A stretch of 64,000 nucleotides of DNA from assembly GCA_032128875.1 (NCBI GenBank), contig JAVLKG010000010.1, forward strand, positions 32,001 to 96,000, given 5' to 3'. This DNA comes from Candidatus Melainabacteria bacterium 17Bon1m (GTDB taxonomy: Bacteria; Cyanobacteriota; Vampirovibrionia; Obscuribacterales; Obscuribacteraceae). The translations under genes and the position numbers were made by a program. The notes under the pieces were generated by a model. It searched no databases. It saw only the letters and a list, made by a program, of their open reading frames with translations, and was not told the DNA's origin. Positions 1 through 64,000 of the stretch are shown here, one piece after another. Positions within the stretch are counted from its first letter, which is position 1, and each line of letters starts with the position of its first letter.

Positions 1-2
1 CA

Positions 3-3000
3 AAACGCGCCGGCACCGTGACCAGCGTCACCGGCAAAGAAATTGTCATCACGCAACCTTCTGGCGAAAAGCGCTACTACCCACTCATTCGTTACGACAG
101 AACCAACCAAAACACTATCCTCGACCAACGCCCAGCAGTTAAGGTCGGACAGCAAATCGAAGCCGGTCAAATCATCGCTGACGGTCCTGGTATCGACCAA
201 GGTGAATTGGCACTAGGACGCAATTTGCTCGTAGCCTTCATGCCGTGGCGCGGTTACAACTTTGAGGATGCGATTGTCGTCAGAGAAGGTCTGGTCAAAG
301 ATCAAAAACTGACTCACATTGAAATTGAAAAACATTCGACCAACGTTTATCAAACTCTGCGCGGTCCTGAAATTCTCACGCCTGAAATGCCGAACGTTGC
401 AGGCAAAGACCTCGAGCACTTGGACGAACGCGGCATCGCCAAAATCGGCAGCTACGTCAATCCTGGTGATGTTTTGGTCTCCAAATTGACCCCGAAAGAA
501 GCTCGCGCTCTTTCTGCAGAAGAAGAACTCTTGCAAGCAGTATTCGGCAAAGTCGCCGAAGAAATGGCAGACAGCAGCCTGCGCGTACCGCACGGCTCCG
601 GCGGTCGCGTCATCGACATCCGCATCTTCACTCCGGAAACAACGCCGGAATTGAAAGCAGGCGTCATCTGCGAAATCGAAGTTCTCATCGCCAGACTCTG
701 CCCGGTTGAAGTGGGCGACAAGCTGGCAGGACGTCACGGAAACAAAGGCATCGTTTCAATCATTGTTCCGGATTGCGACATGCCCTACTTGCCGGACGGC
801 ACCCCTGTAGACCTCTGCTTGAACGCACTCGGCGTACCTTCCCGTATGAACGTCGGTCAGGTATTCGACGCTCAGTTGGGTCTCTACTCGCAGATTTTGA
901 ACCGCTATTACCGCATTCACCAATTCGACGAGTCACTCACCGAAGACGCATCCTTCCGCCTCATCAACGAAGCGCTCAAAGAAGCTCGCAAGATGCCCGG
1001 TTACGAATGGCTGCAAGCCAACGGCAAAGTGCAACTTTTCGACGGCAGAACCGGTGAGCCTTTCGATCGCCCGGTCTTGGTCGGTCGCCAGTACATGTTG
1101 AAGTTGAACCAACTCGTACTGCACAAAGTCAACGCTCGCTCCGGTCTCGGTGGACCGTACGCAGCAGTCACACAACAGCCGGTCGGCGGAAAAGCCAACC
1201 ACGGTGGACAAAGAATGGGCGAAATGGAAGTTTGGGCAATCCAAGCTTACGGCGCCGCCAATATCCTGCACGAGATGATGACCATCAAGGCAGACGATAT
1301 CCAGGGCAGACACCAAGCCTACGCCGATATGGTTCAAGGCAAGGAAATCACTGCCGGCGGACGCACCGCTGCATTCGACGGTCTGTGCTGCGAATTGCGC
1401 GGACTGGGCATGGAAGTCACTTTGGGCAAGATCGTCGACGATTTCGAACCCGTCGCAGACCGTTCTTGCAGCAAAGAACAAGCGCCCAAGACGCTCGAAG
1501 AAGAATATCAAGTCATGTCTGTGGACAAGGTGGAAGCGGCAGATGGCTCCAAGATCCTGGAAATTCCAGCAGGAGACTACGTGCCCCAAACCAAGCCACT
1601 GGCAGCACCAATCATCACGTCGCTCACCAACGGCAAAAACGGTTCCAAGCCGAAAATCGAAATCTCTCAAGAACCACTCATCGACGATATCGACGAGTCG
1701 GATTCGGAAGACGCCGAGGACGCTGGAGCAGCAGCCGACGGCTGGACCATCAGAATGCCAGTCAATCAACAGGCTCCGGCTTTCGATGCGACAAAGAGCT
1801 CCACTGCAATTCCGAGCATGCCCGGTTCGTTCGCCGCTGCGCCGTCAGAAGGTGTCACACCGCCTGCCGACGACAAGGTCAAGTCGATGTTGGATTCCTT
1901 TATAGAGGAACAAACCAAAGACGTCCTGGCCGGTCTCGACCTGGAAAACCTCGACCTGTCCAATCTGGACATGTTCGATTCGCTCGAAGCACAGGAAGCC
2001 CTCCTGGCGGCATTCGATGCCAAAGATCACAATGGCAACGACGAAGCAGAGCGTGGGGGCGCATTGCATGCGCCCAACCTGGGTGGCCATGTGTTGGGTC
2101 AACCAGTTCCACACAATCTGTTCGCCGATCAGCCTGCCCAGCCAATCAAAAATGAGCCTGTGCAACAACCATTGGATGGTTTTGGACCGCTCAGCATGCG
2201 CATCAATCAGCGCAATCCGAAGAATATCGAACAAGAAGCTCCGGCTTCGGAAAGCGAAGCTCGTGGGGGCGCGTTGCACGCGCCCGCGGAAAACGTTGAA
2301 CAAGTTTCAACCGAAGCGCCATCCGCTGTTCCAGTTGCTGAAGCTCCGGTAGCCGCTCCAATCGTTGAAGCTCCAGTAGCCGCTCCCGTCGTTGAAGCAC
2401 CAGTTGTCGAAGCCGCACCAGCGCCAGCTCCTGTAGCCGCAGCGCCAATATTCCTGCCCTTCCCGACTGCACAAGCACCGGCAACGCCAGCACCTGCGCC
2501 AGTTTCGGAACCAGTGGCAGAACAAGTATCCGAGACGGCTGTAGCACCAGTCACGGCTCCGGCACCCTCAATCGTGCCAGTAGTCAGAGCTTCGGCGCCT
2601 GTTCAACAGCCACAAGCTCCAGCAGTTCAACCTGAAGCTCCATTCGCTCCAGCAGCGCCTGTGATTCAAGCTGTAACGTCTGCTCCCGTGATTCAACCAA
2701 TCACGCCGGCACCTGCAGCACAGCCTGTAATCCAGCCGGTGACAGCAGCTCCACAGGCGAAAGCTCTGACAAACGAAAGCTTCGAGCCTTCGTTCGAGCC
2801 AACCACTGAGGACGAACCTGATTTCGGCTCTATCTTAAGTATGTCCATTCTGCAAACCGCCGACGCTACGGTAAGTCAAACACAGCCTGCAAGCCAGTCC
2901 GGATTGTCAGCTCTCGGCAACGAACTGACCCAGACCTCAGCACAGCCGCTAGTTGACTTCCCTTCGTTGACAGAACTGAAGTCGCTTGCCACCGAGCTCA

Positions 3001-3107
3001 TGAGCATGAACCTTGTGGACACTCGGGTGGGAGTAGGTGCCGGTAACGACGAAAAATTCGCAAATTCTTCGTCGAACCATGAGGAAACTACGAAAACAAG
3101 CGACTGA
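3..3107 (+). CDS. rpoB: Divergent RNA polymerase beta subunit (C-terminal part, 5'-truncated by the window) with a ~560-aa acidic, Pro/Ala-rich C-terminal extension
   Basis: RpoB motifs GELALGRN, GYNFEDAI, GDKLAGRHGNKG, GVPSRMNVGQ, DGRTGEPF and GGQRMGEMEVWA. The frame is open to the window edge. Homology ends near nt 1430 (ELRGLGMEVTLGK). No rpoC follows. Confidence 0.9.
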   Translation, partial: KRAGTVTSVTGKEIVITQPSGEKRYYPLIRYDRTNQNTILDQRPAVKVGQQIEAGQIIADGPGIDQGELALGRNLLVAFMPWRGYNFEDAIVVREGLVKDQKLTHIEIEKHSTNVYQTLRGPEILTPEMPNVAGKDLEHLDERGIAKIGSYVNPGDVLVSKLTPKEARALSAEEELLQAVFGKVAEEMADSSLRVPHGSGGRVIDIRIFTPETTPELKAGVICEIEVLIARLCPVEVGDKLAGRHGNKGIVSIIVPDCDMPYLPDGTPVDLCLNALGVPSRMNVGQVFDAQLGLYSQILNRYYRIHQFDESLTEDASFRLINEALKEARKMPGYEWLQANGKVQLFDGRTGEPFDRPVLVGRQYMLKLNQLVLHKVNARSGLGGPYAAVTQQPVGGKANHGGQRMGEMEVWAIQAYGAANILHEMMTIKADDIQGRHQAYADMVQGKEITAGGRTAAFDGLCCELRGLGMEVTLGKIVDDFEPVADRSCSKEQAPKTLEEEYQVMSVDKVEAADGSKILEIPAGDYVPQTKPLAAPIITSLTNGKNGSKPKIEISQEPLIDDIDESDSEDAEDAGAAADGWTIRMPVNQQAPAFDATKSSTAIPSMPGSFAAAPSEGVTPPADDKVKSMLDSFIEEQTKDVLAGLDLENLDLSNLDMFDSLEAQEALLAAFDAKDHNGNDEAERGGALHAPNLGGHVLGQPVPHNLFADQPAQPIKNEPVQQPLDGFGPLSMRINQRNPKNIEQEAPASESEARGGALHAPAENVEQVSTEAPSAVPVAEAPVAAPIVEAPVAAPVVEAPVVEAAPAPAPVAAAPIFLPFPTAQAPATPAPAPVSEPVAEQVSETAVAPVTAPAPSIVPVVRASAPVQQPQAPAVQPEAPFAPAAPVIQAVTSAPVIQPITPAPAAQPVIQPVTAAPQAKALTNESFEPSFEPTTEDEPDFGSILSMSILQTADATVSQTQPASQSGLSALGNELTQTSAQPLVDFPSLTELKSLATELMSMNLVDTRVGVGAGNDEKFANSSSNHEETTKTSD
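2052..2075 (+). repeat. REP-like palindrome read in-frame inside the RpoB tail (RGGALHAP)
   Basis: cgtgggggcgcattgcatgcgccc, same family as the intergenic copies. Confidence 0.85.
2262..2285 (+). repeat. REP-like palindrome read in-frame inside the RpoB tail (RGGALHAP)
   Basis: cgtgggggcgcgttgcacgcgccc, identical to the copies at 5821 and 29881. Confidence 0.85.
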
Positions 3108-3184
3108 AGTGGGTAATCTCCCCATTGGATCCTCGTGAGTATTTCGTCATTATGTACTCACAAACCGATGGAGGAAGTCCCTAG

Positions 3185-4162
3185 ATGGCGACGCAAGAGA
3201 GCACCTTTAGAAATACGGCAAAAGCGATTCTCGTCGCATGCCTCGTTTCTGTCGGTATTTCCTTCGCTGTTCCTCAAAGTTCTTCCGCACAGTTTGCACA
3301 ACCGCTGCCTCCCTATCAGGCACCGCCGGAAGGCGCACCGCCTCCGATCGGCGACGGCAGCACCCCGCTCCAAGTTGAGCCGGGCGATGTGCAAGCACCA
3401 CCTTCGGTTCCATCTGGTGCAGCTGATTCGACTCCGGGACACAACTTCCCGGTAGGCAACGGCAGCAACAGAAGCGTTGTCCGCATCTATCGCCAGCGCG
3501 CTGGCGGTGCAACTGGACAAAATCGTGGCGAAGGCATGGTTCAAACGATCCGCCCTGATCAACTCTCGGCAGATCAAATCAGCCAAATTAATGGCATTCT
3601 CGGAATTAACATGCTGAACGGTCAAGATTCGCAAGATGTTCAAGCATCCAACGATCAAATTGAGCAAGTACAGAACGTTCTGTTCCCGTACCCACAAGCT
3701 CAAGACCAAGGCGGCAAGAAGTTCATCAACAGTGATGCTCCTGCACAAGGCTATCCAAAAGCCGGTCAAGAGAGCAGCTATGAATTCCAAGGTCCGCTTC
3801 CAACAGTAAGAACATTCTGCCGTTACCTGGTGATACTAGGTGTGGTGAGTGCCACCATCTGGATGGCTTTGTCAATGTACGCGATGGTCATGGGACACCC
3901 TTACGGCGGTGCACGTGTAGTCGGCTCGATAGCTGGATTCATGCTGCTCCTCATGGGCTACACCATCTGGAAGATTGTGCAGATGAACACCTTCAATGCG
4001 ATGAGTGACAGACCTGCAATCGTTCAGAACAGACCGAATGATGCGCAATCAAATCAAATGAATGCGCCGGATTTACCGCCCAACAATCCTGGGGCGGGTG
4101 GCGGAAGACCAAACAGGTCAGGCGTGCCGGTTATGCCTCTGTACAACGCGCAAAACCCATAA
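3185..4162 (+). CDS. Exported/membrane protein with a Pro/Gln-rich region and a C-terminal two-helix TrbC/VirB2-pilin-like segment
   Basis: Signal peptide (…PQSSSA). Two hydrophobic helices joined by a short G-H-P-Y-G-G loop. The pilin resemblance is by eye only. Confidence 0.55.
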   Translation: MATQESTFRNTAKAILVACLVSVGISFAVPQSSSAQFAQPLPPYQAPPEGAPPPIGDGSTPLQVEPGDVQAPPSVPSGAADSTPGHNFPVGNGSNRSVVRIYRQRAGGATGQNRGEGMVQTIRPDQLSADQISQINGILGINMLNGQDSQDVQASNDQIEQVQNVLFPYPQAQDQGGKKFINSDAPAQGYPKAGQESSYEFQGPLPTVRTFCRYLVILGVVSATIWMALSMYAMVMGHPYGGARVVGSIAGFMLLLMGYTIWKIVQMNTFNAMSDRPAIVQNRPNDAQSNQMNAPDLPPNNPGAGGGRPNRSGVPVMPLYNAQNP

Positions 4163-4256
4163 GGCTTGAAACAAGCGAATCGGTAAGCGACAGAGCAAGT
4201 TCTTAGACATCTAAAACATCGTCTAGTAGAAACACGTAGTTCGAAGGGACACAGCA

Positions 4257-4961
4257 ATGGCATTGGGTAATACAGCTAATTTGATTCTCGCGGCAGTTGC
4301 GGCCTCGACCCTCACTTTGTCTGTTGCCGCACCGCAAGCTCAAGCCGGTCGTCCTAGTCAATCAGACTACTTCGCGACTGGTGGACATAGTGTTCCACCT
4401 GCAAAACCAGCACCGGCTCAAGACAACAGCAAGTATCCGAAAAACACCGATCCGCTCGCAGGACGCCAAGGCGCCGGAGCACTGTACTCGGACAAGTCTC
4501 CTCAATTAGATTGGTTCGAAATCTTCGATGAGTACGTTTGGACACTGCTACCAAATGAAGAAGACAAATCAGTTCTTTCCCGACCAATCAACAACGAACT
4601 GGAAAGAGTGCAGGACTACATCAAAGTTTGCTCAAAGATTTCCAAGAACTATAGAACTCTAGCAATCAACGTTCGAAAACTTCCAGTACCGCCAAACAGC
4701 CCAGGGCTCAATAAATATCAAACTCTGAAAGCTGACTTCTATGTAGATATGGCGACGGTATACGAAGACTTGATTCGACCAAGAAAAACTAGAACACAAG
4801 AAGAATTACAAGCGCAGCTTCAAGACATCAAAGAAAGAGCAGAGCAACTAAAGGTAAACAGTAACAACCTGCTCACCATGGACATGGACCTTAGACGAAC
4901 CTTCCGAGTACACCAGCCGAAACGCACAGATGCCTTGAGGCGATACGTAGAAAACAAGTAA
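4257..4961 (+). CDS. Hypothetical exported helical protein
   Basis: Signal peptide ending AQA, coiled-coil-like C-terminus, RBS-like AAGGGA upstream. Confidence 0.75.
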   Translation: MALGNTANLILAAVAASTLTLSVAAPQAQAGRPSQSDYFATGGHSVPPAKPAPAQDNSKYPKNTDPLAGRQGAGALYSDKSPQLDWFEIFDEYVWTLLPNEEDKSVLSRPINNELERVQDYIKVCSKISKNYRTLAINVRKLPVPPNSPGLNKYQTLKADFYVDMATVYEDLIRPRKTRTQEELQAQLQDIKERAEQLKVNSNNLLTMDMDLRRTFRVHQPKRTDALRRYVENK

Positions 4962-5037
4962 CGGTAACAACAGCTCCTAATTCGCACCCCCGCGAATCTC
5001 TCTTTCACCCAATCACACCCGCAGAGGACGCACCCAA

Positions 5038-5814
5038 ATGGCTATCCAACTCAACGACAGAGATCTCCTGATCTTCCAATTGATTGATGAGCACAGGGTC
5101 CTGCTTGAAAAACATATTTCCTGGTTTATTTCCGGCGAAGACAAGCCTGTTCTTATCCGCGATCGCCTACGGAAGTTGTTCTATCTGGACTACCTGCTCT
5201 GCCACCGTCACGGCACCAAACTTCCCTGGTGGACAACGCCCACCAAGCCGCTCGTATACATGCTCTCTGGCATCAGCCGCTCAGCAGCCAATGTTGGCGA
5301 AGAAGAGCTTGACCTTTATGACAGCGAAATTCAACGTCACTTCCTCGAAGTAGCCAACCTGAGAATGCTTGGCCTCATCGATCAGAAAGACGAGAAGCTC
5401 TCGAAATTCACCTGGACGACAGTGAAAACTGAAAAGCCCGGCAAGACCGTCGACGCTTTCGTCACCTTCGTTCAAAACGCAAGAACTCACAAGATCGCCA
5501 TCGTCAACCATGCGACCGCAACAACTGAATTGATTCCTTCGATTGACGAAGCCATCAAATCCGGTGCCGAACATGTGTTGCTCGTATCACGCGATGACGC
5601 TCACCAGGCTGCTTTGCAAAAGATTGTTGCACAAAGTGGATCGATCAACATCAAGCGCTGCTTGTTTGCGACCCACCATGAAATCTATCGCGAAGGTTTG
5701 ATCACCACCGCGTGGACTACATGCGACAACGCCAAAGCAACCGTGTTTGCAAAGCCTGTGGAAGCTGCTCCGACAACCAACTGGGCAACCATGCCGGTAG
5801 CAACAGCCGTGTAA
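5038..5814 (+). CDS. Replication-relaxation (Replic_Relax)-like winged-helix protein, nuclease motif apparently degenerate
   Basis: The N-terminus LNDRDLLIFQLIDEHRVL…IRDRLRKL matches the family pattern. The VDA motif is present, but the downstream acidic residues are missing. GAGG RBS. Confidence 0.55.
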   Translation: MAIQLNDRDLLIFQLIDEHRVLLEKHISWFISGEDKPVLIRDRLRKLFYLDYLLCHRHGTKLPWWTTPTKPLVYMLSGISRSAANVGEEELDLYDSEIQRHFLEVANLRMLGLIDQKDEKLSKFTWTTVKTEKPGKTVDAFVTFVQNARTHKIAIVNHATATTELIPSIDEAIKSGAEHVLLVSRDDAHQAALQKIVAQSGSINIKRCLFATHHEIYREGLITTAWTTCDNAKATVFAKPVEAAPTTNWATMPVATAV

Positions 5815-5820
5815 GAGTGG

Positions 5821-5898
5821 CGTGGGGGCGCGTTGCACGCGCCCAACTGTAGGGGCGCATTATGCGCCGAGTTGTAGGGGCGATGCAGTGCGTCGCCC
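5821..5898 (+). repeat. Cluster of three REP-like palindromes
   Basis: cgtgggggcgcgttgcacgcgccc, gtaggggcgcattatgcgcc and gtaggggcgatgcagtgcgtcgccc, directly after the stop codon. Confidence 0.85.
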
Positions 5899-6206
5899 GG
5901 TCCGAAAGACAAAGATTGAAATAACCAACCTATTTCGATTACTGAACCTTCCGGACCACCGAAGCTGACCGCTATGCTAGCAACTTGCGCAACGCGTAGC
6001 ACTCTTGGATTTTGACCCAAGGCGTCACATCGGGGTATGCGAATGAGCATCTGGTATGCGGAGTAATTTAAAAAACTCCCTCCTGAAAGCGTGGCAACTA
6101 CATACCTGTAATCTCCGATGTGTTTACTAGATAGAAAACTGAATACAGATCACAACCTTTTCGTGATAGGTTGGAATAACGACGTCTGCCTCGAAGAGGG
6201 TGCGCC

Positions 6207-7355
6207 ATGATCAATCCGGCGAATTTGGGTAATCTTCCAACGCCTGTTGGCACTTTTGCGACGGTTTTTCTTTCGCTACTCGCAGTTGTCACTTCGCCTT
6301 TTCTTGTGCCGCTGCATGATCATTTGGAATGGCAACACATTTCTCATGTAGAAATTAAAGCTGGTCATCTGTCGCACTTTCAGTTTGGAAAAGAAGAGTT
6401 TGATGCTTGCGAAATTTACTGGCGGAACGAACTAAAGTGGCATTTGATTGATAAAACACATGACCGACTGTATGGAATCGCTAACGTTAGATTGGCAGAT
6501 GTTCTATGCAGAAAGTCCCGCTATTATGGACTACCAATTCCTGCCGAGCTAGAAGCACTCTACATTGAAGGTCTCAAGGTCGAAGAAGCACTGGACGAAG
6601 AACCTGGCCATCTGGCTAATGCAGCCGAGGCACTAGCAAATTTTTATCAGTTGCGAAAGAGATATGTCGATTCCGAGAATATTTTGAAGACTAAGTTGGC
6701 TTCGTTGAAAAACCCATACGCACATCGGGGGATGGAAATTATTACTCAACTCGGTGATCAATATATTGAACAGAAACGCTATCAAGAAGCAGTTACGCTT
6801 TGGACTGAAACATTTTCAAAACGGAAAAAATTTGCCGCCTTTAAGTGGGAAGACCCATTTTATCTCTGCGAACTTGCTCGCGCGTATCACGGAATGGGTG
6901 ATTATTCGCACGTGATCGCAATCTGCGAAAAAGCCCTGCGCTATGGAAATTCAGCAAACACGCAGCTCCGTCCATACCTTGCAAATGCGCTACACAAACT
7001 AGGTAGAGACGAAGAAGCAATCTCACATTACTCTCGAGATCTCAAATTTGAGAGGGAACGGAGAGGATGGACAAGGATCGGAGACAAATTTGTAATGAGC
7101 GCAACTCCTCTCCCAGACACACAAACTGGTGCAGGAAGTGATTTGTTTGCTCTTGGAGAAATTTATTTTGAACAAAGGCAATACGCCAAGGCAGAGCCAT
7201 TATTAGTGGAAGCACTAGACATCGGCAATAGAAAACTCAAAGAAGAACAGCCGGCATTTGTTCGAGAATCAGAGACCGAATGGGTGGCAAAGGTCCAACA
7301 CACCTTGGAAAAGCTCCACAAATGCCAGGGACGAGCTTCCAATACCAAGTTTTGA
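6207..7355 (+). CDS. Membrane-anchored tetratricopeptide repeat protein
   Basis: N-terminal hydrophobic segment and TPR-like helices (LGEIYFEQRQYAKAEPLLVEAL). Confidence 0.75.
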   Translation: MINPANLGNLPTPVGTFATVFLSLLAVVTSPFLVPLHDHLEWQHISHVEIKAGHLSHFQFGKEEFDACEIYWRNELKWHLIDKTHDRLYGIANVRLADVLCRKSRYYGLPIPAELEALYIEGLKVEEALDEEPGHLANAAEALANFYQLRKRYVDSENILKTKLASLKNPYAHRGMEIITQLGDQYIEQKRYQEAVTLWTETFSKRKKFAAFKWEDPFYLCELARAYHGMGDYSHVIAICEKALRYGNSANTQLRPYLANALHKLGRDEEAISHYSRDLKFERERRGWTRIGDKFVMSATPLPDTQTGAGSDLFALGEIYFEQRQYAKAEPLLVEALDIGNRKLKEEQPAFVRESETEWVAKVQHTLEKLHKCQGRASNTKF

Positions 7356-7401
7356 AGCGGATTTCGGATTAACCCCTTTTAGACGCAAACATTGTCGTTA
7401 A

Positions 7402-8961
7402 TTACCGCCCCGGGGAACGTGTGCGCAGCGCAGCTTCGACATTCTGCCGCAGGCGCGTTGGCAAACTTCCCGCAAGTGCGGTTATTCTTTGGCGTGCAGT
7501 ATCTCTATCCGCGCGGACTTCGGGTGAGAATGCCGTGCCGCCGGCCGACTCGACAAGTTGCCAGCGCTCTACATAAGCGCGGGTCAACCTAGTAAGGTTG
7601 CGAGCAAATTCCGCTTGCGACATGCTTCCGCGCGCGCTAACGAGTCTGTCGAGTAGTTCGTTTGCTCTCACTACGTTCGTTGCGCGGTAAAAGGTATCCA
7701 AGCTCACGGGGCGATCGTTTCGATCTGACTCAGGGCCGTATTGGTCGTCATATCGCACAGTGCGCGTTACTGGATCGTATCCAGTGATGGTGACAAAATG
7801 ACCGTCGTTGAAAATGTTATCGGGCACCTCAGCGCGCTGCCGCAGAGTTTCACGATTAATCGGCCGAGTTTCACCACTAGTTGACTGAGTAAGCAACTCG
7901 CTATTTGCGTGCACAAAAACAACTGCAGGCATCCGACCAGAGCTTGCGAGGCGTTCCAAAGTCTGTCCAAGATCATCAGCACTAGCGAAGGTAGCCGCGC
8001 GCGAAGAGGTTCTTCCATGTCGCTCCTGACTCACGATGAAAGCGTCGGCCTCATCTCTTCGCCCCGTAATGCTTTCATTGGCAGCGATCAAGCCGTTCGG
8101 TCTGCCGGCGGCGCCTGGCTCTCGCTCAACCACACGCCCGGAGCGAACATCCACCAGCGCCTCACCGAAGTCGCCTCTGCTCTGAGGCGGACGCTGCTCA
8201 TATCTCATCGAGCGAAAATCGCGATCCAAAATATTAGCTATGTTAGCTGCCGTTACTTGAAACAACTGGCTGGCAAAATTGCGGCGGCTTGGCTCTTGCT
8301 CAAGCTCGGTGGTGCCCAACACCGATGGAGTCAGGCTACGATTATCGAGACGCACCGTGGTGCCATCATGACAGGAGAAAGAACCGCGTGTCGCGACATC
8401 GGCTACGAGAGCAGCAGCAGCGGAAGGTTGCCGCATGTATGTGCGTACCTCTAAGGATGTGACGTTGCAGGTGTTTTCGTTTTGCCGAATCTCAGTCGGA
8501 CGCGCGGCATTGTGCATCACCTGAGAAGCCAGAGCAAGTCTTTCTGCGCGTGCAAGACGAGCGTCAGAACCAGCATCTAGTATGCGCGACACTTGTCTGA
8601 ATGTCTCGGCGATTTCCCTTTCACTTATGCCGGATGATCTCGCACGCTCTGTAAATGAGTCCATATCGCGGGAAAAACGTTCACCACGCGCCCGCAATTC
8701 AGGAGTCGAATAAGATTCAGAAACTTGGCGTCGAAGGGCGCTTTCAGGGGTTTCGGCAACTCTAGCTGATTCGTTCGGTACGTCGACTAACTCAAGGCGA
8801 GGCAAGGATGTCGGAAGGGAAGACACTTCATGCCGCGCATGAATGTTTCGGAATTCAGTTCTGTCGATATCGTTAATCGATAAGGCAGGAGTTCTGGAAG
8901 CTGCGCGTTCTCCTTCACCGGCTTGGCGCGCTTCGGGACGAAACTGTAGTTCGTTTGGCAT
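7402..8961 (-). CDS. Hypothetical protein with a C39/papain-like cysteine peptidase signature
   Basis: QNENTCNVTSLE (Cys) … GHFVTITGYD (His) … YDDQYG. Start placed at MPNELQ. Confidence 0.6.
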   Translation of the reverse strand: MPNELQFRPEARQAGEGERAASRTPALSINDIDRTEFRNIHARHEVSSLPTSLPRLELVDVPNESARVAETPESALRRQVSESYSTPELRARGERFSRDMDSFTERARSSGISEREIAETFRQVSRILDAGSDARLARAERLALASQVMHNAARPTEIRQNENTCNVTSLEVRTYMRQPSAAAALVADVATRGSFSCHDGTTVRLDNRSLTPSVLGTTELEQEPSRRNFASQLFQVTAANIANILDRDFRSMRYEQRPPQSRGDFGEALVDVRSGRVVEREPGAAGRPNGLIAANESITGRRDEADAFIVSQERHGRTSSRAATFASADDLGQTLERLASSGRMPAVVFVHANSELLTQSTSGETRPINRETLRQRAEVPDNIFNDGHFVTITGYDPVTRTVRYDDQYGPESDRNDRPVSLDTFYRATNVVRANELLDRLVSARGSMSQAEFARNLTRLTRAYVERWQLVESAGGTAFSPEVRADRDTARQRITALAGSLPTRLRQNVEAALRTRSPGR

Positions 8962-9326
8962 GGTTAATCCAGGGGATGCAATCGAACGAAAACAGCCACC
9001 CCGCATGAAGTGCTGCGAAGCAAACGATGAAATTCGATTGGCTTTTAGAAACTGGTGCGGGTGCGCGATGTCACTACAACATCAATACCGAACTGTTGTG
9101 ACATGAAGGTAACATTTCCGGCTCGCGTAAGATTCCGGCATTAAATCTGGTAGCTCTGTACGCCATTCACTTCATATTTTGCCGGTCAGTGGCGATGTTT
9201 CCCCCATGTCAAACTGGCGCTTTATTGTCTCCATGCAGGCATTCACATCTGCCCCCACCAACTTCCCTCAAGCTTGCCTGGTTCGACAAACCGTGCGCGG
9301 CTTGCTTTTACCTTACAGGTCTTTAC

Positions 9327-11090
9327 ATGGCTGAAATTCAAAATAGACATGATGTCCAAAAGGAAAGAGAGACCTACAGCAGCGAAGCGCAGACAGCGAC
9401 TCGGCTCTTCTCAGAGGTTTTGGACACAGTAAGGGTCGCGAGGCAACGAACAGAGCTGAGGTCAGCAGAACAGACAAGTTCGCCCAATCAAGTTGGACAA
9501 TTTCAAATCAGCAACATTTGGTCGGAGATGAATCTCTCAGGCGATCGTCTAGGACGCGCCCAAGAGGATTTACATCCGGCGCAAATTCAACGTACCACTG
9601 TTCGGGGAGTTGGTGCAAATGACTTAACGCAAGTCCAAATTACATCCAGGAATGGAGTTGCTACCAATATAAGAGACCATCTTGGGCTTTGGACCAGCGA
9701 AGATGGGCAGACCTGGACCACCGGCGAACCTCACTATCGCGTGCGCAGGGGCAGCGCGCAAATTGACGCAACTGGTACCTATTCATTTCACAATGAAGAC
9801 TATGGCGTCCGCACTTCTTTGTCACCAGATGGAACAACACGAAGAGAAGTAACCATCGGTGGTGTCACCTACTCGCATACGCGAAATGCGATGGGCGAAC
9901 CAGTTGCATTCACTGACGAGCGTGGACAATGGACAATGCAAGGCAATCGCTGGGTTCATGAAGATGCTGTGCAACAGCGGGAAGGAGATGTTGACCTAAC
10001 CTCCTTTGGAAGATTTTCGTTCAGACCGAGAGCTGGTAGCGATGGACAGACGAGAGTCACGGAGCAGCTCAGGGAAATTCAAGCACTCACAAGACAAATC
10101 GAAGAACGATTTCGTCTGAGAATTGCACCTGAAGGAGTTCAGCGGGTTGATTACAGAGCAACAAACATTGCTGGGACACCGACTTTACGCGAACTGCAAG
10201 TGCTGCAGAGTGTGTTAGAAAGGTCGCCAGTACGCGATTACGAGAATCGCATGACAGTCTGGTTCATAAGACCCGACGAAATGCGCCCAGGAGATGCCCA
10301 GTCACACATGGGACATCTCGCGAGTGAAAATTCACCGCGCAGAGATCATTCATGTGATAACTGCGGCAGACATGGACTTGTTCGTGACGGCAACCACATG
10401 GTGATCATGCCGAGTGCAAGACAAACACCAGAGGGATTCAATGGACTCGAAGGCACAGTAATTCACGAGTTGGTGCATTATGAACAGAGTCGATTTTTTG
10501 TTCGTGGAAACGAAGGTTGGGGAACAGGAAGACAACGGACACCGGAAATTGAGCGAATAGTCAACGACTTGGGTTGGCGCTTTTGGTCAGGACGGGCGGA
10601 GAACGGAAGAGCTGTCGAAAGAAGTGCGCTAATTGACAGACAAAATAATCATTGGGTGTCAAATACAGACCGAGAGGGAAACACGACATGGCGGCGAGTT
10701 GTTGGTGGAGTGCTGCAAAACGGACGCCTCGTTGGCGGACAAGTAAGCAGTCGCAATGATTCCGAGCATAGGCTTAACAACGAGCAAATGGCAGAACGTG
10801 CGGCCGTACCTCAAGGAACCGGTTATTTCATAGAACCGGATGAGACGCTGGCAAATCTGTTTGCGATGTTCAGAGTAAGCACCGCGAGTGCAACAGAAAA
10901 TCGAAGAACGTTGGCTGTGAATCATCCACAACTTTACGCGACAGTCAGAAGGCTTGACCAAGAGTTCATAAATAGAGGCTTGAGAAGAGACGCAAGGCAA
11001 CCCGAATTAGTTCGCGATCTGGAAGGACGCATCGTTCTAAATACATCGGAAGTCAGTCGTGAAATTAGAGAAAGCGAAATGCAGTGGTAG
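9327..11090 (+). CDS. Hypothetical protein with a zincin metallopeptidase motif
   Basis: VIHELVH (HExxH) and a downstream PDETLA third-ligand-like motif. Beta-rich N-terminal half. Start placed at MAEIQN. Confidence 0.65.
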   Translation: MAEIQNRHDVQKERETYSSEAQTATRLFSEVLDTVRVARQRTELRSAEQTSSPNQVGQFQISNIWSEMNLSGDRLGRAQEDLHPAQIQRTTVRGVGANDLTQVQITSRNGVATNIRDHLGLWTSEDGQTWTTGEPHYRVRRGSAQIDATGTYSFHNEDYGVRTSLSPDGTTRREVTIGGVTYSHTRNAMGEPVAFTDERGQWTMQGNRWVHEDAVQQREGDVDLTSFGRFSFRPRAGSDGQTRVTEQLREIQALTRQIEERFRLRIAPEGVQRVDYRATNIAGTPTLRELQVLQSVLERSPVRDYENRMTVWFIRPDEMRPGDAQSHMGHLASENSPRRDHSCDNCGRHGLVRDGNHMVIMPSARQTPEGFNGLEGTVIHELVHYEQSRFFVRGNEGWGTGRQRTPEIERIVNDLGWRFWSGRAENGRAVERSALIDRQNNHWVSNTDREGNTTWRRVVGGVLQNGRLVGGQVSSRNDSEHRLNNEQMAERAAVPQGTGYFIEPDETLANLFAMFRVSTASATENRRTLAVNHPQLYATVRRLDQEFINRGLRRDARQPELVRDLEGRIVLNTSEVSREIRESEMQW

Positions 11091-11169
11091 ATTTTTCAAA
11101 TGATGTTTGAGTGATGGTTTTCGCAAAGCGCGCCGCCAAATAAACGACAACAAAACAGAGTGCTTCTGC

Positions 11170-12675
11170 TTAGAACTTAATCACTAGCCGGTTATCTTTG
11201 CCTTTCAGTTCCGCAGAGATTTTACAGGTACTTATGTGCTCAGTCCATGACTCGTTTGGTAATGTCCAGACAACATCGTATCCTCGTTTCTCTTTTAAGT
11301 CATACAGAATTTTGCGGTCATATCCATCTTTCGGATCTACTGCCGTCAGCCAAATGTGCGCACTTCGCAAATCCATGCCTGCAAGATGTATAGTCTTCAG
11401 CTGAGCGGGCGCAGAGAAATTTAGTTGCACATGCCGTTTGCGCATTGGCAGGGTCAAACAGAGTTGAGCCCCTGTTGGGTAATAGAACAGGTATTTGGAA
11501 TCAGAGAATTTGCTCACTTCCAGACTACCTGGAATCCAATCGCAAATTTCCAGCTCCGGTTTGAGCACGGCCGTTTTAGGACCGAGAACCTGTGGGAAAT
11601 TCTTTTCCAAAATGTCAGCTGCTTCTTTCGCGTAGAAGTGTGTGATGAAAGAACCAGGATGCGAATCGGCTGGATTACACGCCAAACGCATCGAAGCATT
11701 GTCGACATTAAATTGAGGCTCAATGCGCAGAGCTCTGATGTATGAGTCCGTAATATCAAAACACTGAATGCCGAAATGTCGAAACCATGGAAGAATTTGT
11801 GAGAAACGAACCTTGTAGTAGTCTGCTAAATAGTCAAAATATTTTTGCGGGCAGATACCGACACTATCTTCCGGAGCCCCATTTGTGATTGCCGGCAATG
11901 TCATCATAAATGCAGGACAACTCAAATCTTTCAAAGTTTTGCTAACATCGGCAAGAGTCGCCTTATATTCTTGGAAGTTAGTACCCATGAGATACCTAAG
12001 TTCCATTTGAGTTGCGTAGGTACCTGCCGCGATTGAAGACGCACGATCTAATCTTTCCAGCGTTGTTTCGGCAATATGCGGCAAGGTGCTGCGAAATGTG
12101 CGCAAAATATATTTCTCTAAGACGCTGGAATCTCTTGAATGAGAATCGCGGACTAAAGACCTGCCAGATTTATCAAATTCCTGTGCGTCGTTAGGATTGT
12201 ATCCCCAGATCAAGATATCCGGCTCATAGAGTTTCGCCCACTTCTGAACCAGACATAACTCGCCCCTCGTGTTTCCAAATAAAAGCGGGCCAATTGCCAT
12301 CACTTCAACATCGTTATAGCCTCGGCGCAATAGAAGCAGCTGAAGTTGACGCCACCAAGCATCGTTTATATTTGCCAGGGGATGACCAACGACGTAAGAA
12401 TCGCCAACTACAATTATTCGCTTTGCTTTCGTCTTTTTCTGTTTGAAGCGAAGGCCTGGAGACATCCAAACACCCACATCCTTCGCATCAAGCGGTCTCG
12501 CGTTAGACGCCCACTGAAGAAAATTAGCCTCTCGCTTCGCGTCTTTGGATACCAAACGCAAATTGTCTTCAAGGTACGGAAATACGAAATAGTCAATTGC
12601 CACCAATGAAATGGCAGTTACTAAGAAGGATATAGCTGCGATTGATTCCAGACGTTTCCGAGTGTCTCTTGTCAT
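11170..12675 (-). CDS. Membrane-anchored SGNH/GDSL hydrolase-fold protein
   Basis: N-terminal TM helix, VVGDSY block I, NPND block III, DSHP block V. Confidence 0.75.
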   Translation of the reverse strand: MTRDTRKRLESIAAISFLVTAISLVAIDYFVFPYLEDNLRLVSKDAKREANFLQWASNARPLDAKDVGVWMSPGLRFKQKKTKAKRIIVVGDSYVVGHPLANINDAWWRQLQLLLLRRGYNDVEVMAIGPLLFGNTRGELCLVQKWAKLYEPDILIWGYNPNDAQEFDKSGRSLVRDSHSRDSSVLEKYILRTFRSTLPHIAETTLERLDRASSIAAGTYATQMELRYLMGTNFQEYKATLADVSKTLKDLSCPAFMMTLPAITNGAPEDSVGICPQKYFDYLADYYKVRFSQILPWFRHFGIQCFDITDSYIRALRIEPQFNVDNASMRLACNPADSHPGSFITHFYAKEAADILEKNFPQVLGPKTAVLKPELEICDWIPGSLEVSKFSDSKYLFYYPTGAQLCLTLPMRKRHVQLNFSAPAQLKTIHLAGMDLRSAHIWLTAVDPKDGYDRKILYDLKEKRGYDVVWTLPNESWTEHISTCKISAELKGKDNRLVIKF

Positions 12676-12955
12676 GCCAAACAGTTCAAAAAAAATGACA
12701 CAAAAACATTACACCGATTTGAAACGATCAATATTAACCATTTGGCCACAAATGGCCCTAATAGTATCCTTTAAGCAGGAAACCTGCAGAAAAGGAGCTA
12801 AACTCAGGAATGTAAGAAATAAATGACATAGGCTCATCGGCGCAAAAGAACAGCCGTTGCGTTTGCGTTACATCCTACTCATCTATATCTACAATTTAAT
12901 GCAGCTCACCCACCTGAAACGCCACTCAAATATGGTGATGATGATGATGAAAAAA

Positions 12956-13016
12956 GGGCGCATGCAATGCGCCCCCACGATAATTGCAAAAAAAGGCGCG
13001 TGCAGTGTGCCCCCAG
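12956..13016 (-). repeat. Two REP-like palindromes (reverse orientation, the second degenerate)
   Basis: gggcgcatgcaatgcgcccccacg and ggcgcgtgcagtgtgcccccag. Confidence 0.8.
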
Positions 13017-13022
13017 AAATTA

Positions 13023-13055
13023 GAAGTCCGTTCCACCTAAGATGAAACGGACTTC
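13023..13055 (-). terminator. Hairpin downstream of the 13081 gene, possible terminator
   Basis: gaagtccgtt … aacggacttc, a 10-bp inverted repeat. Confidence 0.4.
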
Positions 13056-13080
13056 CTTTCTTCGTTCTCTCGCTCAAAAA

Positions 13081-13476
13081 CTATATTTTTGGTTTATGCA
13101 TAATAGATTTCTTTTGTTTGATAATGTCCATGTTTGCTTCGCTATCGAGATGACGCAGTTTTTCAGTATATTCTTGCGGGCTCAAGCGCTGGCGTGCGCC
13201 ACGACCGCTCTCCTCCATTCCTGCGGGTTGATCGGCAAGACGAAGATCTTTGGTTCCACCTCCGACGAGATTGATGATGTTTGGGTCACCACCAACATTG
13301 CGTCCTGCATTATCTGCTCCGCTCAAAGTTAGCGGCGGTAGACTGTCATATGTTCTTCCAGCCTGAAAGTTGCTCAGCTGACTAAACGAACCCGGTTGTG
13401 TCCACGGCGATTCAAAAGCACTACTGGTAGTACCAACAGCAGGGATTTCATTCCTGCCAATATTCCGCTCTGTCAT
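13081..13476 (-). CDS. Hypothetical protein (131 aa)
   Basis: ATG with an AGGAG RBS. The ORF-track 5' extension overlaps the opposite-strand regulator and is unlikely. Confidence 0.65.
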   Translation of the reverse strand: MTERNIGRNEIPAVGTTSSAFESPWTQPGSFSQLSNFQAGRTYDSLPPLTLSGADNAGRNVGGDPNIINLVGGGTKDLRLADQPAGMEESGRGARQRLSPQEYTEKLRHLDSEANMDIIKQKKSIMHKPKI

Positions 13477-13736
13477 AATATAAGATCTCCTGTGGGGTGA
13501 AGAAGCGATTGCTGGGGTGAAGCTGCTTCGCTGGAGTAAAGCTACCGCAGCTACAGCAGCAGCTGCTGCACAGCTGTAATTGCACACGCTCGTTCTTGGA
13601 TGTACACATCTTAGAGATCGCAGCTGACATGGGGACAACATCGATATTTCACTTGCTTGAGTCGCAAATTCTGCTACATTCACATTTACATACCTACTTA
13701 TTTGAATCGCGCTGCACCTTAAGCTCTCAAAAACAA

Positions 13737-14408
13737 ATGACAAAGATTCTATTCGCCGAAGACGACAAGCTTGTTGCTGAAACAGTTGCCGATGCTCTGC
13801 AACTGGCAAAATACGAAGTAGATGTTGTTGAGTCAGGCTTGGAAGCTGAAGAGCGACTTCGGAATTCTTCTTATGACATGGCAATTCTAGACAGAGGACT
13901 ACCTGAAAAAGATGGTCTGGTCATTTTGCAGGAATATCGTGTTGCAGGTGGTGACATACCTGTGCTGATTCTTACCGGTAAGGGCGATATTGAGAGCCGT
14001 GTTGAAGGACTAGAGTCTGGCGCCGATGATTACCTCGGAAAACCATTTTCGATGGATGAGCTGCTAGCGCGCGTTCGCTCTTTGCTGAGACGTCCACATA
14101 CGCTTGTAAGCAACCAAGTTAAGATTGGATATCTCACTATCAACTTCGATAATTCAACGGTATCGAAGGACGGAGAGCCGGAGATTTCTCTTCTCGCAAA
14201 AGAGGCCGCGCTGCTAGAGTTTCTTCTGAAGAACCGCGGCAAATATTTTACGGCAATCGAACTCTTAAATAAGGTTTGGGCTTCAGAGTCAGACTCAACA
14301 GAAGATGCAGTGCGTCAATGCTTTGTACGTTTGCGGAAGAAAATTGACAAACCGGGGTCTGACTCGCTCATCAAAAGCAGCCGCAACCTCGGTTACATGT
14401 TGGAATAA
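13737..14408 (+). CDS. OmpR/PhoB-family response regulator
   Basis: KILFAEDD, ILD phosphoacceptor, GADDYLGKPF, winged-helix C-terminus. Confidence 0.95.
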   Translation: MTKILFAEDDKLVAETVADALQLAKYEVDVVESGLEAEERLRNSSYDMAILDRGLPEKDGLVILQEYRVAGGDIPVLILTGKGDIESRVEGLESGADDYLGKPFSMDELLARVRSLLRRPHTLVSNQVKIGYLTINFDNSTVSKDGEPEISLLAKEAALLEFLLKNRGKYFTAIELLNKVWASESDSTEDAVRQCFVRLRKKIDKPGSDSLIKSSRNLGYMLE

Positions 14409-14411
14409 AAA

Positions 14412-15722
14412 CTACGGATCGACCGATAGCTTCTTTGCGGTTTCTAAATCGCGGCGAGCATCGTCTCTTTTGCCAAGCTTTTCATAGGCTTTTGCTCTAC
14501 ACTCATACCATTTTGGGAAGCTAGACTGCTTGTTGACCAGCCGGTCCCAATCTGTAAGCGCATCATTCCAGCGCCCAACTCCTTCGTAGGCGCGTGCTCG
14601 CAACTCTCTTGCATTTGTATTTTCAGGAATCACAGTCAAGATGGAAGTCAACTTTTGCGCAGCACTCGCATATTTTTTCAACGCTATCTCCAGTCTGCAC
14701 ATTTCAACCGCGTCTTTTGCAAAACCACTTCCAAGGTTTTTGACATTGCCACGAGACAAATCGTAGTCATTGATTTTCTGCTCCACGTCGACAATGTGTT
14801 CCCTTGCTTTGAGCGCACCTTGTAGATCGCCCATCGATTCCAAACACTTCGCCAATGAATTACTTGCGATAATTTCGCTGGATGGATTTAGCTCCATAGC
14901 CAAAAGAGTGTTCAAGGTTTTCACCGCTACCTTGTAATCCTTTTCCTTTTGGTAGGCTTCCGCAAGTTTTTGAAGCGCAAATGTGTGATTTGGTGCGAGT
15001 TTCACCACCACAGTCAAATCAGCAATCACCTCTTGTCGCTTTCCAAGGATCTCCCAAATTTCACTGCGCAGCACCAACGCACTTAGATCTTTTGGATGTT
15101 TCCTCACATAATCGCTGATGAACTTGACCGTATCATCACTCTTCATTCGAGATTTAGATATGCGTACCTGAGCGCTGACAACATCGAAGTCGTTGGTATT
15201 AGCGTGCAGCGCCTTTTGCAGCGCCACATCCGCAGCGGTTTGATTTCCCATCGCATCGCACACTTCAGCTTGGACCGCATAATTTCTTGCCGACGGGTTT
15301 ATTCTCAGCGCCTTCCTAATGGGCTCAACAGCTGAAGAAGTTTGTTTGCACTTGCACAGGACCAGGGCTCGTGACGCTAACACCGAGTCGTCGTTTGGTG
15401 CTAGCAAAACAGCTCTGGCACTCAGATTTAGAGCGTCAGCAAACCACCGCAGGCTCGCATAATTTAACGCAGCTTCCGCAAGTGCTCGCGGATATTTCTG
15501 CAATTCTTGATGCTCTTCAAAATAACCGCGAGCTGCATGCCTGTCGTCAATCGAGCGTAGTCGTAAAAATTCGGCAAGCACTCTAGGCGCCGACACCGTA
15601 CTAGCTCTTCGTGAGGATGGCTTCAGTTGAGCATCCGAAACTTTCGCCACCGCACCGAGTTGAACGCACGGGAGAAATATATCTATCGCTATCGCGAACG
15701 CGAAAATCGCTAGTGGGCGCAT
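14412..15722 (-). CDS. Exported TPR protein
   Basis: Signal-like N-terminus, many TPR repeats, overlaps the kinase stop codon. Confidence 0.8.
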   Translation of the reverse strand: MRPLAIFAFAIAIDIFLPCVQLGAVAKVSDAQLKPSSRRASTVSAPRVLAEFLRLRSIDDRHAARGYFEEHQELQKYPRALAEAALNYASLRWFADALNLSARAVLLAPNDDSVLASRALVLCKCKQTSSAVEPIRKALRINPSARNYAVQAEVCDAMGNQTAADVALQKALHANTNDFDVVSAQVRISKSRMKSDDTVKFISDYVRKHPKDLSALVLRSEIWEILGKRQEVIADLTVVVKLAPNHTFALQKLAEAYQKEKDYKVAVKTLNTLLAMELNPSSEIIASNSLAKCLESMGDLQGALKAREHIVDVEQKINDYDLSRGNVKNLGSGFAKDAVEMCRLEIALKKYASAAQKLTSILTVIPENTNARELRARAYEGVGRWNDALTDWDRLVNKQSSFPKWYECRAKAYEKLGKRDDARRDLETAKKLSVDP

Positions 15723-17503
15723 GGCACACTCACAACAAACTTACTGCCTTTGCCGATTTCGCTTTCGACCCAGATGGAGCCGCCATGGGCTTGCACTATT
15801 GCCTTACAAACAGACAGACCCAAACCAACTCCGCCCTTCGATTGCTTCTTGCCGGCTTCAGTTTGTGCAAAACGCTGGAAAAGATTTGCTTGTTCTTCTT
15901 TTTCTATGCCGGGTCCTTCATCGATGACTTCAAACACAGCACTTGAATCGCGCTTTGCTGCAACGACATTTATTGTGGAATTTTCCGGAGAAAACTTAAT
16001 CGCGTTGCTCAGCAGGTTGGTTATAACTCGCACGAGACGCGCCTTATCGACCAGGCAAGCAAACTCTTCGCTGTCCGTACTAATCACGATGTTTTTCTTC
16101 GTGGCCAGCTCACCTATCAAACCGCAAGACAACTCAACAACTTCGCGAGCGCTTGTTTCGCTTTTATCTAATACGTAAGCAGAGGAATCGATTTTTTCGA
16201 GTTCGAGAAAGTCATCGAGTAAATCGACCATTTGCGAAAGAGACAATTCCGCTCTGCTTAGCCTTTGCTGCGCGCCCTCAGGCATTTCGCCAATAGAACC
16301 GGAAGAAAGTATGTTTAAGGTGATTTGAAGAGCCGACATCGGTGAGCGAAGGTCGTGCGTAATCATCTCAACGAGTTGCGCTTTCATCCGCTCGAGTTTC
16401 TTTCTTTCAGTCACGTCATGAGCGACGCAAAAGATCTGCTTCATCTCTTGCGAGAAAAAAGTGTTCCATTGCATCTCAACGCGCTGGTTATCGCGCGTTA
16501 CAACATTTGTCTCAAAAGTCGTGATTCCTTCGCTAGACACCACTTGCGAAATCGTTCGCTGCACACGCTCTTTTTCATCTGGCGCAACCAAACTGGCAAG
16601 ACTCTTTCCAAGAATTTCGTCGCTCTCGAACTTCCACAGTCTTTGCGCAGCAGGATTCACCTGCTGGAATTTGCCCTTCTCATCGAGCGCACAAATAACG
16701 TCTACCGCTTGCTCGACTATAGCCTGTTCTTTGAGGCGAGAATCGCGCAGAACATTTGAAACTCTATGAATAACACTATCCAATTCAACAATGTCATCCT
16801 TGCCTTCGATGCGGTGCTTCAAGGGCTGATTGGCACCGAGAGACATGACATTTTCTGTCAAGTGCGCAAAGCGCTCGGAAGTAGTTCGGTCAAAACGCAG
16901 AATGAAAAGAATCAGAATAATCACATTCGCTGCGATAGTCGCATATATGATCGCGTAGATGCGACCTTGCGTTTCCAGCTTGCTCAAAGCGATGCTTCGA
17001 CGAGCATCGGTCAGACGGCTCATCATTTCGCCAGTCACGCCAGTGACTCTGTTGAGAATGCCGCGCAATTCCATGAATGCTACAGCTTGATCGATTTGGT
17101 CTTGTGATTGCGCTGCCTGCGATCCGCGCTCGGACGCCTGCTTCAAGGACAAGAAAAGGTCTTCGAGCTCTTTTGATTCCTTCCGTTCGCCGAGAAAAGG
17201 CTTCGCTTTCGCTCGCAATATGTCGCTTTGGATTGTGGCTGCTTGAACCTTGTTGCGGAAAGAAAGTTCGTACTTCGGCTCTCGACTGACTTGATACATC
17301 GCTTGGGCGCCGGCACACGCGATGAGCTGAGCGAGGAATTTGACGTTTTCGCCCAGGTAATCGGCGGCACGAGCCTCGCCGTTGTAACACTGCTCTAACT
17401 GCTTGATGTTGGACGCAAGCAGGTAGACGAGTGCTATTTGCACAACCATCGGAATACAGACAAACAGCAGGATTTGCCTAGTAAACTTAAGTCGGAATTT
17501 CAA
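15710..17503 (-). CDS. Membrane sensor histidine kinase with a PAS domain
   Basis: Two TM helices, HAMP, PAS, H-box THDLRSP, N-box NLLSNAIKF, G-boxes DEGPG and GVGLGL. Confidence 0.95.
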   Translation of the reverse strand: MKFRLKFTRQILLFVCIPMVVQIALVYLLASNIKQLEQCYNGEARAADYLGENVKFLAQLIACAGAQAMYQVSREPKYELSFRNKVQAATIQSDILRAKAKPFLGERKESKELEDLFLSLKQASERGSQAAQSQDQIDQAVAFMELRGILNRVTGVTGEMMSRLTDARRSIALSKLETQGRIYAIIYATIAANVIILILFILRFDRTTSERFAHLTENVMSLGANQPLKHRIEGKDDIVELDSVIHRVSNVLRDSRLKEQAIVEQAVDVICALDEKGKFQQVNPAAQRLWKFESDEILGKSLASLVAPDEKERVQRTISQVVSSEGITTFETNVVTRDNQRVEMQWNTFFSQEMKQIFCVAHDVTERKKLERMKAQLVEMITHDLRSPMSALQITLNILSSGSIGEMPEGAQQRLSRAELSLSQMVDLLDDFLELEKIDSSAYVLDKSETSAREVVELSCGLIGELATKKNIVISTDSEEFACLVDKARLVRVITNLLSNAIKFSPENSTINVVAAKRDSSAVFEVIDEGPGIEKEEQANLFQRFAQTEAGKKQSKGGVGLGLSVCKAIVQAHGGSIWVESEIGKGSKFVVSVPCAH

Positions 17504-17558
17504 GATAAGTGGACCAAGGTCGGCGACTATAGGTATTCTACAGTCCGTGACAACCGAC

Positions 17559-18167
17559 TCACGGCGCTCTTGGGTCGTCGCTCTCTAAAATTTGCCCAGA
17601 TTCCGACTTGTAGAGTCCTTTCCTGATTCGTTGGACGGTACTTCGCTTTTCCGTCAGAAACATCAGAGTCTTGGCATAATCCTCGAAATTAGCGGGGCAA
17701 GAATTCCCTTCTTCTGTAAAAACGCTGATGGAATGTGGCTTTCGGCGGCTATCAAACGCATCAAACTTCAAGCACAGCGTATATCGTCGACCGTCAACAA
17801 AGATAAGTTGGGCGTTTAGGAGTGGTCGCTTGCGCTCGCGCCCACGATTTAGCCCGCGAGCTGAGCGCACCCAGTTTTGCACAAGCCAGCCAGGCAGACC
17901 AAGGCGGCGCGCCACCTCCGCCGCGGTCAAGCCGCCTTCAACTTCCGAAACAGCCTTATCTTTGAAAGATTGGTCAAACACCTGCTTCTTCGGCATTTGT
18001 CCATCTGCCGTATCAGCGGCGCTTTGACGATCTGAGGCGCTTGGAGTATCAGCGGCTCTTTCAGCTTCTGCATTGGCAGCAGTCTCTGTAGCTGCCTTGG
18101 TAGCAGTCTCTGTAGGCGCCTTGTCTACAGTGCCTGATGTTTCAAACGTACCAATTGATGCAACCAA
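17559..18167 (-). CDS. Protein with an IS3-OrfA-like HTH fused to an unknown C-terminal domain
   Basis: FDQSFKDKAV…TAAEVARRLGL…VQNWVR. The TTG start after a GGGGG RBS is tentative. No integrase ORF nearby. Confidence 0.6.
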   Translation of the reverse strand: MVASIGTFETSGTVDKAPTETATKAATETAANAEAERAADTPSASDRQSAADTADGQMPKKQVFDQSFKDKAVSEVEGGLTAAEVARRLGLPGWLVQNWVRSARGLNRGRERKRPLLNAQLIFVDGRRYTLCLKFDAFDSRRKPHSISVFTEEGNSCPANFEDYAKTLMFLTEKRSTVQRIRKGLYKSESGQILESDDPRAP

Positions 18168-18330
18168 ATGGCCCCCTAATTTACACGCCAAACGCCCCAG
18201 GGCAAACGCTATGCCTCTATAAACCACCTTACTCGGCGACACCAAAATGAGACATCCATCTCGAAAGGGTTTCTCTATCACTAAATAGAGGGATTAATGG
18301 CTGGCGCAGAGGCGCAGACAGCGGTTGCGC

Positions 18331-19011
18331 CTACGCTTTGGGCGGCACGAGCATATATCCGACCCGGTGAATCGTCCTGATGATCGACTCCTTACCGGGC
18401 TCGTCAATCTTATTGCGCAGTCTCATGACGTGCAAACGCACCGTATCAGGGGCTGCATCAGAGCTGGCGGTCCAAACTCTATCCATTATGGCTTCAGCGT
18501 TAAACGGCTGATTCGGATGGCGCAGGAGAAATTCAAGCAACGAGTACTCCTTAGGCTGCAGATCAACCTCATTGCCGCAAAGCGTGACCGTGCGACTGGA
18601 AGGGTCCAGCGAAAGATTACCCGCGGAGAGAACTGTTTTGGTCACATTGTTCGTCCGTCTCAAAAGGGCGCGCAAGCGTGCCGAAAGTTCAATGACATCA
18701 AACGGCTTGGTCAAATAATCGTCCGCGCCGGAGTCCAGTCCCTCGGCTTTATCTGTGATTTCCTTCTTGCCGGTCAACATGAGAATGGGAGTCGTGCCAC
18801 CTTCATCACGAAATTGGCGGCAGACTTCTACGCCCGATAATCCTGGCAAATCCCAGTCCAATATGACAACGTCATACTTATAGAACTTCAGCCGCTCAAG
18901 CCCATCCGTGCCTTTATAGACCGCCTCGGTGGCGTATTTTTCGCCAGTGAGCCAATCTACAATTAGGGCTGAAAGCTGTTTATCATCTTCGACAATAAGA
19001 ACTTTGGCCAT
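18331..19011 (-). CDS. OmpR/PhoB-family response regulator
   Basis: KVLIVEDD, ILDWDLPG, GADDYLTKPF, RTIHRVGY. Confidence 0.95.
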   Translation of the reverse strand: MAKVLIVEDDKQLSALIVDWLTGEKYATEAVYKGTDGLERLKFYKYDVVILDWDLPGLSGVEVCRQFRDEGGTTPILMLTGKKEITDKAEGLDSGADDYLTKPFDVIELSARLRALLRRTNNVTKTVLSAGNLSLDPSSRTVTLCGNEVDLQPKEYSLLEFLLRHPNQPFNAEAIMDRVWTASSDAAPDTVRLHVMRLRNKIDEPGKESIIRTIHRVGYMLVPPKA

Positions 19012-19137
19012 CGAGAATTCCGTTAAAGTTCAGGCATAACATATTAACAGACTGCGAAAGCGCCAAAAATTACGGGCAACTGCGTCAAACTAACCGAAGC
19101 TAAATCAATAACGCAACAACCGGCAGCCAACGGAAAC

Positions 19138-20952
19138 ATGCTCAACTTCAGCAATTTGAGACTATCGCAGCAAGGACTGATCCTTGTCGGCATTCCTATT
19201 GCGCTGATGCTGACGGTATTGGTCGCGCTGTTTGTGGTTTTTACCGAAGTTGAAAGTCAGGCAGTTAAGTCAGAGCACTCAAAGAAAATCATCGCACGCG
19301 CCAACTCGCTGGTGCGTGAGTATCAGGGCGTCGCCAATCAATTGATGATTTATAAGTACACCAAAGTCGAGAAAGTTCGCCAACGATTTGACGAAAAACT
19401 CACGCAGACAGAACAAAGTTTTGTCGAGTTGCAGGAATTGCTCAAAGACGATCCCGCACAATTGCAGTTGCTTCAAGAACTGAAGGGTGGCGCGGAAAAG
19501 GGCATGGCGATTATGCGCCAGTTTGCCAATAGAATTAAGAACGAAGGCGACATTCACGCGGTCGAAGCAACCGTGACATATCAGCGTTTAATGGCGGCGG
19601 GTTCGCATTTTAGTGAACAGCTCGAAGAGCTGGTTTCGAATGAGGTAAAACGCAACGAAGCCACACTAGCAGAGGAAGAACGCGGCCGCATGATGATGAA
19701 GATTTTCATTGTCGCAGGCGCTGCTTTGGCTGTGGCGGTAGGAACAGGGTTGACTCTTTTATTCACGAAAAACACGACGAGCCGCCTCGGCGCTGTTGTC
19801 GAGAACACTGTTCGATTGAGCAAGAAAGAGCCGCTCAAGCCGATTTTAAAAGGCGAGGATGAGATAGCAACTCTCGATCGTTTCTTCCACCGCATGGCAA
19901 ATGATTTAGCAGAAGCTACGCGCAAAGAGAAACTTATTCTAGACAACGCGATCGACGTCATTTGCTCGCTCGACCCTAAAGGTATGTTCGCCGCCGTTAA
20001 TCCTGCTGCCTTCGACGCATGGGGCTACAAGGAAGAACAGTTGATCGGACACAACTATACGGAATTGATTTCCAGCGAAAACATCCAGGATTTTCGGGAG
20101 ACCTTGGAGCGTATCAAGAGCGAGACAGGAACACTAGCAAATGTCGAAACGCGCGTCATTACAGCTTCCGGCGAGCGGGTCGATGTGCAGTGGTCATTGC
20201 GTTGGTCGGATTCTGAGAACTTGTATTTTTGCGTTGCGCATGATGTTTCCGATAGAAAACGCGTCGAGCAATTGAAGCAAGACTTTGTCGCGATGATCAG
20301 TCACGAACTGCGTACGCCTCTTACTGCCATGCAAGCGATGCTGTCATTGCTCGCCAATGGCTCCTATGGCGACATCAATGAGAGCGGGACGAAACGCATC
20401 AAGGGAGCAAAAACCAGCGTTACGCGCTTGATTATGCTGATTAATGATCTGCTCGACATGGAAAAAATGGAAGCCGGAAAGTTGAGCATGACTTATTCAG
20501 ATGTTGAACTTTCCGAGGTAGTCGAGCGCTCGGTCGACACCATAGAAGGATTTGCCGAAGAGCACGACGTGAAGGTCAAAGTTACGACCAAACCAGTGAC
20601 GGTTCTCGGTGATGCAGATCGCCTGATACAGGTTTTCGTCAACCTGCTGTCCAACGCAGTGAAATATTCGGAAGAAGACGGAACGGTCGAACTAAATATA
20701 GATATAGATGGCGATGAGTGCGAAGTCCAGGTAATCGACCACGGGGACGGGATTCCGCAGGGATTTGAGGAGAAGATCTTCGAAAGGTACGAGCAGGCGC
20801 CCACTGCTGGTGGAAAACGCCGAAAAGGTACCGGGCTGGGGCTTCCAATCTGCAAAGCCATCGTGGAGCAGCATGGCGGGACAATTGGCGTGCGGGCAAC
20901 CCCCGACGGCGGCAGCACTTTCTGGTTTCGCATACCAAAAGTCGGATCGTAA
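19138..20952 (+). CDS. Membrane sensor histidine kinase (CHASE3-like, HAMP, PAS)
   Basis: SHELRTP, NLLSNAVKY, DHGDG, GTGLGL. Paralog of the 15710 kinase and divergent from the 18331 regulator. Confidence 0.95.
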   Translation: MLNFSNLRLSQQGLILVGIPIALMLTVLVALFVVFTEVESQAVKSEHSKKIIARANSLVREYQGVANQLMIYKYTKVEKVRQRFDEKLTQTEQSFVELQELLKDDPAQLQLLQELKGGAEKGMAIMRQFANRIKNEGDIHAVEATVTYQRLMAAGSHFSEQLEELVSNEVKRNEATLAEEERGRMMMKIFIVAGAALAVAVGTGLTLLFTKNTTSRLGAVVENTVRLSKKEPLKPILKGEDEIATLDRFFHRMANDLAEATRKEKLILDNAIDVICSLDPKGMFAAVNPAAFDAWGYKEEQLIGHNYTELISSENIQDFRETLERIKSETGTLANVETRVITASGERVDVQWSLRWSDSENLYFCVAHDVSDRKRVEQLKQDFVAMISHELRTPLTAMQAMLSLLANGSYGDINESGTKRIKGAKTSVTRLIMLINDLLDMEKMEAGKLSMTYSDVELSEVVERSVDTIEGFAEEHDVKVKVTTKPVTVLGDADRLIQVFVNLLSNAVKYSEEDGTVELNIDIDGDECEVQVIDHGDGIPQGFEEKIFERYEQAPTAGGKRRKGTGLGLPICKAIVEQHGGTIGVRATPDGGSTFWFRIPKVGS

Positions 20953-21133
20953 GGGCGATGCCATGCGTCGCCCGGTCTTTCGTGGGGTCGCGTTGCACGC
21001 GACCTAATATTGGCTCTCTGTTCTTTCGTGGGGTCGCGTTGTACGCGACCTGAATATTTGCTCTCTGTTCTTTCGTGGGGTCGCGTTGCACGCGACCTAA
21101 TTATTAAATGGGCGTGTGCAACACGCCCCCACG
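20953..21133. repeat. REP/BIME-like cluster: one palindrome, three tandem ~46-47-bp units and one inverted copy
   Basis: cgtggggtcgcgttg(c/t)acgcgacc three times with a repeated linker (…atattggctctctgttcttt), then gggcgtgtgcaacacgcccccacg. Confidence 0.85.
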
Positions 21134-21312
21134 ATCACATAGGCGCCCGTGGGCGTTTCGGCGTTTTCCAAAGAAATTTCCCGAAGTAAACAATTTGGAT
21201 ACAACTCAGCCGTATTGTGTGTTCACTGACCCCCAGCGAACGGCTCAAACAAATCACAAAGGACTCTCGAGGTATCGAGGTCAGCTTTTATGCGCCGTAA
21301 GGAGAAATCATC

Positions 21313-21975
21313 ATGGCACACGAACTCAACGAATCTTTCAACTCCGCAGAATGCAAAGACAACAGCGCATGCGCCCTCGGCGATTTCGCAATCACCCGCC
21401 AGGACATGCAACTGAAGTTCGACAATCAAGCTAACAATAACAAACTGGAAGATGCAGGCGTGTTGCCGAAGTTTGACCTCATGCTCGCCAACGGCGATGA
21501 CGAACCTATCGAATTGAAGAACCCCTTCAAAGAAGACATCACCACCAAGCAATTGAAGGAAGCCGGCGTCAAAGCCACCCGCAATCTGGAAAGTGATGGC
21601 ACGCACACAACAGTGACCGAAAGAAAAGATGGCGTCAAAGTACACGTCGGCGAAGGTCATGACGTCATGGGCAAGAACGGCAACAAAGTGCACATCGATG
21701 GAACCGTACTCATCGAGCCAAATGGCAAAATCCGTCCCAAAGATAAAACTGGTGATGTTTGGGTTGACGACAAAGGCAGAGAAGTCCTCAAGAAAAACGA
21801 AGATGGCAGCGTAACCATCGACACCGGTGACGGCGGTTTCATCAGACAAGATGGACAAGGCGTCAAAAAAGTCTCCGCAATCAGAAGCCGCGACGGCAAG
21901 ACATTCGAAGAAATCGATACCGATAGCCCGTTGGGTGGTTTGAGACCGAGCGACCTCAGCAAGCCTAGAAAGTAA
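21313..21975 (+). CDS. Hypothetical protein, paralog of 22241
   Basis: AAGGAG RBS. Shared motifs DIT.K..KE.G.KA, VD.KGR…K.NEDG.VT.DTG and PLGG. Confidence 0.85.
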   Translation: MAHELNESFNSAECKDNSACALGDFAITRQDMQLKFDNQANNNKLEDAGVLPKFDLMLANGDDEPIELKNPFKEDITTKQLKEAGVKATRNLESDGTHTTVTERKDGVKVHVGEGHDVMGKNGNKVHIDGTVLIEPNGKIRPKDKTGDVWVDDKGREVLKKNEDGSVTIDTGDGGFIRQDGQGVKKVSAIRSRDGKTFEEIDTDSPLGGLRPSDLSKPRK

Positions 21976-22034
21976 GCAGAGCCGCAAGTCTTGAATCAAT
22001 TAAGCAAAGCAAGTTACAAACCGAATTCCACAAG

Positions 22035-22184
22035 TGTTAGAGCAGAGCATTCGCAGTAGAGAGGCTGCGTAATTCGGAAGAATCTGGGGGCAGAGAATTC
22101 GAATTGACCCATTCAGAAGCAGTATCACCATGAAAAGGAAACCAATGCGGTAATACGCTCTCTGAATGGGTTAATGCTCTAACA
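22035..22184 (+). ncRNA. Putative structured RNA or palindromic element of unknown family
   Basis: 10-bp closing stem tgttagagca/tgctctaaca, a 15-bp stem with one G-U pair, and two further hairpins. Confidence 0.45.
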
Positions 22185-22240
22185 ATAATGCCCGACGCAA
22201 CCGGCGCAAGATTTTCCCCGTGTCACGAAGGACTACGACA

Positions 22241-22957
22241 ATGGCCAACTTTGAAGCTTACGAGTCAGCCGCAGCCGAAGCAAGTAAGGTAGGAACAGCC
22301 AGCCTGAGCGATTATGCAATGGTGCGCAACAGTGCCGCCGCAGCACAATTCGATCGTCAAATGAATGACGCTCTCGTAGGCAACGGATTGCTTCCAGTAC
22401 TAGAATTTGCAGACGGCGCAGGCAAAGAAAGAGAAACTGCCAAAGGCAAAGACGGCAATCCTAGAGAAAAGGACACTGCACCGAAAGCCAACGACGCCGC
22501 GCCAAAAGCTAAGGACATCACCTCGAAAGAGATGAAAGAATCAGGCATCAAAGCAGAGATAGAAGTCGACGGTGAGCGCAAAACCACCCGAGCAAAATAT
22601 CCGGGTGGCATTGACGTCCAGGTCAGCAACGGTGGAAAAATCAAGACCGACGACGGACGCGAAATCACCATCACGAAATCGAACATTGTCTCAGTCAAAC
22701 CCCCTATCCATGAAACAAAGGAAGGTAGCGGCGTCTTTGTCGATGAGAAAGGCAGAGCGATAATGAAAGTCAATGAAGACGGCACCGTGACAGTTGATAC
22801 AGGCAAAGGTTTCTACACTCAAGGTCCCGATGGCATCAAGAAGATCACGGCATTGCGCACGCGCAACGGCAAAGATTTCGAAGTCCTCAACACCGATGAT
22901 CCTCTAGGTGGCATGGCACCACCAGACAACCTCAGTCACTCCAAGCGCAGAAAATAA
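22241..22957 (+). CDS. Hypothetical protein, paralog of 21313
   Basis: AAGGA RBS, and the C-terminal half aligns with the 21313 product. Confidence 0.85.
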   Translation: MANFEAYESAAAEASKVGTASLSDYAMVRNSAAAAQFDRQMNDALVGNGLLPVLEFADGAGKERETAKGKDGNPREKDTAPKANDAAPKAKDITSKEMKESGIKAEIEVDGERKTTRAKYPGGIDVQVSNGGKIKTDDGREITITKSNIVSVKPPIHETKEGSGVFVDEKGRAIMKVNEDGTVTVDTGKGFYTQGPDGIKKITALRTRNGKDFEVLNTDDPLGGMAPPDNLSHSKRRK

Positions 22958-22971
22958 CGGATTGCACAGCA

Positions 22972-24108
22972 ATGACTAATCCATTCGTTTCTAATTCAGC
23001 TTTTGAACCAACACCAGCGCAGCAAAGTTACGAAGAACAACGTCAACAATGTTTCGCCTGGCGTCCAACTCAAGATTATGAATTCATCAATCAAAATCTA
23101 GATGCACGCAACAATGGAAGTTTAGACTCCAGAGTCAACCAGAGTCGGGATGCACAAAAGACTAGCGCAGAGATGACGAGAACTCTCTTCCACGAAGAAG
23201 CTTATCGCCTCTTTTCGAAAATCGAAAAAGCGCAGCCGTATCCGGTGCGCAACGCCTACCACTCGGATGGACAGGTATTCGAATTATCGAAGCTAGAACA
23301 CAACACTGGAAAACATAAAACATCTGATGCAGTTGTTTTTGTATCCAATGTGTTCGATCCCAAAAAACCAGTCAAACTCGTGATTTATAACCACGGGTTG
23401 GAAACAAATGCCAGCGAAGCCTTCAAGCAATCACTGTCGAAACAGATGAGCGGCGCGGATAGCAACACTGTGTTCATCGTCCCTGAGTGGCAAACCAAAC
23501 CAGACAGCCGAGTGAGCCCATCCGATGCAAAATTCCACGAACCGCAATTCTTCAGGAAAATGCTCACTGAGATTATGAGCAAGCCTCCGCCCCTTCGAAA
23601 TTTGACTATCGATAACATTTCAAACATCGGTATCATCACTCACTCCGGCGGCTACAAAGCCGCAATGTCGGAGATGTACAAAAATGGTCTGTACGACAAA
23701 GTGACCAGCTTGACTGTACTCGATTCACTCTACAATCCAATTGCATTCGATCGCTGGATGCAAGACAACATCACGGATCTCGCATATGGGAGGAAACAGC
23801 TTCAGGTAGTTTATACAGATCACCTTTCGGACGAAACCATTGGATTCGCTTTCCGAATCAAGCAAGCATTGCGGCGCCACAAACTGTCAGAGAACAATCT
23901 GTACTTTGATCATGGCACCTCCAAATCAGTCCTCAACTCAGACACATTCTCCAACCACGGCATCGTTTTCAAGAAAAGCGATTTTAAGATCAAGGATGAA
24001 AGTGCGCATGGTTCGATGACACACGTCTATGTGCGCGAGGTTCTTGCCGCGCAGAATAGAAACAATATCAAGCGTTCGAGAGAATTTGCTGCGAATTTCG
24101 CCCAATAG
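22972..24108 (+). CDS. Alpha/beta-hydrolase-fold protein
   Basis: YNHG oxyanion-like motif, THSGGY nucleophile elbow, LDSLY, C-terminal His. Confidence 0.65.
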   Translation: MTNPFVSNSAFEPTPAQQSYEEQRQQCFAWRPTQDYEFINQNLDARNNGSLDSRVNQSRDAQKTSAEMTRTLFHEEAYRLFSKIEKAQPYPVRNAYHSDGQVFELSKLEHNTGKHKTSDAVVFVSNVFDPKKPVKLVIYNHGLETNASEAFKQSLSKQMSGADSNTVFIVPEWQTKPDSRVSPSDAKFHEPQFFRKMLTEIMSKPPPLRNLTIDNISNIGIITHSGGYKAAMSEMYKNGLYDKVTSLTVLDSLYNPIAFDRWMQDNITDLAYGRKQLQVVYTDHLSDETIGFAFRIKQALRRHKLSENNLYFDHGTSKSVLNSDTFSNHGIVFKKSDFKIKDESAHGSMTHVYVREVLAAQNRNNIKRSREFAANFAQ

Positions 24109-24223
24109 CAGTTTTGCCAGACGAGGGACCGTGGATGAGCTCACCGAAAGGTGGGCTTGTTCCTTTTTGGTCACTGTGGCATATTGAGGCGGGATCTTAG
24201 GTAGCTGGCGCAGCTTTGGGCGA

Positions 24224-26308
24224 ATGGCAGAAAGCAAGAGAGACCAGATCGACGACATGACCAAGGAGCTGGCCTCGACGGCGCCGGTTTCTTCCGATGG
24301 TTTTCTAGAGCTAGAGCCGGGGCGCGTACTTCTGGAGAAGTACAGGGTTATCTGCTTGCTCGGGCGGGGCGGCATGGGCAGCGTTTATCGTGTGGAACAC
24401 CTGCAGTTGCAACGGGAATACGCACTTAAGTTTTTACACAAGCAGCAAACCAACGATGCCGCTTGGCGTCGTTTTGAAACAGAAGCCCGCGCCGCTAATA
24501 AACTAGACCATCCAAATCTCGTCAAAGTCCATGATTCCGGGCTTCTGGAAAACGGGCAGCCATATTTCATAATGGACCTTGTGGAAGGCGAAAGCCTCGC
24601 CGATATGTTGAAAGACATAGGGCGTCTTCCAGTCGACAAAGCCCTCAAGATTTTTATTCAGGTTGGCTTTGCCCTTAGTTATGCACATTCCAATGGCGTC
24701 ATTCACCGGGACATCAAACCGAGCAACATCATGATTGCATCTACCGACACGGAAGGTGCTCATAGTGTGCTTGTGAAGGTGGTGGATTTTGGAATCGCAA
24801 AGTTGACTGGTCAAGACGAATTCAATCAGCAAACATTGACGAAGACCGGTGAGATTTTCGGCAGCCCGCTTTACATGAGCCCTGAGCAATGCCTGGGTAT
24901 TTCCATCGACAAGCGATGCGACTTGTATTCTTTAGGTTGCGTGATGTTTGAAGCACTAACTGGCGCACCACCTTTGGTGGGTGAAAATGCGCTCGCAACT
25001 ATGATGAAACACCAATCCGAAATTCCTGTCACTCTCAAGGAAGCTTCGATGGGCATAGAGTTTCCTGAAAAGATGGAATCAATAGTCGCGCAACTTTTAG
25101 AGAAAAAACCAGACAACAGATATCAATCAGCGCAGCACCTTACGGCAGATCTAGTCGGACTAGACTCTGGTCAACACAGTATATTTGAACCATTTCGCCC
25201 GCGCCCAACTCTTACAATTCGAGAGAAGGGACACAACCCTTGGACTTTGATATTTTACGGCTCCTGTTTCTTGGCAGCAGGAACGATTTCAGGATGGGTC
25301 TGTGATGCATTGCGCGCGCCACAAAAGAAAGAAGCACCGGTAAAACTGAACACGTCGAATTTTGTAAATGTTTGGGATCCCGCAACCGAGCAAAGTAAGT
25401 TAGCTTCCAAACAGCGCAACGAATCGGAAGAAGTTATGTTGGCGCTGGAAAAGCAACCAGGATACTTCTCAACATTCGGCTCTCAGCCTGGAGAGCGCAT
25501 CTTCTATTTCCCAGAAGAAGGAATAGGCAACCTTTTCTACAGCAAGAGAAATCGCCCTCCCGCTAGTGGAAAAATGACATTTCGAAACTTCGGAGGACTG
25601 GCTTTAATCCCGTCTGAGCAGTTTCAAAAGCATCCAAAGCTATTTAAGAAATTTCGCGCAGACGATATTAAGTTTCTCGATTTGCAGTCTAGTGCACATT
25701 TGTTGAACCTCAATGAAAAGGATATGTCAGCGGCTAACGATGCACTATTCGGCATCAGCCATTTGACCAGAATCGAAGTAATTGACTTAGGTGACACGAT
25801 CATTACGCCAGAAGGATTAATGCAAGTAGATAAGCTTCCCAATTTGTCCAGGCTGCTTCTGACTCGCATTAATCTTCCGGGCTCTGAAATTGCACGTCTT
25901 CATTGTCTGACGCGTCTCACGTTTTTGAAAGTAGTGAATACGAAGAACATCAAACCGCTTTTACAAAAGCTCCAGCATTCGCGAAAGATGATGTACCTAG
26001 TGCTGACTGGATGCGATCTCGACGCGAACGATTTAAAGTTGGTGGCAAATATCAAAAATCTCAGAAGCTTGGAGATTGCGCAAAACGAGCGCATAACGGA
26101 CGATGCTTTAGCCAACCTTCCTCAAAATCTAGACGATTTAGACATAAGAGGATGTCCCGTCACAAGCAAAGGTGCGATGCACTTGCTTCGATTGAAAAAA
26201 CTGCAGACTTTGCGACTGGACACAAGGGGTTGGTCGAACGCAGAGATGGAGGCATTTAAGAAGCACATTCCACGGACGACATTTTTCGATGGAGAACTCC
26301 AAAGATGA
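24224..26308 (+). CDS. Hanks-type Ser/Thr protein kinase with a TM helix and C-terminal leucine-rich repeats
   Basis: LGRGGMG, ALK, HRDIKPSN, DFG, YMSPEQ, then LxxLxL repeats. Confidence 0.93.
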   Translation: MAESKRDQIDDMTKELASTAPVSSDGFLELEPGRVLLEKYRVICLLGRGGMGSVYRVEHLQLQREYALKFLHKQQTNDAAWRRFETEARAANKLDHPNLVKVHDSGLLENGQPYFIMDLVEGESLADMLKDIGRLPVDKALKIFIQVGFALSYAHSNGVIHRDIKPSNIMIASTDTEGAHSVLVKVVDFGIAKLTGQDEFNQQTLTKTGEIFGSPLYMSPEQCLGISIDKRCDLYSLGCVMFEALTGAPPLVGENALATMMKHQSEIPVTLKEASMGIEFPEKMESIVAQLLEKKPDNRYQSAQHLTADLVGLDSGQHSIFEPFRPRPTLTIREKGHNPWTLIFYGSCFLAAGTISGWVCDALRAPQKKEAPVKLNTSNFVNVWDPATEQSKLASKQRNESEEVMLALEKQPGYFSTFGSQPGERIFYFPEEGIGNLFYSKRNRPPASGKMTFRNFGGLALIPSEQFQKHPKLFKKFRADDIKFLDLQSSAHLLNLNEKDMSAANDALFGISHLTRIEVIDLGDTIITPEGLMQVDKLPNLSRLLLTRINLPGSEIARLHCLTRLTFLKVVNTKNIKPLLQKLQHSRKMMYLVLTGCDLDANDLKLVANIKNLRSLEIAQNERITDDALANLPQNLDDLDIRGCPVTSKGAMHLLRLKKLQTLRLDTRGWSNAEMEAFKKHIPRTTFFDGELQR

Positions 26309-28464
26309 TGCCCATGGATAACGACGCGACAAGGCCACTCAACGATGACGCCAATATAACTAGGTCCGGTTTTGCTGGTGCAGAACCCTCAATCGAATAT
26401 AAAGCAGACGACGTAATACTGGACCGATACAAAGTCATTCGCCTGCTCGGTCGTGGCGGAATGGGCAGTGTCTACGAAGTCGAACACGTAAATTTGCATG
26501 GACGCTATGCGCTGAAATTTTTGCATAAAACTCAGACCAATGATGCGGCATGGAGGCGTTTTGAAATAGAAGCCCGAGCTACAAACAAGCTCGAACATCC
26601 CAATCTCATTAAGGTGCATGACTTCGGCGTTCTGCCTAATGGACAGCCGTACTTCATCATGGATTTGGTCGAAGGGGAAACACTGGCAGACATCTTAAAA
26701 AAGAGAGGAAGGTTGTCTGTTGAGCAGACTATAAAGATGTTCATTCAAGTGGGATTTGCGCTGAGCTATGCTCACAGCAACGGCATCATTCACCGTGATA
26801 TAAAACCGAGCAATATCATAGTTGCGGCCTCGAGTGCCGATCGCACGGAAAGTTTTGGCAACACCGAAGATTCCCTGGTGAAGCTGGTCGATTTTGGCAT
26901 AGCAAAACTGACAGGGCAGGATGGTTTCAACCAGCAAACATTGACGCGAACAGGAGAAATTTTTGGTAGCCCACTCTACATGAGCCCCGAACAATGTCTA
27001 GGCATCGGCGTCGATCATCGCACCGATCTTTATTCACTGGGTTGCGTGATGTTTGAGGCGCTTACAGGATCGCCCCCGCTTGTTGGAGACTCAGCTCTCG
27101 CAACAATGATGAAGCACCAGACTGAAGAGCCCGTCTCCCTAAAAGAAGCATCACTCGGAGTTGTGTTTCCGAAGCGCATAGAGCAAGTTGTAAAACGTTT
27201 GCTAGCCAAGGATCTAAATGCGCGTTATCAATCTGCCGAACTTTTTACCGCGGATCTTGTGGGTTTGGACACCGAACAAAATCTTACGTCCGCCCTAACC
27301 GTTCTGCCAGCACCAATAGTCGAGAAGGAAGGTTGGCACCTCACTAAACCGGTCGGTATAGTCAGCGCTGCAACTTTGTTTGCGATTGGATTTTTCTTTG
27401 GTCTTGCAAATCGGCCAGAGAAAGTTGCGGAGTGGGTTGATGTAAAACCAGACAAACAAAACCATCAATTACCTCCGATTGGAGTATTGCCATCTCCAAA
27501 CTCGAGCATTCCTGCATTACCAGACTCTGATGCAACAAAACAAATCGACAAAGACTTCATTGCAGCAACAAAGATTAACTCGCCGTTTTCCGAGCTAAAG
27601 CCCCACAACACACGGGTATTCAACTTTCCAAACTTCGAGATTGGCGACTACCATGCAGCTGGCAATCCCCAAACAGCGCCACCATGGACAGTGCATGATT
27701 TTCAGGGAATCTATTTCCACCCTAATATAAATTTCCGAAGACACCCTCAATTGTTTTTGCGATTCCGCCCTGATGATATTCGAGCTCTGAATCTTTCCAA
27801 CACAAGAACCTTTCTAAACCTAGTCGCAGACAACCTTTCCGATGCAGATGCACTGCTTCCCTTTATCACCCACCTGAAGACAATCGAGATTCTAGGTGTT
27901 GCTGATTCGGAAATTTCTGCAAAAGGAATGAAGTGCATTGGGCAACTGCCAAATCTCAAGGCATTGAATTTAGAACGCTCAACACTCAATGCGGAAGACC
28001 TCGTAAAAATGAGCAACTTATCGCACCTTTCACTGTTGTCGGTTTATTCGTTGCCTGACGCGCGGCCAATTATCAATGCTTTAAGAACGTCGAAGAATTT
28101 GAACATACTTCGCCTAATTAGCTGCAACGTGGAAGGAAAACAACTGGAGCAGTTAGCTAACTTTCCATCACTGATTGAGTTAGATCTCTCAAAAAATCCG
28201 CTGATCACCGATGCAGAAATGCATCTGATGCCAAAGCACTTGCAGACTCTTTCGCTGATTGGATGCCCGGTTTCGCCTGCCAGCACAAAGCAGCTGGCAG
28301 CAATGAAACAACTGCGTTTTCTTTTCCTGGACATATCCTTATGGAAGCCAGAACAAGTAAACAAACTGCAAGCACTGCTGCCCAAAACAGCAATTCAAAT
28401 TGCAAAGGAAAAGAGACGCACAAACTTCGCGCAAAATACACTAGATTGGGACTCTGAATATTAG
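26305..28464 (+). CDS. Hanks-type Ser/Thr protein kinase with a TM helix and LRRs (tandem paralog)
   Basis: Same motifs and architecture, overlaps the upstream stop codon. Confidence 0.93.
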   Translation: MMPMDNDATRPLNDDANITRSGFAGAEPSIEYKADDVILDRYKVIRLLGRGGMGSVYEVEHVNLHGRYALKFLHKTQTNDAAWRRFEIEARATNKLEHPNLIKVHDFGVLPNGQPYFIMDLVEGETLADILKKRGRLSVEQTIKMFIQVGFALSYAHSNGIIHRDIKPSNIIVAASSADRTESFGNTEDSLVKLVDFGIAKLTGQDGFNQQTLTRTGEIFGSPLYMSPEQCLGIGVDHRTDLYSLGCVMFEALTGSPPLVGDSALATMMKHQTEEPVSLKEASLGVVFPKRIEQVVKRLLAKDLNARYQSAELFTADLVGLDTEQNLTSALTVLPAPIVEKEGWHLTKPVGIVSAATLFAIGFFFGLANRPEKVAEWVDVKPDKQNHQLPPIGVLPSPNSSIPALPDSDATKQIDKDFIAATKINSPFSELKPHNTRVFNFPNFEIGDYHAAGNPQTAPPWTVHDFQGIYFHPNINFRRHPQLFLRFRPDDIRALNLSNTRTFLNLVADNLSDADALLPFITHLKTIEILGVADSEISAKGMKCIGQLPNLKALNLERSTLNAEDLVKMSNLSHLSLLSVYSLPDARPIINALRTSKNLNILRLISCNVEGKQLEQLANFPSLIELDLSKNPLITDAEMHLMPKHLQTLSLIGCPVSPASTKQLAAMKQLRFLFLDISLWKPEQVNKLQALLPKTAIQIAKEKRRTNFAQNTLDWDSEY

Positions 28465-28482
28465 TCCTTTTCTAGACGTAAC

Positions 28483-28911
28483 CTAGTCTTCCGTAACTTG
28501 CGGACGCGTCAACAAATAAAACGAATACACACAAATTGAACTGAAGAAAATCACTGTCGCCGTGGCAACTGTGGTTTCAAAAAGCGCTCGCTGCAAATCG
28601 CCACTGATAAAAGCTTGCAAGAACACAGATGCTAAAGCCAGCGGGATAAAGAGAATTACTTTTTGATAGTGCTCAATCCAAAAGCGAAATTCGCAGGTGT
28701 TATCTCTCTTCTTGCATTCGCAGATATTGCCGTGACGCATGCCGCCGCGAGGCAATAGAGTCAGATATCTTGGTGCAAGCGCAATGGCGAAAGGGGCGCA
28801 GACGATAAACTGCCGCCAGTCTCCGGAGTAAACTCCGTACAAAATCGCACAAATAATTGAGCCTGCTATCCCAATAGAAAGAAAGACTTTGAGGTCGTTT
28901 GATAATTGCAT
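28483..28911 (-). CDS. Small hypothetical membrane protein
   Basis: About four hydrophobic segments. Confidence 0.6.
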   Translation of the reverse strand: MQLSNDLKVFLSIGIAGSIICAILYGVYSGDWRQFIVCAPFAIALAPRYLTLLPRGGMRHGNICECKKRDNTCEFRFWIEHYQKVILFIPLALASVFLQAFISGDLQRALFETTVATATVIFFSSICVYSFYLLTRPQVTED

Positions 28912-29135
28912 CAGGAATCCAAACTAGGCGGGTGCGCAAACCTTACAGCTTTAATGAATTTGCCCCGGTAAAGCCATGCCATATCCCGCGTGATGGCGCT
29001 TCTCAAAGATACTTTACATCCACACAAGCCAGCGGCCAACCCTTCGGGTGGATCATTTAAAACTTCTGTACACCGTGCCAGAATAGGGGGCTTAGTTCTT
29101 TTGCCAATTATCTTCGCCGATTCGGGATATTTAAA

Positions 29136-29816
29136 ATGAAAAACAAAAACGCCTTTGTACCTTGCCTGGCTGCGCTGGCGCTGACTCTTGCGGCTCCACT
29201 ACAGGGGTTTTGTGCTGACGCCTCGCCCACTGCAAAAGAGGCTCTGGAGAAGCTGAAATCCGGCAACACACGGTACTTGAGCGGAATATCCAGTGTGCCG
29301 CGCATAGACACTCACCGTCGAGAAGAAACCGCAACCAGAGGACAACGCCCAATAGCCACAGTTTTGGGTTGCTCGGATGCTCGCGTCCCCCCTGAAATTG
29401 TTTTTGACCAGAGGTTCGGCAACCTCTTCGTCATCCGCGTAGCCGGCAATGTGACGGGCACATCAGAGGTCGCTTCAGTTGAATATGGGGTCCAATATCT
29501 CGGCACCCCGCTTGTTGTGGTTCTCGGACATTCGGCTTGCGGCGCTGTGCAGGCGGCCGTGGAGAAAACACCTTTAGACGGCAAGCTGCCAAAACTGGTC
29601 GAATTAATCTCACCGGCAGTCGATTCGGCAAAGAAAGCCAAGCCCAATGCCAAAGGGCCGGAACTCATGGAAGCCGCAGTAGAAGCAAACGTTCGGCATC
29701 AAATGAGCGAACTGTCAAAGAGCGACGTGATGAAGAAGGCGCTCAGCAACAAGAAAGTGACGATTGTCGGGGCGATTCGCAATATTAATAGCGGCGCTGT
29801 CCGCTGGCTCGACTAG
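29136..29816 (+). CDS. Beta-class carbonic anhydrase with a signal peptide
   Basis: CSDAR, RVAGN and HSACGAV zinc ligands, N-terminal signal peptide. Confidence 0.95.
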   Translation: MKNKNAFVPCLAALALTLAAPLQGFCADASPTAKEALEKLKSGNTRYLSGISSVPRIDTHRREETATRGQRPIATVLGCSDARVPPEIVFDQRFGNLFVIRVAGNVTGTSEVASVEYGVQYLGTPLVVVLGHSACGAVQAAVEKTPLDGKLPKLVELISPAVDSAKKAKPNAKGPELMEAAVEANVRHQMSELSKSDVMKKALSNKKVTIVGAIRNINSGAVRWLD

Positions 29817-29820
29817 ATAC

Positions 29821-30048
29821 CGTGGGGGCGTGTTGCACGCGCCTTGTTTGCGTGGGGGCGTGTTGCACACGCCTTGTTTGCGTGGGGGCGCGTTGCACGC
29901 GCCCTTTTTGCGTGGGGGCGCGTTGCACGCGCCCTTTTTGCGTGGGGGCGCGTTGCACGCGCCCCGTTTCGTAGGGGAGGCACATGTGCCTCCCTGGCAG
30001 GGAGCCGCATGCGGCTCCCCTACAAGTGAAAGCCGCATGCGCCCCTAC
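29821..30048 (+). repeat. Tandem array of five 30-bp REP-like units plus three related GTAG-type palindromes
   Basis: Units start at 29821, 29851, 29881, 29911 and 29941, followed by gtaggggaggcacatgtgcctccc and gggagccgcatgcggctcccctac. Confidence 0.92.
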
Positions 30049-30107
30049 AAGTGAAAAACGTACTAAAATATGCAGCCTCACCACACCACAAGATCGGGGT
30101 TGTCAAA

Positions 30108-30653
30108 ATGTCAAAAGGTAAGGGAACCGAAAAGCTCTACGCATCTCGCATTGACCTGAGCGAAAAGGTCCGCGGCGAAATGACGCAGTTGCTCAACGAA
30201 TCACTGGCGTCAACACTAGATCTCTGGACACAAATCAAGCAAGCACACTGGAACGTCAAAGGCAAAGAGTTCTATCAATATCACCTGCTCTTCGATCAAA
30301 TCGCAGGCGAAGTTTACGAGTACATCGACATGATTGCGGAGCGCATCACCGCTTTGGGTGGTGTCGCAAACGGTACTACTCGCATGGCAGCCGAACATTC
30401 TGCATTGAAAGAGTATCCGAGCGACCTGGTGCAAGGCGAAGAGCACGTTGCAGCAGTCGCTGATCGCATGGCTGTCTACGGCAAGCACGTGCGCAGCGGT
30501 ATCGAGAAGGCAGGAGATGCAGATGCTGATACCGCCGATCTCTACACCGAAATTTCGCGCACGATCGATCAACGTTTGTGGTTCCTCGAGTCAATTCTCG
30601 TAGGCAGCAAATTCGAAGCGAAATCGGGAGAACTTGCTGGTTCGCGCCACTAA
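30108..30653 (+). CDS. dps: DNA starvation/stationary-phase protection protein Dps
   Basis: KQAHWNVKG, HLLFD, DMIAERITALGG, DTADL, LWFLES. Confidence 0.95.
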   Translation: MSKGKGTEKLYASRIDLSEKVRGEMTQLLNESLASTLDLWTQIKQAHWNVKGKEFYQYHLLFDQIAGEVYEYIDMIAERITALGGVANGTTRMAAEHSALKEYPSDLVQGEEHVAAVADRMAVYGKHVRSGIEKAGDADADTADLYTEISRTIDQRLWFLESILVGSKFEAKSGELAGSRH

Positions 30654-30687
30654 GCAGCGACTCCTGGTTCAACCATCGGAAATACAA

Positions 30688-31857
30688 TTGAGTAAAATCG
30701 CAAGGACGGCCAATAGCAGCAAGCCCAATTCACGGGTGCGCTCGGCCGTCCTTGTTCTATTCATGTGCGCAGGTTTCACAATCGAGGCACTTTCATGCCA
30801 GTGGACAAGCCCTGCACAAGCTGCCGAGCAATTTTCAGCCTACGATGATGTTTTCTTTGATGCGCTCATTTTAAAGTCGAAAAGGAAATACAAAGCTGCC
30901 AACGAACTCTTTGCCAAAGCATCAAAAATGCGTCCGTCTGATCCTGAGCCATGGGCATTGCAAGCAAACTTGATGCTCAAAACAGGAAGGTGGAAAGAAG
31001 CAGAAGCTTACGCGCGAAAAGCTGTGGCATTGGATAAGGAATACGAGCAAGCGGTGCAGTATTTAGCCAACGCTTTGCTCTATCAAAACAAGCTCAAAGA
31101 AGGCATTGCAGAGTGCAAGAAGTGCTTGGCACTCAACCCGGAGAATAACTGGTCGCAGCACTATATGAGAATCGCGGAGCAGAAATTGCATCTCCCGATC
31201 ACCGACATTTTTGAAGGGCGCATAACGGAAGACAGAGCTTCCATGGAAGCAATTGCAAAATACTTGCAAGACCAAAAGTATGAAGACGCACTGAAGCTCA
31301 TCAACAAACACATAGCTAAATATCCGACCAATTCAAGCGGATACTTGAAACGCGCATATGTCTACGAAGTTATGCGCAGGCGAGACCTGGCAATTAAAGA
31401 CTATGACAAAATTCTCTCTATGTACCCGTGCCAGAAAGAGGCGCTCGATTTGCGCGCTCAGGCGTATCAAGCAATGAAGCAAGCCGGCAAGTCGGTGAAA
31501 GATTTGATCAAACTTGTGCGCAATGACAGCGACCATTGGAATACTCGCTTTAGACTCGCATTTGCATACATGGAGGCGGGCGATTACAAAGCGTCAAAAC
31601 GAGAATACACCGGTCTTTTGAAAGTGTACCCAAACTCTATTGAAGGTCTGACAGGGCGTGGATTAGCGCACCTCCGCGCCAAAGAGTACAAAGACGCTGT
31701 AGCGGACTATTCCAAAGCAATCGAGTGCGATCCTGACCGGAGCGCCAGCATGCACTACAAGCGCGGTCTCGCCTATGAAAAGTTAGGCGAAAAGAAGAAA
31801 GCCAGAGAAGACATTGCGCTTTCTAAGAAGATGGGCTACGACCCTAAAGAGTTTTAG
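30688..31857 (+). CDS. Exported TPR protein (start uncertain)
   Basis: Hydrophobic leader ending AQA and multiple TPRs. Confidence 0.8.
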   Translation: MSKIARTANSSKPNSRVRSAVLVLFMCAGFTIEALSCQWTSPAQAAEQFSAYDDVFFDALILKSKRKYKAANELFAKASKMRPSDPEPWALQANLMLKTGRWKEAEAYARKAVALDKEYEQAVQYLANALLYQNKLKEGIAECKKCLALNPENNWSQHYMRIAEQKLHLPITDIFEGRITEDRASMEAIAKYLQDQKYEDALKLINKHIAKYPTNSSGYLKRAYVYEVMRRRDLAIKDYDKILSMYPCQKEALDLRAQAYQAMKQAGKSVKDLIKLVRNDSDHWNTRFRLAFAYMEAGDYKASKREYTGLLKVYPNSIEGLTGRGLAHLRAKEYKDAVADYSKAIECDPDRSASMHYKRGLAYEKLGEKKKAREDIALSKKMGYDPKEF

Positions 31858-34800
31858 TACGTCTGTAGTGAATGAGAATTTGCGAGATGTCCTTTCAGAT
31901 TTTGCACTAACAACGCAATCTCCCAGACTGTTTGCTCGATTGTTTTAGCATCAGTGACGGCGGTGAAAACTTCAGTTTGTCCATTATCGCGAGGCACAAA
32001 AGCCGACACCGCAAACAACGTGCCTCCATCGGCAGTCGGCAGCGTGAATTGAAATGAATACGCGCCAGAATAATACTTATCCCAAGACTCAACCTTTGTG
32101 ACTTTCAGATGCAGATAATCCACCCACTTCTGCATCAGGATTTTCACCCCCGCAGAATCAGACGGCAGAGACATCACGTCCAAGCGTCTTATGCCTAATG
32201 GAGCGGCTCGCGTGAAGATTGAAATTTCCGGGAAAGGCGCTTTTGGTGCTTGCGTCTCTTTAAAGGTCCAATCTTTGGCGAGCAAAACTGAATGCTTGAG
32301 TGACGCTATATCACGGAAAGAAAATACTTTGCGGTTTGGTGAACAATATACGCTCACAGTAAAAACAACTGCGAGAGCCATTGCCAAAAAAGCTGCTGAT
32401 GTGTACGACAGGAGAGCATTTGCTGCGGGTTTCGTTTCCTTATCAAAAGGGCTTTCAGACTCGTTTCTACTCGACTCGAGTGTTTGCAGAATCATGCACA
32501 CCAGTGCCACCATCACGGAGGAGAAGATGACCATGACTGACATAAACAAACCGCTTGCGCGCAGTAGAACTTCGAAGTATTCGTAACCATAGAGAATCAG
32601 GCCGCCCAGCATTGCCCCAGTCAGGACTGCCCATGGCCATGCTTTTGGTCTATCGGTTTTCAGCGCAGCAACAGACATCCACAGAGCCGGCAGCCAGTAG
32701 GCAAGGTAGAGATGAAACACATTGGTGTTAAACAAAATTTCCTGTCGCAGCGGTGCCAATGCCACACGCACTTCATTTGGAAGCGGTAAGTCAACAAATG
32801 AGTATGAGAATGACACTACTCCGCTAGCAAAAGCAAGCATCAGATACAGCATCCAGTAGTGCTGCTGCTTTAAGTCATCCGAGTTAGAAATCTTCGCGCT
32901 TCTCAAAACTGCGAATCTACGAACTAGCATTAAAAGCACAACGAAAATTGCCGCTTTGAAAAACAACCAGTATCCAGAAACAGCAACATCGAGACTAAAA
33001 TTGCCGGTCGCTCGCAAACTTTCTAATTGCAGTTTTACAGTTTCAATAAAACCAGCATTGGTGAAACACTTATCAATTGCGTTGAAACACATGGACGCGA
33101 CGGCGCCTGCCGAGAACGCTCCCAGAAGAAACTTTACGGGTGGAGTATCTGTTTTGAAGCGCTTGTTCGCCCATAAAAGCAGGTAATAAGGCAAGCCAAT
33201 ATCAATCACCGCGTGGAACATGGTGAGAAACAACTCGTTTACGATGCGATAGTCGAAGCAGCTGGCTCTCGCATTTACTTGCAGAATTATCAATCCGACG
33301 AGTCCACCATAAATTGCGAGTCGTCCACGCGAAGGCCACATTGGTGAGTCATTTATACTGAGTTTCCATCCGATGGTATGCATCAGCCAAAGCAGCCAGA
33401 TCGCAAAAAGCCAGATCAATACAGCCGAGTGAATCGGTCCGCGCGAGAAGGAAGACATCTGAAAGATGTACTCCCAAAGAAGCAGCGCGGCAAAACTACT
33501 GAGGAAGAACAATCTCGACAGTACAGCGGCATTAAGACGCTTCTGAAACGCAAGCACGGCAACGATACAGACTTCGCACAAAAGCACCCACTTCATCCAA
33601 TGTGTCGCAATACTGAGCAGCGGATCAATCCAGATAATCGCCTTCACGACTTTGAAGAAGGGAAGAAAAACAAAGAACACTTGTTGACCAAGTGCGCTCG
33701 TTTGAAAAGACAGCATATTGATGATGTCTTCGCTCCACGCCGCAAATGTCGCAATCAGCAATGCAAGTAGAAAGAGTGGTGTTGCTAGACGACTAGGCAA
33801 GATGCCGTTCACCGATGCAGCGACAACTTTACTGCTACCCATCAGCTTGTGCACAATACCAACGCCAACGAAATAGAGTATCGGCCACAGATAAGCATTG
33901 CTCATATCTAGCGCAGAGATTATTGAACCTCCCAAGGAAGCGAGTCCGCCTCGCCACGCTGTTGCCGACAGAAAAGCTATGAGTAAGAAGCTATTGATTA
34001 AAAAAGCAGCCTGGATGGAGAGCGGCGGAGTATTTGTTTCCGGTATGGATGGTTCAATTGCAGATGTCGTAGATGTAGGTGCTGCGGGTGCTTCACCCAA
34101 TTTGCTTTGTGCCGAGCGAAGAGTGTTTGCCACCATCAAACAAACTAAACCTGCGCAAATACCGATCGAACAACCGGCACCAATCCCTACTGCAGGACCA
34201 TTGAATGGCAGTACAGTCCCCAACCATGGGCGCAGCGGCGTCAATATCGTGAATTGAAATCCAGCGGCCGCACCGACCACCAACGCTGTTACCAACCTAG
34301 AAATATTCGCGCGCTTTCCATCTACACCCAACATTGTCAGATTGAAAATCAGCGAGAACAACACAGGCATGGTTAGTAAGGCATTGCAATAACTGCGTGG
34401 CAGATACAATATGCAGCCCGCAAGAAAATAGAGCGCACCAATCGCAGTGGCAGAGAAAGCAACCCGATTGCAGACTGCAGTGCCCACAAGTAGTGCGGAC
34501 CAAGCGCAAGGTAAGCAAAGTATCCAAAGAAAGATCGGCCAGGTCGCCATCGCATGTTTGTAGCCGGAAGAAGTTTCAATCCCGACTGCACTTAAATTGA
34601 ACGGCGCCTGCATCTGGGTAAGTGGAATCGCAAAGCTCAGCACCACACTCAACTGAATCATCAGACGCAACACTGGCGCAGTTTCGGCAGGGGCATCACC
34701 CAACTGCATTCGGTCTTTTGCATAGTCACGCCAGTAAAAGCGCTCGAAAAACTTCCAAACCGCCTGCCCGACGCTTGACTGCCCAACGACACCAACCACC

Positions 34801-34937
34801 GGTTTGATTAGTGGAACCTCACCCACCTTCCGCACAAGTCCATAACCGTGATCGCCAATAACCGCCAAGAAAGGAAAGATCCCCACCAAATAGTTGGAGA
34901 ACTTCCGAATAGTTGCGATTGTTTGAAATGGATTCAT
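31854..34937 (-). CDS. Large polytopic membrane protein of unknown function
   Basis: 1027-aa ORF with roughly 20 or more hydrophobic segments and a soluble C-terminal domain. Confidence 0.8.
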   Translation of the reverse strand: MNPFQTIATIRKFSNYLVGIFPFLAVIGDHGYGLVRKVGEVPLIKPVVGVVGQSSVGQAVWKFFERFYWRDYAKDRMQLGDAPAETAPVLRLMIQLSVVLSFAIPLTQMQAPFNLSAVGIETSSGYKHAMATWPIFLWILCLPCAWSALLVGTAVCNRVAFSATAIGALYFLAGCILYLPRSYCNALLTMPVLFSLIFNLTMLGVDGKRANISRLVTALVVGAAAGFQFTILTPLRPWLGTVLPFNGPAVGIGAGCSIGICAGLVCLMVANTLRSAQSKLGEAPAAPTSTTSAIEPSIPETNTPPLSIQAAFLINSFLLIAFLSATAWRGGLASLGGSIISALDMSNAYLWPILYFVGVGIVHKLMGSSKVVAASVNGILPSRLATPLFLLALLIATFAAWSEDIINMLSFQTSALGQQVFFVFLPFFKVVKAIIWIDPLLSIATHWMKWVLLCEVCIVAVLAFQKRLNAAVLSRLFFLSSFAALLLWEYIFQMSSFSRGPIHSAVLIWLFAIWLLWLMHTIGWKLSINDSPMWPSRGRLAIYGGLVGLIILQVNARASCFDYRIVNELFLTMFHAVIDIGLPYYLLLWANKRFKTDTPPVKFLLGAFSAGAVASMCFNAIDKCFTNAGFIETVKLQLESLRATGNFSLDVAVSGYWLFFKAAIFVVLLMLVRRFAVLRSAKISNSDDLKQQHYWMLYLMLAFASGVVSFSYSFVDLPLPNEVRVALAPLRQEILFNTNVFHLYLAYWLPALWMSVAALKTDRPKAWPWAVLTGAMLGGLILYGYEYFEVLLRASGLFMSVMVIFSSVMVALVCMILQTLESSRNESESPFDKETKPAANALLSYTSAAFLAMALAVVFTVSVYCSPNRKVFSFRDIASLKHSVLLAKDWTFKETQAPKAPFPEISIFTRAAPLGIRRLDVMSLPSDSAGVKILMQKWVDYLHLKVTKVESWDKYYSGAYSFQFTLPTADGGTLFAVSAFVPRDNGQTEVFTAVTDAKTIEQTVWEIALLVQNLKGHLANSHSLQTY

Positions 34938-35054
34938 GGTGGTAAGAGCTTAGCCTACCAATGATAAAGGGAAAGCTCCAGTATAAGAAAAGCCCCAGAC
35001 TTTTGTCCGAGGCGAGCTTTCTGAATTCTTATTGACCGCGCTCTGGCGACTATC

Positions 35055-35804
35055 TCAGTGGAATATTCTTGGTACCGTCGATTCCATTGCAGTTCTAATG
35101 ACGGGAGTAAACTGTCTGGGCGCGACTTTTAGCACATCGGAACCGAGTTCAATAGGTATTCCTTTCGACAGAACCGAATATTCAGCGCCGGAGTGCACAG
35201 CGCGAGCCACTATAGCGTTGCCGATTTGACGAATACCATTAACTCCACCGTACACCAATGCTCCTTCGGTGAATGACTTTGCGTCGGTGAGCGTGTTAGT
35301 TTTCAAATACGAACTGGTCAATCCGGAGACGACAAAAGGCACAGCAAGTGCCAGCGGCGTTCCAATCTTCGGAATATTGCGCAGCCCGGCGAGAGTCAAA
35401 CCAAGATCAGTAAGGCAGCCAGCGCCAGTACTCAGAAGTAAACGGGGAGCCATCTCGGCTAGAGTCTCAGGCTTATTGTCTGCTGTTTGCTCTTGTTCTT
35501 TCCGCTCCGTCAGTGCAATCAGTGAGTCTTCCATCACCTCCAATTTGTCGGCGTTTATTACCGCGCCAAAGCCGTCGTACTCTACAGGCACGGTTTTAGC
35601 ATTCACTCTTGCAATCAGTGAGAAATCCGGACTTTGACTGTCCACCGCATCAAGCTTTTGATTGAAAGCTTTGGCAGCTTGGTCTATTGCAAACTCAGTC
35701 GCAAACCCACCAAATTCATATGTATTTGTCTGAATTGAATCGGATAAATTCTCCGACTTGTTTTGTTCAGAACTCTGGCTTAGAGGAGAATCGAACACGC
35801 CCAT
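35055..35804 (-). CDS. Hypothetical protein
   Basis: GAGG RBS before MGVFDS. Polar N-terminus, Gly-rich hydrophobic C-terminal half. Confidence 0.65.
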   Translation of the reverse strand: MGVFDSPLSQSSEQNKSENLSDSIQTNTYEFGGFATEFAIDQAAKAFNQKLDAVDSQSPDFSLIARVNAKTVPVEYDGFGAVINADKLEVMEDSLIALTERKEQEQTADNKPETLAEMAPRLLLSTGAGCLTDLGLTLAGLRNIPKIGTPLALAVPFVVSGLTSSYLKTNTLTDAKSFTEGALVYGGVNGIRQIGNAIVARAVHSGAEYSVLSKGIPIELGSDVLKVAPRQFTPVIRTAMESTVPRIFH

Positions 35805-35892
35805 GTTATGGTCCTCGAAAAAACGCCTGTGCATCGATCATCGGTTCGATTTATTTCAATTTTGCTACTTGAGCATCGTAGAAATGCGAAAG

Positions 35893-36681
35893 TCATGTTA
35901 AAGCGCCAAACAGCTCTTCCTCCAGTCTTCCTTCCATAAGGCTTGCGACTTCATCTAAAAATGCCGCAGCAGCGGGCATGTCTAAAACATTGGCATTGAA
36001 ATTGAGCGAGATTGTCATCATCGGTCGCACTGCAATTTTTTCATCGATTACGACGGGCCGGTCTTCAATTGTCCCAATGGCAAAAGTAGATGTACAGATG
36101 CATGGACCTAGAGCCATAACCATTTTGTACTTTCCTAAGGACGTTAGGCCAAATGTTGCTTTTTGGCACTTCAACCTCAATCTGGGAAAAGTGCAGCCTA
36201 CAGAAATGATCAAACGTCGTACAAGATACGGAAGAGCAGCATAAGCTTTTTGCTTGGCAAAAGATGCCAGTTTTTGAGGACTCTCTTTGACATAGCTACT
36301 CAGCTCGTCAGCTATTGTTGCCAGTGTTTTATTGTGAAGGTCCTCCACTTCAGCAAAGAAAACCGTATTTGAGCCCTCTTCCTCCCGCTCCACAGTAACG
36401 CCCCCAACAATACTTTCGTAAGTTACTAGCCTTCCGAAAGGTAAAAGCTCGGACCTGCTCATTGGATGCGCTTTCTGAGCAATTGCTATGGCCTTTAGCA
36501 ATATCGCTGTAAAGGTAATTTTGACTCCGTCTTCTTCAAAGTCTGATCTCAACCGGCGTGCCCAGCTCATATCCACATCGCGAAAAACATAGGAAGCAGT
36601 CGCCTGTGGAGCGATCATCGTCAAAAGATCGACAACGGTCTTTCTGCCCACCTCGAATCTTTTGAATGTGATGCTTTCCAT
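35893..36681 (-). CDS. Stand-alone 2-oxoacid dehydrogenase E2-like acyltransferase domain lacking the catalytic His
   Basis: TFGLTSLG, IGTIEDRPVV…RPMMTISL. The canonical DHRxxDG reads NANVLDM. No lipoyl domain. Confidence 0.8.
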   Translation of the reverse strand: MESITFKRFEVGRKTVVDLLTMIAPQATASYVFRDVDMSWARRLRSDFEEDGVKITFTAILLKAIAIAQKAHPMSRSELLPFGRLVTYESIVGGVTVEREEEGSNTVFFAEVEDLHNKTLATIADELSSYVKESPQKLASFAKQKAYAALPYLVRRLIISVGCTFPRLRLKCQKATFGLTSLGKYKMVMALGPCICTSTFAIGTIEDRPVVIDEKIAVRPMMTISLNFNANVLDMPAAAAFLDEVASLMEGRLEEELFGALT

Positions 36682-36947
36682 GTTCCTCTGCCCGTATTTA
36701 TCTCAGTTGCGAGGTAATTTTAGACATCAACAATATTTCTTCTTTTTGAGAGCGGTAGGCTTCAGTACACATTTAGATTGTCAAAGACGTAAAGGCTAAC
36801 GGCATCAATCCCAGTGATGATCCCCAAATAACCTGATTATGCAGGCGCACTCATACCAAAGATGATGCTGCAAGACTTGAGGACGATGCTCAAAGTGTTG
36901 GCGCGTACTTAAATTGAAATGATCATCAGACTAATGAGGAAAGAAAA

Positions 36948-37361
36948 ATGGGACGTCATTTGCTGCGATTGCTTTTTACATCGGCAAGCTTCTACTTCTT
37001 ATTGCCCCTAATTCCAGGAGTACAGTTTCACGGAAGTTTTTTGCATGCTCTTTTGGCTGGCATTCTCTTCACTGTATTTGCCTGGGTAGTTGAGCTTGCG
37101 GCAATGACGGTAAGTGCCACTTTGCTCATTGCAACACTAGGCATGGCACTTTTCATTCTTGCGCCCTTGTGGCTTCTCGGCTTCTTTCTCTTGCCCGCTA
37201 TAGCCTTGAGACTTGTCGCCGATACCATTCCTTCGGTCATCTGGTTTTCCGGCTGGTGGCCGGCAATTTGGAGCGGTCTTGTCGTACTTTTCATTGGCGT
37301 AACGACAAGCGGCGACATTCATGTGCGCATGAGAAGAAACGGCCCTGCTGCTCAAATTTAG
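36948..37361 (+). CDS. 4-TM phage-holin-like (YvlD-type) membrane protein
   Basis: LIPGVQFHGSFLHALLAGIL…TLG…SGWWPAIWSGLV pattern. Confidence 0.7.
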   Translation: MGRHLLRLLFTSASFYFLLPLIPGVQFHGSFLHALLAGILFTVFAWVVELAAMTVSATLLIATLGMALFILAPLWLLGFFLLPAIALRLVADTIPSVIWFSGWWPAIWSGLVVLFIGVTTSGDIHVRMRRNGPAAQI

Positions 37362-39445
37362 CGACCTGGACTCAATCCTAAATCTTCAGATTTCAGCTCA
37401 AGCAACCTTATGTTGTATGAGCCGGGCGGAAGCTTAAACCCAAGGTCAACCACTTTTCCATTCAATAGCCAATCGCGATAGTTATTCGGTCGAAAAACGA
37501 TGCTGTGCGACGAATTACCGGGACTCTCTGACGCAGATTTTTCGGACAGCTGTCTTGACGGACCTTCGCAATAATCAATCCAGTTGTTTTGAGGTTGATG
37601 TTCAGAACGCCATAATAGCTGCACTTTCTTAGACATATCTGCGTCATTGATTTGCCCATCGAACTTTAATTCGATTGCTGCAACTGCAAACGGATTAATC
37701 GGCTCTTTTAGCTTTGCCCAAACAATTCTGTCATAACGCGGATTTTCGATGTTCTGGCAAGCAACTAGGTTTTTCTTCTTCAAAGTGACAAAATCTCTGG
37801 ACGCGAATGTGCTTGCACCGCCAGGAATAGTCCAATCTATCCAGCGTTTTTCGCCCGTCGCCCAAAAGAGCCAGTGTGCTTTCCTATTAGTCTCGTAAGC
37901 TTGCTTGAGAAAGGCATAGTCGATTGTCCCAGGCTCTGCAACCGGGGGCTCCTTCAGCTTCGAAAACTTCTTTGAGTAATCAGCCTCAGTAACAGGTGGC
38001 TTCAACATACGGTGCAAAATTTCTTCACTACCTACCATACCGGAGCCTTGGAAGTCCTGCGGTAAATTGATTAGCACCACGGATTCGACTTGGTCATTCT
38101 TCGCCAATTCAACAAGGCGCGAGGAGAGCACTTTCATTTGCTTGCCGGCATCGACCCACGGATAAAGATTATGATGGAGAGCCACACACCAAGTGACTGC
38201 AAGTGAGACAAGCGCCCCGCAACCAAGAATGTGCATTGGTCGACTTTGAAGAATTGAAAGAAGTTTTGAACCGCCGGACTTCGCCGTTTGCTTAACAGTA
38301 GGCACCATAATCAGTGCCAACAAGATACATAACCCAGCAGAACCAAGAAAGAAAAGACGGCTGCCTACGAGGTTAGGTGAGATTTGCCATATTTGGAATG
38401 TTGGCAAAACAGAGATGACTGCCCACGCTGCGACAAAAGCGAGAATACGCAGGCGCTTAAGCGGTTGAAACATTCGAACAATTGCACATAGCAAAACCAC
38501 GAGCCAGCTAGCATAAGCAATTTGGGCGAAGACTGGCGACAGCGTTTGTTCTTCGTTGGTGCCAAAGAGAATCTTCCTGAGTGTCGCAATATCTAAAAAG
38601 CGGCGTAAGTTGTGAATGAAGTCGCGTATGTTTCCACCACCATAACCGCCAACAAGGGTTCCCAGCAAAGCTGTTCTAAGAACAGCAAACCCAGCCAGCA
38701 ATGCCATATAACTGGCGAAATAAGCAGCTCTGCGTTTGATGCTCAACTTGCACCAGCCGAGTGAATCAGGCAACAAGATTTCAGCCATCGCAATTACAGC
38801 AGGCAGAGTGACTGCCATTTCCTTGGAGATCAGTGAAAGGAAAAAAGCTATGAGCGATAGTACGAAATAGCCAAACTGCCCGGTTTTGCGAAAGCGAAAA
38901 TAAAGTGACAATGAGGCGAGGTAGAAAACAGTGCAGAATAGATCTACTCGACCCACAATCCACGAAACCGATTCAACGTGCAGCGGAAAAACCAAAAATA
39001 AAAGTGCTGCTGCAAATGCAGTGGCTGCGCGCTGCTTGAACGAATCACTGTCCAGCAATTGGTAGGCTAATGTCGCGCAGAAGAACGAACATAAGGCAAA
39101 GACGAGCAGGTTGGTGGCATGGTATCCGACCGGATTCAGCCGATACAAAAAATGGTCGGCAACATATGAAAGAGAAATTCCCGGTCGAAAACTCGTCAGC
39201 CCATCGGCTTGTCCTGACCAGTTTCCGGAAAAGGTTCTAACAAGTCCGCTGAAGTCACCGTTGTTTGCATTGGTCGAGTAGTCGAGATGAACGAAATCAT
39301 CAAGGAGAAAACCAACCTGCAGCGTGCTCGAATAGAGCGCAAAAGTCAGTGCCAGACAGAATAGAAAACTGAGTGCGAGAAAGCTCAGTTGACGCCTACT
39401 CAACTGAGTACTGTCATTACCGGCGGTCTGAAAGAAGAAACTCAA
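37358..39445 (-). CDS. GT-C-type membrane glycosyltransferase-like protein
   Basis: FLLDD, FRP, YHATN, PLHVESVSWIVGR and SKE motifs, many TM helices. Confidence 0.7.
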   Translation of the reverse strand: MSFFFQTAGNDSTQLSRRQLSFLALSFLFCLALTFALYSSTLQVGFLLDDFVHLDYSTNANNGDFSGLVRTFSGNWSGQADGLTSFRPGISLSYVADHFLYRLNPVGYHATNLLVFALCSFFCATLAYQLLDSDSFKQRAATAFAAALLFLVFPLHVESVSWIVGRVDLFCTVFYLASLSLYFRFRKTGQFGYFVLSLIAFFLSLISKEMAVTLPAVIAMAEILLPDSLGWCKLSIKRRAAYFASYMALLAGFAVLRTALLGTLVGGYGGGNIRDFIHNLRRFLDIATLRKILFGTNEEQTLSPVFAQIAYASWLVVLLCAIVRMFQPLKRLRILAFVAAWAVISVLPTFQIWQISPNLVGSRLFFLGSAGLCILLALIMVPTVKQTAKSGGSKLLSILQSRPMHILGCGALVSLAVTWCVALHHNLYPWVDAGKQMKVLSSRLVELAKNDQVESVVLINLPQDFQGSGMVGSEEILHRMLKPPVTEADYSKKFSKLKEPPVAEPGTIDYAFLKQAYETNRKAHWLFWATGEKRWIDWTIPGGASTFASRDFVTLKKKNLVACQNIENPRYDRIVWAKLKEPINPFAVAAIELKFDGQINDADMSKKVQLLWRSEHQPQNNWIDYCEGPSRQLSEKSASESPGNSSHSIVFRPNNYRDWLLNGKVVDLGFKLPPGSYNIRLLELKSEDLGLSPGR

Positions 39446-41358
39446 GATACAGGCGAACCGTCCGATTGTTCTTCAATTATCGAATCGCTCTTAAGTGACA
39501 AGGTGATTTTCTTTGTCAAATCCGCGCTTATCGAAAGTTGGCGGATAATCTTAGCTTCGTAAGAACCATCCAGTGGCGGCGCGAATCGGAAGATGTAGAC
39601 GCCGGAAGGCAAAGTCAATCGGCATACTCCGTCATCAGGAGTGACGTAATATCCACGTGGCATCCCTGATTGATCGAACTGCTGGCGCTCGTATTCATGT
39701 ACATCATCGTCATCATCAGACAACTCTGTTTCGTCATTGCCATACGGCACATAAGAAACGCGGCACCGCGGGACTGCATATCCGTCTTCACCTTGCACTT
39801 CAAAGCGAACCTGGCACCAACCATGCCACGTTATATCCACATTGACGGGTTCGCTGGCTATCTCCACCATGCGAGCGTTGACAACGTCTTTGTGAACCAC
39901 CAGCCAATAGCTGCCGGGCGACAGGAATATGCAATACCTTCCATCACCGTCAGTGATACCACTGGCCAGAGCGCGGGATCGATCGGCGTCCAACTGTTTT
40001 TCAGAGTCTGAATAAACACTTACTCTTACGCCTGGTCGCGCCTGTCCTTTCTCGTCTGAAACCCGACCATGCAAGGCGGTTCCATTCTGAATCTTTACTG
40101 CCACATGTGTGTCGCCGCCTACCACAATCATGCGAGTCCATGGCGCCAAACCATTATGCTCCTGATCATTGATGATAACGGTAGGTGCATCTTTCGGGTG
40201 AGCCGTGACCACAAGTTTGTAATTGCCACCGGGTACGGCAGCAGAGAATTGCCCTTGCGCGTCTGTTCTAGCTAGAAATTCAGTCTTTCTATCAGCAGCG
40301 CGAATACGAACGAGCGCTTGCGAAATCGGCTCGTCTTCGTACATTACTTGTCCTCTCAGACGGTGACCTTCTGAGACGGTAAACTTCTGAAAAACGCTCT
40401 CGCCGACGGTGAGACCAGTCTCCTTTGTAGAAAAAAACATAGTGCCATTATCGGGTGCGATGGAGACATCGTAGTGACCTGGCGAAACCATCGCTCTGAA
40501 TCGTCCCAGCGAATCGGTAAGGCAAGTACCTGTCAGATCGAGTTCTTGTGCAAGTACTTTGTCTTTAAAATCCATCGACGCGCGAGACGGTCCGACAGAA
40601 ACATGAGCACCTGCAACCGGCTGTCCAAAAATATCGTGCACTTCGCCATCGAGCGGAACAAGCGGGGGAAGGACGAGATCTAATTCATCGTCATTACTGA
40701 AGACCATAACTTGAACAGTCGTGCTGACGAATGTATGGGACGGATCAGTATTCATCGGAACAGCAAAAGATTCTTGCAATTCGTCGATATTATCGACATC
40801 GTCCTCTAGCTCAAGCTCAATCTCGTCTTCGCTAACAACATCGCCTTTTGCCGCACGAGCAGCAACGTGATATTTTCCGCGCGGCAGTACAAGACTATAA
40901 TTGCCCTCTTCATCTGTTTTGGCTGCAGCTTTATAAGAAGACGGTTCGATACCGAGAGCAACAACTTCGCAACGTCGTACCGGTTCGCCAGTGTGAGCCG
41001 TGACTGTGCCTGTGAGAATGCAACCGGTAGTTAGATTGATATTGCAGTTGGTGTTGCTCATAACACGAGCTTCGTTGATCGACTGCTTCAAAAATCTAGT
41101 GGATGAGTCTGGGCTGACTTCCAGCCTGTACAGCCCGGAGCGCACAGCAAAACTAAATTCGCCGCGTGTGCCAGTCCTCTGCTCGGAAACTGGAGCTTCG
41201 CCGCCATTGCCGTTTCCCGAGTTTTGCTGATAGACATCGTAGACATGAACCAGCACGTTTTGCACCGGCAAACCCTGGTGGCGTATGTGTCCAGCCAGAT
41301 TGAATGTCACTTCGGATGATGCCAAGAGAACCTCATTTTCTGCGCGAACTCTGACCAA
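39442..41358 (-). CDS. Protein built of repeated carboxypeptidase-regulatory-like (transthyretin-fold) domains
   Basis: Repeated G.V….G.PV…V and TD..G.F/Y…L.PG.Y.L motifs. Confidence 0.75.
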   Translation of the reverse strand: MVRVRAENEVLLASSEVTFNLAGHIRHQGLPVQNVLVHVYDVYQQNSGNGNGGEAPVSEQRTGTRGEFSFAVRSGLYRLEVSPDSSTRFLKQSINEARVMSNTNCNINLTTGCILTGTVTAHTGEPVRRCEVVALGIEPSSYKAAAKTDEEGNYSLVLPRGKYHVAARAAKGDVVSEDEIELELEDDVDNIDELQESFAVPMNTDPSHTFVSTTVQVMVFSNDDELDLVLPPLVPLDGEVHDIFGQPVAGAHVSVGPSRASMDFKDKVLAQELDLTGTCLTDSLGRFRAMVSPGHYDVSIAPDNGTMFFSTKETGLTVGESVFQKFTVSEGHRLRGQVMYEDEPISQALVRIRAADRKTEFLARTDAQGQFSAAVPGGNYKLVVTAHPKDAPTVIINDQEHNGLAPWTRMIVVGGDTHVAVKIQNGTALHGRVSDEKGQARPGVRVSVYSDSEKQLDADRSRALASGITDGDGRYCIFLSPGSYWLVVHKDVVNARMVEIASEPVNVDITWHGWCQVRFEVQGEDGYAVPRCRVSYVPYGNDETELSDDDDDVHEYERQQFDQSGMPRGYYVTPDDGVCRLTLPSGVYIFRFAPPLDGSYEAKIIRQLSISADLTKKITLSLKSDSIIEEQSDGSPVS

Positions 41359-41497
41359 TGCAAGATTCTACCTTGCGGATCGGATATTTGATACCCAAAG
41401 AGGGGCATCAGCGCCCAAATCTATGCGCGCCATAGCCTGTCGATACCGCCCGGACATCAATCACATATCGCCAAAAATGCTGCCGATAAAAAACTCG

Positions 41498-42919
41498 CTA
41501 AGCCTGAGCGTTGCTCAAATAGCTGTCTTCAACATACGTATAGCCGAAGTGCTGCAGGGTTTCTTTTATAGCAGCGAAAGACCCCGAGATGACTATAAAC
41601 TCATCCCTTTCCTTGCCAGCGCGTGCGGCGTCCACGGCTGCAGATATGCTTGGAAAACTCTTTCCTTCAGCGCCCATAAGCGTCAAGCAATGCAGCAAAA
41701 ATTCCTTGCTATGACTGGATCTGCGCCCCTTTGCCTCAGCAACGAATACTCTTTCGCCCTTATGCACCAAGCTGCTCAGTAGCTGTCTAACATCTTTCGT
41801 TTCAAAACTCGATATTACAAACAATGGTCGAAAACCAGGATAATTTTGATCGAGGAAAGCCCGTAAAGCCTGCGCTCCAGCCGGGTTATGCGCGCCATCC
41901 AAAAGGATGTCTTTGTTTTTCAAATACTGCAAACGTCCCGGCCAACGAACATTCTTTAACCCGGCACTCAATGTTTCCAAATCACATTTGTAAATAGCAT
42001 CAACGAGCTCTTGCGGTGCAGGTGGCGTTTTACCAAGCGCAATTTCTGAAATCGAACCGGACATTTGGACTTTGACGTCCTTATCCACAATCAAAAACTT
42101 TGCCACCGCCAACAGTGCGAGCAAACCGTTTTGAATCTGATGGTTTCCGAGCAAAGAAAGATTTTCTTTCAACAAACTCAAGAGTGGTGAAGCCGGACTG
42201 GAAGCCTCACGTTTTCCATTGATGTAGAGAACAATCTGATCATTGTTTGCCAACGAATAGACTGGAGACATTTTCTCCCGCGCAACACGTAAAACCTCAT
42301 CGAGAGCCGCGTCCTGGCACGCAGTAACAACGGAGATTCCCGGCTCGATAATGCCTGCTTTTTCAAATGCAATTTTCTCGACAGTGTCACCGAGCAAATG
42401 TGTGTGATCCAAACTGACATTTGTAATCACGGTCACAAATGGATTGGTCCGCGCGGTGGTGGCATCAAATCTTCCACCTAAGCCAACCTCGACCACTGCA
42501 ACATCGACCTTGCTCTCCGCAAAATGCATGAATGCCATGGCCGTGAGAAACTCGAACCAGGTCAGCTCGCCAACATCTTTATTTTCCTTCCCGAATTTCT
42601 CAGACAAGTCACGCAGCTTTGTCGCGATTCGCGCAAAATCTTCGTCGGTGATGGCTTTCCCGTCGACATGAAAACGCTCATTCCAACGCAAAAGATGCGG
42701 ACCAGTGAAGCGCCCGACCTTGTATCCGCGCGACCGCAAAATGCTATCCGCTATTGCTACCGTAGAACCTTTGCCGTTAGTCCCGCCAATGTGAATGCAC
42801 GGAATATCAGCCTCTTCAGACAAGTACGCTTCGATAAAGCGTTTCATTCTGTCCAAAGTCGGACGAGAGAGCGTCGGAGCAAGACTCTCCAGGTAGGTTT
42901 TTGCTTCCAGATAATTCAT
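41498..42919 (-). CDS. folC: Bifunctional folylpolyglutamate synthase/dihydrofolate synthase
   Basis: GTNGKGS, PHL..WNER, EVGLGGRFDAT, LDHT, WPGR, LDGAHN. Confidence 0.96.
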   Translation of the reverse strand: MNYLEAKTYLESLAPTLSRPTLDRMKRFIEAYLSEEADIPCIHIGGTNGKGSTVAIADSILRSRGYKVGRFTGPHLLRWNERFHVDGKAITDEDFARIATKLRDLSEKFGKENKDVGELTWFEFLTAMAFMHFAESKVDVAVVEVGLGGRFDATTARTNPFVTVITNVSLDHTHLLGDTVEKIAFEKAGIIEPGISVVTACQDAALDEVLRVAREKMSPVYSLANNDQIVLYINGKREASSPASPLLSLLKENLSLLGNHQIQNGLLALLAVAKFLIVDKDVKVQMSGSISEIALGKTPPAPQELVDAIYKCDLETLSAGLKNVRWPGRLQYLKNKDILLDGAHNPAGAQALRAFLDQNYPGFRPLFVISSFETKDVRQLLSSLVHKGERVFVAEAKGRRSSHSKEFLLHCLTLMGAEGKSFPSISAAVDAARAGKERDEFIVISGSFAAIKETLQHFGYTYVEDSYLSNAQA

Positions 42920-43020
42920 CGAAGGGCATTGTATAGGCGGGCGGGAAATTATAACCACAAATAGGGAGCCAAATGGGATGATGCTATTCTCAAACAGGCA
43001 TCCGGCAGAGAGGGAGACAA

Positions 43021-43569
43021 GTGGCGCTATTTACACGCGAACACACATATAAGACCGAGAGAATTCACGAGGGACACATCATCAATTTGCGTGTCGATTA
43101 CTTGCGCAACCCTGAAGGCAAAGAGGTTAAGCGCGAGCTGATTGAACACAACGGCGGAGTAACTATTTGCTGCAGACCTGATGAACAAACCATCGTCCTC
43201 ATTAAGCAATATCGCTATTCGGTCGATGAATTGCTCTATGAACTGCCGGCTGGGCGCATTGAGTTGGGCGAAGACTTGCTTGATGCGGCTAAACGCGAGT
43301 TGGCAGAGGAAACAGGCTATATCGCAAAAAACTGGCGGGAAATTGCCAGGGTATTTACCGCGCCAGGCTTCTGCAACGAGATGCTTTACATGTATGAAGC
43401 GACCGACGTCACCCTCACCCAACAATCTCTTGACGACGATGAAGAAGCGGAAGTAATTGTCATGCCCCTGACCGACGCCTGGCAGTTGGTATTGGAAGGT
43501 AAAGTTCGGGATTCAAAAACTGTGGCGGGATTGGGACTTTTAATCAGCGAAAATCGCCTGGCGAAGTAA
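43021..43569 (+). CDS. NUDIX hydrolase (ADP-ribose pyrophosphatase-like)
   Basis: ELPAG…AKRELAEETG Nudix box, QYRY, PGF. Confidence 0.93.
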   Translation: MALFTREHTYKTERIHEGHIINLRVDYLRNPEGKEVKRELIEHNGGVTICCRPDEQTIVLIKQYRYSVDELLYELPAGRIELGEDLLDAAKRELAEETGYIAKNWREIARVFTAPGFCNEMLYMYEATDVTLTQQSLDDDEEAEVIVMPLTDAWQLVLEGKVRDSKTVAGLGLLISENRLAK

Positions 43570-43755
43570 ACCCACATGAAAGAGCACTAATAACGAGTTG
43601 GCGAAAAGTCCTTTACCCGCCCAGTCATCAGGACTTCATTTCACTTCCGGCTTGGTATACTAAGGCGAAATTTTTGCAAAGCAGATTGAAGTAAATCCGC
43701 TTTTGAATCGCGAATCAGTAGGTCCAGAGCCTGCACCCGAGGCCAAGAGGTAGCA

Positions 43756-44004
43756 ATGACACCGAAGAAAGTTGAAAAGAATGACGGTCCCAGTCTCCCG
43801 TTGAATGCCATGTGGATTATGGGTGTACTCGGGTTTGTGGTGGTCGGCGCGAGCTTCGAGGTCATCAAATACTACCCGTTGCCTGCCAGCGTTGATCCGT
43901 ACTTCGACTGGGTCACCGGCGGTTGCTGGGGTCTCGTAGTTGGCGCAATCGCCGGACTCGTACTCGGTTACTTGACCGACGACAAATACTTCGAACAGAA
44001 GTAG
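43756..44004 (+). CDS. Small two-TM membrane protein
   Basis: GAGG RBS and two hydrophobic helices. Confidence 0.7.
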   Translation: MTPKKVEKNDGPSLPLNAMWIMGVLGFVVVGASFEVIKYYPLPASVDPYFDWVTGGCWGLVVGAIAGLVLGYLTDDKYFEQK

Positions 44005-44046
44005 TTCGTAAACGCCGTCGCGCAAAACAGCGTTGACGCATCATGT

Positions 44047-44072
44047 GTAGGGGCGATGCCATGCATCGCCCT
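44047..44072. repeat. REP-like palindrome between convergent genes
   Basis: gtaggggcgatgccatgcatcgccc. Confidence 0.8.
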
Positions 44073-44090
44073 TTTTGTTTCTGCGTGCAA

Positions 44091-45443
44091 TTAGCGCTTC
44101 AGTGATAGGAAAGAACGCTTCGGTGCCGGTAGGGAGGCGACGCCGGCTGCAAATCCTTTTGCATATGCATCGTCTAGTAGAGTCGGCAAGTATGGCTTGG
44201 CACAAAAGTCTTCGAGCGCGTCGATCCAATACTTGAGCGAATTTTCCTGCGGCAGTATCTTCGCATTTCGAATGGCGCTTTCGCAAAGGCGCACCACATC
44301 ATTCACAGCATCTTGCTTCGCATGATTTTTGCGAATGTACTCTTTTGCAGCTTTAGATATCTCGTCGCGATGAGCCTTGTCGTTGATGAGGTCGGAAACA
44401 GCCGCAACGAGCATGCGATGACATGCAGGCTCAGTCAGCACAGCATTCTCTCCATCGACCAAACACTCCCGCAATGTTCCGACAGCCGAACATACGACAA
44501 CTGCGCCCACAGACATAGCTTCCGCCACGTGATACATACATCCACAATATCTGAACGGAAAAACGGCGACGTCCGAAGAAGCAAGCAATGATGCACGTTT
44601 CTCCGCATCGAGAGCCGGAAGCCACTCGACATGCTTGTCGAGTTCGCCCAGTTGCTCCCTCAGTTTGTCTCGATATGAAACAGTCTCCCCAAACAACGGA
44701 GGCGACTCTCCTGCCATCGTAAAAAGTGCCCGTGGAAATCGTTCAACAAGAGCTGGAATTGCTTCGACCAATATATCAATGCCCTTGTAACGCTCCTGAG
44801 TTCCGATATGGACAATGTGCGGTTCGCCAGTTCTTCCATTCCACGGCTGCGGATGCTGCTGGGACTCAATCGCAGTTCTGTAGATGTCCGTTCTCTCTTC
44901 AGCAACCTCCCCAACATCAATTATGATGTTGCGCATCATTTCGCTCGGACTACCAATCACACTCATACTTCGCATCGCTGCGGTTTCCACCGCAGTGACA
45001 AGATTGGTGTCGACTGGATTAAAGCTGCCATCGAAGTTTTCGCGCATGATTTCAAACTGCGGTGTGACGCTCATCAAAGCGACCGGCAGTTTTTCAAAGC
45101 AACTCCAAAACATTCCATCGATTGCTTTCACGCATAAGACCACATCTGGTGCGTAGCCTATGACGTCATCTCGATGGGCTCTATATGTTTCATACGCACG
45201 TGAAAAAACCCAGCTGAAGACTGGTGCGCAGGCAAGCGAATGCAGGTTATTGTATCGCTCCAACTCACCCTTTCGGCAGAAAACTTTGGCATCGATGTCG
45301 TCAAAGTCTTGGTCACCAAGCGCGAAAACGACTGTTTCGTGCCCAGCTTTCTTCAAGTCAGTTACTACATGCTTGAAGAAAGACGTTGTGACAGCGTCAA
45401 GCTGATCGCCTTCGTAATAGCTAGTGATAAAAGCGACTTTCAT
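44091..45443 (-). CDS. Glycosyltransferase family 4
   Basis: GT-B pattern KGIDILVEA…EAMSVG.VVV.S.VG.L.E. Confidence 0.88.
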   Translation of the reverse strand: MKVAFITSYYEGDQLDAVTTSFFKHVVTDLKKAGHETVVFALGDQDFDDIDAKVFCRKGELERYNNLHSLACAPVFSWVFSRAYETYRAHRDDVIGYAPDVVLCVKAIDGMFWSCFEKLPVALMSVTPQFEIMRENFDGSFNPVDTNLVTAVETAAMRSMSVIGSPSEMMRNIIIDVGEVAEERTDIYRTAIESQQHPQPWNGRTGEPHIVHIGTQERYKGIDILVEAIPALVERFPRALFTMAGESPPLFGETVSYRDKLREQLGELDKHVEWLPALDAEKRASLLASSDVAVFPFRYCGCMYHVAEAMSVGAVVVCSAVGTLRECLVDGENAVLTEPACHRMLVAAVSDLINDKAHRDEISKAAKEYIRKNHAKQDAVNDVVRLCESAIRNAKILPQENSLKYWIDALEDFCAKPYLPTLLDDAYAKGFAAGVASLPAPKRSFLSLKR

Positions 45444-46324
45444 TGGCCTTGCAGAACAGACTTCACTTTATTGAAGACTCTCATCGAGAGTCTTTGGTTG
45501 AGTTGAACATTCTCGGCTGACAGCGCTGCAAAGCGCTGTTCGAGATCTTCGTGATGCGCGCTCAATTCTTTGAAGGCATCATGCAGTTGTTGATACTCAT
45601 CCACAGACTTGAAATATTTCTGCTCCATGTTTTCTAGAATCTCCGGCAAATGCTTTTCGTAAAGCGCCGGATGTTCTTTCGCAAAACTAGCTAGAGCGGC
45701 TGCACGGTTGGTCGTTGATTTGCCTCTTTCGTGTTTTCGATAGTAATAGAGTGGTTCTTCAACACGCAAAAACTTATGCCCCTGGCTCAATGCGCGCAAC
45801 CAAAACTCATCGTCATCGTGATAGACGCTCGTGTTATATCCACCTAGTTGGTCGAACATTTTACGCTGGTAGAGAAAGGTTGTCGGAGCAGGCTTGCCCG
45901 ACATGATATCTAATATGGTGCATTCCGGAACATGCACGAGATTATGGTTACCGAACAACTGTGTCTGCGTAAACACGCCGCTGTATTCGGGACTGTAAGA
46001 CGCAATGACTGTCTCTGCATAGCGAGAATCGAGTAAATCATCTGAGTCCAAAGGCAAAACAAACTCGCCCTTACCCGCTGCAATGCCAGTGTTCTTTGCC
46101 GCTGCGCTACCACCGTTTTTGTCGCGTCGAATGATCGAAAGCCTTTCACCGTGCTTTGCTGCCACGTCTTTCAGCAACTCGCGTGCATCTGCTACTGGAG
46201 AAGCATCATCTACGACAATAGTCTCGGTGTTAGCATATGACTGCCCCAGCGCGCTTTCGACAGCCAGCCGCAGGTGAGCAGTGTGGTCGTAGTACGGAAT
46301 GACAATGGTGACTAGGGGTTTCAT
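45440..46324 (-). CDS. Glycosyltransferase family 2 with a C-terminal coiled coil
   Basis: VTIVIP, VVDDAS, LDSDD. Confidence 0.92.
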   Translation of the reverse strand: MKPLVTIVIPYYDHTAHLRLAVESALGQSYANTETIVVDDASPVADARELLKDVAAKHGERLSIIRRDKNGGSAAAKNTGIAAGKGEFVLPLDSDDLLDSRYAETVIASYSPEYSGVFTQTQLFGNHNLVHVPECTILDIMSGKPAPTTFLYQRKMFDQLGGYNTSVYHDDDEFWLRALSQGHKFLRVEEPLYYYRKHERGKSTTNRAAALASFAKEHPALYEKHLPEILENMEQKYFKSVDEYQQLHDAFKELSAHHEDLEQRFAALSAENVQLNQRLSMRVFNKVKSVLQGQ

Positions 46325-46369
46325 TAGGTTTTAGACGCAGCAATTGCAACTTGTCGTCGCCAAGCTTGT

Positions 46370-47791
46370 TTATTGTTTGAGTATCGGCTTGAGGCCTTCG
46401 GTGATGATAGATGCCAGCTTGCGGTGCCCCGCCGGTGAGAAGTGCGCACTATAGTAAAGCGGACTCTTTTGCATTGGAGACAGACTGGGAAAGTGCTCAG
46501 CAGCATCGATGATGGCAATGCCTTCTTGAGCCCCCATTTTCTTGAGCGCCTTGATCTCTTTGTAGTAGAAAACCATGTTGTCCAGGGACGGCAACGTAAC
46601 GATCACCAGCTTTGAACCGGAATTGTTGCAGGCCTTATTGAGCATGCGAAACACACGACCAGTCAGATTCACATCTGCGCGTGCGGCATCATTCAACATC
46701 TTGAAGCTTTCCTGTCCACTTGCATCAGCGGCATTTACATCACCCAGACGCGGTTGAACAACAGATGTCCAAATGTCTTCATGACTAATCTGTTTGTCCA
46801 ATGCACGAGTCTCATCACAAACAGCCTTTCTCTGCGCTTCGTAGTCTCCAAGTTTTGAAAGCGGTACATTCGCCATCTCGTTCTCAATACTGCCGGAGAA
46901 TGGTGCCAAAAGAGCATTGAAGGTACTCAAATACCACTTGCTTGAGGAGCGCAACATGAAGTCGTCGGCGCACAGTGCTTGAAAGAGATGGCAATTTCGG
47001 CGCAACCATTCGCTCGCGATCATAAACTTCACGCCTTCCGTGTGCAGCCAGCCATCCATGAAGTTGTAGTCGATGGTTAGCTCGTCTTTGTTGTTGGCGG
47101 ATAGTGTAGGCGCAGGCAAAGTCACCGTGCCAAACTTAGGAAAATTCTCCGTCGAATCGAAGATGTTGTAGACAACGACTGTCACATCAGGCGAATAAGG
47201 ACGAACCCGAGTCAAGTAATTGACGAAGTACTGGACGATTCCATAGCTGGACATTCCGAAATTGATCGTTTCAAATTTCTGCTTTGGAACACTTTGTCCT
47301 GGTTGTGCTTGTTGTTGACTTTGCGCATTGAGGTTGTTTTCAACAAGTCGCACAAATGTGTCCGCGATCGGCACCTGCATCGCCTGCGTTTTCGAATCAC
47401 CAATGAAAGCAATACGAGTCACTCCGGCGGGTTTGGCTAGTTGATGTTCCACATCGCGCCAACCAGCGGACGAAATCTTTTCGCGCGCAAAACCTTCTTG
47501 GCGGAAGTCGACCCATTTGTTTTCGAGATGGCTGATGCCGAGAATCGGATCAATCTTGATGTACTCGTCATCACCTAGACCGAGGAGACCCATGGCTCCT
47601 TCTGCAACAACAAGCATTACGGCAAAGATCAATAGTATGGAAGGAACAACGAACAGTGCAGCGCGAAACCTTTGGAAATTAGTTGGACCTTGTTTGTTTG
47701 GAGACTTTGATTGAAGCACGCGTCTATCCGCGGTGCTGACGGCAACAGTCGTTGTGATTACTTCAGGATCGTAGAGGGTTGTTGGTGACAT
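46370..47791 (-). CDS. SGNH-fold O-acetyltransferase/esterase partner of the MBOAT
   Basis: TM anchor, FIGDS, NFGMSSYG, AHFSPAGH. Confidence 0.75.
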   Translation of the reverse strand: MSPTTLYDPEVITTTVAVSTADRRVLQSKSPNKQGPTNFQRFRAALFVVPSILLIFAVMLVVAEGAMGLLGLGDDEYIKIDPILGISHLENKWVDFRQEGFAREKISSAGWRDVEHQLAKPAGVTRIAFIGDSKTQAMQVPIADTFVRLVENNLNAQSQQQAQPGQSVPKQKFETINFGMSSYGIVQYFVNYLTRVRPYSPDVTVVVYNIFDSTENFPKFGTVTLPAPTLSANNKDELTIDYNFMDGWLHTEGVKFMIASEWLRRNCHLFQALCADDFMLRSSSKWYLSTFNALLAPFSGSIENEMANVPLSKLGDYEAQRKAVCDETRALDKQISHEDIWTSVVQPRLGDVNAADASGQESFKMLNDAARADVNLTGRVFRMLNKACNNSGSKLVIVTLPSLDNMVFYYKEIKALKKMGAQEGIAIIDAAEHFPSLSPMQKSPLYYSAHFSPAGHRKLASIITEGLKPILKQ

Positions 47792-47811
47792 GTTTGAACT
47801 TGCTTACGCAC

Positions 47812-49341
47812 CTAAAACTGGAAGTAGATAAAAGGCTGAGATTCACCGCGACAAATGGCTAAAAGCATTAGTCCAATGAAAAACGAGATACCTATGTTTG
47901 CCATCGCAGGCAGTGGCACGGTCGCGGGAGCAGATAGCGATTTCAAGTCTAAACCAGGAACAAGATGCGATCCTGCGTCGCCCAAGGTCGATGTCTTTTC
48001 TAGCCGTTTTATAAGAGCGCCGCTAGCAAGAATCAAGAGATAGACACAAATTGCAGCGGGCACTGGTGAGTTGAAGAACGAGTGCGCAACTGCGCAATCT
48101 ATTTGTGCAGTCCGCAGTGAGAACATTGCACCGAAAACACCAATCGCCTCAGGCAGGGTTTTTGCGCGGAAAAGAACCCAGCCGCAAAGCACAGTAACGA
48201 TGGTTATTACATGGGCAACTGCCATGCCAACCAACGAATTAGCAGCTCGTGAAAGCGCTGGTGCTTTCGCTAGCTGCTTGTCCCACGCTCTATTGACTGC
48301 TAATCCCACTCCGTGGAAAAGTCCCCACAGGACGAACGTCCATGAAGCTCCGTGCCACAGGCCGCCAAGCAACATAGTCGTGATCAGATTGGCAGATGTC
48401 TGCGCTTCTTTGCCGCGCGAGCCACCCAGAGGAATAAAGAGATAATCGCGCAACCATGTGGACAAACTCATGTGCCAACGGTGCCAGAACTCACGAAGAC
48501 TGGAGGCAATGTACGGCATGTTGAAGTTTTCCGGCAAAGAATAACCCAAGAGCTTCGCCGAACCTCTGCCGATATCTGTGTAGCCGGAGAAGTCATAGTA
48601 AATTTGAAATGCAAAAGCGGCGATACAGAGCCAACCTTCAAACGTTCCCATGAGATTGGGATTATCAAAGCCGGCTTTAACAATCGGCGCAAGATTGTCT
48701 CCCAGTGCGGTTTTCTTGAACAAACCTTGAACAATGAGAAATAGACCTGATGCAAATTGCTCGAAGGTAACTTCAGGCTTTTCATCGAGCTGTTTATCAA
48801 AATCTTGGTAGCGCTTGATTGGACCGGCAATCTGCGACGGGAAGAAGGACGCAAACAAGGCAAAGCGCAAGGGATTCTTTACAGGCTTGCTTCCTTTATA
48901 TATGTCTACAAGGTAATGAATAAACTCGAAGACAAAAAAGGAAATGCCGAGAGGAAGAATGATTGGTAGGTCTGAGATGCCGGTACCTTTGTCCAGCGGA
49001 AAAGCAAGAAAACGCCCCAGCCAGGCGCAAGACGTGTTAATCGAATCGAGAATAAAGTTGGTGTACTTGTAGAGCGCCAACGTAGAAAGGTTGAGGGCTA
49101 TCCCGGCGATCAATATCAGCCGGCGCGTTGCATGCTGCTCGAACCGACCGACAAGCAGCCCCAGCACATAATTGGCGACAGTCAGGCCCAGGAGCAAAAG
49201 CCCGTAGACCTTGAAGGAGTACATGTAAAAGAAGTAGCTAGCCGCAATGAGCAATACCGGCTTCACCTGACGTGGAACGAGCCAGTAGGCAAGAACCACC
49301 ACGGGCAGAAAGACCAGGTATTCGAAGCTATTGAATAACAA
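47812..49341 (-). CDS. MBOAT-family O-acyltransferase (AlgI/PatA-like)
   Basis: MLFNS, LPLGISFF, QIYYDFSGY, FWHRWHMSLS, GLWHGA. Confidence 0.95.
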   Translation of the reverse strand: MLFNSFEYLVFLPVVVLAYWLVPRQVKPVLLIAASYFFYMYSFKVYGLLLLGLTVANYVLGLLVGRFEQHATRRLILIAGIALNLSTLALYKYTNFILDSINTSCAWLGRFLAFPLDKGTGISDLPIILPLGISFFVFEFIHYLVDIYKGSKPVKNPLRFALFASFFPSQIAGPIKRYQDFDKQLDEKPEVTFEQFASGLFLIVQGLFKKTALGDNLAPIVKAGFDNPNLMGTFEGWLCIAAFAFQIYYDFSGYTDIGRGSAKLLGYSLPENFNMPYIASSLREFWHRWHMSLSTWLRDYLFIPLGGSRGKEAQTSANLITTMLLGGLWHGASWTFVLWGLFHGVGLAVNRAWDKQLAKAPALSRAANSLVGMAVAHVITIVTVLCGWVLFRAKTLPEAIGVFGAMFSLRTAQIDCAVAHSFFNSPVPAAICVYLLILASGALIKRLEKTSTLGDAGSHLVPGLDLKSLSAPATVPLPAMANIGISFFIGLMLLAICRGESQPFIYFQF

Positions 49342-49751
49342 AGCGAGGCAGCTCCAAAATCTCGCCGGCCCGAAGCCTTGAAAGGGCTGTATGCCCCATA
49401 TGGCGAGACTTACAGAGTTTACAAGATAGTAAGTCTTGTTCCATGACTACCCTCTCAGGTTGGGCACCCGTACATAAAGCGTTTCTAACAAACCTGAGAG
49501 AAATCGCAGCGAGATATGCAGCCTATTTCGATCGCAGACAAAATCAGTTCTTAATCGATATGCAATCGATAGAATTCTCGCAGTATTCTCGATCATCGTT
49601 GCCGCACGGAATGATCCGGCGCTTGTTAACGAAACCAAGCCACCAAAAGTGGCACCAAAAGCAACGCGATCGAATATCAAGTAATACATCCTTAAATGAC
49701 TACTGGGGTACTTCCGCGCATATTCCAATTTCCAGAATGCGCGATAAACTA

Positions 49752-49966
49752 AATGCATAACCGGTGAGCAATCACTCGAACGAGTTGAGAGCTTTGAGCC
49801 GAGGGGCCCTGTGGAAACATCAGGTTGGCGCTAACCAGATACGGTAGCAAGGGACCCGCATCACATGAAGGACTGACTGAAGTGTGGTGAAATACTGAGC
49901 CCAACGCAAGGGGCAGTCAGGCAGTAGCATGAAGACCGTCGCAGAGCAATCTGGACGGTCTTTTTG
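49752..49966 (+). ncRNA. Unassigned structured RNA, copy 1 (riboswitch-like leader or sRNA) ending in an intrinsic terminator
   Basis: About 90% identical by eye to 52036-52250, with compensatory changes, GNRA loops and an upstream TAAACT. Confidence 0.75.
49932..49966 (+). terminator. Intrinsic terminator of RNA copy 1
   Basis: aagaccgtc…gacggtctt followed by a U-tract. Confidence 0.8.
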
Positions 49967-50086
49967 TTGCGCTAAAATGCAAGCGTAATTGATGTTTCGA
50001 CCAGAGATTTTTTGATGTTTCAACCCGAGATACTTTGAACTTTCGTCAAAGACTCATCGGATAAATCCGCAGGAGATTCACTAAAT

Positions 50087-50416
50087 ATGCCGGTTTTCCC
50101 TGTCCAATTTTTACAACGCATGCGCAACGCTGGACTAGGTGTTTATAGCGAAGCACCGAGCAAAGAAGTCGATGGCGTTGGTCCGCGTGTGACTGCGGTT
50201 GATGGCGATTACAAGGTGTATCTGTACGGTGCAAAGGACAAATGGGTTGTAGAAGCAATATTCTCACCCGAAGAAAAAAGCCCATGCGACTTTCATGCAG
50301 TTTTTGACACTCCAGCCGACGCGGTGGCTGACGCCATCGCATATTTCAAGAAAGATGAGCGCTGGCAAGCAACGAAGGACTTTATGGAAAGCACTGGCAA
50401 AAAACCTCAGCCTTAG
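50087..50416 (+). CDS. Hypothetical protein
   Basis: AGGAG RBS and protein-like composition. Confidence 0.75.
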   Translation: MPVFPVQFLQRMRNAGLGVYSEAPSKEVDGVGPRVTAVDGDYKVYLYGAKDKWVVEAIFSPEEKSPCDFHAVFDTPADAVADAIAYFKKDERWQATKDFMESTGKKPQP

Positions 50417-50501
50417 GCGTTTCCAAACCAGTTTACGCATTTGAGAAATTCAATACAGCCGACATATCAAACGGCTATAATCCGCATATCCCCGCTTATC
50501 A

Positions 50502-51356
50502 TTGGAGCCTGAAGTGCCCAGAGACAGAATAAGTCTTCAAATTCTTTTCGACCGGTTACCGCAATTCAGCGAGCGCGACCTCGATGAAGCAGCAAAGAAT
50601 GTTTCTCACAATCCGCCGGATTTTCGTTATCAACTGCCAAAAGACACATCGGTTGCAGGAGAGGGCGCAGCGTCTTCCAATGCGCACAAAATTCGCATTA
50701 CCTTCAGCGATAAAAAACTCGAAGAGAGAGATTTAGCTCAAATTAGCGCGCACGTGCGTTTGGTCCCGGACACTGTTGCTGCGATCGAAAAACACACGGC
50801 TTATATTGAACTGTCGGTCGAGCCCAATCCTGCAAAACCGCTTGATGCCTATCAGGAGCTCACATTTCTTGCTTGCTTGATCGCTTTGAGAGATGGTTCG
50901 GCGATTACTAATATCAATGGATTTACAAGCTTCAGCGCGCCTGGGATGCTGCAATTGCTAGCTGACAATGATTGGTCGGATGCGATTCAGGAAATGCCTC
51001 CGCTGTTTTTATATTGTGGTCCAGTCTTGCATGAATTCGATAACAACACGAATTTGTGGATGCGCTCCTACGGAAGCCATTTGCTCGGTATTCCCGATCT
51101 GGGCACCATAATCCCAACAGAGATTATTCAAGAATACGTGCCAATGACGCTGCAAATCTTCGACAACATGATGTCTTACATGATTGAGTCTGGGAATGCA
51201 GTCGAGCCCGGCCACACGATGGAGACGGATTCGGTCACGATAAAACTCTTTGACCAACAGGCCGCGGATGATGAATATTTCTATCAAAGCCCTTCAGGCA
51301 TGTTGCGCGTTGAGTACACGCCTAAGCCAGGCTTCGTGATGCCCCGATTTGCATGA
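50502..51356 (+). CDS. Hypothetical protein, DUF4261-like
   Basis: WMRSYGSHLLGIPDL…YMIESG…PGHT pattern. Confidence 0.6.
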   Translation: MEPEVPRDRISLQILFDRLPQFSERDLDEAAKNVSHNPPDFRYQLPKDTSVAGEGAASSNAHKIRITFSDKKLEERDLAQISAHVRLVPDTVAAIEKHTAYIELSVEPNPAKPLDAYQELTFLACLIALRDGSAITNINGFTSFSAPGMLQLLADNDWSDAIQEMPPLFLYCGPVLHEFDNNTNLWMRSYGSHLLGIPDLGTIIPTEIIQEYVPMTLQIFDNMMSYMIESGNAVEPGHTMETDSVTIKLFDQQAADDEYFYQSPSGMLRVEYTPKPGFVMPRFA

Positions 51357-51832
51357 GCGCAGAATTTTTCAGAATAAAAAACGGTCTGGCGCAAAATCTG
51401 ATTTTGCTTTTGGCTGCAATCTGTATACAAGGATGCGGTGAGCAAAAGCATGATTCAAGAGCGGAAGACGGTCCTCAGCGACCGGCGCCCTCAGCAGCGG
51501 CTGCAGAGGATGCTTACAAGAAGCGGTCACTGGAATTTCCTGCCGATTTTCCTTTGCCGAAATATCCGAATTCCGAATTAGAAGCATCGCAGGTAAAACT
51601 GAGTGATAAACCTGCGCACACCGTGATATTGACGTCACGAGATGACGTGCCGACTGTCTCTCATTACTATTTCAAAGCACTGAAACAGGGCGGTTGGGAC
51701 ATCGGAAAAGTCATAAACAACAAAACCTATATGATGCTGACCGCGTCAAAAGATGGTCGAGAAGCCAACGTGATGGTTTCGGAAACCCGCACAGGTATAA
51801 CCGCGATTTCTCTTTACTCGAACAAGAAATAG
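51353..51832 (+). CDS. Putative lipoprotein
   Basis: Lipobox IQGC after a hydrophobic leader, and an FPADFPLPKYP motif. Confidence 0.75.
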   Translation: MSAEFFRIKNGLAQNLILLLAAICIQGCGEQKHDSRAEDGPQRPAPSAAAAEDAYKKRSLEFPADFPLPKYPNSELEASQVKLSDKPAHTVILTSRDDVPTVSHYYFKALKQGGWDIGKVINNKTYMMLTASKDGREANVMVSETRTGITAISLYSNKK

Positions 51833-52035
51833 AGAACGGATATACATCAAACATCCAAAACCCATACTGAATATTGCTCGATCCTGGTAAACCAAGCGCA
51901 TCAAATTGATCCGGCGCTTGTTAATCCATTTAATATGTCCAGGATGGCACCACCTGCGGTTCTTAAGTTTGCCAAGATACCCATTCTAAAATGTCCTTTG
52001 GGGTAGTTGTGCGTATGCCTAAACGCGGTAAACTA

Positions 52036-52250
52036 AATGCATCAACGGTGAGCAATCACTCAAACGAGTTGAGAGCTTTGAGCCGAGGGGCCATGCGGAA
52101 ACGCCAGGTTGGCGCTAACCAGAAACGGTAGCAAGGAGCCCGCATCACATGAAGGACTGACTGAAGTGTGGTGAAATACTGAGCCCTCGCAAAGGGCAGT
52201 CAGGTAGTAGCATGAATACCACCGCAGAGCAATCTGGGTGGTATTTTTGT
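52036..52250 (+). ncRNA. Unassigned structured RNA, copy 2, directly upstream of the TauE/SafE gene
   Basis: Paralog of 49752-49966. Its terminator ends ~30 nt before the CDS start. Confidence 0.75.
52215..52250 (+). terminator. Intrinsic terminator/attenuator of RNA copy 2
   Basis: aataccacc…ggtggtatt followed by a U-tract. Confidence 0.8.
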
Positions 52251-52277
52251 TTGTTCCGCTGAGATTCAGGGCTCACT

Positions 52278-53024
52278 TTGTTCGACTTCGTCCTTCAACT
52301 ACTTAGCTTTCTGGTTATCGCCCTGCTCTACTCCTCAGTCGGGCACGGCGGTGCGACAGGATATCTCGCGATTTTATCGCTGACCAAACTGCCGCCCAAT
52401 GAAATAGCCACGACGGCATTAGTCCTCAACGTGCTCACGGCAACAGTCTCGCTGTTGTTCTTTATCGAATCAAAACACTTCAAATTGAAGGTGTGCGCGC
52501 CACTTCTTGCAACTTCGATTCCAGCAGCTTTTGTTGGTGGAATGATTTCGCTGCACAAGGGCTATTTTCTGCTGCTCGCAGTCGTTCTTTTAGTGACTGC
52601 TTTGAAAATGTTTTACGACAGCTTTCACAAACCCGCTGAAGATTACGAAACCAAGCCGATCAATTATCCTCAAGCATTCGGAATTGGCGCGGGACTTGGA
52701 CTGCTCTCTGGAATGGCTGGTATCGGTGGTGGTGTCTTCCTAAGTCCAGTTCTTTTATTTTTGAACTGGACCACGGTTAAGCAAACTTCCGCAGCGGCAG
52801 CAATTTTCATCGTCTGTAATTCACTCTCTGGGCTGATCGGCAGGGCGGTGACAAACAGATTGGAGTTTGGGTCGATAATGCCGTATTTGGTGGCATCATT
52901 TATCGGAGCGATTGCCGGATCATTTCTTGGTTCGAAAAAACTTCAAAACAATATTCTGCGGCGTGCTTTAGCCGCAGTCCTCATTGTCGCAGTATTTAAG
53001 CTGCTTTTGCTGTTCTTCAAGTAA
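52278..53024 (+). CDS. TauE/SafE (TSUP) family sulfite-exporter-like membrane protein
   Basis: YSSVGHGGA, GIGGGVFLSP, about eight TM helices. Confidence 0.9.
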   Translation: MFDFVLQLLSFLVIALLYSSVGHGGATGYLAILSLTKLPPNEIATTALVLNVLTATVSLLFFIESKHFKLKVCAPLLATSIPAAFVGGMISLHKGYFLLLAVVLLVTALKMFYDSFHKPAEDYETKPINYPQAFGIGAGLGLLSGMAGIGGGVFLSPVLLFLNWTTVKQTSAAAAIFIVCNSLSGLIGRAVTNRLEFGSIMPYLVASFIGAIAGSFLGSKKLQNNILRRALAAVLIVAVFKLLLLFFK

Positions 53025-53069
53025 GACTAAAACCGTCGGCATCCTGCCGGCAAACGATGAAGATGCATA

Positions 53070-53420
53070 CTACTTCTTCAGCAGCAGCTCTATATAAGCT
53101 TCTTCGTTGAAGCCGACGACTATTGTCTTACCTTTACGGAACGTCGGCGCTCTTAAGTTGCCCGTTGGTCCCATCATCAGTGAGGCAATTTCGTCACTGT
53201 CCGCTTTCGCCTTCTTCAAATCGAGGCGAACAATCTTTTTGCCCTTCATCGAATAAAGCTCGTCGGCCTTCGCAGCCATTTCCAACGCAGCCGTTCTATC
53301 AATTTTGTTCTTCTTCGCATCAACGACAACATCCGCTGACACATGTTTGCGCCCAAGAAACTCATGGGCTTTCACGCAGGTCTGTCAGCCATTGCGGTAA
53401 TACAGCCACTCAATTGACAT
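53070..53420 (-). CDS. ArsC-like thioredoxin-fold selenoprotein (UxxC; in-frame TGA at 53385-53387)
   Basis: GGAGG RBS, then ATG…MSIEWLYYRNG-TGA-QTCVKA continuing in frame to GPTGNLRAPT…VVGF. Confidence 0.85.
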
Positions 53421-53648
53421 TTCACTAACCTCCGAAGTCGAAAAGCATTATCTCACCGGGCTCTCAAGGGGAAAAGGCAGGTCGCTTAAGGATAGCCAAA
53501 GTCTCAAACCGGGCGCCCGTGGGCGAGCGTTTGAAATCTCTGTTATTTTGCAGAATATGGGAATATCTTCTGGGGGCTCAAAGTCTCAGGAGCATTTATC
53601 AGAGGCACTAAAGGGAATCCCCAAAGACCAGTTTTAAGGAGCAGCTTC

Positions 53649-54455
53649 ATGCACTTCAATCTCACCCAATTTGCTAATCCAGGTAGCCCAAAACGGGCGA
53701 CCAGAGGGATTCGTAGCCTTCTTAAAGCTTCGGTACCAATCTGTCTATGCGCGACATTTGTCTTGGCAAATGCGGGTTGGGCGGCGGATGCCGCCTTTAA
53801 CGCAGCCGTGCAGACCTTTCACCAAGGCAAGTATGCAGCGGCTCTTGCGCAGTTTCAGGTAGTCGCTCAGAAATACCCTAACGACCCGCTGACCCGTTAC
53901 TACATGGGTCTGTGTTATCAGCACACAAATCAGGTCACGAACGCCCAAGCTATGTACACGTGGGTGGAGCAAAATGCTCGCAGCCCACAATTAAAGGCTC
54001 AGGCAAGAGCAGGGCTCGATTCTATGACGAAATACAGCCAAACCCGCAGTCATCGCGGCTCAGCGTCATCTGACCTGCCGCCCCTGCCGAGTGGCAAGCC
54101 TGACGACCCGAAAGCCCCGGCTGACCCGAAAGCTCCAAAAACTGCCGACGCAAAGAAAGAAGAAAAAGGTGCGTTGAAGTGCAAAAAGGTTATCCAATTT
54201 ACTTCTAGCTCGAGCAACGACCAGCGGACCCTTCAGTTGTTCGGACCATTTTGGGATTCTGCTCAGCAGAAGTTTCAAGGCAAGGTCGAGTTTCAGTTGG
54301 TTGACGTAGACAACGCCGGCTCAGAAGCTCTAGTTAAGAAGTACTCGCCGTCGACTTATCCACACCTAATCTATTTGGACAAAGACGGAAAAGTGCTAAA
54401 CAGCCAGGGCGGTGCTTCTGGCGACATCATCGGCACGATCGAAGGGTTTAAATAA
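53649..54455 (+). CDS. Exported protein with a TPR domain and a C-terminal thioredoxin-like domain lacking CxxC
   Basis: Signal peptide ending GWA, TPR, then KKVIQF…VEFQLVDVD…YPHLIYLDKDG. Confidence 0.75.
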   Translation: MHFNLTQFANPGSPKRATRGIRSLLKASVPICLCATFVLANAGWAADAAFNAAVQTFHQGKYAAALAQFQVVAQKYPNDPLTRYYMGLCYQHTNQVTNAQAMYTWVEQNARSPQLKAQARAGLDSMTKYSQTRSHRGSASSDLPPLPSGKPDDPKAPADPKAPKTADAKKEEKGALKCKKVIQFTSSSSNDQRTLQLFGPFWDSAQQKFQGKVEFQLVDVDNAGSEALVKKYSPSTYPHLIYLDKDGKVLNSQGGASGDIIGTIEGFK

Positions 54456-54459
54456 ACTT

Positions 54460-55146
54460 CTAAGTCTTCTCTGACAGAGCGTATGCAGCAATGCCGAACG
54501 CGACAGAAACGTTCAGTGATTCTTTCATGCCTTTCATTGGCAAGTCAGCGACGATATCGCTGAGCGCCAGCGCCTCTGCAGAGACACCAGAAACCTCATT
54601 ACCGACAACCAGGCAAAGCGGCCTGGAGATTTTTCCTTCAGCGAGTAACTTAGTAAGCGGCTGAGAGTTTTCTGTTTTCTCCAACGCAACAATGTTGAAG
54701 CCGCGCTCTTTTAGTTCTCTCAAAATCTCGATGCAACCAAAACGCCATTCCCAATTGACGGTGTTTTCCGCACCAAGACTGACTTTCTCAATCTCTTTGC
54801 GAGGTGGTGCGCCGGTAATTCCGCACATATAAATCTTGTCCATGCCTGCACCATCCGCGGTGCGGAAAATTGCGCCGACATTGAACAAACTGCGCACATC
54901 TTCCACGACGGCCACAAACTGTTCTACATAACCGTTGCCACTTTTAGCGCTGTCATTGATGTTGACGATGCCCATGCGCTTGCGCTTTTCCTGCTCTCTC
55001 TCGAGCGTGGCAAAAACAGCAGCCAAACGGGCGGTAATGTGGCGCCCACAAGCAGGACATGTGGTCTTCGTGCGCCCGGCAGGAAGGTCGGCGCTGAAGC
55101 GCTCGTGACATTCCGGGTAAGGGCAAAAGGTTTCCGTAAGCGGCAT
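54460..55146 (-). CDS. TrmH/SpoU-family RNA methyltransferase with an N-terminal Zn-ribbon
   Basis: NVGAIFRTAD, VGNE..G, ESLNVSVA. N-terminal CPYPEC…CPAC. Confidence 0.9.
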   Translation of the reverse strand: MPLTETFCPYPECHERFSADLPAGRTKTTCPACGRHITARLAAVFATLEREQEKRKRMGIVNINDSAKSGNGYVEQFVAVVEDVRSLFNVGAIFRTADGAGMDKIYMCGITGAPPRKEIEKVSLGAENTVNWEWRFGCIEILRELKERGFNIVALEKTENSQPLTKLLAEGKISRPLCLVVGNEVSGVSAEALALSDIVADLPMKGMKESLNVSVAFGIAAYALSEKT

Positions 55147-55392
55147 GATGGATAAAAACCAATGGACAAGCAAGATTTCTACCATCACGAGAGTACTCCG
55201 CACAATCACTTGACAAGCGGGCTTCCCTTAAATAGACGCTATTTCAGGCTCGAAAACAACACCAAGAGCCGAGTCCGCGCTAGACTATTGGACCTGTATT
55301 TAAGTTTCACCGCCCGCGAGGCGTGAAGCTCATGGCTCGTCAAGAACGGGCTGAGTTTGGGTGAACGAGCGGCAATTGCCGAAGGCAGGTAG

Positions 55393-57222
55393 GTGCGTAA
55401 TATGAAAGTCGTAGAAAAGTCCAAGGCTACCAAACAAGGGCAGGAGACTGATACGCAAGCGAAAGGGCAGGGTCAAAAAGTGCCACGCGGAGAACGCAAA
55501 GAAATTTTGAAGAAGTTTCCAGTGAAAGTAAATCTGGAAAACTACGAGGAAGCCTACAGAACGTTTGAGTGGGAAGACGCGAAGAAGGAAATTTCCTACT
55601 TCTCCGGCGGTAAAGTCAACGCTGCATACAACGCAATCGATCGCCACCTGCATGATGGCCGCCGCAACAAGGTCGCGCTCTACGCAATCGACGCTAAAGA
55701 AAATCTGACGAAATATACCTTCCAAGAAATCTATGAGGCCTCAAACAAGATTGGCAACGCACTCAAAGAATTGGGAGTTAAGAAGGGCGATCGCGTCTTC
55801 GTCTTCTTGCCTCGCGTGCCAGAACTTTATACAGCCACCACCGCCATCGCCAAAATCGGCGCCATTGCAGGACCTCTCTTTTCCGCATTCGGACCGGATG
55901 CGCTGAGAGATAGACTGCTCGACAGCGAAGCGAAGATAGTCATCACAAATCCGCAGCTCAAGCCGAAGCTCGATGAGATTAAGGCGAGCTTGCCCAACTT
56001 GGAATACACCATCATCGTCGGCGCCGACGAATCGAAGTTGAAGCCGGGTGAATTGAGCTACGAAGCAATCATTAAGGACGCTTCCGACAAGCTCGAATGC
56101 GAGCAAATGGACCCGGAAGATCCGCTCTACCTCCTTTATACATCGGGCACCACTGGCAAAGCCAAAGGCATTGTCCACGTGCACAACGACATCATCGGGC
56201 ACCACATGACCTCGAAGTGGGTTCTCGACTTGCGCGATGACGACATCTACTGGTGCACAGCCGATCCAGGCTGGGTCACAGGCACCGTATATGGTATCTT
56301 CGGACCCTGGTCGCTCGGCGCATCCGTCGTCAGTTATGAAGGACGTTTTGACGCGCATCACTGGTATTCGGTGATCGAGCGCATGAAAGTGACCGTTTGG
56401 TACACCGCGCCCACAGCGCTGCGCATGCTCATGAAAGCTGGCGATGACGCCGTCTACGATCACGACTTGGACAGTCTGCGTCATATCTTGAGCGTTGGCG
56501 AACCACTCAACGCTGAGGTAGTTCGCTGGGGCATGAAAGTTTATGGGCTGCCGATTCACGACAACTGGTGGCAGACCGAAACAGGTATGCAACTAATCGT
56601 CAATTTGCCCTGCAATCCGATTAAGCCGGGTTCTATGGGCAAGCCGATTCCAGGAGTCTATGCGGCGTGCGTAGACGATGATGGAGAAGAAGTCGCACCT
56701 GGCAAACTTGGCAAACTCGTAGTCAAACCAGGCTGGCCAAACATGCTCCGCCAAGTGTGGCGCAACCAAGAAAAATTCAAAGAGTACTTCAAAATCCCCG
56801 GATGGTATTACTCCGGCGATAACGCATGGAAGGACACCGACGGCTACTTCTGGTTCGTTGGACGCTTGGATGACGTCATCAACACCGCCGGACACAGAGT
56901 TGGACCATTCGAAGTCGAATCCGCACTCGTCGAGCACGAAGCAGTTGCGGAAGCCGGCGTCATTGGCAAACCAGACAACGAACGCGGCGAAATCATCAAA
57001 GCATTTATCGTTCTGAAGAACGGCTACAGTGAATCTGACGAATTGTTGGAATCAATCAAAGAGCACACCAAGCGCCAATTGGCAGCACATGCCTACCCGA
57101 GAGAAATCGAGGTAAAGGACTCACTGCCCAAGACTCGCTCCGGCAAAATCATGCGTCGCGTGTTGAAAGCCAGAGAGCTGGGCTTGCCCACCGGCGACCT
57201 GTCCTCGCTGGAAGAAGACTAA
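55393..57222 (+). CDS. acs: Acetate--CoA ligase (acetyl-CoA synthetase)
   Basis: YTSGTTGKAKG, WCTADPGWVTG, SVGEPLN, DNWWQTETG, LPKTRSGKIMRR. Confidence 0.95.
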   Translation: MRNMKVVEKSKATKQGQETDTQAKGQGQKVPRGERKEILKKFPVKVNLENYEEAYRTFEWEDAKKEISYFSGGKVNAAYNAIDRHLHDGRRNKVALYAIDAKENLTKYTFQEIYEASNKIGNALKELGVKKGDRVFVFLPRVPELYTATTAIAKIGAIAGPLFSAFGPDALRDRLLDSEAKIVITNPQLKPKLDEIKASLPNLEYTIIVGADESKLKPGELSYEAIIKDASDKLECEQMDPEDPLYLLYTSGTTGKAKGIVHVHNDIIGHHMTSKWVLDLRDDDIYWCTADPGWVTGTVYGIFGPWSLGASVVSYEGRFDAHHWYSVIERMKVTVWYTAPTALRMLMKAGDDAVYDHDLDSLRHILSVGEPLNAEVVRWGMKVYGLPIHDNWWQTETGMQLIVNLPCNPIKPGSMGKPIPGVYAACVDDDGEEVAPGKLGKLVVKPGWPNMLRQVWRNQEKFKEYFKIPGWYYSGDNAWKDTDGYFWFVGRLDDVINTAGHRVGPFEVESALVEHEAVAEAGVIGKPDNERGEIIKAFIVLKNGYSESDELLESIKEHTKRQLAAHAYPREIEVKDSLPKTRSGKIMRRVLKARELGLPTGDLSSLEED

Positions 57223-57263
57223 AAGCTGTACGGATTGGCTTTATGCCAATCCCTGTGGAAAGG

Positions 57264-57293
57264 AAAAGGCGGTACTTAGGTGCCGCCTTTTTT
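57264..57293 (+). terminator. Intrinsic terminator after acs
   Basis: aaaaggcggtac-ttag-gtgccgcctttttt. Confidence 0.85.
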
Positions 57294-57611
57294 CGTGCTT
57301 GCCCAAATGGATTTCTCAACTTTAATATAGAAGATGCATATACACAAAGCCGAAAACCCGCTCACTATCAGACCAACTAAGACCTATATCATTGCTAAGC
57401 TCGGCACAACCGGCTCGCGATCCACTATTCTATAAATAGGGAAATTTACGGATTAGCTAGAAAACCCGCTGCAGCCGGCACCGGGCAGCAATCTATCCAA
57501 TTGCATACCAATGGATATCGAAAAAATATATCCACAGGGATGTGAATTGAACTTTTTTGCGTCTTGCGACGTATTAATCATTAGAGACTGGAAACAGGCG
57601 GATAGGAAATC

Positions 57612-58985
57612 ATGAGCAACGACTACTCAATGGGAGACGCAACGCTAGAGCGTTTGCCACCGCAGTCAATTGAAGCGGAGCAGGCGGTCCTTGGCTCCAT
57701 TATGATTTCTCCGGACGGCATTACGCGCGTTGTAGACGTACTGCAACCGGAGTTTTTCTACAGAAAGTCACACCAGGTCATCTATGCGGCAATGCTCGAT
57801 TTGTACGAGAAGAGCGAGCCTATTGATCTGGTCACCGTTTCCCAATATTTGAAAGACGAGGACAAACTCGACCACGTCGGCGGACGTCAATACATCACCG
57901 ACTTAGGCTTGGCAGTTGCAACAACAGCCAACATGGAATACTACGCGAAGACCGTTGAAGAGAAAGCTTTGCTCAGACAATTGATCAAAGCGGGCACGGA
58001 AATTGTGCAAGGCGCGTATGAAGAAACAGATGCGAGCGTCGCAGTAGACAAAGCGGAGCACCTCATTTTCGGTCTTGCAGAAAGACGAAATCTCCAGCAG
58101 TTAGTACACATCAAGCACGTCGTCGAATCTTCATTTCAAAAGATCGAGCAACGGTATGAGCAGCGCGACGCATTGTCCGGCGCACCTTCAGGTTTCTATG
58201 ACCTCGATGCTATGACGTCCGGATTTAACCCTTCCGACTTGGTCATCATCGCGGCTCGCCCCTCCATGGGTAAAACAGCGTTCGTTCTCAACATCGGGCA
58301 GTACGTGGCACAGGAAGCTAATCTTCCGGTCGCTATCTTCAGTCTTGAAATGTCGCGCGAACAGCTCGTAATGAGAATGCTGTGCGCGGAAGCAGGCATC
58401 GACGCTAACAGATTGCGCTCCGGTCACCTGCATACGAATGACTGGACTCAACTCGCACTCGCAATGGGTAGACTCGGCGAAGCGCCGCTCTTCATCGACG
58501 ACTCCGCGATGGTCACAGCCAACGAAATCCGCGCAAAATGCCGCCGCCTGAAATCAGAGTGCAAAGGCATCGGCATGATAATCATCGACTACATCCAGTT
58601 GATGCAGGGTAGAAAAGCAACCGACAACCGTCAACAGGAAGTATCGGAAATCTCGCGTTCGCTCAAGCAGCTTGCTCGTGAATTGAGTTGCCCGGTGCTA
58701 GCACTGTCTCAGCTTTCACGCGCCGTAGAAGCTCGCCAAAACAAGCGCCCGATGCTTTCAGACTTGAGAGAATCGGGATCCATCGAGCAAGATGCGGACC
58801 TTGTGATGTTTATATACCGGGATGAATACTACAACCCGGAATCAGATAAGCGCGGCGAAGCAGAAATTATCATTGCAAAACAAAGAAACGGCCCGGTCGG
58901 CACTGTGGACCTGCTCTATCAATCGAGCGTAACAAAGTTCTTAAACAAGGTGCACAATCAATTCACACCAGCGTATGAAGGTTAG
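57612..58985 (+). CDS. dnaB: Replicative DNA helicase (no intein)
   Basis: PPQSIEAEQAVLG, AARPSMGKT, FSLEM, DYIQL, SQLSR, DLRESGSIEQDAD, KQRNGP. Confidence 0.98.
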   Translation: MSNDYSMGDATLERLPPQSIEAEQAVLGSIMISPDGITRVVDVLQPEFFYRKSHQVIYAAMLDLYEKSEPIDLVTVSQYLKDEDKLDHVGGRQYITDLGLAVATTANMEYYAKTVEEKALLRQLIKAGTEIVQGAYEETDASVAVDKAEHLIFGLAERRNLQQLVHIKHVVESSFQKIEQRYEQRDALSGAPSGFYDLDAMTSGFNPSDLVIIAARPSMGKTAFVLNIGQYVAQEANLPVAIFSLEMSREQLVMRMLCAEAGIDANRLRSGHLHTNDWTQLALAMGRLGEAPLFIDDSAMVTANEIRAKCRRLKSECKGIGMIIIDYIQLMQGRKATDNRQQEVSEISRSLKQLARELSCPVLALSQLSRAVEARQNKRPMLSDLRESGSIEQDADLVMFIYRDEYYNPESDKRGEAEIIIAKQRNGPVGTVDLLYQSSVTKFLNKVHNQFTPAYEG

Positions 58986-59700
58986 CTACTTCAAGTTCGC
59001 ACGACCTTTAGTCCTAATCGTTTTGGCTTGCCTTCCAACGCAGGCCAAAAGCTATAGCGACGAAATTAGAAAAGCCGATATTGTTTTGTCTATCAAGGAT
59101 GCGAATTCCCTTGATGTAGGAATTGGTTGTATTAGGAATGGAAAGAGAGAGCCGTTGTACTTTTCACAGGAATTCTTACGAGGCTTCCTTCGACGAGAGC
59201 GGCAAAAGGACCTGATTCTGGTTTGTCAGCGAAAGCATGGATTGCTGAACGAATCGCTCAAGAAACTGATAAGAGCCGTGGGTTTTAGAAGAATCGTCAC
59301 TTGCGACTTGAAGGCGGATGATGTTTACGCAGCCAGAAGACGAATGACAAAAGCGAAAAGCGAAAACGCCAGTATAGCCAAGTATAGTGGACTACGAGAA
59401 CTAGAGTGCGTCGCTACGGCGGATCAACTCACAATGAATATTGGAATGGAAATCAAATGTCCAAATAGTGATGTTCGTACGCAAGTTGTTTCGGATTCAA
59501 TGTTTACACGAGAAGAATTGCTTCCCTTTCTCCAACAGGATGTTAAAAGGCAATCGCTCGCAATAACCTTGCCAAAAAACTTCTCGAAAATTGAAGAAGA
59601 AAAAATAAGAACATTTGTGGCAGAGTCCAACTTTCCGCACTTTGAGATCGAACGTTCACGGGGATTTTTCAAAGGAATACCAATCCCCTTTGGTCCTTAG
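58975..59700 (+). CDS. Hypothetical exported protein
   Basis: Signal-like N-terminus, overlaps the dnaB stop, possible internal two-fold repeat. Confidence 0.55.
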   Translation: MKVSYFKFARPLVLIVLACLPTQAKSYSDEIRKADIVLSIKDANSLDVGIGCIRNGKREPLYFSQEFLRGFLRRERQKDLILVCQRKHGLLNESLKKLIRAVGFRRIVTCDLKADDVYAARRRMTKAKSENASIAKYSGLRELECVATADQLTMNIGMEIKCPNSDVRTQVVSDSMFTREELLPFLQQDVKRQSLAITLPKNFSKIEEEKIRTFVAESNFPHFEIERSRGFFKGIPIPFGP

Positions 59701-59719
59701 AAGATTCGACAAATCGAAA

Positions 59720-61183
59720 TTACCGACTAGCTTTCGCGCTGGCGACGGGGAACCATTTGATTTCGTCGCTGGTAAAGCCGATGATTGGTTGAGTTTCAAA
59801 CTTCAGTGTGCTGGTGTTCAAGATACCGACAGTATCAGTTGCTTCGCTGGACACAAGCAAGTGCTCGCCGTCTGGCATCAATGTTATTTCGCCAGGGAAA
59901 TCCAGATCCAGAGGCAATTTGATTTCTTCGACCTTTTCTTTTGTCTTTAGGTCCAAGACCCAGATAGTGTTCTCTTTTGCGTTGGCGACAAACAATTTCG
60001 TTTCATCATTGTTCAAAGCAACACCGGTGGGCGACGTGCCGGTCGGGAATTTGTGTACAACAGCCTTCTTGTTCAAATCGACAACAGTTACAGTGTTAGC
60101 GCCTTTGCTTGCGACGAAAGCCAATTGACTGTCCTTGCTGACGGTCATGAACCCAGGAGTCGGACCGATTGGAATTGCAGCAACCATGCGCTGGGTTGCA
60201 GTATTGACGAGGGTCAAAACTCCAGCCGTAGCGTTCAATACTAGCAAGTGACTGCCGCTAGGAGTGACTGCAAGACGCCCGGGTCCGGCAGGTACTTTAG
60301 TTCTCGAAAGTACTTTACCCGAAGGAATTTCTAGTACAGCAATCTGATTGGTTGCGCTTTCGGACACATACAGCAGTTTACTTTGCTTGAGCGCTGCAAC
60401 GCCTTTCGGTGCGCACTTTGTCGGCAAATCTATCTGCCCAAGAAAAACACGTTTGGTCGGATCGAATTGAAGAATTCTATGCTTCGTTTGATCTGCAACA
60501 TAGACTATTCCGCCAAAATAGGTGATACCGCAGGGAGTGCCCTCGGTAGGAATCTCATCAATTTTCTTGAATGACTTGTCGTCGATTATCGCAAGCTTTC
60601 CGCAATTTGGTGAAGTGGCAATGACCACTCCAGCGCCACTTGCATCGGGCACAAAGTCTGCCTCTTTAGCCTGCTTCAAGATTGACAGGTCGTCGATGAT
60701 GTTGACTGCAACATCGCTGCGAATTGATTTCAGTGACAGCGGCAAGACGAATCCGTCAGGCACAAGAAGATCGGATGGAAATTTGGAAGTGAGAATGTGT
60801 TTCTTCAACTTCTCGCTCATACCATCAGGCAGTTTCAAGCTGCGATGAGGACCTTGCTGTGTGACTCTAAGAAAAGACCATCCACTGCCGAACACAATGA
60901 GATCGGGCTTTCCACTCGAAGGTAGCGCGGCTAATACCTCCTGTCCTTTGACTGGCTGAAAACCTGCAGGAGGCATTAGAGGCAAGTACAAATCACCAGC
61001 GCCGGTTTGCAACGAACCATCGAGGCGAAAGAGTTTTACCGCAGGCATATGCGTGCCGATTTGTGTTTTCAAATCCGCAGGCAAACGCGTAGCCAGCGCA
61101 AAAGGCGTAAGGGAGCACATCGCCGACACTGCTACCAAAGCAGCAACCGCGAGTCTTCCAATCCTAATGTTGCGTCTCGCCAT
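59720..61183 (-). CDS. YncE/YVTN-type beta-propeller protein
   Basis: Signal peptide and repeated P.G.A….LYV.…I.V.D blades. Start placed at MARRNI. Confidence 0.85.
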
Positions 61184-62567
61184 TTTTTGGTCTGAATGCG
61201 TCAACAATTTTGTCCAAAAAGGAGTTGTCTTTGGATTCATCCTTTTTCTTCTTAGCGCTCTTTCCTGCGTCTTTTTTCGAATCAGCTTTCTCTGACTTCG
61301 ACCCAGGAGATTCGCTAGAGGGCTTGTCCGAGCCATTATCAGCGGCTTTTTCGTTCTTCTCTTGGTTTTTGCCAGAGTCGTTCTTGTCGTTGTTTTCTTT
61401 GTGATTCTCTTTGTTAGCTTCTTCCGCCTTCGCGATGTCGGCTTTCGAGAGAGTCAGGCGCTCTCCGCGCAGCTCGGCAAGTTTTTCCAAAAGCTTCTTC
61501 TCCTCGCCGGAGAGCTTTGTCGGTGTTTCGACAAGCAAATGCACGATCTGATCGCCACGACGATTGTCTCTGCGTTGTTGTCCGGTAAAGCGCGGCACGC
61601 CCAAGTTCTTCATTGTCATCGTGGTACCGGTTTGTGTCCCGGCGTTGATTTTGAGCGGCTTGGCCCCTTCGACAGTCGGCACCAAAATTTCGCCACCGAG
61701 AGCAGCCAACGAGTAGCTGATAGGCTGACGGATGTGGATTGTTTCGCCGTCGCGAATAAATGTCTCGTGTTCTTTTATATGCAGCACAACAAAGAGGTCG
61801 CCGAACGGACCGCCCTTGCGTCCCTTATCACCGCCGGCTTGAACGCGCAGACGTGTACCCGAGTCGATGCCGGCAGGAATTTTGATTTGAAATTCTTTCT
61901 GCTTGCGGACAAGCGCTTCGCCCTTGCAATCTTTGCAGGGCTTATCGATTTTGCTGCCAGAGCCGTGGCAGGCAGGGCAAGCGATCACGCGCAGGGCTTG
62001 ACCAAAGAATGTGTTGATTACTTGCTGAACCTGACCGACTCCGGCGCAGGTGACGCAAGGTACCGGATTGCTGCCTGGCGCAGCACCCGAGCCACTGCAA
62101 GATTCGCAGTCTTCTAGGCGACGAACATTGACGGTCTTCTCTGTGCCAAATACGGCGTCGAGAAACTCGATCTCCATGTCGAACTTGAGATGGGCGCCTT
62201 GCTCAGGTCCGCCGCGACGGCCGCCGCGCATGCCGCCACCACCGCCGAAGAAGGAATCCAGCATATCGACAATATCATCCATGCCGAAGCCGGAGAAATT
62301 GCTGAAGTCGAAATTGTCGAACCCTTGACCGGCGCCTTTGACACCTTCGTGTCCATAGCGGTCGTAGTTGGCTCGCTTTTGCTGGTCAGAAAGCACTTCG
62401 TAAGCTTCTGCCAGCTCTTTGAACGCTTGCTCGTCGCCGCTGTCCTTATTGTCTGGATGCAAGTGACGTGCTTTGTTGCGGAAGGATTTTTTGATCTCTT
62501 CTGCGCTTGCGCTTTTCGGGACACCTAAAGTTTCGTAGTAATCTTTCTTGCTCGTCATAGTAGCCAT
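61164..62567 (-). CDS. dnaJ: Molecular chaperone DnaJ with a charged C-terminal tail
   Basis: J-domain HPD, G/F region, four CxxCxGxG-type repeats. Confidence 0.97.
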
Positions 62568-62653
62568 CGTGATACCTGTTTACCTAGTTTACCCGACTAA
62601 ATTACGCATCTCAGAACGACCAATTCGGTCAATTCTCAGCATACGATTTTAAG

Positions 62654-64000
62654 TCAGGAATCGCCCCCACTAAAAGATTTCTGACGACCCGCGTCGAGCG
62701 TTTCGCCACCTTTGACCGACTTCTTTTCGTTGCCGGTAGGAACTGATTTCTTGCATTCCTGCAGAATCGTGTTGAGCGTGTTGAGCTCAGCTTTTACACT
62801 TTCAGGATTTCCGCTTTCCAACGCTTTTCTCATAACCGCGCCCGCTTTAGCGAGACGATCGAGAAGAACCGCTTCGAGAGTGGAATTCTGTTCAATAAAC
62901 TTGTCTGTTTCGCTGATCAAAGAGTCAGCCTGAATCAATAGTTCTGGCTTCAATTGACCTGGTTCGCCTAATTCGATCGGACCGGATTCCATCAATGGAT
63001 TTTTCTTCTTGGTGGTCGGAGGCACTGTCTGCCTGCCACTCGTGTGAATCGCGCGGCCCAGTTCGAGGAGTGAAACATCGAGACCGGCTTTGTGCGACTT
63101 GAGGTCTTCGAGGTTTTCTCTAACTAGCGCGTCTTTCACAGTAGCCATCGAGCGCTTAACTTTCTCAACGACAGCCTTGTCGACACGGTCGCCATATTTT
63201 TCGATAGTCCGTTCGGCTTCAGCGTAAAGTGCTTCGGCTGCGACAGTTGTAGAAACTTTTTCTTTGGTGTAGCGATCCTGATCGGCGAATTGCTCGGCTT
63301 CTTTTTGCAAAGCTTCGACTTCGTCCGGGCTGAGACCAGTGCTGCGCTGAACGGTAATTGAATGCTTGATGCCGGAGCCGTGGTCACGTGCAGAGCAATG
63401 AAGAATTCCATCAGCGTCGATATCGAAAGTGACTTCGATCTTTGGCACTCCTCGTGGTGCCGGAGGAATTCCGGTCAGATGGAATTTTGCCAGCGACATA
63501 TTGGCATTAGCGACTTCGCGCTCGCCTTGCAAAACGTGCACTTCAACTGATGTTTGACCATCTTCTGTCGTCGTAAACGTCATCGTGCGGCTGGTTGGAA
63601 TTGTAGTGTTGCGGTCAATGATTCGAGTAAACAAACCACCGGCAGTCTCAATTCCAAGCGAAAGGGGAGTGACGTCCAGAAGCAAAACGTCTTGAACATC
63701 GCCCGCCAAAATAGACGCTTGAATGGCTGCTCCGAGTGCGACTGCCTCATCGGGATTAACCGACTTAGACGGATCTTTGCCGAAGAAACGACGAATGCTG
63801 TCTTGCACAGCAGGAATACGTGTTGAGCCACCAACCAAAATGATCTGCTCGATGTTGTCCGGCGACAGTCCTGCGTCTTCGAGTGCTTGATGAAGAGGAC
63901 CAAGCGTCTGCTCAACCAGATGATGGCTTAATTCGTTGAACTTGGTGCGAGTAAGGGTGGCTTGCAAATGCCTTGGACCCGAAGCATCGGCGGTCAAGAA
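62654..64000 (-). CDS. dnaK: Molecular chaperone DnaK (5'-truncated) with an extended C-terminus
   Basis: [56 protein letters not shown]. Confidence 0.95.

Follow-up and report, generated by a model that had tools for sequence, protein, structure and literature searches.

Background

According to the prevailing consensus a bacterium possesses one RNA polymerase core while its sigma factors vary, and in those passages of PMC5431353 on which we draw only some actinomycetes are named as exceptions. In the same source Nonomuraea gerenzanensis and Nocardia farcinica are described as carrying a second rpoB, named rpoB(R) and rpoB2, respectively, with the other subunits present as a single set. The wild-type and mutant-type genes of these actinomycetes are told apart by an indel and a small number of substitutions in the Rif clusters (H526N, S531Y), and it has been proposed that two polymerase forms with different properties exist which have a global regulatory role [PMC5431353].

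Here, we analyzed a 64,000-nt stretch of the genome of Candidatus Melainabacteria bacterium 17Bon1m (the window), at the beginning of which an initial annotation had noted a diverged, orphan paralog of the RNA polymerase beta subunit. As in the actinomycetes, a second rpoB is found beside the wild-type gene, and this second, altered copy suggests that two enzyme forms occur in the Obscuribacter family. The Rif-cluster marks of the mutant-type genes are absent, H526 and D516 being unchanged, and S531T and L533F are present. Unlike the actinomycete duplicates, the paralog differs from the canonical copy in more than half of its residues, occurs family-wide in another phylum, is long-tailed and lies in an operon with genes of exported proteins.

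The other point of comparison is the housekeeping beta subunit of the cyanobacterial type (8syi_C, 8gzg_C, 8h3v_A; NF001616/TIGR02013), with which the paralog shares the six-domain, colinear structure without large insertions, the residues that bind Mg/NTP and the hydrophobic flap-tip face. Unlike the housekeeping subunit, it is fixed for H1237Q, N684G, Q686M, D1240L, D1241H, H1244N, E1279Q and S1322A, and unlike the housekeeping gene it has no rpoC downstream, a long tail and a long stem branch. The present case stands apart by a family-wide, deeply diverged beta in non-photosynthetic relatives of the cyanobacteria which is under purifying selection of housekeeping level, together with fixed changes at positions almost never altered in canonical RpoB, a new tail and a conserved operon.

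Results

Gene structure and relation to the housekeeping copy

The paralog, in the following termed beta-2, is encoded by an intact open frame of 1615 codons that extends from G000:C10:30260 to window position 3107. Its in-window part occupies 1..3107 on the plus strand, with the start 1741 nt before window base 1 and the stop codon at 3105-3107; the frame is open from this start onwards and shows no upstream frameshift. The initial annotation had been confined to 3..1430 (plus strand; residues 582-1057), and this is indeed a real stretch of rpoB, namely the catalytic half of beta with the hybrid-binding, wall/flap and clamp-anchor regions (Pfam Rpb2_6 and Rpb2_7; PF00562, E=9e-97, and PF04560, E=5e-17). 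However, the frame runs on to 3107, and a tail of about 560 residues had been missed. The motifs cited at that time (GYNFED, GDKLAGRHGNKG, PSRMN, GGQRMGEME, AEEELLQAVFGKVAEEMAD, KLNQLVLHKVNARSGLGGPY and TAAFDGL) are all located in frame +3 within 3-1430, and the strings used as reference, PEEKLLRAIFGEKARDVRD, KLVHLVDDKIHARSTGPY and PESFKVL, match the canonical RpoB of the same genome exactly.

Only two RpoB-like genes are present in the genome. The canonical one is located on contig C9 and is followed by rpoC1 and rpoC2, whereas the paralog lies outside the rpoB-rpoC1-rpoC2 operon, flanked by the gene of a TPR protein and by F2, and has no rpoC 3' of it, as had been noticed before. The presence of a canonical operon on another contig supports the earlier proposal of a second beta gene and shows that the paralog is not the only rpoB of the genome. 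HMM searches of the genome returned one gene each of the rpoC1 type and for rpoA, omega, NusA and NusG, as well as 17 genes of the sigma-70 family; the sole rpoA is located on contig C10, i.e. on the same contig as the window. No paralogous beta', sigma factor or other partner of beta-2 was identified.

Identity of the paralog to every canonical RpoB, including the copy of its own genome, is 43-45%. Compared with this own copy it amounts to 45% overall and to 51% over residues 582-1057 (window 3-1430), while the half comprising the lobe and the protrusion shows 35% identity to the canonical protein. Nevertheless, the paralog passes the cut-off of NCBIfam NF001616 (1043.7 bits, cut-off 896; canonical copy 1628.5) and of TIGR02013 (995.9, cut-off 801.15; canonical copy 1664). 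All six Pfam domains of the beta subunit (Rpb2_1/2/3/45/6/7) are present and follow the order of the canonical copy, with scores below those of the latter for Rpb2_1 (29.3 vs 67.9), Rpb2_2 (60.9 vs 156.4) and Rpb2_45 (35.6 vs 90.5). The best matches among solved structures are beta chains of cyanobacterial RNA polymerases, which are colinear over residues 5-1055 (8syi_C, 898 bits).

Distribution, selection and phylogeny

Among the matches listed, a match of the paralog type (73-100% identity) is found in at least 89 of 104 genomes of the Obscuribacteraceae. In the sister family one of three genomes contains a doubtful paralog, and none was found in 13 genomes belonging to further families of the class or in 150 genomes sampled elsewhere in the phylum. 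Out of 1.84 billion protein representatives only two are of the paralog type, the others being at most 47% identical among the matches listed. In three genomes (G067, G101 and G104) the paralog and the canonical gene share one contig. GC and GC3 of the paralog equal those of rpoB and rpoC (GC3 0.605 vs 0.591-0.603).

Purifying selection on the core of the paralog is as strong as on the housekeeping copy: in three unsaturated pairs, core dN/dS is 0.005, 0.028 and 0.039 for the paralog and 0.008, 0.024 and 0.036 for the canonical gene. These values (0.005-0.04) are far from the value near 1 of a decaying pseudogene, and no internal stops were found in the paralog among the matches listed.

In the phylogenetic trees the paralogs form a clade of their own (support 100) on a stem of about 1.6-2.0 substitutions per site (1.58-1.97), i.e. 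they are separated from the normal species branch, and the canonical copies show the expected grouping. Four loci (L062, L071, L072 and L074) in which the longest ORF proved to be something other than rpoB were removed after the first tree (branch length 10). Without a constraint, the clade of the paralogs is placed outside the cyanobacterial RpoB clade and beside long outgroup branches, a placement to be read with the usual warning about long branches. Constraining the paralog to lie inside the RpoB clade of the phylum improved the log-likelihood by 5.2 units over that of the free tree (p-AU 0.639). A foreign origin, as the free placement might indicate, was rejected because of this better likelihood of the within-phylum constraint.

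Conserved and altered residues

For the comparison of single residues, 16 paralogs were aligned with 148 canonical sequences and numbered according to E. coli K-12 RpoB. Of 136 columns with a conservation of 95% or more in the canonical set, 124 are retained in the paralog, and E813, D814, K1065, K1073, R1106, R678, Q688 and K1242 are each kept in 16/16 paralogs.

The changes are found elsewhere. The switch-3/i-site block at 1092..1229 (plus strand), the paralog's version of KLxHLVDDKxHARSTGPY...GGQRxGEME, contains H1237Q, D1240L, D1241H, H1244N and an insertion of two residues, and this block is identical or differs by one residue across all 16 paralogs. H1237, the histidine of KLNHLV, is present in 148/148 canonical sequences and is replaced by Q in 16/16 paralogs; H1244, the histidine of HARS, is conserved in 146 and N684 in 142 of the 148. 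N684G, Q686M, D1240L, D1241H and H1244N all lie in or adjoin the site of the initiating nucleotide. H1237 has been reported to bond the gamma-phosphate of the initiating NTP and is, together with N684, placed in the i and i+1 sites [PMC3994528]. The same report lists 11 contact residues including H1237, ten of them invariant from bacteria to humans and six of them leading to loss of function when substituted; the passages drawn on here do not single out the residues concerned in either case [PMC3994528]. Because of H1237Q and the neighboring changes at this site, de novo initiation by beta-2 could be impaired. In addition, two positions of the myxopyronin pocket are changed (E1279Q and S1322A).

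The initial annotation had put the emphasis on a remodelled flap tip, which proved to be true in part. In the flap tip ALSAEEELLQAVFGKVAEEMADS (residues 750-772, 507..575, plus strand) the formerly charged face is now acidic, with K900E, R903Q and K909V; position 900 is E in 16/16 paralogs and K or R in 142/148 canonical sequences. However, the hydrophobic face is kept: L901, L902 and F906 are retained in 16/16 paralogs and I905 is V or I, and the residues which dock sigma region 4 and NusA (according to PMC5842316 and PMC10216364) are thereby retained. The most telling changes are those of switch 3, the pocket of the switch region and the site of the initiating nucleotide rather than those of the flap tip. 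Among the 16 paralogs hardly any variation is seen in their specific versions of the flap tip, GxxMxRQ motif, switch-3 block and C-terminus, from which it is concluded that constraint acts on these regions in the paralog as well. A predicted fold of residues 930-1160 had a mean pLDDT of 40.6, too low to be used.

The C-terminal tail

The tail of this paralog comprises about 560 residues and is acidic and rich in Pro and Ala; among the paralogs tail length ranges from about 110 to 560 residues, and tails of 211-563 residues have a net charge of -29 to -56. It begins with a proximal module (residues 1058-1145, 1431..1694, plus strand; contains ...KTLEEEYQV...KILEIPAGDY...EPLIDD), in which a set of columns does not vary between 10 genomes representing 8 genera and for which the Pfam search returned no family. 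This is followed by a variable acidic linker rich in Pro, Ala and Val (1695..2954, plus strand) that is expanded in this genus and evolves at a dN/dS of 0.15-0.27 vs 0.005-0.04 for the core. Towards its end the tail carries the conserved motif DFPSLTELKSLATEL (2955..2999, plus strand), a probable amphipathic helix or docking peptide that was found in 8 of the 11 genomes compared; in G016 and G022 it is degenerate. An apparent frameshift was seen in the tail of one further genome (G021). Searches of the tail against PADLOC, Pfam and NCBIfam gave no match, and a predicted complex of tail residues 1040-1615 with F5 reached a score of 0.01, with no answer returned, which speaks neither for binding nor against it.

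Gene array and neighbors

The paralog is the second gene of a conserved five-gene array in the order F0-paralog-F2-F3-F5. F0, the gene of the exported TPR protein, is separated from the paralog by 0, -1 or -4 nt in 11/11 genomes from 9 genera. Downstream, F2 (3185..4162, plus strand; 325 aa) encodes a protein that starts with a signal peptide and has hydrophobic helices at its C-terminal end, F3 (4257..4961, plus strand; 234 aa) a protein with a signal peptide and F5, the last gene (5038..5814, plus strand; 258 aa), a cytoplasmic protein which hardly varies over its N-terminal ~77 residues. Signal peptides are present in three of the four operon neighbors, and contact of these with the cytoplasmic polymerase is therefore unlikely. 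A NarL-type response regulator gene adjoins the array and is divergently transcribed.

No family was found for F2, F3 or F5 in Pfam, NCBIfam or PADLOC, and the family searches of the genes of the array revealed no biosynthetic genes. F3 was not found in four genomes without the paralog (G025, G026, G028 and G033) and had no Atlas match of at least 0.9. Presence and absence of F5 equal those of the paralog in the five genomes tested. Its single Atlas lead is a Replic_Relax-bearing cluster (rank 7, score 0.93). The predicted fold of F5 has a mean pLDDT of 61.4, with confident values for residues ~100-240 alone and values below 50 for the conserved N-terminus, and a Foldseek search of the PDB with this model found nothing at E<=0.001, the weak rows including nitrilase-type amidases and restriction endonucleases. 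A scan of the array for promoters and terminators yielded counts no higher than in shuffled sequence.

Discussion

Taking together the observed paralogy, integrity, selection, distribution, kept and changed residues and operon structure, we lean towards the explanation that beta-2 is a second beta subunit which shares alpha, gamma/beta' and omega with the housekeeping copy and thereby forms an alternative RNA polymerase with altered initiation. Beta-2 would have arisen once, in the simplest case through a duplication no later than the base of the Candidatus Obscuribacteraceae, and would then have changed very fast on the stem branch before being held nearly constant. As rpoC1/rpoC2, rpoA, rpoZ, nusA and nusG are single, beta-2 must compete with the housekeeping beta for alpha2, gamma/beta' and omega, and this competition would lead to a second core enzyme. 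We infer that beta-2 assembles with beta', is catalytically active, initiates in an altered way and serves a dedicated set of target genes. Against this explanation speak the altered site of the initiating nucleotide, the signal peptides of three of the four operon neighbors and the result that no paralogous beta', sigma or other partner was identified.

Such an enzyme would keep the catalytic chemistry, and docking of sigma region 4 and NusA would still be possible. It might differ from the housekeeping enzyme in the site holding the first nucleotide, in switch 3 and the switch-region pocket that governs clamp movement, in the lobe and the protrusion, where downstream DNA and accessory factors are contacted, in the charge of the flap tip and in the long acidic tail with its conserved putative docking helix at the end. 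Expression would be from the conserved operon, with translational coupling to the exported TPR protein, and may be controlled by the divergent NarL-type response regulator.

A more far-reaching version of this explanation is doubtful. It proposes that Obscuribacteraceae run two cores, the second of which has a rebuilt initiating-nucleotide site (H1237Q, N684G, Q686M, H1244N) and switch region, starts RNA differently, is insensitive to several inhibitor classes and is tethered by its tail to a partner for a dedicated programme co-induced with envelope proteins. Such a core might, for instance, use another initiating substrate or primer, or start at promoters that are unusable by the housekeeping enzyme.

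The altered i site can also be read in the opposite way, as H1237Q, N684G and H1244N affect residues that are almost never changed and PMC3994528 assigns two of these, H1237 and N684, to the i and i+1 sites. Together with the long acidic tail and the absence of an own beta', this would fit a polymerase look-alike which retains the beta fold but makes no RNA; bound to beta', sigma, NusA or DNA, it would serve as a regulator, decoy or scaffold, its tail acting as a nucleic-acid mimic or tether. We regard this as unlikely, because the mapped Mg/NTP and RNA 3'-end residues E813, D814, K1065, K1073, R1106, R678 and Q688 are kept in 16/16 paralogs and because housekeeping-level purifying selection on the hybrid-binding region is hard to explain without RNA synthesis. 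Less probable still appears a spare, inhibitor-insensitive beta that maintains transcription under rifamycins, GE23077-like peptides or myxobacterial alpha-pyrones, comparable to rpoB(R)/rpoB2 of the actinomycetes. The precedent of two rpoB paralogs in Nonomuraea and Nocardia [PMC5431353] speaks for it, as do fixed changes at three known inhibitor sites, i.e. S531T and L533F in Rif cluster I, N684G at a position of GE23077 resistance [PMC3994528], and E1279Q with S1322A, which concern the two beta residues that directly contact myxopyronin and two of the four RpoB resistance positions given in PMC9311656. However, S531T, T563S, I572V, E1279Q and S1322A occur naturally in 26, 10, 29, 13 and 7 of the 148 canonical RpoBs, the main positions of Rif resistance (H526, D516) are unchanged and the beta' half of the myxopyronin pocket is common to the housekeeping enzyme. 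Moreover, 55% of the residues differ from the canonical copy, well beyond the needs of resistance, the conserved array lacks biosynthetic genes, and the tail and the operon are left unexplained. Insensitivity to inhibitors is compatible with a second polymerase and does not exclude it.

There are also technical reasons why a second rpoB might appear in a genome, including a misbinned contig, a decaying pseudogene or a recent foreign gene. The draft genome consists of 35 contigs with an estimated contamination of 4.49%, and the free trees put the paralog clade outside cyanobacterial RpoB beside long branches. We nevertheless count an artefact or relic as already refuted, since both rpoB genes share one contig in several relatives and C10 carries the sole rpoA, the frame is intact in every genome among the matches listed with dN/dS of 0.005-0.04, GC3 agrees with that of rpoB and rpoC (0.605 vs 0.591-0.603) and the within-phylum tree is the better one by 5.2 log-likelihood units (p-AU 0.639).

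If the proposed alternative polymerase does assemble, it would represent a natural experiment on the initiating-nucleotide site and the switch region, both of which are drug targets, and on control at the level of the core versus that of sigma. In practical terms, a gene that scores above the TIGR02013 cut-off, as the paralog does, should, judging from the workings of marker-counting pipelines, be counted as a duplicated single-copy marker; estimates of contamination would then be too high, and phylogeny or typing of these genomes by rpoB would be disturbed.

Additional observations

Three RNA-labelled runs, likely from the source sample, contain the whole stretch and gave genome-like contigs of even depth over an 18-kb part; their breakpoints coincide with those of the DNA run, and records reach up to 137 kb. 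They look like genomic DNA and hence provide no evidence of transcription. In four further RNA runs only 5-8% of the words of the stretch were present.

Within the tail a 20-nt palindrome, GGGGCGCRTTRCAYGCGCCC, occurs in two in-frame copies (2056-2075 and 2266-2285; no strand assigned), each encoding GGALHAP. The palindrome is dispersed, with 64 copies in the genome, and other copies in the window are located at 5825 and 29885-29964.

The paralog and its canonical counterpart

All motifs quoted in the initial annotation were found in frame +3 of window positions 3-1430, a frame that matches the Pfam families Rpb2_6 (E=9e-97) and Rpb2_7 (E=5e-17). This stretch is not the extent of the gene, as the frame begins and stops outside it: the rpoB paralog (beta-2) runs from C10:30260 to window position 3107 (the window corresponds to C10:32001-96000) and has 1615 codons. 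Residues 1-1057 constitute a complete beta subunit with six Pfam domains in canonical order, and residues 1058-1615 form a C-terminal tail which had been missed.

Searching all open frames of the source genome (G000; 7.55 Mb, 35 contigs, 93.2% complete, 4.5% contamination) revealed two RpoB-like genes and a single gene each for RpoC1 and RpoC2. The canonical RpoB (1179 aa) is encoded on contig C9; directly after it come two frames (601 aa and 1228 aa) matching rpoC1 and rpoC2, which is the split arrangement of cyanobacteria. The canonical operon that the initial annotation had proposed to look for is thus present, and its RpoB contains exactly the strings that had been quoted as the normal ones, PEEKLLRAIFGEKARDVRD, KLVHLVDDKIHARSTGPY and PESFKVL. 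HMM searches found 17 sigma-70-family genes and only single copies of rpoC1-type, rpoA, omega, NusA and NusG genes, so that beta alone is duplicated among the components searched.

Distribution

The search covered all 107 genomes of the order, 104 of them (including the source genome) from Obscuribacteraceae. Among the matches listed, at least 89 of these 104 genomes have a paralog-type match (73–100% identity). The others are mostly incomplete assemblies; G055 and G077 have no listed match although they are 92–93% complete, and both are highly fragmented. In the sister family the paralog was found on a 4.5-kb contig of G027 (76% complete) and not in G025 (94%) or G026 (88%), and this lone occurrence may be a binning error. 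Thirteen genomes representing six further families of the class yielded no paralog-type match, and neither did 150 other genomes sampled across the phylum, where all full-length matches were 40–46% identical to the paralog. From 1.84 billion protein representatives 21,516 matches were obtained at E<=0.001; two of the best 150 belong to the paralog type (one full-length at 80%, one fragment at 82%), the remainder of these 150 showing at most 47% identity.

Contamination was excluded as the source, since paralog and canonical gene share one contig in three genomes (G067, G101 and G104), the paralog's contig C10 bears the sole rpoA, and the paralog core (GC 0.538, GC3 0.605) matches rpoB, rpoC1 and rpoC2 in base composition (GC 0.528–0.530, GC3 0.591–0.603).

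G018 (8% contamination) contains two copies (C21:134268-137438 and C50:588-3758; 81% and 80% identical to the query, respectively), probably from two strains in one bin. In addition, public bins titled Bryobacterales, Planktothrix, Drouetiella, Proteobacteria and Chloroflexota bear an Obscuribacteraceae-type paralog with 79–81% identity (loci L098, L108, L110, L117, L127, L152, L162 and L166); these bins are probably wrongly labelled or mixed.

Selection

Pairwise dN/dS values (Nei-Gojobori, own script) of the 1057-codon core were 0.005 between G000 and G011, 0.028 for G007 and 0.039 for G002, the corresponding values of canonical rpoB being 0.008, 0.024 and 0.036. As decay would have shown in values near 1, according to the initial annotation, the pseudogene reading is refuted. 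Between genera, where dS is saturated, dN of the paralog is 0.15–0.21, about 1.8 to 3 times that of the canonical gene (0.05–0.10). The tail is less constrained (dN/dS 0.15–0.27).

Residues of the active site and switch region

Both copies were aligned with rpoB of E. coli K-12 for residue numbering, and residues were counted in 16 paralogs and in 148 further RpoBs, of which 21 come from the class, 8 come from the phylum and 119 are representatives of 1040–1500 aa. As those representatives were the top matches of the paralog, the comparison set is biased. The 148 sequences share 136 columns with conservation of 95% or more, and in 124 of these the paralog consensus retains the residue. E813, D814, R678, Q688, K1065, K1073, R1106 and K1242 are unchanged in 16/16 paralogs. 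Equally fixed in all 16 are H1237Q (H in 148/148 canonical sequences), H1244N (H in 146/148), N684G (N in 142/148), Q686M (Q in 141/148), D1240L (D or E in 137/148), D1241H (D or E in 132/148), E1279Q (E in 131/148, Q in 13/148), S1322A (S in 134/148, A in 7/148), L1291M (L in 134/148), L533F (L in 125/148) and S531T (S in 119/148, T in 26/148). The paralog also has a 2-residue insertion following the serine of HARS.

The i and i+1 sites are described as comprising P564, N568, R678, M685, Q688, K1065, K1073 and H1237, the first initiating NTP being bonded through its gamma-phosphate to Q688 and H1237 and through its alpha-phosphate to K1065 and K1073; GE23077 resistance maps to E565, G566, M681 and N684 (PMC3994528). 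Resistance to myxopyronin and corallopyronin involves V1275, E1279, S1322 and L1326, with direct contacts by E1279 and S1322 (PMC9311656). Set against these roles, the kept and changed residues suggest that the chemistry is retained. As judged from the alignment, the first-nucleotide pocket and the switch region are rebuilt in the paralog, and the new versions are frozen throughout the family.

The flap-tip helix puts L901, L902, I905 and F906 into NusA (PMC5842316), and the interface with region 4 of sigma-32 comprises E898, K900, L901, I905 and F906 (PMC10216364). The flap tip had been called remodelled, which holds for charged residues (the fixed K900E, R903Q and K909V, with AEEMAD in place of the ARDVRD that follows), but not for E898, L901, L902 and F906, which are retained in 16/16 paralogs; position 905 is V in nine and I in seven. 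Docking is probably retained with the surrounding charges reversed. A different sigma specificity, as suggested initially, is possible, and the core flap-tip contacts give no sign of it.

Identity to the canonical RpoB of the same genome is 35% in lobe and protrusion (residues 1-345), 49% in the fork, 45% in external domain 1, 51% in Rpb2_6 and 48% in Rpb2_7. Lobe and protrusion, which contact downstream DNA and accessory factors, are the most altered.

Origin

Two trees were calculated (LG+C20+F+G4, quick search). The first, with 63 rows, combined 11 paralogs with 16 canonical RpoBs of the class and 12 of the phylum, plus 24 representatives (every fourth of 114 proteins of 1040–1450 aa). The second had 37 rows and left out four loci whose longest ORF was not rpoB, eight outgroup rows, most of them on long branches, and some redundant rows. 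Both recover the paralogs as a single clade with a support of 100, whose stem measures 1.58 and 1.97 substitutions per site, respectively; they lie off the species-tree branch, a point that the initial annotation had wanted checked. The free trees seat this clade beside long outgroup branches, and the tree program warns of long-branch attraction. Constraining the paralogs with all canonical sequences of the phylum improved the log-likelihood by 5.2 units over the unconstrained search (p-AU 0.639), and constraining them with those of Obscuribacteraceae gave a tree 12.5 units worse, which is not rejected (p-AU 0.222). The top solved matches are three cyanobacterial beta chains (898, 885 and 874 bits; next 810), the best of which, 8syi_C, is colinear over paralog residues 5-1055. 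The paralog may thus have arisen within the phylum, and a duplication at the family's base with a subsequent burst of change is among the scenarios compatible with these data.

Gene neighbourhood

The order F4(-) / F0 - paralog - F2 - F3 - F5 is found in 11 genomes of nine genera, except that F4 is absent from one and F5 from one. The F0 stop lies 0, -1 or -4 nt from the paralog start in 11/11 genomes and the downstream gaps are mostly 9–128 nt, a spacing that fits co-transcription and translational coupling. By inspection, F0, a TPR protein, has a conserved signal peptide ending AxA|TKL, and F2 and F3 have N-terminal signal peptides; F5 is a cytoplasmic protein whose first ~77 residues are nearly invariant. 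F4 (L003:6819-7628, minus strand), upstream of the window and divergent from the F0-paralog operon in 10/11 genomes, is a response regulator of the NarL/LuxR type and a candidate regulator of this operon; it is 84–99% conserved, the other neighbours only 32–60% between genera. F3 and F5 were detected in G027 and not found in G025, G026, G028 and G033, so that across these five genomes their distribution is that of the paralog.

C-terminal tail

All paralogs have a C-terminal extension (open frames of 1173–1646 aa) without a match in family profile searches including Pfam. Its proximal module (residues 1058-1145) is conserved, with many invariant columns across 10 genomes; the middle is a variable acidic linker rich in Pro, Ala and Val (six genomes gave net charges between -29 and -56); and the terminal motif DFPSLxELxSLAxEL is conserved in 8/11 genomes and degenerate in two. 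In the G021 paralog (C4:1011966-1015136) the tail is short and unusual in composition, and it looks frameshifted. The canonical RpoB of G000 has its own extension, ~115 residues past the E. coli end and rich in D, E, G, S and A (L004:9800-10150, minus strand, contig C9); each of the two betas thus has an acidic tail, the two differing in sequence.

In the genus of G000 the linker has absorbed two in-frame copies, encoding GGALHAP, of a dispersed 20-nt palindrome, GGGGCGCRTTRCAYGCGCCC, which has 64 exact-pattern copies in the genome. In the window it occurs at 2056-2075 and 2266-2285 (within the tail), 5825-5844, 12956-12974 and 29885-29964; it is also found between genes, with a triple tandem near 29.9 kb, and is responsible for many contig joints in sequencing-run assemblies.

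Interpretation

We favour, with moderate confidence, a functional second beta that would join the alpha, gamma/beta' and omega also used by the housekeeping beta; the resulting second core enzyme would differ in initiation and in how its clamp or switch behaves. H1237Q favours a regulator or scaffold that does not synthesise RNA, which we regard as unlikely given the catalytic residues kept in every paralog. Still less probable to us is an inhibitor-insensitive spare subunit resembling actinomycete rpoB(R), an idea that the changes at N684, E1279 and S1322 touch and that is compatible with a second core enzyme. That the gene is an artefact or relic has a negligible chance and is refuted by the selection and contamination results.

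No printed description of a second beta in Obscuribacteraceae was found in the openly accessible full-text literature; reports on rpoB duplication yielded only actinomycete cases (PMC5431353 and reviews), which likewise have a second beta subunit, and the available text of PMC8047818, where Vampirovibrionia RpoB was used for dating, leaves a second copy unmentioned. What is new here is the deep divergence of the second beta, its family-wide occurrence, its tail and its place in an operon. As the paralog (window 1-3107) exceeds the TIGR02013 cut-off (995.9 vs 801.15), marker-gene pipelines can be expected to count rpoB twice in these genomes, which may add to the contamination estimates of 1–12% across the family.

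Three public RNA-Seq cDNA runs (X2-X4; region L084:1-18000, i.e. G000:C10:24001-42000) gave contigs at even depth over all genes and both strands, with records up to 137 kb and breakpoints matching those of the DNA run, so that they look like genomic DNA libraries.

Follow-up and report, generated by a model that had tools for sequence, protein, structure and literature searches.

The window, a 64,000-nt stretch of the genome of Candidatus Melainabacteria bacterium 17Bon1m, opens inside rpoB2, a second and very divergent gene for an RNA polymerase beta subunit whose product carries a long C-terminal tail. The whole gene (G000:C10:30260-35107, plus strand) encodes 1615 aa, 1034 aa of them inside the window, where its frame runs from nt 3 without a stop until a TGA at 3105-3107. 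The C-terminal half of the core, with Rpb2 domains 6 and 7 (PF00562, PF04560), occupies nt 3-1433, the gene start lying upstream of the window; the Pfam matches Rpb2_6 and Rpb2_7 reach residue 474 of the window part. The full beta domain set (Rpb2_1, 2, 3, 45, 6 and 7) is precomputed in six of eight orthologs, the other two being without a PF04563 entry, and the best solved-structure matches to RpoB2 are beta chains (E = 5e-270). Judged by its domains, RpoB2 classes as a bacterial RNA polymerase beta subunit. Of the active-centre motifs, in alignment with canonical RpoB, it retains GRHGNKG, GEMEVWA and FLEHDD; it differs in having GGGMMRQ for GSNMQRQ and KVNARS for KIHARS, among other changes, and in an insertion of two residues, and differences are also visible in the rifampicin region.

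The canonical rpoB-rpoC1-rpoC2 operon of the same genome lies on contig C9, and RpoB2 matches its beta subunit at 451 of 1060 residues (42.5-43% identity). Two rpoB genes and one rpoC set make up the genome inventory, with no second PF04997 match anywhere in the genome. RpoB2 was rejected as the housekeeping copy, being neither encoded directly upstream of rpoC nor the sole beta subunit; the genes that follow it are small and include no rpoC. Bin contamination is excluded because both rpoB copies sit on one contig in six relatives (G041, G067, G069, G090, G101 and G104). The first-pass annotation had described a tail fused to RpoB; the carrier is indeed a beta subunit, but it is this orphan paralog and not the product of the operon on C9.

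RpoB2 with its tail is present in 89 of 107 genomes of the order, which comprises apparently non-photosynthetic relatives of cyanobacteria, and in none of 400 other sampled genomes of the phylum at E <= 1e-30. In the textbook view, a bacterium possesses a single core RNA polymerase, and sigma factors redirect it. This order as a whole departs from that picture by maintaining a second beta gene under strong selection.

The gene sits in a conserved cluster consisting, in order, of a divergently transcribed LuxR-type response regulator gene (kept in 17 of 20 orthologous loci), a TPR gene with a signal peptide (kept in 19 of 20), rpoB2 and three small genes. The latter (3185-5814, plus strand), each found in 16 of 20 loci, are co-conserved with rpoB2, and none of their products has a Pfam family. 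The first product (325 aa) combines a signal peptide with two membrane spans, the second (234 aa) has just a signal peptide, and the third (258 aa) is cytoplasmic. In the source genome the TAA of the TPR gene abuts the ATG of rpoB2, and the two genes abut or overlap in 15 other loci, namely those in which the TPR reading frame was recovered to its end. The TPR protein, the most tightly linked neighbour, is probably exported, given its Sec-type signal peptide, and the downstream trio likewise contains two proteins that look exported or membrane-bound. A terminator and promoter scan of nt 2900-6300 gave nothing above shuffled expectation.

Extent, constraint and conserved elements of the tail

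Alignment with solved beta subunits stops at MEVTLGKI (nt 1410-1433), and Escherichia coli beta ends three residues beyond that point. The tail thus comprises about 557 residues past the alignable core, from nt 1433 to the TGA at 3105-3107. The limits first assigned to it, 1430 and 3107, are right, because the core alignment ends at nt 1433 and the frame at 3107. The same continuous frame was found in 20 loci from 19 relatives and in 40 further orthologs; in these 40 the tail is always closed and no shorter than 150 aa. Every ortholog examined has the tail, one of them (G021) reading as frameshifted about 30 residues into it. An independent DNA run from another study yielded one 2852-nt contig over window nt 725-3555, which differs from the window by 20 substitutions and one in-frame 21-nt insertion. 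Across the junction (nt 1400-1500), reads and independent assemblies pass without a stop or misjoin, which upholds the fusion. The idea that non-coding or foreign sequence became attached to rpoB artificially, through an overlooked stop codon, a shift of frame or a chimeric assembly, has nothing found in its favour; we assign it practically no weight, and it is already refuted by 60 continuous orthologous frames from independent assemblies, by the single independent contig that crosses the entire tail and by dN/dS values below 1 all along it.

As first described, the tail is long and acidic: it consists of 15.8% A, 12.0% P, 14.5% D+E and 5.0% K+R, and has a net charge of -54 against -7 for the core. 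Net charge is below zero in each of the 56 complete RpoB2 tails (-10 to -61), and D+E rises to about 20% in short-tailed orthologs. The description as disordered applies to most of the tail, with pLDDT below 50 for 376 of 565 residues in an AlphaFold2 model, but not to three helices and a beta-hairpin, the only parts predicted with confidence (pLDDT 70-85). No Pfam family matched the tail up to E = 5. Values of dN/dS (Nei-Gojobori) range from 0.0 to 0.38 over tail segments versus 0.005-0.08 in the core, are highest in the middle and in the Pro/Ala/Val-rich parts and lowest in the first helix, and amount to 0.10-0.24 in the C-terminal module. By these ratios, purifying selection acts on every segment of the tail. 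Transcription of rpoB2 is only suggested, by short contigs in four RNA libraries (X17-X20, metatranscriptome) that fall on nt 1409-2045, as RNA libraries can hold DNA; these contigs cover parts of the gene only, and the stretches they miss are uninformative. The RNA libraries of the source sample (X2 and X3) were rejected as evidence of transcription, since they contain 14-16 kb contigs identical to the window at flat depth, their longest records reaching 72-138 kb.

The conserved features of the tail are its negative charge, a proximal segment with a predicted hairpin, and two helices, A and C; all elements described here are on the plus strand. The proximal segment (1410-1724) spans about 105 aa, ends in the acidic EPLIDDI(D/E)E and has invariant or nearly invariant columns in sets of 16, 53 and 40 orthologs, with dN/dS of 0.09-0.23. 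Within it, AlphaFold2 on a 53-sequence alignment predicts a beta-hairpin, EEYQVMSVDKVEAADGSKILEIPAGDYVP (1500-1586), with strands at model residues 108-111 and 117-120, a block pLDDT of 68-85 and invariant E, G and P columns. Next comes the acidic tract EPLIDDIDESDSEDAEDAG (1671-1727), in which the LIDDI stretch is kept by almost every ortholog. Predicted helix A, KVKSMLDSFIEEQTKDVLAG (1875-1934; tail residues 155-174; block pLDDT 64-77), carries an order-wide FI(D/E)xxT motif, whose F and I hardly vary among 40 independent orthologs, and has a dN/dS of about 0.03 in most pairs. Predicted helix B, DMFDSLEAQEALLAAFDAKD (1968-2027; tail residues 187-206), is conserved within the genus and has a weaker counterpart in the sister genome G015. 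Its alignment by MAFFT with the DFPSL helix of genera with short tails suggests a second copy of a DFxSL-type motif. A third DFxS-type motif, DEPDFGSILSMSIL (2811-2852), also occurs in G015.

Predicted helix C, LVDFPSLTELKSLATELMSM (2949-3008; tail residues 520-533; block pLDDT 76), bears the order-wide pattern DFPS(L/F)xELxxLAxEL, with F, P, S, E, L and L invariant in 15 orthologs. For its census an HMM replaced a regular expression, which was dropped because it proved sensitive to pattern and offset. Of 57 tails, 48 gave an HMM score higher than any of 570 shuffled tails, as did 33 of the 40 that had no part in building the model; the other nine of the 57 fall below the shuffled maximum, several having degenerate variants by eye. 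Whatever the tail length, helix C lies 21-67 aa from the C-terminal end. The end itself, SSSNHEETTKTSD with the TGA stop (3066-3107), is identical in six orthologs of the genus. The proximal segment, the helix C columns and the HMM census bear out that orthologs keep a tail with conserved short motifs, and every string quoted in the first-pass annotation was located in the translated frame, among them the motifs LAGLDLENLDLSNLDMFD (1926-1979) and DFPSLTELKSLA (2955-2990).

Outside this protein family the tail has no detected relatives in two large collections. A search of 5.8 billion clusters, which covered proteins of 568-1810 aa and scored the 7993 candidates sharing most words, listed eight tail matches, all RpoB-domain proteins. 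A profile of the C-terminal module matched 22 proteins among 1.84 billion representatives; on inspection 21 of these are RpoB2 tail fragments, and the 22nd is a 1289-aa protein matched at its C-terminal end. No stand-alone or differently fused tail protein was found in these cluster and representative searches.

The stretches between the conserved elements vary freely in length, from 0 to about 350 aa, and accept repeat insertions; whole tails range from 127 to 592 aa. In the source genome these stretches include a low-complexity spacer (2277-2744) in which P+A+V make up 57-87% of each 30-aa window. It includes a 27-nt tandem repeat at 2330-2404 (2.8 copies, TRF), two EAPVAAP units at 2340-2387 and three VIQ(A/P)(V/I)T units at 2661-2744, has mostly pLDDT below 50 (block means 40-51) and a dN/dS of 0.16-0.30, and is absent from short-tailed genera. 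The Pro/Ala richness noted at first is present, but most of it arose by expansion in a single genus and in G015, under relaxed constraint, and is not the conserved part of the tail. A hairpin DNA repeat dispersed in the genome has also entered the frame twice, read as ERGGALHAP at 2049-2075 and as ARGGALHAP at 2259-2285. Its 24-mer has 23 exact genome copies and its 20-nt core 186 copies at up to three mismatches. The ERGGALHAP copy is missing in the near-identical ortholog G011, and G007 and G003 have extra copies.

Housekeeping beta tails and known systems

The first-pass annotation took it that bacterial RpoB usually ends shortly after the ELxxLG motif. This fails here, as the housekeeping beta subunits of the source genome and of 20 of 20 relatives have acidic tails as well, between 96 and 256 aa long. 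Their net charge, computed for 19 of them, is -18 to -54, and the tail of the source genome ends in DDDF. Like the RpoB2 tails they are acidic, variable extensions of about 100-250 aa, placed after the same core end and provided with a conserved proximal piece of their own; unlike them, they are without helices A and C. Homology between the two sets was rejected (hhalign probability 0.1%), and a phmmer extension reaching the last 35 residues of a single solved beta chain was too weak to call. Long disordered beta tails are thus a trait of the lineage and not a one-off oddity, and they matter for the annotation and modelling of RNA polymerases in uncultured relatives of cyanobacteria.

The disordered extensions of the Pol II largest-subunit CTD and of plant Pol V NRPE1, which bears motifs, are likewise C-terminal, and Pol IV and Pol V are specialised polymerases defined by paralogous large subunits. 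The RpoB2 tail resembles them as a disordered extension on a catalytic subunit, presumably near the RNA exit, with short motifs; it differs in being acidic, in lacking heptad or GW repeats and in its place on a beta (Rpb2) homolog. The likeness to the Pol II CTD drawn at first pass accordingly holds in position and concept only, the carrier being beta and not the beta-prime homolog. The tail was not assigned to the CTD-like platforms, as its sole tandem repeat is the 27-nt unit in 2.8 copies. In the scaffold tail of RNase E and in the disordered linker and acidic tip of SSB, a variable disordered region follows a folded core, and a few short conserved microdomains bind partners. The RpoB2 tail shares with these its short conserved segments in a length-variable, predicted disordered region, with no sequence relation found, and it has no basic RNA-binding segment. 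An SSB-type acidic tip was rejected because helix C lies inward of the extreme C-terminus.

In actinomycetes, paired rpoB genes resemble each other closely, with most of their differences in the rifampicin region, and neither copy is known to carry a tail. RpoB2 falls outside this class, with its 43% identity, its ancient and order-wide occurrence, its fixed cluster and its tail. What it shares with the duplicated genes of Nonomuraea gerenzanensis, rpoB(R)/rpoB(S) (PMC5431353), and with Nocardia rpoB2 (bioRxiv 10.1101/2024.11.05.622190) is a second beta beside one beta-prime, which would give two polymerase forms through exchange of beta. No paper on the paralog or on either set of tails was found in a search of the open literature that included passages of PMC8047818.

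Candidate roles of the tail

The scaffold or tether role suggested at first pass is plausible. We favour, with about even confidence, a reading in which the constrained, mostly unstructured RpoB2 tail is a flexible tether whose short conserved helices would dock a partner onto an alternative polymerase built around RpoB2, or would position that polymerase. RpoB2 would take the place of beta in a core with the single set of alpha, gamma/beta-prime and omega. Known structures, together with natural fusions of beta to beta-prime, place the end of beta next to the start of beta-prime, close to where RNA exits; the tail would accordingly project there, its helices being putative binding sites and its variable stretches spacers. 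A more far-reaching version, which we put forward tentatively and think rather doubtful, has two polymerases that differ in beta, the RpoB2 tail serving as a flexible platform beside the RNA exit, akin to the CTD or the Pol V tail, and recruiting a dedicated factor through its DFPSL-type helices to the transcripts or promoters of a special regulon, with the housekeeping tail reserved for a different partner. If the tails do recruit isoform-specific partners, this would be specialisation by subunit swap with a CTD-like platform in bacteria, and short tail peptides used as bait would offer a tractable entry to the role of the second polymerase.

The tail may instead work in cis by charge, as a nucleic-acid mimic or electrostatic shield that would stop RpoB2 polymerase from binding DNA or RNA non-specifically, or as a release aid, with the helices secondary; we consider this unlikely, although net negative charge is the one property common to all 56 complete tails and the unrelated housekeeping tails are acidic in 21 of 21 genomes. 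Acidic tails on both beta subunits point to a lineage-wide need for an acidic beta appendage. Such a tail would be comparable to sigma region 1.1 or to the disordered, acidic C-terminus of delta, the RpoE subunit of Gram-positive (Firmicutes) polymerase. Delta is a separate subunit of 173 residues, and its tail has a net charge of -47 over 83 residues (PMC7749165). The RpoB2 tail is also an acidic, intrinsically disordered polymerase appendage, but it is fused to beta, far less charge-dense even in its short forms and equipped with conserved hydrophobic-acidic helices. Charge alone leaves unexplained the conserved hairpin and the F, P, S, E and L positions that never change and keep their distance to the C-terminal end.

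It is less probable still that only the first 105 or so tail residues are functional, for instance as an extra contact to the core or beta-prime, and that the remainder is tolerated slippage and repeat growth. The wide range of tail lengths, the tandem repeat and in-frame hairpin element, the indels between strains, the frameshift in G021 and the elevated dN/dS of the middle and Pro/Ala/Val-rich parts would fit such a division. Conservation of helices A and C across genera, beyond the proximal segment, argues against it, as do the dN/dS of the C-terminal module and of the Pro/Ala/Val part (at most 0.30) and the closed tails in 40 of 40 newly fetched orthologs.

Clustering or phase separation of the RpoB2 polymerase into foci, the condensate idea of the first-pass annotation, suggested by the long low-complexity tail and the multivalent-looking DFxS-type repeats of the source genus, is improbable to a further degree: most genera have short, single-motif tails with little Pro/Ala enrichment, and strong negative charge with no matching basic region disfavours self-association. 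Least probable of the functional readings, at a very low level, is that amphipathic helices anchor the polymerase at the membrane, either directly or through the cluster's membrane proteins, and so couple transcription of envelope genes to export; rpoB2 does sit among genes for exported and membrane proteins, translationally coupled to one of them, but the helices have acidic polar faces, which known membrane-targeting helices do not, and the predicted membrane protein would, from its topology, expose almost nothing to the cytoplasm.

For the docking of a partner by the tail helices, the rest of the genome gives no sign of a hub shared by several clients, as a six-frame search for the helix C motif found nothing significant on any other protein (next best 11.4 bits, E = 0.37). 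The TPR neighbour was considered as a candidate partner, since TPR domains bind peptides and its gene is translationally coupled to rpoB2, and was set aside because of its Sec-type signal peptide. With this protein and two downstream products apparently exported or in the membrane, the obvious cytoplasmic partners in the cluster are few, namely the response regulator and the 258-aa protein, for which the ESM Atlas provides a lead to Replic_Relax.

A second beta subunit gene with a C-terminal extension

The + strand frame open from window nt 3 meets no stop until the TGA at 3105-3107 and belongs to a gene of 1615 codons (contig C10:30260-35107 of the source genome, G000, in which the window is C10:32001-96000). 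In the part of the gene inside the window, Pfam places Rpb2 domain 6 at residues 2-398 and Rpb2 domain 7 at 401-474 (+ strand), and 'MEVTLGKI' (window nt 1410-1433) is the last stretch that can be aligned to solved beta subunits. Because these alignments stop at nt 1433 and the frame remains open to 3105-3107, about 557 residues lie beyond the usual beta end; E. coli beta ends 3 residues past the point where the alignments stop. This tail contains 15.8% Ala and 12.0% Pro, and its net charge is -54 compared with -7 in the core. A composition scan delimited a Pro/Ala/Val-rich block at tail residues ~290-445, only one tandem DNA repeat is present (27 nt x 2.8 copies, 2330-2404), and a Pfam search of the tail matched no family. 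The strings quoted from the tail in the first-pass annotation, which had described an acidic, Pro/Ala-rich, disordered extension of RpoB, were all located where it had placed them.

The gene encodes a second beta paralog (RpoB2), not housekeeping RpoB. Using the core as query, tblastn found another rpoB on contig C9 that is 42.5% identical to the RpoB2 core, and by BLASTP 451 of 1060 residues are identical between RpoB2 and this canonical copy. On C9 the canonical rpoB (1179 aa) has rpoC1 (601 aa) and then rpoC2 (1228 aa) downstream of it, and the beta-prime N-terminal family PF04997 has one match in the genome; the 3' neighbours of rpoB2 are small genes of no known family, not rpoC. The best solved matches to RpoB2 are the cyanobacterial polymerases 8syi, 8gzg and 8h3v; together with the split rpoC and an ESM Atlas label, they suggest that the source is a cyanobacterial relative that does not photosynthesise. 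Aligned with the canonical copy (window 3-1433 part, locus L034), the RpoB2 core retains GRHGNKG, GEMEVWA and FLEHDD; at conserved spots it has KVNARS for KIHARS, followed by a 2-residue insertion, GGGMMRQ for GSNMQRQ and EGKNCGM for EGPNAGL.

From a separate study, an independent DNA run yielded one contig over window 725-3555, which differs from the window by an in-frame insertion of 21 nt after 2045 and by 20 substitutions, and another run gave a contig over 1238-1666. Both span the junction at nt 1400-1500, where the first-pass annotation had suggested a check of read support. The tail as an artefact was excluded. Two RNA-labelled runs (X2 and X3), probably of the source sample, were compared with window 1-6000; they contain contigs of 14-16 kb that match the window exactly, with longest records of 72-138 kb, and cannot show transcription. 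Very long contigs in these libraries, up to 137 kb, are identical to the genome, and the libraries appear to contain DNA or to carry the wrong label. Short contigs (169-398 nt) from four RNA libraries of four other studies fall on nt 1409-2045, one library also covering the core and two downstream genes, and suggest, short of proof, transcription of the proximal tail in relatives.

Occurrence of RpoB2

We screened G000 and 40 relatives for paralog-type rpoB, meaning a match of 80% identity or more to the C-terminal half of the RpoB2 core: 20 of these 41 genomes have one, and the relative G010 has a fragment at a contig end. In all of these a canonical copy at ~50% identity is likewise present or to be expected, and only the canonical type occurs in 16 genomes that belong to six further families of the class. 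Across the order, matches spanning the last core domain and the proximal tail at E <= 1e-48 show RpoB2 with its proximal tail in 89 of 107 genomes; of the remaining 18, most of which are incomplete, 12 gave canonical-type matches only (~1e-18) and six gave none. In a sample of 400 genomes from elsewhere in the phylum, none matched at E <= 1e-30. The rpoB pair is not a binning artefact, since both copies share a contig in six relatives (G041, G067, G069, G090, G101 and G104). In the second family of the order RpoB2 was found in only one of three genomes, on a 4.5-kb contig, and this case is uncertain. The relative G018 has two RpoB2 loci (G018:C21 and G018:C50), ~86% identical to the G000 protein, which may represent two strains because the bin is 8% contaminated.

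Acidic tails are not restricted to RpoB2. Housekeeping RpoB of G000 ends in an acidic tail of 116 aa terminating in ...DDDF (L035:9803-10171 on contig C9, - strand), and housekeeping tails are acidic in all 20 relatives examined (19 and G011) too; these measure 96-256 aa, share a conserved piece at the proximal end and have net charges of -18 to -54 (19 computed). Profile-profile comparison of housekeeping and RpoB2 tails found no similarity. As both sets are acidic and their profiles dissimilar, acidic beta tails are a trait of the order, each paralog having its own.

Conservation, structure and possible role of the tail

We compared 57 usable tails (G000, 16 of the 20 cluster loci and 40 further orthologs). 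The tails of G021 (frameshifted), G008 (N run), G012 and G004 (both at contig ends) were dropped, and G018b, cut by a contig end, entered the motif census only. Tail length ranges from 127 to 592 aa, the seven longest (437-592) belonging to the genus of G000 and to G015 and the others measuring 127-341. Net charge is negative in all 56 complete tails (-10 to -61, median -31; D+E ~20%), and Pro+Ala above 22% is confined to the long-tailed group. The G021 tail (G021:C4, locus L028) is Arg-rich from ~30 residues in, and a second match goes on in another frame, reflecting either an assembly frameshift or a real truncation.

Whether orthologs keep a tail with conserved short motifs had been proposed as a check, and they do. 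Conservation across genera extends to the proximal segment (first ~105 tail residues, where columns of Cys, Glu, Gly, Tyr and Pro are invariant), to helix A (1875-1934, +), where the 'FI' of FI(D/E)xxT is nearly invariant, and to helix C (2949-3008, +), 'DFPS(L/F)xELxxLAxEL', in which F, P, S, E, L and L are invariant in 15 orthologs. In an HMM census with the best of 570 shuffled tails as cut-off (5.6 bits), helix C exceeded the shuffled maximum in 48/57 tails, and in 33/40 of those outside HMM training; several of the nine failures have degenerate variants by eye. Its position, 21-67 residues before the C-end, is independent of tail length. The DFPSL-type motif seems to be repeated within the genus of G000 as helix B (1968-2027, +), and a further copy, DEPDFGSILSMSIL (2811-2852, +), is common to this genus and G015. 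A 'GYFK(K/R)' motif, absent from the G000 tail, lies 3' of helix C in G058, G062, G067, G105 and G114 (L075, L036, L074, L050 and L038).

AlphaFold2 on the tail (16 sequences) returned a mean pLDDT of 49, with values below 50 in 376 of 565 residues and predicted helices at tail residues 155-174, 187-206 and 520-533 (block pLDDT up to 77). A second model, of the last core domain and proximal tail (53 sequences), predicted a beta-hairpin at window nt ~1500-1586 (block pLDDT 84-85) and gave ~50 for the proximal segment outside it. With pLDDT as proxy, the earlier description of the tail as disordered holds for most of its length and fails for the three helices and the hairpin; set amid low pLDDT, these make the tail mostly, not wholly, disordered.

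Nei-Gojobori dN/dS among species of the genus was 0.005-0.045 in the core, 0.09-0.23 in the proximal segment, 0.0-0.23 in the helix A/B block, 0.18-0.38 in the middle of the tail, 0.16-0.30 in the Pro/Ala/Val block and 0.10-0.24 in the C-terminal module, alignment being uncertain in low-complexity parts. A hairpin-forming DNA repeat encodes the peptide (E/A)RGGALHAP, found at nt 2049-2075 and again at 2259-2285. The genome holds 23 exact copies of the 24-mer and 186 of the 20-nt core at <=3 mismatches; 169 of these lie outside open frames of at least 300 codons and 17 inside, two of the latter being read in frame in the RpoB2 tail. The relative G011, 98% identical elsewhere, is without the insertions, and G007 and G003 have more; since copies differ among these genomes, the middle of the tail tolerates insertions. 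A third window copy lies at 5820-5847, core copies often form tandem clusters, and in the stem, GGGCGC(A/G) with (T/C)GCGCCC, variable positions change together.

A tail search of 5.8 billion protein clusters, covering lengths of 568-1810 aa and with 7993 candidates scored, returned only eight matches, all with RpoB domains. The C-terminal module profile matched 22 proteins among 1.84 billion representatives, of which 21 are RpoB2 tail fragments and one is a 1289-aa protein matched at its C-end; helix C occurs in no other open frame of G000. The best fit, to which we give an even chance, is that the tail is a tether bearing docking motifs in an alternative polymerase; this rests on short helices that are conserved at fixed ends, on a spacer free to vary and on the restriction of the tail to RpoB2. 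From known polymerase structures and natural beta/beta-prime fusions, the tail would presumably lie near the beta-prime N-terminus, on the RNA exit side.

The chief alternative is that the tail acts in cis through its charge, as in delta. The acidity universal among the tails favours it; we consider it rather unlikely, as hydrophobic positions are invariant and tail charge density is below that of delta (PMC7749165). Mostly neutral growth beyond the proximal segment matches the Pro/Ala/Val block and does not match helices A and C, and is quite improbable as a general account. Condensate formation by the tail and a membrane tether are minor options beside the docking tether. The rpoB duplications known are those of actinomycetes (PMC5431353 and bioRxiv 10.1101/2024.11.05.622190), the latter reporting two copies in 90 species, chiefly Nocardia, Nonomuraea and Actinomadura. 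A literature search, which took in passages of PMC8047818, turned up no paper describing a second rpoB, or tails on beta, for the present lineage.

The rpoB2 gene cluster

The cluster was compared in 20 orthologous loci from 19 relatives, where absences are mostly at contig ends. Directly upstream of rpoB2 (start L034:16260) lies a gene for a 743-aa TPR protein (L034:14028-16259, +; 19/20 loci), whose stop adjoins the rpoB2 start (TAAATG in G000); in all 15 other loci whose TPR ORF was recovered through to its stop, the coordinates likewise place the two genes next to each other or overlapping. A Sec-type signal peptide opens the TPR protein, and its middle is Gln-rich. A divergent LuxR-type response regulator gene upstream of the window (L034:12819-13628, -) is present in 17/20 loci and 84-100% identical across genera. 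Receivers typically have an acidic Asp pair near the N-terminus; this protein reads 'CERHE' at the expected position, carries an extra C-terminal coiled-coil-like stretch and may be phosphorylation-independent.

Three + strand genes follow rpoB2, each in 16/20 loci, encoding proteins of 325 aa (window 3185-4162) and 234 aa (4257-4961), both with hydrophobic N-termini, and of 258 aa (5038-5814), the last of the cluster and without one. The 258-aa protein has no Pfam match and a weak ESM Atlas lead to the Replic_Relax (winged-helix) family (score 0.93, rank 7); its first ~76 residues are almost invariant across genera.

Follow-up and report, generated by a model that had tools for sequence, protein, structure and literature searches.

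The question raised by this locus is what two similar, stably folding elements, about 2.3 kb apart in the 64,000-nt stretch of DNA analysed here (the window), encode: a leader that controls the next gene, an RNA that acts on its own, or a mobile repeat. The repeat noted in a preliminary description of the sequence was borne out, with 93% identity between positions 49740-49902 and 52024-52186 (spacing 2284 nt) and 88% identity in a second block, 49905-49968 and 52188-52251 (spacing 2283 nt). That description regarded the elements as an unrecognised RNA family, and itself held that a significant hit to a known family would remove their novelty. Both copies match Rfam family RF03041, poplar-1, over all 141 model positions and uncut, copy 1 with 136.5 bits (E 1.8e-30) and copy 2 with 149.5 bits (E 7.1e-34), where the curated gathering score is 110.5 bits. 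The claim of novelty falls because this family is already catalogued in Rfam, and it is practically certain that both elements are genes for poplar-1 RNA. No other Rfam family matched either copy at E values up to 5. Elsewhere in the region, a permissive Rfam search returned only a chance match to mir-26 (E 3.7). Poplar-1 derives from a screen that yielded 224 candidate structured RNAs (Weinberg et al. 2017, PMC5737381), and the word 'poplar' is absent from the main text of that paper.

Other sequence features listed in the preliminary description are indeed present, namely GCAA loops, the complementary segments CTGACTG and CAGTCAG, TAAACT upstream, and a TauE gene directly after copy 2. Aligned with the rest of the family, copies 1 and 2 differ at 22 of 223 columns, and six of these differences make up three fully compensatory terminator pairs (49934/49960, 49938/49956 and 49939/49955), which upholds the earlier observation of compensatory change in this stem. 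The remainder comprise a U-G to C-G change at 49812, a C-A to C-G change at 49854, two differences within a non-canonical closing pair, and 12 at unpaired positions. Folded as single sequences, both copies were more stable than their shuffles (z -3.27 and -3.72).

Covariation was assessed across 91 distinct sequences. The 54 base pairs of the family were paired in 97.0% of cases, as against 33-40% when the partners were slid, and compensatory change was seen at 32 of them; the covariation score was 0.352, compared with 0.152 in shuffles, and none of 500 shuffles reached 0.352. The helices of RF03041 were 94.8-100% paired, and five of them (helices 2-5 and 8, 94.8-99.6% paired) showed three to six compensatory pairs each. 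Two further helices were supported in the same way: a 5' hairpin, here called P0, at columns 24-29/50-55 (95.0% paired, with 3/6 pairs compensatory, for example CG 40, GC 20, AU 15), and the terminator at columns 201-215/221-234 (96.1% paired, 9/14 pairs compensatory). In P0, a GAGC/GCUU stem carries an inner hairpin and is joined by an invariant GGU/GCC extension. The segments of the putative pseudoknot, CUGACU of a hairpin loop and AGUCAG of an internal loop, are complementary in 99.8% of cells, but they are invariant, as is helix P4a, so that covariation is uninformative for either, and the search pattern had fixed one side of the pseudoknot. Among the unpaired core columns, 43 of 85 were at least 95% conserved. 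Stems that covary around invariant loops point to selection on the RNA.

Two local pairings proposed earlier did not withstand this comparison. The hairpin gtg-GAAA-cat paired in 65.9% of cells, no more often than the shuffles, and its middle pair was unpaired in 58 of the 91 sequences; its bases belong instead to a long-range Rfam helix (columns 72-74/110-112) that is 99.6% paired, with 3/3 pairs compensatory. The pairing of ctcgaa with tttgag is missing from the minimum free energy (MFE) fold of both copies, and it competes with the 5' hairpin that covariation supports.

The features of both copies are collected in the following table.

Table. Coordinates of the two poplar-1 genes and of the adjoining transporter gene (positions in the window)
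Feature	Position	Strand	Details
Copy 1 upstream motif	49692..49710	+	TTAAAT 49692-49697, 8-nt gap, GGGGTA 49705-49710; 11 nt farther from the RNA than in most copies
Copy 1 -10-like box	49745..49750	+	TAAACT; TAnnnT pattern across copies
Copy 1 5' hairpin P0	49763..49800	+	Outside the Rfam model; covariation and MFE fold
Copy 1 poplar-1 core	49793..49931	+	RF03041 positions 1-141
Copy 1 intrinsic terminator	49931..49968	+	14-bp bulged hairpin with GCAA cap, then TTTTTGTT; T run 49961-49968
Copy 2 upstream motif	51987..52005	+	TAAAAT 51987-51992, gap, GGGGTA 52000-52005
Copy 2 -10-like box	52029..52034	+	TAAACT; sequence and comparative TAnnnT pattern; TTGTGC 16 nt upstream (52007-52012)
Copy 2 5' hairpin P0	52047..52084	+	Covariation and fold
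Copy 2 poplar-1 core	52077..52214	+	RF03041 positions 1-141
Copy 2 intrinsic terminator	52214..52253	+	GAATACCACCGCAGA-GCAA-TCTGGGTGGTATT, then T run
TauE/SafE-family transporter gene	52278..53024	+	PF01925, E 1.7e-32; about 29 nt past the copy 2 terminator; neighbour outside the RNA

Each unit is preceded by a shared upstream element. Within the 7.55 Mb of the genome there are 8 instances of the pattern TAAA[AT]-N7-10-GGGGTA[CG]TT, every one of them upstream of one of its 8 poplar-1 copies, and 89 of 91 copies have a TAAAW-to-GGGGTA spacing of 13. The distance from GGGGTA to CGGTGAG is 44-48 in 85 of 97 copies, most commonly 46 (54/97, and the value in copy 2), and 57 in the six of the 97 that form the copy 1 orthologue group. 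A TAnnnT hexamer occupied the -10 position in all 91 copies examined (TAAACT in 43, TATATT, TATTCT and TAGATT in 10 each, others in 18), and transcription of copy 1 is predicted to start near 49757. Similarity among copies stops directly past the terminator T run. Generic scans for sigma-70 promoters and for terminators missed both the proposed promoters and the terminators of the two copies; the terminator is bulged with a long stem, and the -10 box agrees with TATAAT at just 4/6 positions. Each copy would form a self-contained transcription unit that comprises the TAAAW-N8-GGGGTA motif, the TAnnnT box, the 5' hairpin, a 141-nt core carrying a putative loop-to-internal-loop pseudoknot, and a strong intrinsic terminator, and would give an RNA of about 205-210 nt.

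All 8 copies in this genome scored above the cut-off, and none were found in 14 control genomes. Poplar-1 is restricted to one lineage, the order Obscuribacterales: 37 of 39 other genomes of that order contained it (34/36 of the same family and 3/3 of a second family), and it was found in none of 21 genomes from seven other families of the class and in none of 150 genomes sampled across the phylum. The labels of related records give the host order as Candidatus Obscuribacterales (Melainabacteria). The family was reportedly described solely from a poplar wood-chip metagenome, without a host organism and with the question of cis or trans action open. A literature search, with the current Rfam annotation and the 2017 supplements outside its reach, found no published statement of an Obscuribacterales host.

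Matches per genome ranged from 1 to 12, both dispersed and in tandem, and this is the kind of distribution that a selfish, MITE-like repeat which merely happened to carry a stable fold would also produce. Poplar-1 copies are flanked by the same genes from one genome to the next (TauE for copy 2, in 8 loci; a 109-aa ORF for copy 1, in 5 loci), which argues against recent mobility. Nor are there terminal inverted repeats at the ends of the unit, the only two inverted pairs in 48000-54000 being weak and lying elsewhere, and blastn found no match in phage and plasmid collections. The unit starts at the promoter-like motif and stops exactly at the terminator, and the contrast between covarying stems and invariant loops again points to selection on the RNA. 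A mobile origin is scarcely credible.

A more serious alternative, put forward in the preliminary description, is that poplar-1 is a cis-acting leader, riboswitch or attenuator, whose domain senses a signal and sets terminator read-through into the downstream gene. The conservation pattern is aptamer-like, and a same-strand ORF follows each of the two window copies and each of the four on contig C1 of this genome. More widely, among 110 unique copies, the downstream neighbour was on the same strand in 55 and convergent in 40; it was absent from the locus in 14 and was another RNA copy in 1. These ORF calls are crude, being the longest ORF of at least 80 aa, and by them the same-strand ORF of the 55/95 cases begins at a median distance of 56 nt. 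The gap of about 29 nt between copy 2 and the TauE gene offers no obvious space for a separate promoter. Given such short distances, some downstream genes may depend on read-through.

As a general explanation, however, cis regulation fits poorly. The 95 downstream neighbours fall into 44 unrelated clusters, of which 22 are same-strand and 22 convergent (15 and 13, respectively, among those reaching 150 aa), and the copies on contigs C2 and C4 (2/8 in this genome) have a divergent gene upstream and a convergent one downstream. No common function links the neighbours, which include TauE, an M16 peptidase, a Ser/Thr kinase, a POT transporter, a 3-hydroxyisobutyrate-dehydrogenase-like protein, proteins of unknown family, and an ORF of 2915 aa without a Pfam match in its first 442 aa. 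PspA/IM30-like neighbours in the C1 array gave just weak Pfam and Atlas leads, with no link to the RNA. In some arrays, the copies follow one another at 514-564 nt, which leaves only about 300 nt between them. A simple ungapped search, which is a weak test, gave no consistent antiterminator, with complementarity of 4-8 bp at scattered columns against the 14-bp terminator. The suggested link to sulfur, selenium or metals rests on one neighbour, TauE, that is specific to the copy 2 orthologues (8 loci). For the selenoprotein gene on which TauE was said to converge, neither 53649-54560 nor 53030-53500 on the minus strand gave a convincing frame when TGA was read as Sec.

RNA data bear on the same point. 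In libraries X1, X4 and X3, all from one sample, the contig confined to copy 1 had depths of 2828, 5050 and 651, while the flanking contigs had 17.6/11.3, 53.7/42.1 and 91/9.8, although the depth of contigs reflects expression poorly and such libraries can contain DNA. Runs X5-X23, with small shares or of uncertain kind, were set aside. The depth over copy 1 exceeds that of its flanks about 100-250-fold, and at its terminator the depth falls from thousands to about 10-40, these data being assembled contigs of a single sample, with ends that depend on k-mer branching among paralogues. The high RNA-library depth is confined to copy 1, and the contrast concerns this copy, the contig pieces listed omitting 52093-52163 of copy 2. 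A depth two orders of magnitude lower past the copy 1 terminator, together with the unrelated and half convergent downstream clusters, leaves the proposal of a new riboswitch or attenuator unsupported, and we consider it improbable. In a drinking-water metatranscriptome preprint, poplar-1 is among the sRNAs enriched in intracellular RNA.

The other possibility raised in the preliminary description, that of paralogous sRNAs, is the one that gained support, since all 8 copies in the genome come with a promoter-like element and a terminator of their own. Poplar-1 would be made as a discrete, abundant molecule that acts in trans, and its copies are probably stand-alone trans-acting genes. The best overall explanation, to which we assign a probability of about 0.75, is that they are genes for a stand-alone, abundant and trans-acting structured sRNA.

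How the RNA might act in trans is less clear. One option is a base-pairing sRNA, in which a conserved single-stranded segment pairs with mRNAs or with other sRNAs, as in multi-copy bacterial sRNAs such as the Yfr2 family of cyanobacteria. The copies are numerous, abundant and independently transcribed, with a promoter motif in common, and they contain several invariant unpaired stretches, such as UUUGAGCCGAG and GAAAUACUGAG. Against this, the conserved positions are numerous and spread over the junctions and loops of a multi-helix fold with a putative pseudoknot, and are not concentrated in one seed. A crude whole-genome scan, in which gene starts were ignored, found no excess of complements for any 11- or 12-mer (for 11-mers, a maximum of 14 against a median of 3.5), and Hfq was not found in the genome. 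Searches of the genome for Yfr1 and Cyano-1 (RF01701), the latter of which we take to be the Yfr2 family, found no match, and neither gave anything over the copies at E values up to 5. Searches for CsrA (PF02599) and Ro/TROVE in this genome were also negative, while a control search with PF02599 was positive in 3 of 14 genomes; as the genome is 93.22% complete, these missing matches, including that of Hfq, are no proof of absence. Yfr2 genes are likewise multi-copy (2 to 9 in each genome) and abundant, and a GntR regulator mediates their induction (PMC6778093). On balance, seed pairing appears unlikely.

Returning to the fold-dependent reading, we would put binding of a partner through the fold, rather than through a seed, at a little short of an even chance, because about half of the unpaired core is near-invariant, the stems covary, and complementary sites show no genome-wide excess. 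The RNA may bind a protein or a small ligand as a structured particle, and a single factor that recognises the common upstream motif may co-regulate its copies. A more ambitious and distinctly speculative version is that poplar-1 is a lineage-defining, very abundant particle RNA (serving a protein as its RNA subunit or its decoy, sensing a ligand and acting in trans, or working as a ribozyme), with up to a dozen genes co-regulated by a dedicated factor reading TAAAW-N8-GGGGTA. If true, this would represent a new functional class of bacterial RNA, unlike an ordinary seed-pairing sRNA.

Whatever its mode of action, an orphan motif is now tied to the Obscuribacterales and its whole gene defined, including promoter motif, extra 5' hairpin and terminator. 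It has multiple matches per genome at conserved loci, the analysis as a whole favours action in trans over cis regulation, and this narrows the experiments to be done on a very abundant RNA of an uncultured, poorly known, non-photosynthetic sister group of the cyanobacteria.

Among known systems, the elements are members of poplar-1 (RF03041), with no difference in kind, and all model helices are retained, five of them with covariation. The genes are longer than the Rfam model, which lacks the covarying 5' hairpin, the GCAA-capped terminator and the dedicated upstream motif. Transcriptional riboswitches resemble poplar-1 in their aptamer-like conservation, with unchanging bases in junctions and loops between stems that covary, and in the intrinsic terminator that follows the fold immediately on its 3' side, but half of the poplar-1 downstream contexts are convergent, the genes are unrelated, and a simple search found no conserved antiterminator. 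The Csr/Rsm sRNAs (CsrB, RsmX/Y/Z) share with it paralogous copies, an upstream activating motif and conserved loops containing GGA (GGAAAC and AAGGAC in poplar-1), whereas poplar-1 has only two or three GGA motifs and a compact fold with a putative pseudoknot instead of a string of hairpins; a sponge RNA of this type was set aside, no CsrA gene having been found in the 93%-complete genome. Yfr2 is comparable in being multi-copy, abundant and independently transcribed, with expression that is set by a dedicated regulator; yfr2 genes, however, are reported to sit at unconserved loci (PMC6778093), while poplar-1 combines conserved loci with a multi-helix fold and a putative pseudoknot.

The whole window was scanned against Rfam 15 at gathering thresholds, and exactly two matches were returned, both to RF03041, poplar-1 RNA (type sRNA), for which the gathering score is 110.5 (see table). 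A permissive-threshold Rfam scan placed no other family over either copy. The preliminary description had considered this RNA to be of an unrecognised family, but the repeat, while real and well supported, belongs to a family that Rfam already lists and is not a new riboswitch. The motif was reportedly described from a poplar wood-chip metagenome, without a host organism and with the choice between cis and trans action left open. The family originates in the 2017 screen of Weinberg et al.; the word 'poplar' occurs nowhere in the main text of that paper, and a literature search returned no paper for 'RF03041' and none for 'Obscuribacter' with 'small RNA'. A drinking-water metatranscriptome preprint places poplar-1 among sRNAs enriched in intracellular RNA. 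What the present analysis contributes is a host assignment, a full gene model, and an argument for an abundant, trans-acting RNA.

Copies of poplar-1 RNA in the genome of Candidatus Melainabacteria bacterium 17Bon1m (window positions for copies 1 and 2, contig positions for the others)
Copy	Location	Position	Strand	Score (bits)	E-value	Model positions (of 141)
Copy 1	window	49793-49931		136.5	1.8e-30	1-141
Copy 2	window	52077-52214		149.5	7.1e-34	1-141
Array, first	contig C1	139142				
Array, second	contig C1	140834				
Array, third	contig C1	142472				
Further C1 copy	contig C1	152250				
C2 copy	contig C2		minus			
C4 copy	contig C4				

The observation of a duplicated RNA whose differences preserve pairing was correct, as repeat identity, compensatory terminator pairs, and fold stability relative to shuffled sequences all bear out. 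Positions 49740-49902 and 52024-52186 form a direct repeat of 93% identity, followed by a second block (49905-49968 and 52188-52251) of 88% identity, with a start-to-start spacing of 2284/2283 nt. In the family alignment, 22 of 223 columns differ between copies 1 and 2, and 12 of these are unpaired. Three terminator pairs (49934/49960, 49938/49956, and 49939/49955) changed on both sides with pairing kept (G-C to U-A, G-C to A-U, and U-A to C-G), and the other differences include one U-G pair and one C-A mismatch, each of which became C-G. Fold energies were -77.5 kcal/mol (z -3.27) and -75.6 kcal/mol (z -3.72), in both copies below those of dinucleotide shuffles. A local GAAA hairpin that had also been proposed was not conserved in the family, being 65.9% paired, and shuffles did as well.

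Alignments of the eight copies of the genome with their flanks, and of 97 unique copies out of 118 loci, showed that similarity begins upstream of the Rfam core and ends directly after the T run. Upstream lies a bipartite motif (TAAAW, 8 nt, GGGGTA), with a TAAAW-to-GGGGTA spacing of 13 in 89 of 91 copies; the pattern TAAA[AT]-N7-10-GGGGTA[CG]TT occurs eight times in the genome, each time at a poplar-1 copy. In 85 of 97 copies, GGGGTA stands 44-48 nt 5' of an invariant CGGTGAG; in six, which are the orthologues of copy 1, the distance is 57 nt (one helical turn more). Between motif and RNA, a hexamer fits TAnnnT in all 91 copies examined, with varying letters (TAAACT in 43, TATATT, TATTCT, and TAGATT in 10 each, others in 18). 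This hexamer is the predicted -10 box, which would place the transcription starts some 7 nt 3' of it, close to 49757 and 52041; a generic sigma-70 scan did not flag the proposed sites of copies 1 and 2. For most copies, the aligned sequence stays alike over some 95-130 nt 5' of the RNA (window 49650-49690 and equivalents). The part further out than the bipartite motif, with for example a 'ccaaga' block in the consensus of the 97 copies, may hold further regulatory sites.

The core helices agree with Rfam and covary. A 5' hairpin (P0) absent from the Rfam model was 95% paired, with three pairs changed on both sides, and the terminator is a 14-bp bulged hairpin, in most copies capped by GCAA, with compensatory change in 9 of its 14 pairs. 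Across the 54 pairs of the structure, 97.0% of cells were paired, versus 33-40% when partners were slid by 1-3 columns; 32 pairs showed compensatory change, and none of 500 shuffles reached the observed covariation score. The predicted pseudoknot CUGACU/AGUCAG, one side of which was fixed in the search pattern, and the predicted helix P4a were invariant, and both are compatible with the structure.

Eight matches, all above the cut-off, lie in the window's genome, which spans 7.55 Mb in 35 contigs and is 93% complete. A search of 60 relatives found poplar-1, at 1 to 12 matches per carrier, in 34 of the 36 that share the family of this genome and in all three from another family of the order; the 21 drawn from seven further families of the class gave no match. 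Nor was there any match in 14 control genomes or in a phylum-wide sample that covered 150 other genomes and 30 families. An exact-pattern scan of a collection of species-representative genomes recovered at least 81 stretches, nearly all in records titled as Candidatus Obscuribacterales (placed within Candidatus Melainabacteria in NCBI taxonomy), Obscuribacteraceae, Melainabacteria, or 'Cyanobacteria bacterium' MAGs. Ten loci (L049, L056, L060, L062, L076, L080, L088, L093, L098, and L103) lie in records with unexpected labels (Actinobacteria, Alphaproteobacteria, Flavobacterium psychrophilum, Oculatellaceae, or Shapirobacteria MAGs). Wrong labels or contaminated bins seem a likelier explanation than genuine hosts, and the Shapirobacteria match, in which the gap length differs, may be chance.

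Gene neighbourhoods, mapped with crude ORFs of at least 80 aa around 110 unique copies, were mixed. A same-strand neighbour came next in 55 and a convergent one in 40; in 14 the locus contained no downstream neighbour, and in one the neighbour was a further copy. Adjacent copies were on the same strand in 35 of 35 cases, 514-3273 nt apart. Clustering the 95 downstream proteins gave 44 groups, half of them (22) on the same strand and half (22) convergent; 15 and 13 of these, respectively, reached 150 aa. Their families are unrelated (TauE/SafE transporter, M16 peptidase, Ser/Thr kinase, POT transporter, dehydrogenase, PspA-like coiled-coil proteins, and proteins of unknown family), and at the C2 and C4 copies the upstream gene is divergent and the downstream gene convergent. 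A role as cis-acting leader is unlikely, though it may apply to copies that a gene follows closely, as the one for TauE does. No antiterminator partner turned up at a consistent position in a simple search. The neighbours of a given paralogue recur from genome to genome (the TauE gene with copy 2 in eight loci, a 109-aa ORF with copy 1 in five), so the copies are old and syntenic, without recent mobility. Unit ends lacked terminal inverted repeats, and phage and plasmid collections gave no match.

Several local features were also recorded. The copies at 139142-142611 of contig C1 (loci L006, L003, and L005) are arrayed in tandem, and after each comes a gene for one of two paralogous proteins of 344/360 aa. 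These two are 27% identical, have a hydrophobic N-terminus and only a weak likeness to PspA/IM30, and belong to a cluster that also flanks copies in other genomes. A 2915-aa ORF (142786-151533) begins about 175 nt 3' of the third copy, and its first 442 residues matched no Pfam family. In the window, two 23-nt tandem repeats (83% alike, 49989-50034) lie between the copy 1 terminator, which they follow directly, and the 109-aa ORF at 50087, and a 268-aa ORF (53649-54455) combines TPR repeats with a weakly thioredoxin-like C-terminal part. Its reading frame showed no TGA codon.

Expression was assessed from assembled contigs of four RNA-Seq runs (X1-X4) of one plankton-metagenome sample; 97-98% of the words sampled from 49400-52700 are present in these runs. 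A contig limited to copy 1 (49779-49964/49968) had a mean word depth of 2828 (X1) and 5050 (X4), and a shorter one (49873-49968) 651 (X3), while flanking contigs had 17.6 and 11.3 (X1), 53.7 and 42.1 (X4), and 91 and 9.8 (X3); these figures apply to copy 1, and the depth of contigs reflects expression poorly. The contig ends are graph branch points rather than transcript ends, because they coincide with paralogue-shared sequence, and the loose end at 49968 runs on into what follows the C2 copy. In this one sample, the 100- to 250-fold step is limited to copy 1 and ends at its terminator, a profile compatible with a separate transcript that is made in very large amounts and seldom read through. 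An X2 contig joins 52062, upstream of copy 2, to 49779 in copy 1, going back 2284, and is most simply an assembly collapse over the repeat.

The copies would be separate genes with a trans-acting product, probably controlled together, since the upstream motif is both common and exclusive to them; the riboswitch proposed in the preliminary description was not supported. A fold-dependent role, in which poplar-1 binds a protein or small ligand, is tentatively preferred (probability roughly 0.45), because 43 of the 85 core columns that lie outside pairs are conserved at 95% or more, whereas the stems covary, the fold is multi-helical with a predicted pseudoknot, and a crude genome scan found no excess of complementary sites. 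The last result also counts against seed pairing with other RNAs, which is unlikely, though less so than a cis leader. Searches of the genome, at its 93% completeness, found none of CsrA, Hfq, and Ro. The nearest functional analogue is the Yfr2 family of cyanobacteria, multi-copy like poplar-1, but neither Yfr1 nor Cyano-1 was found here.
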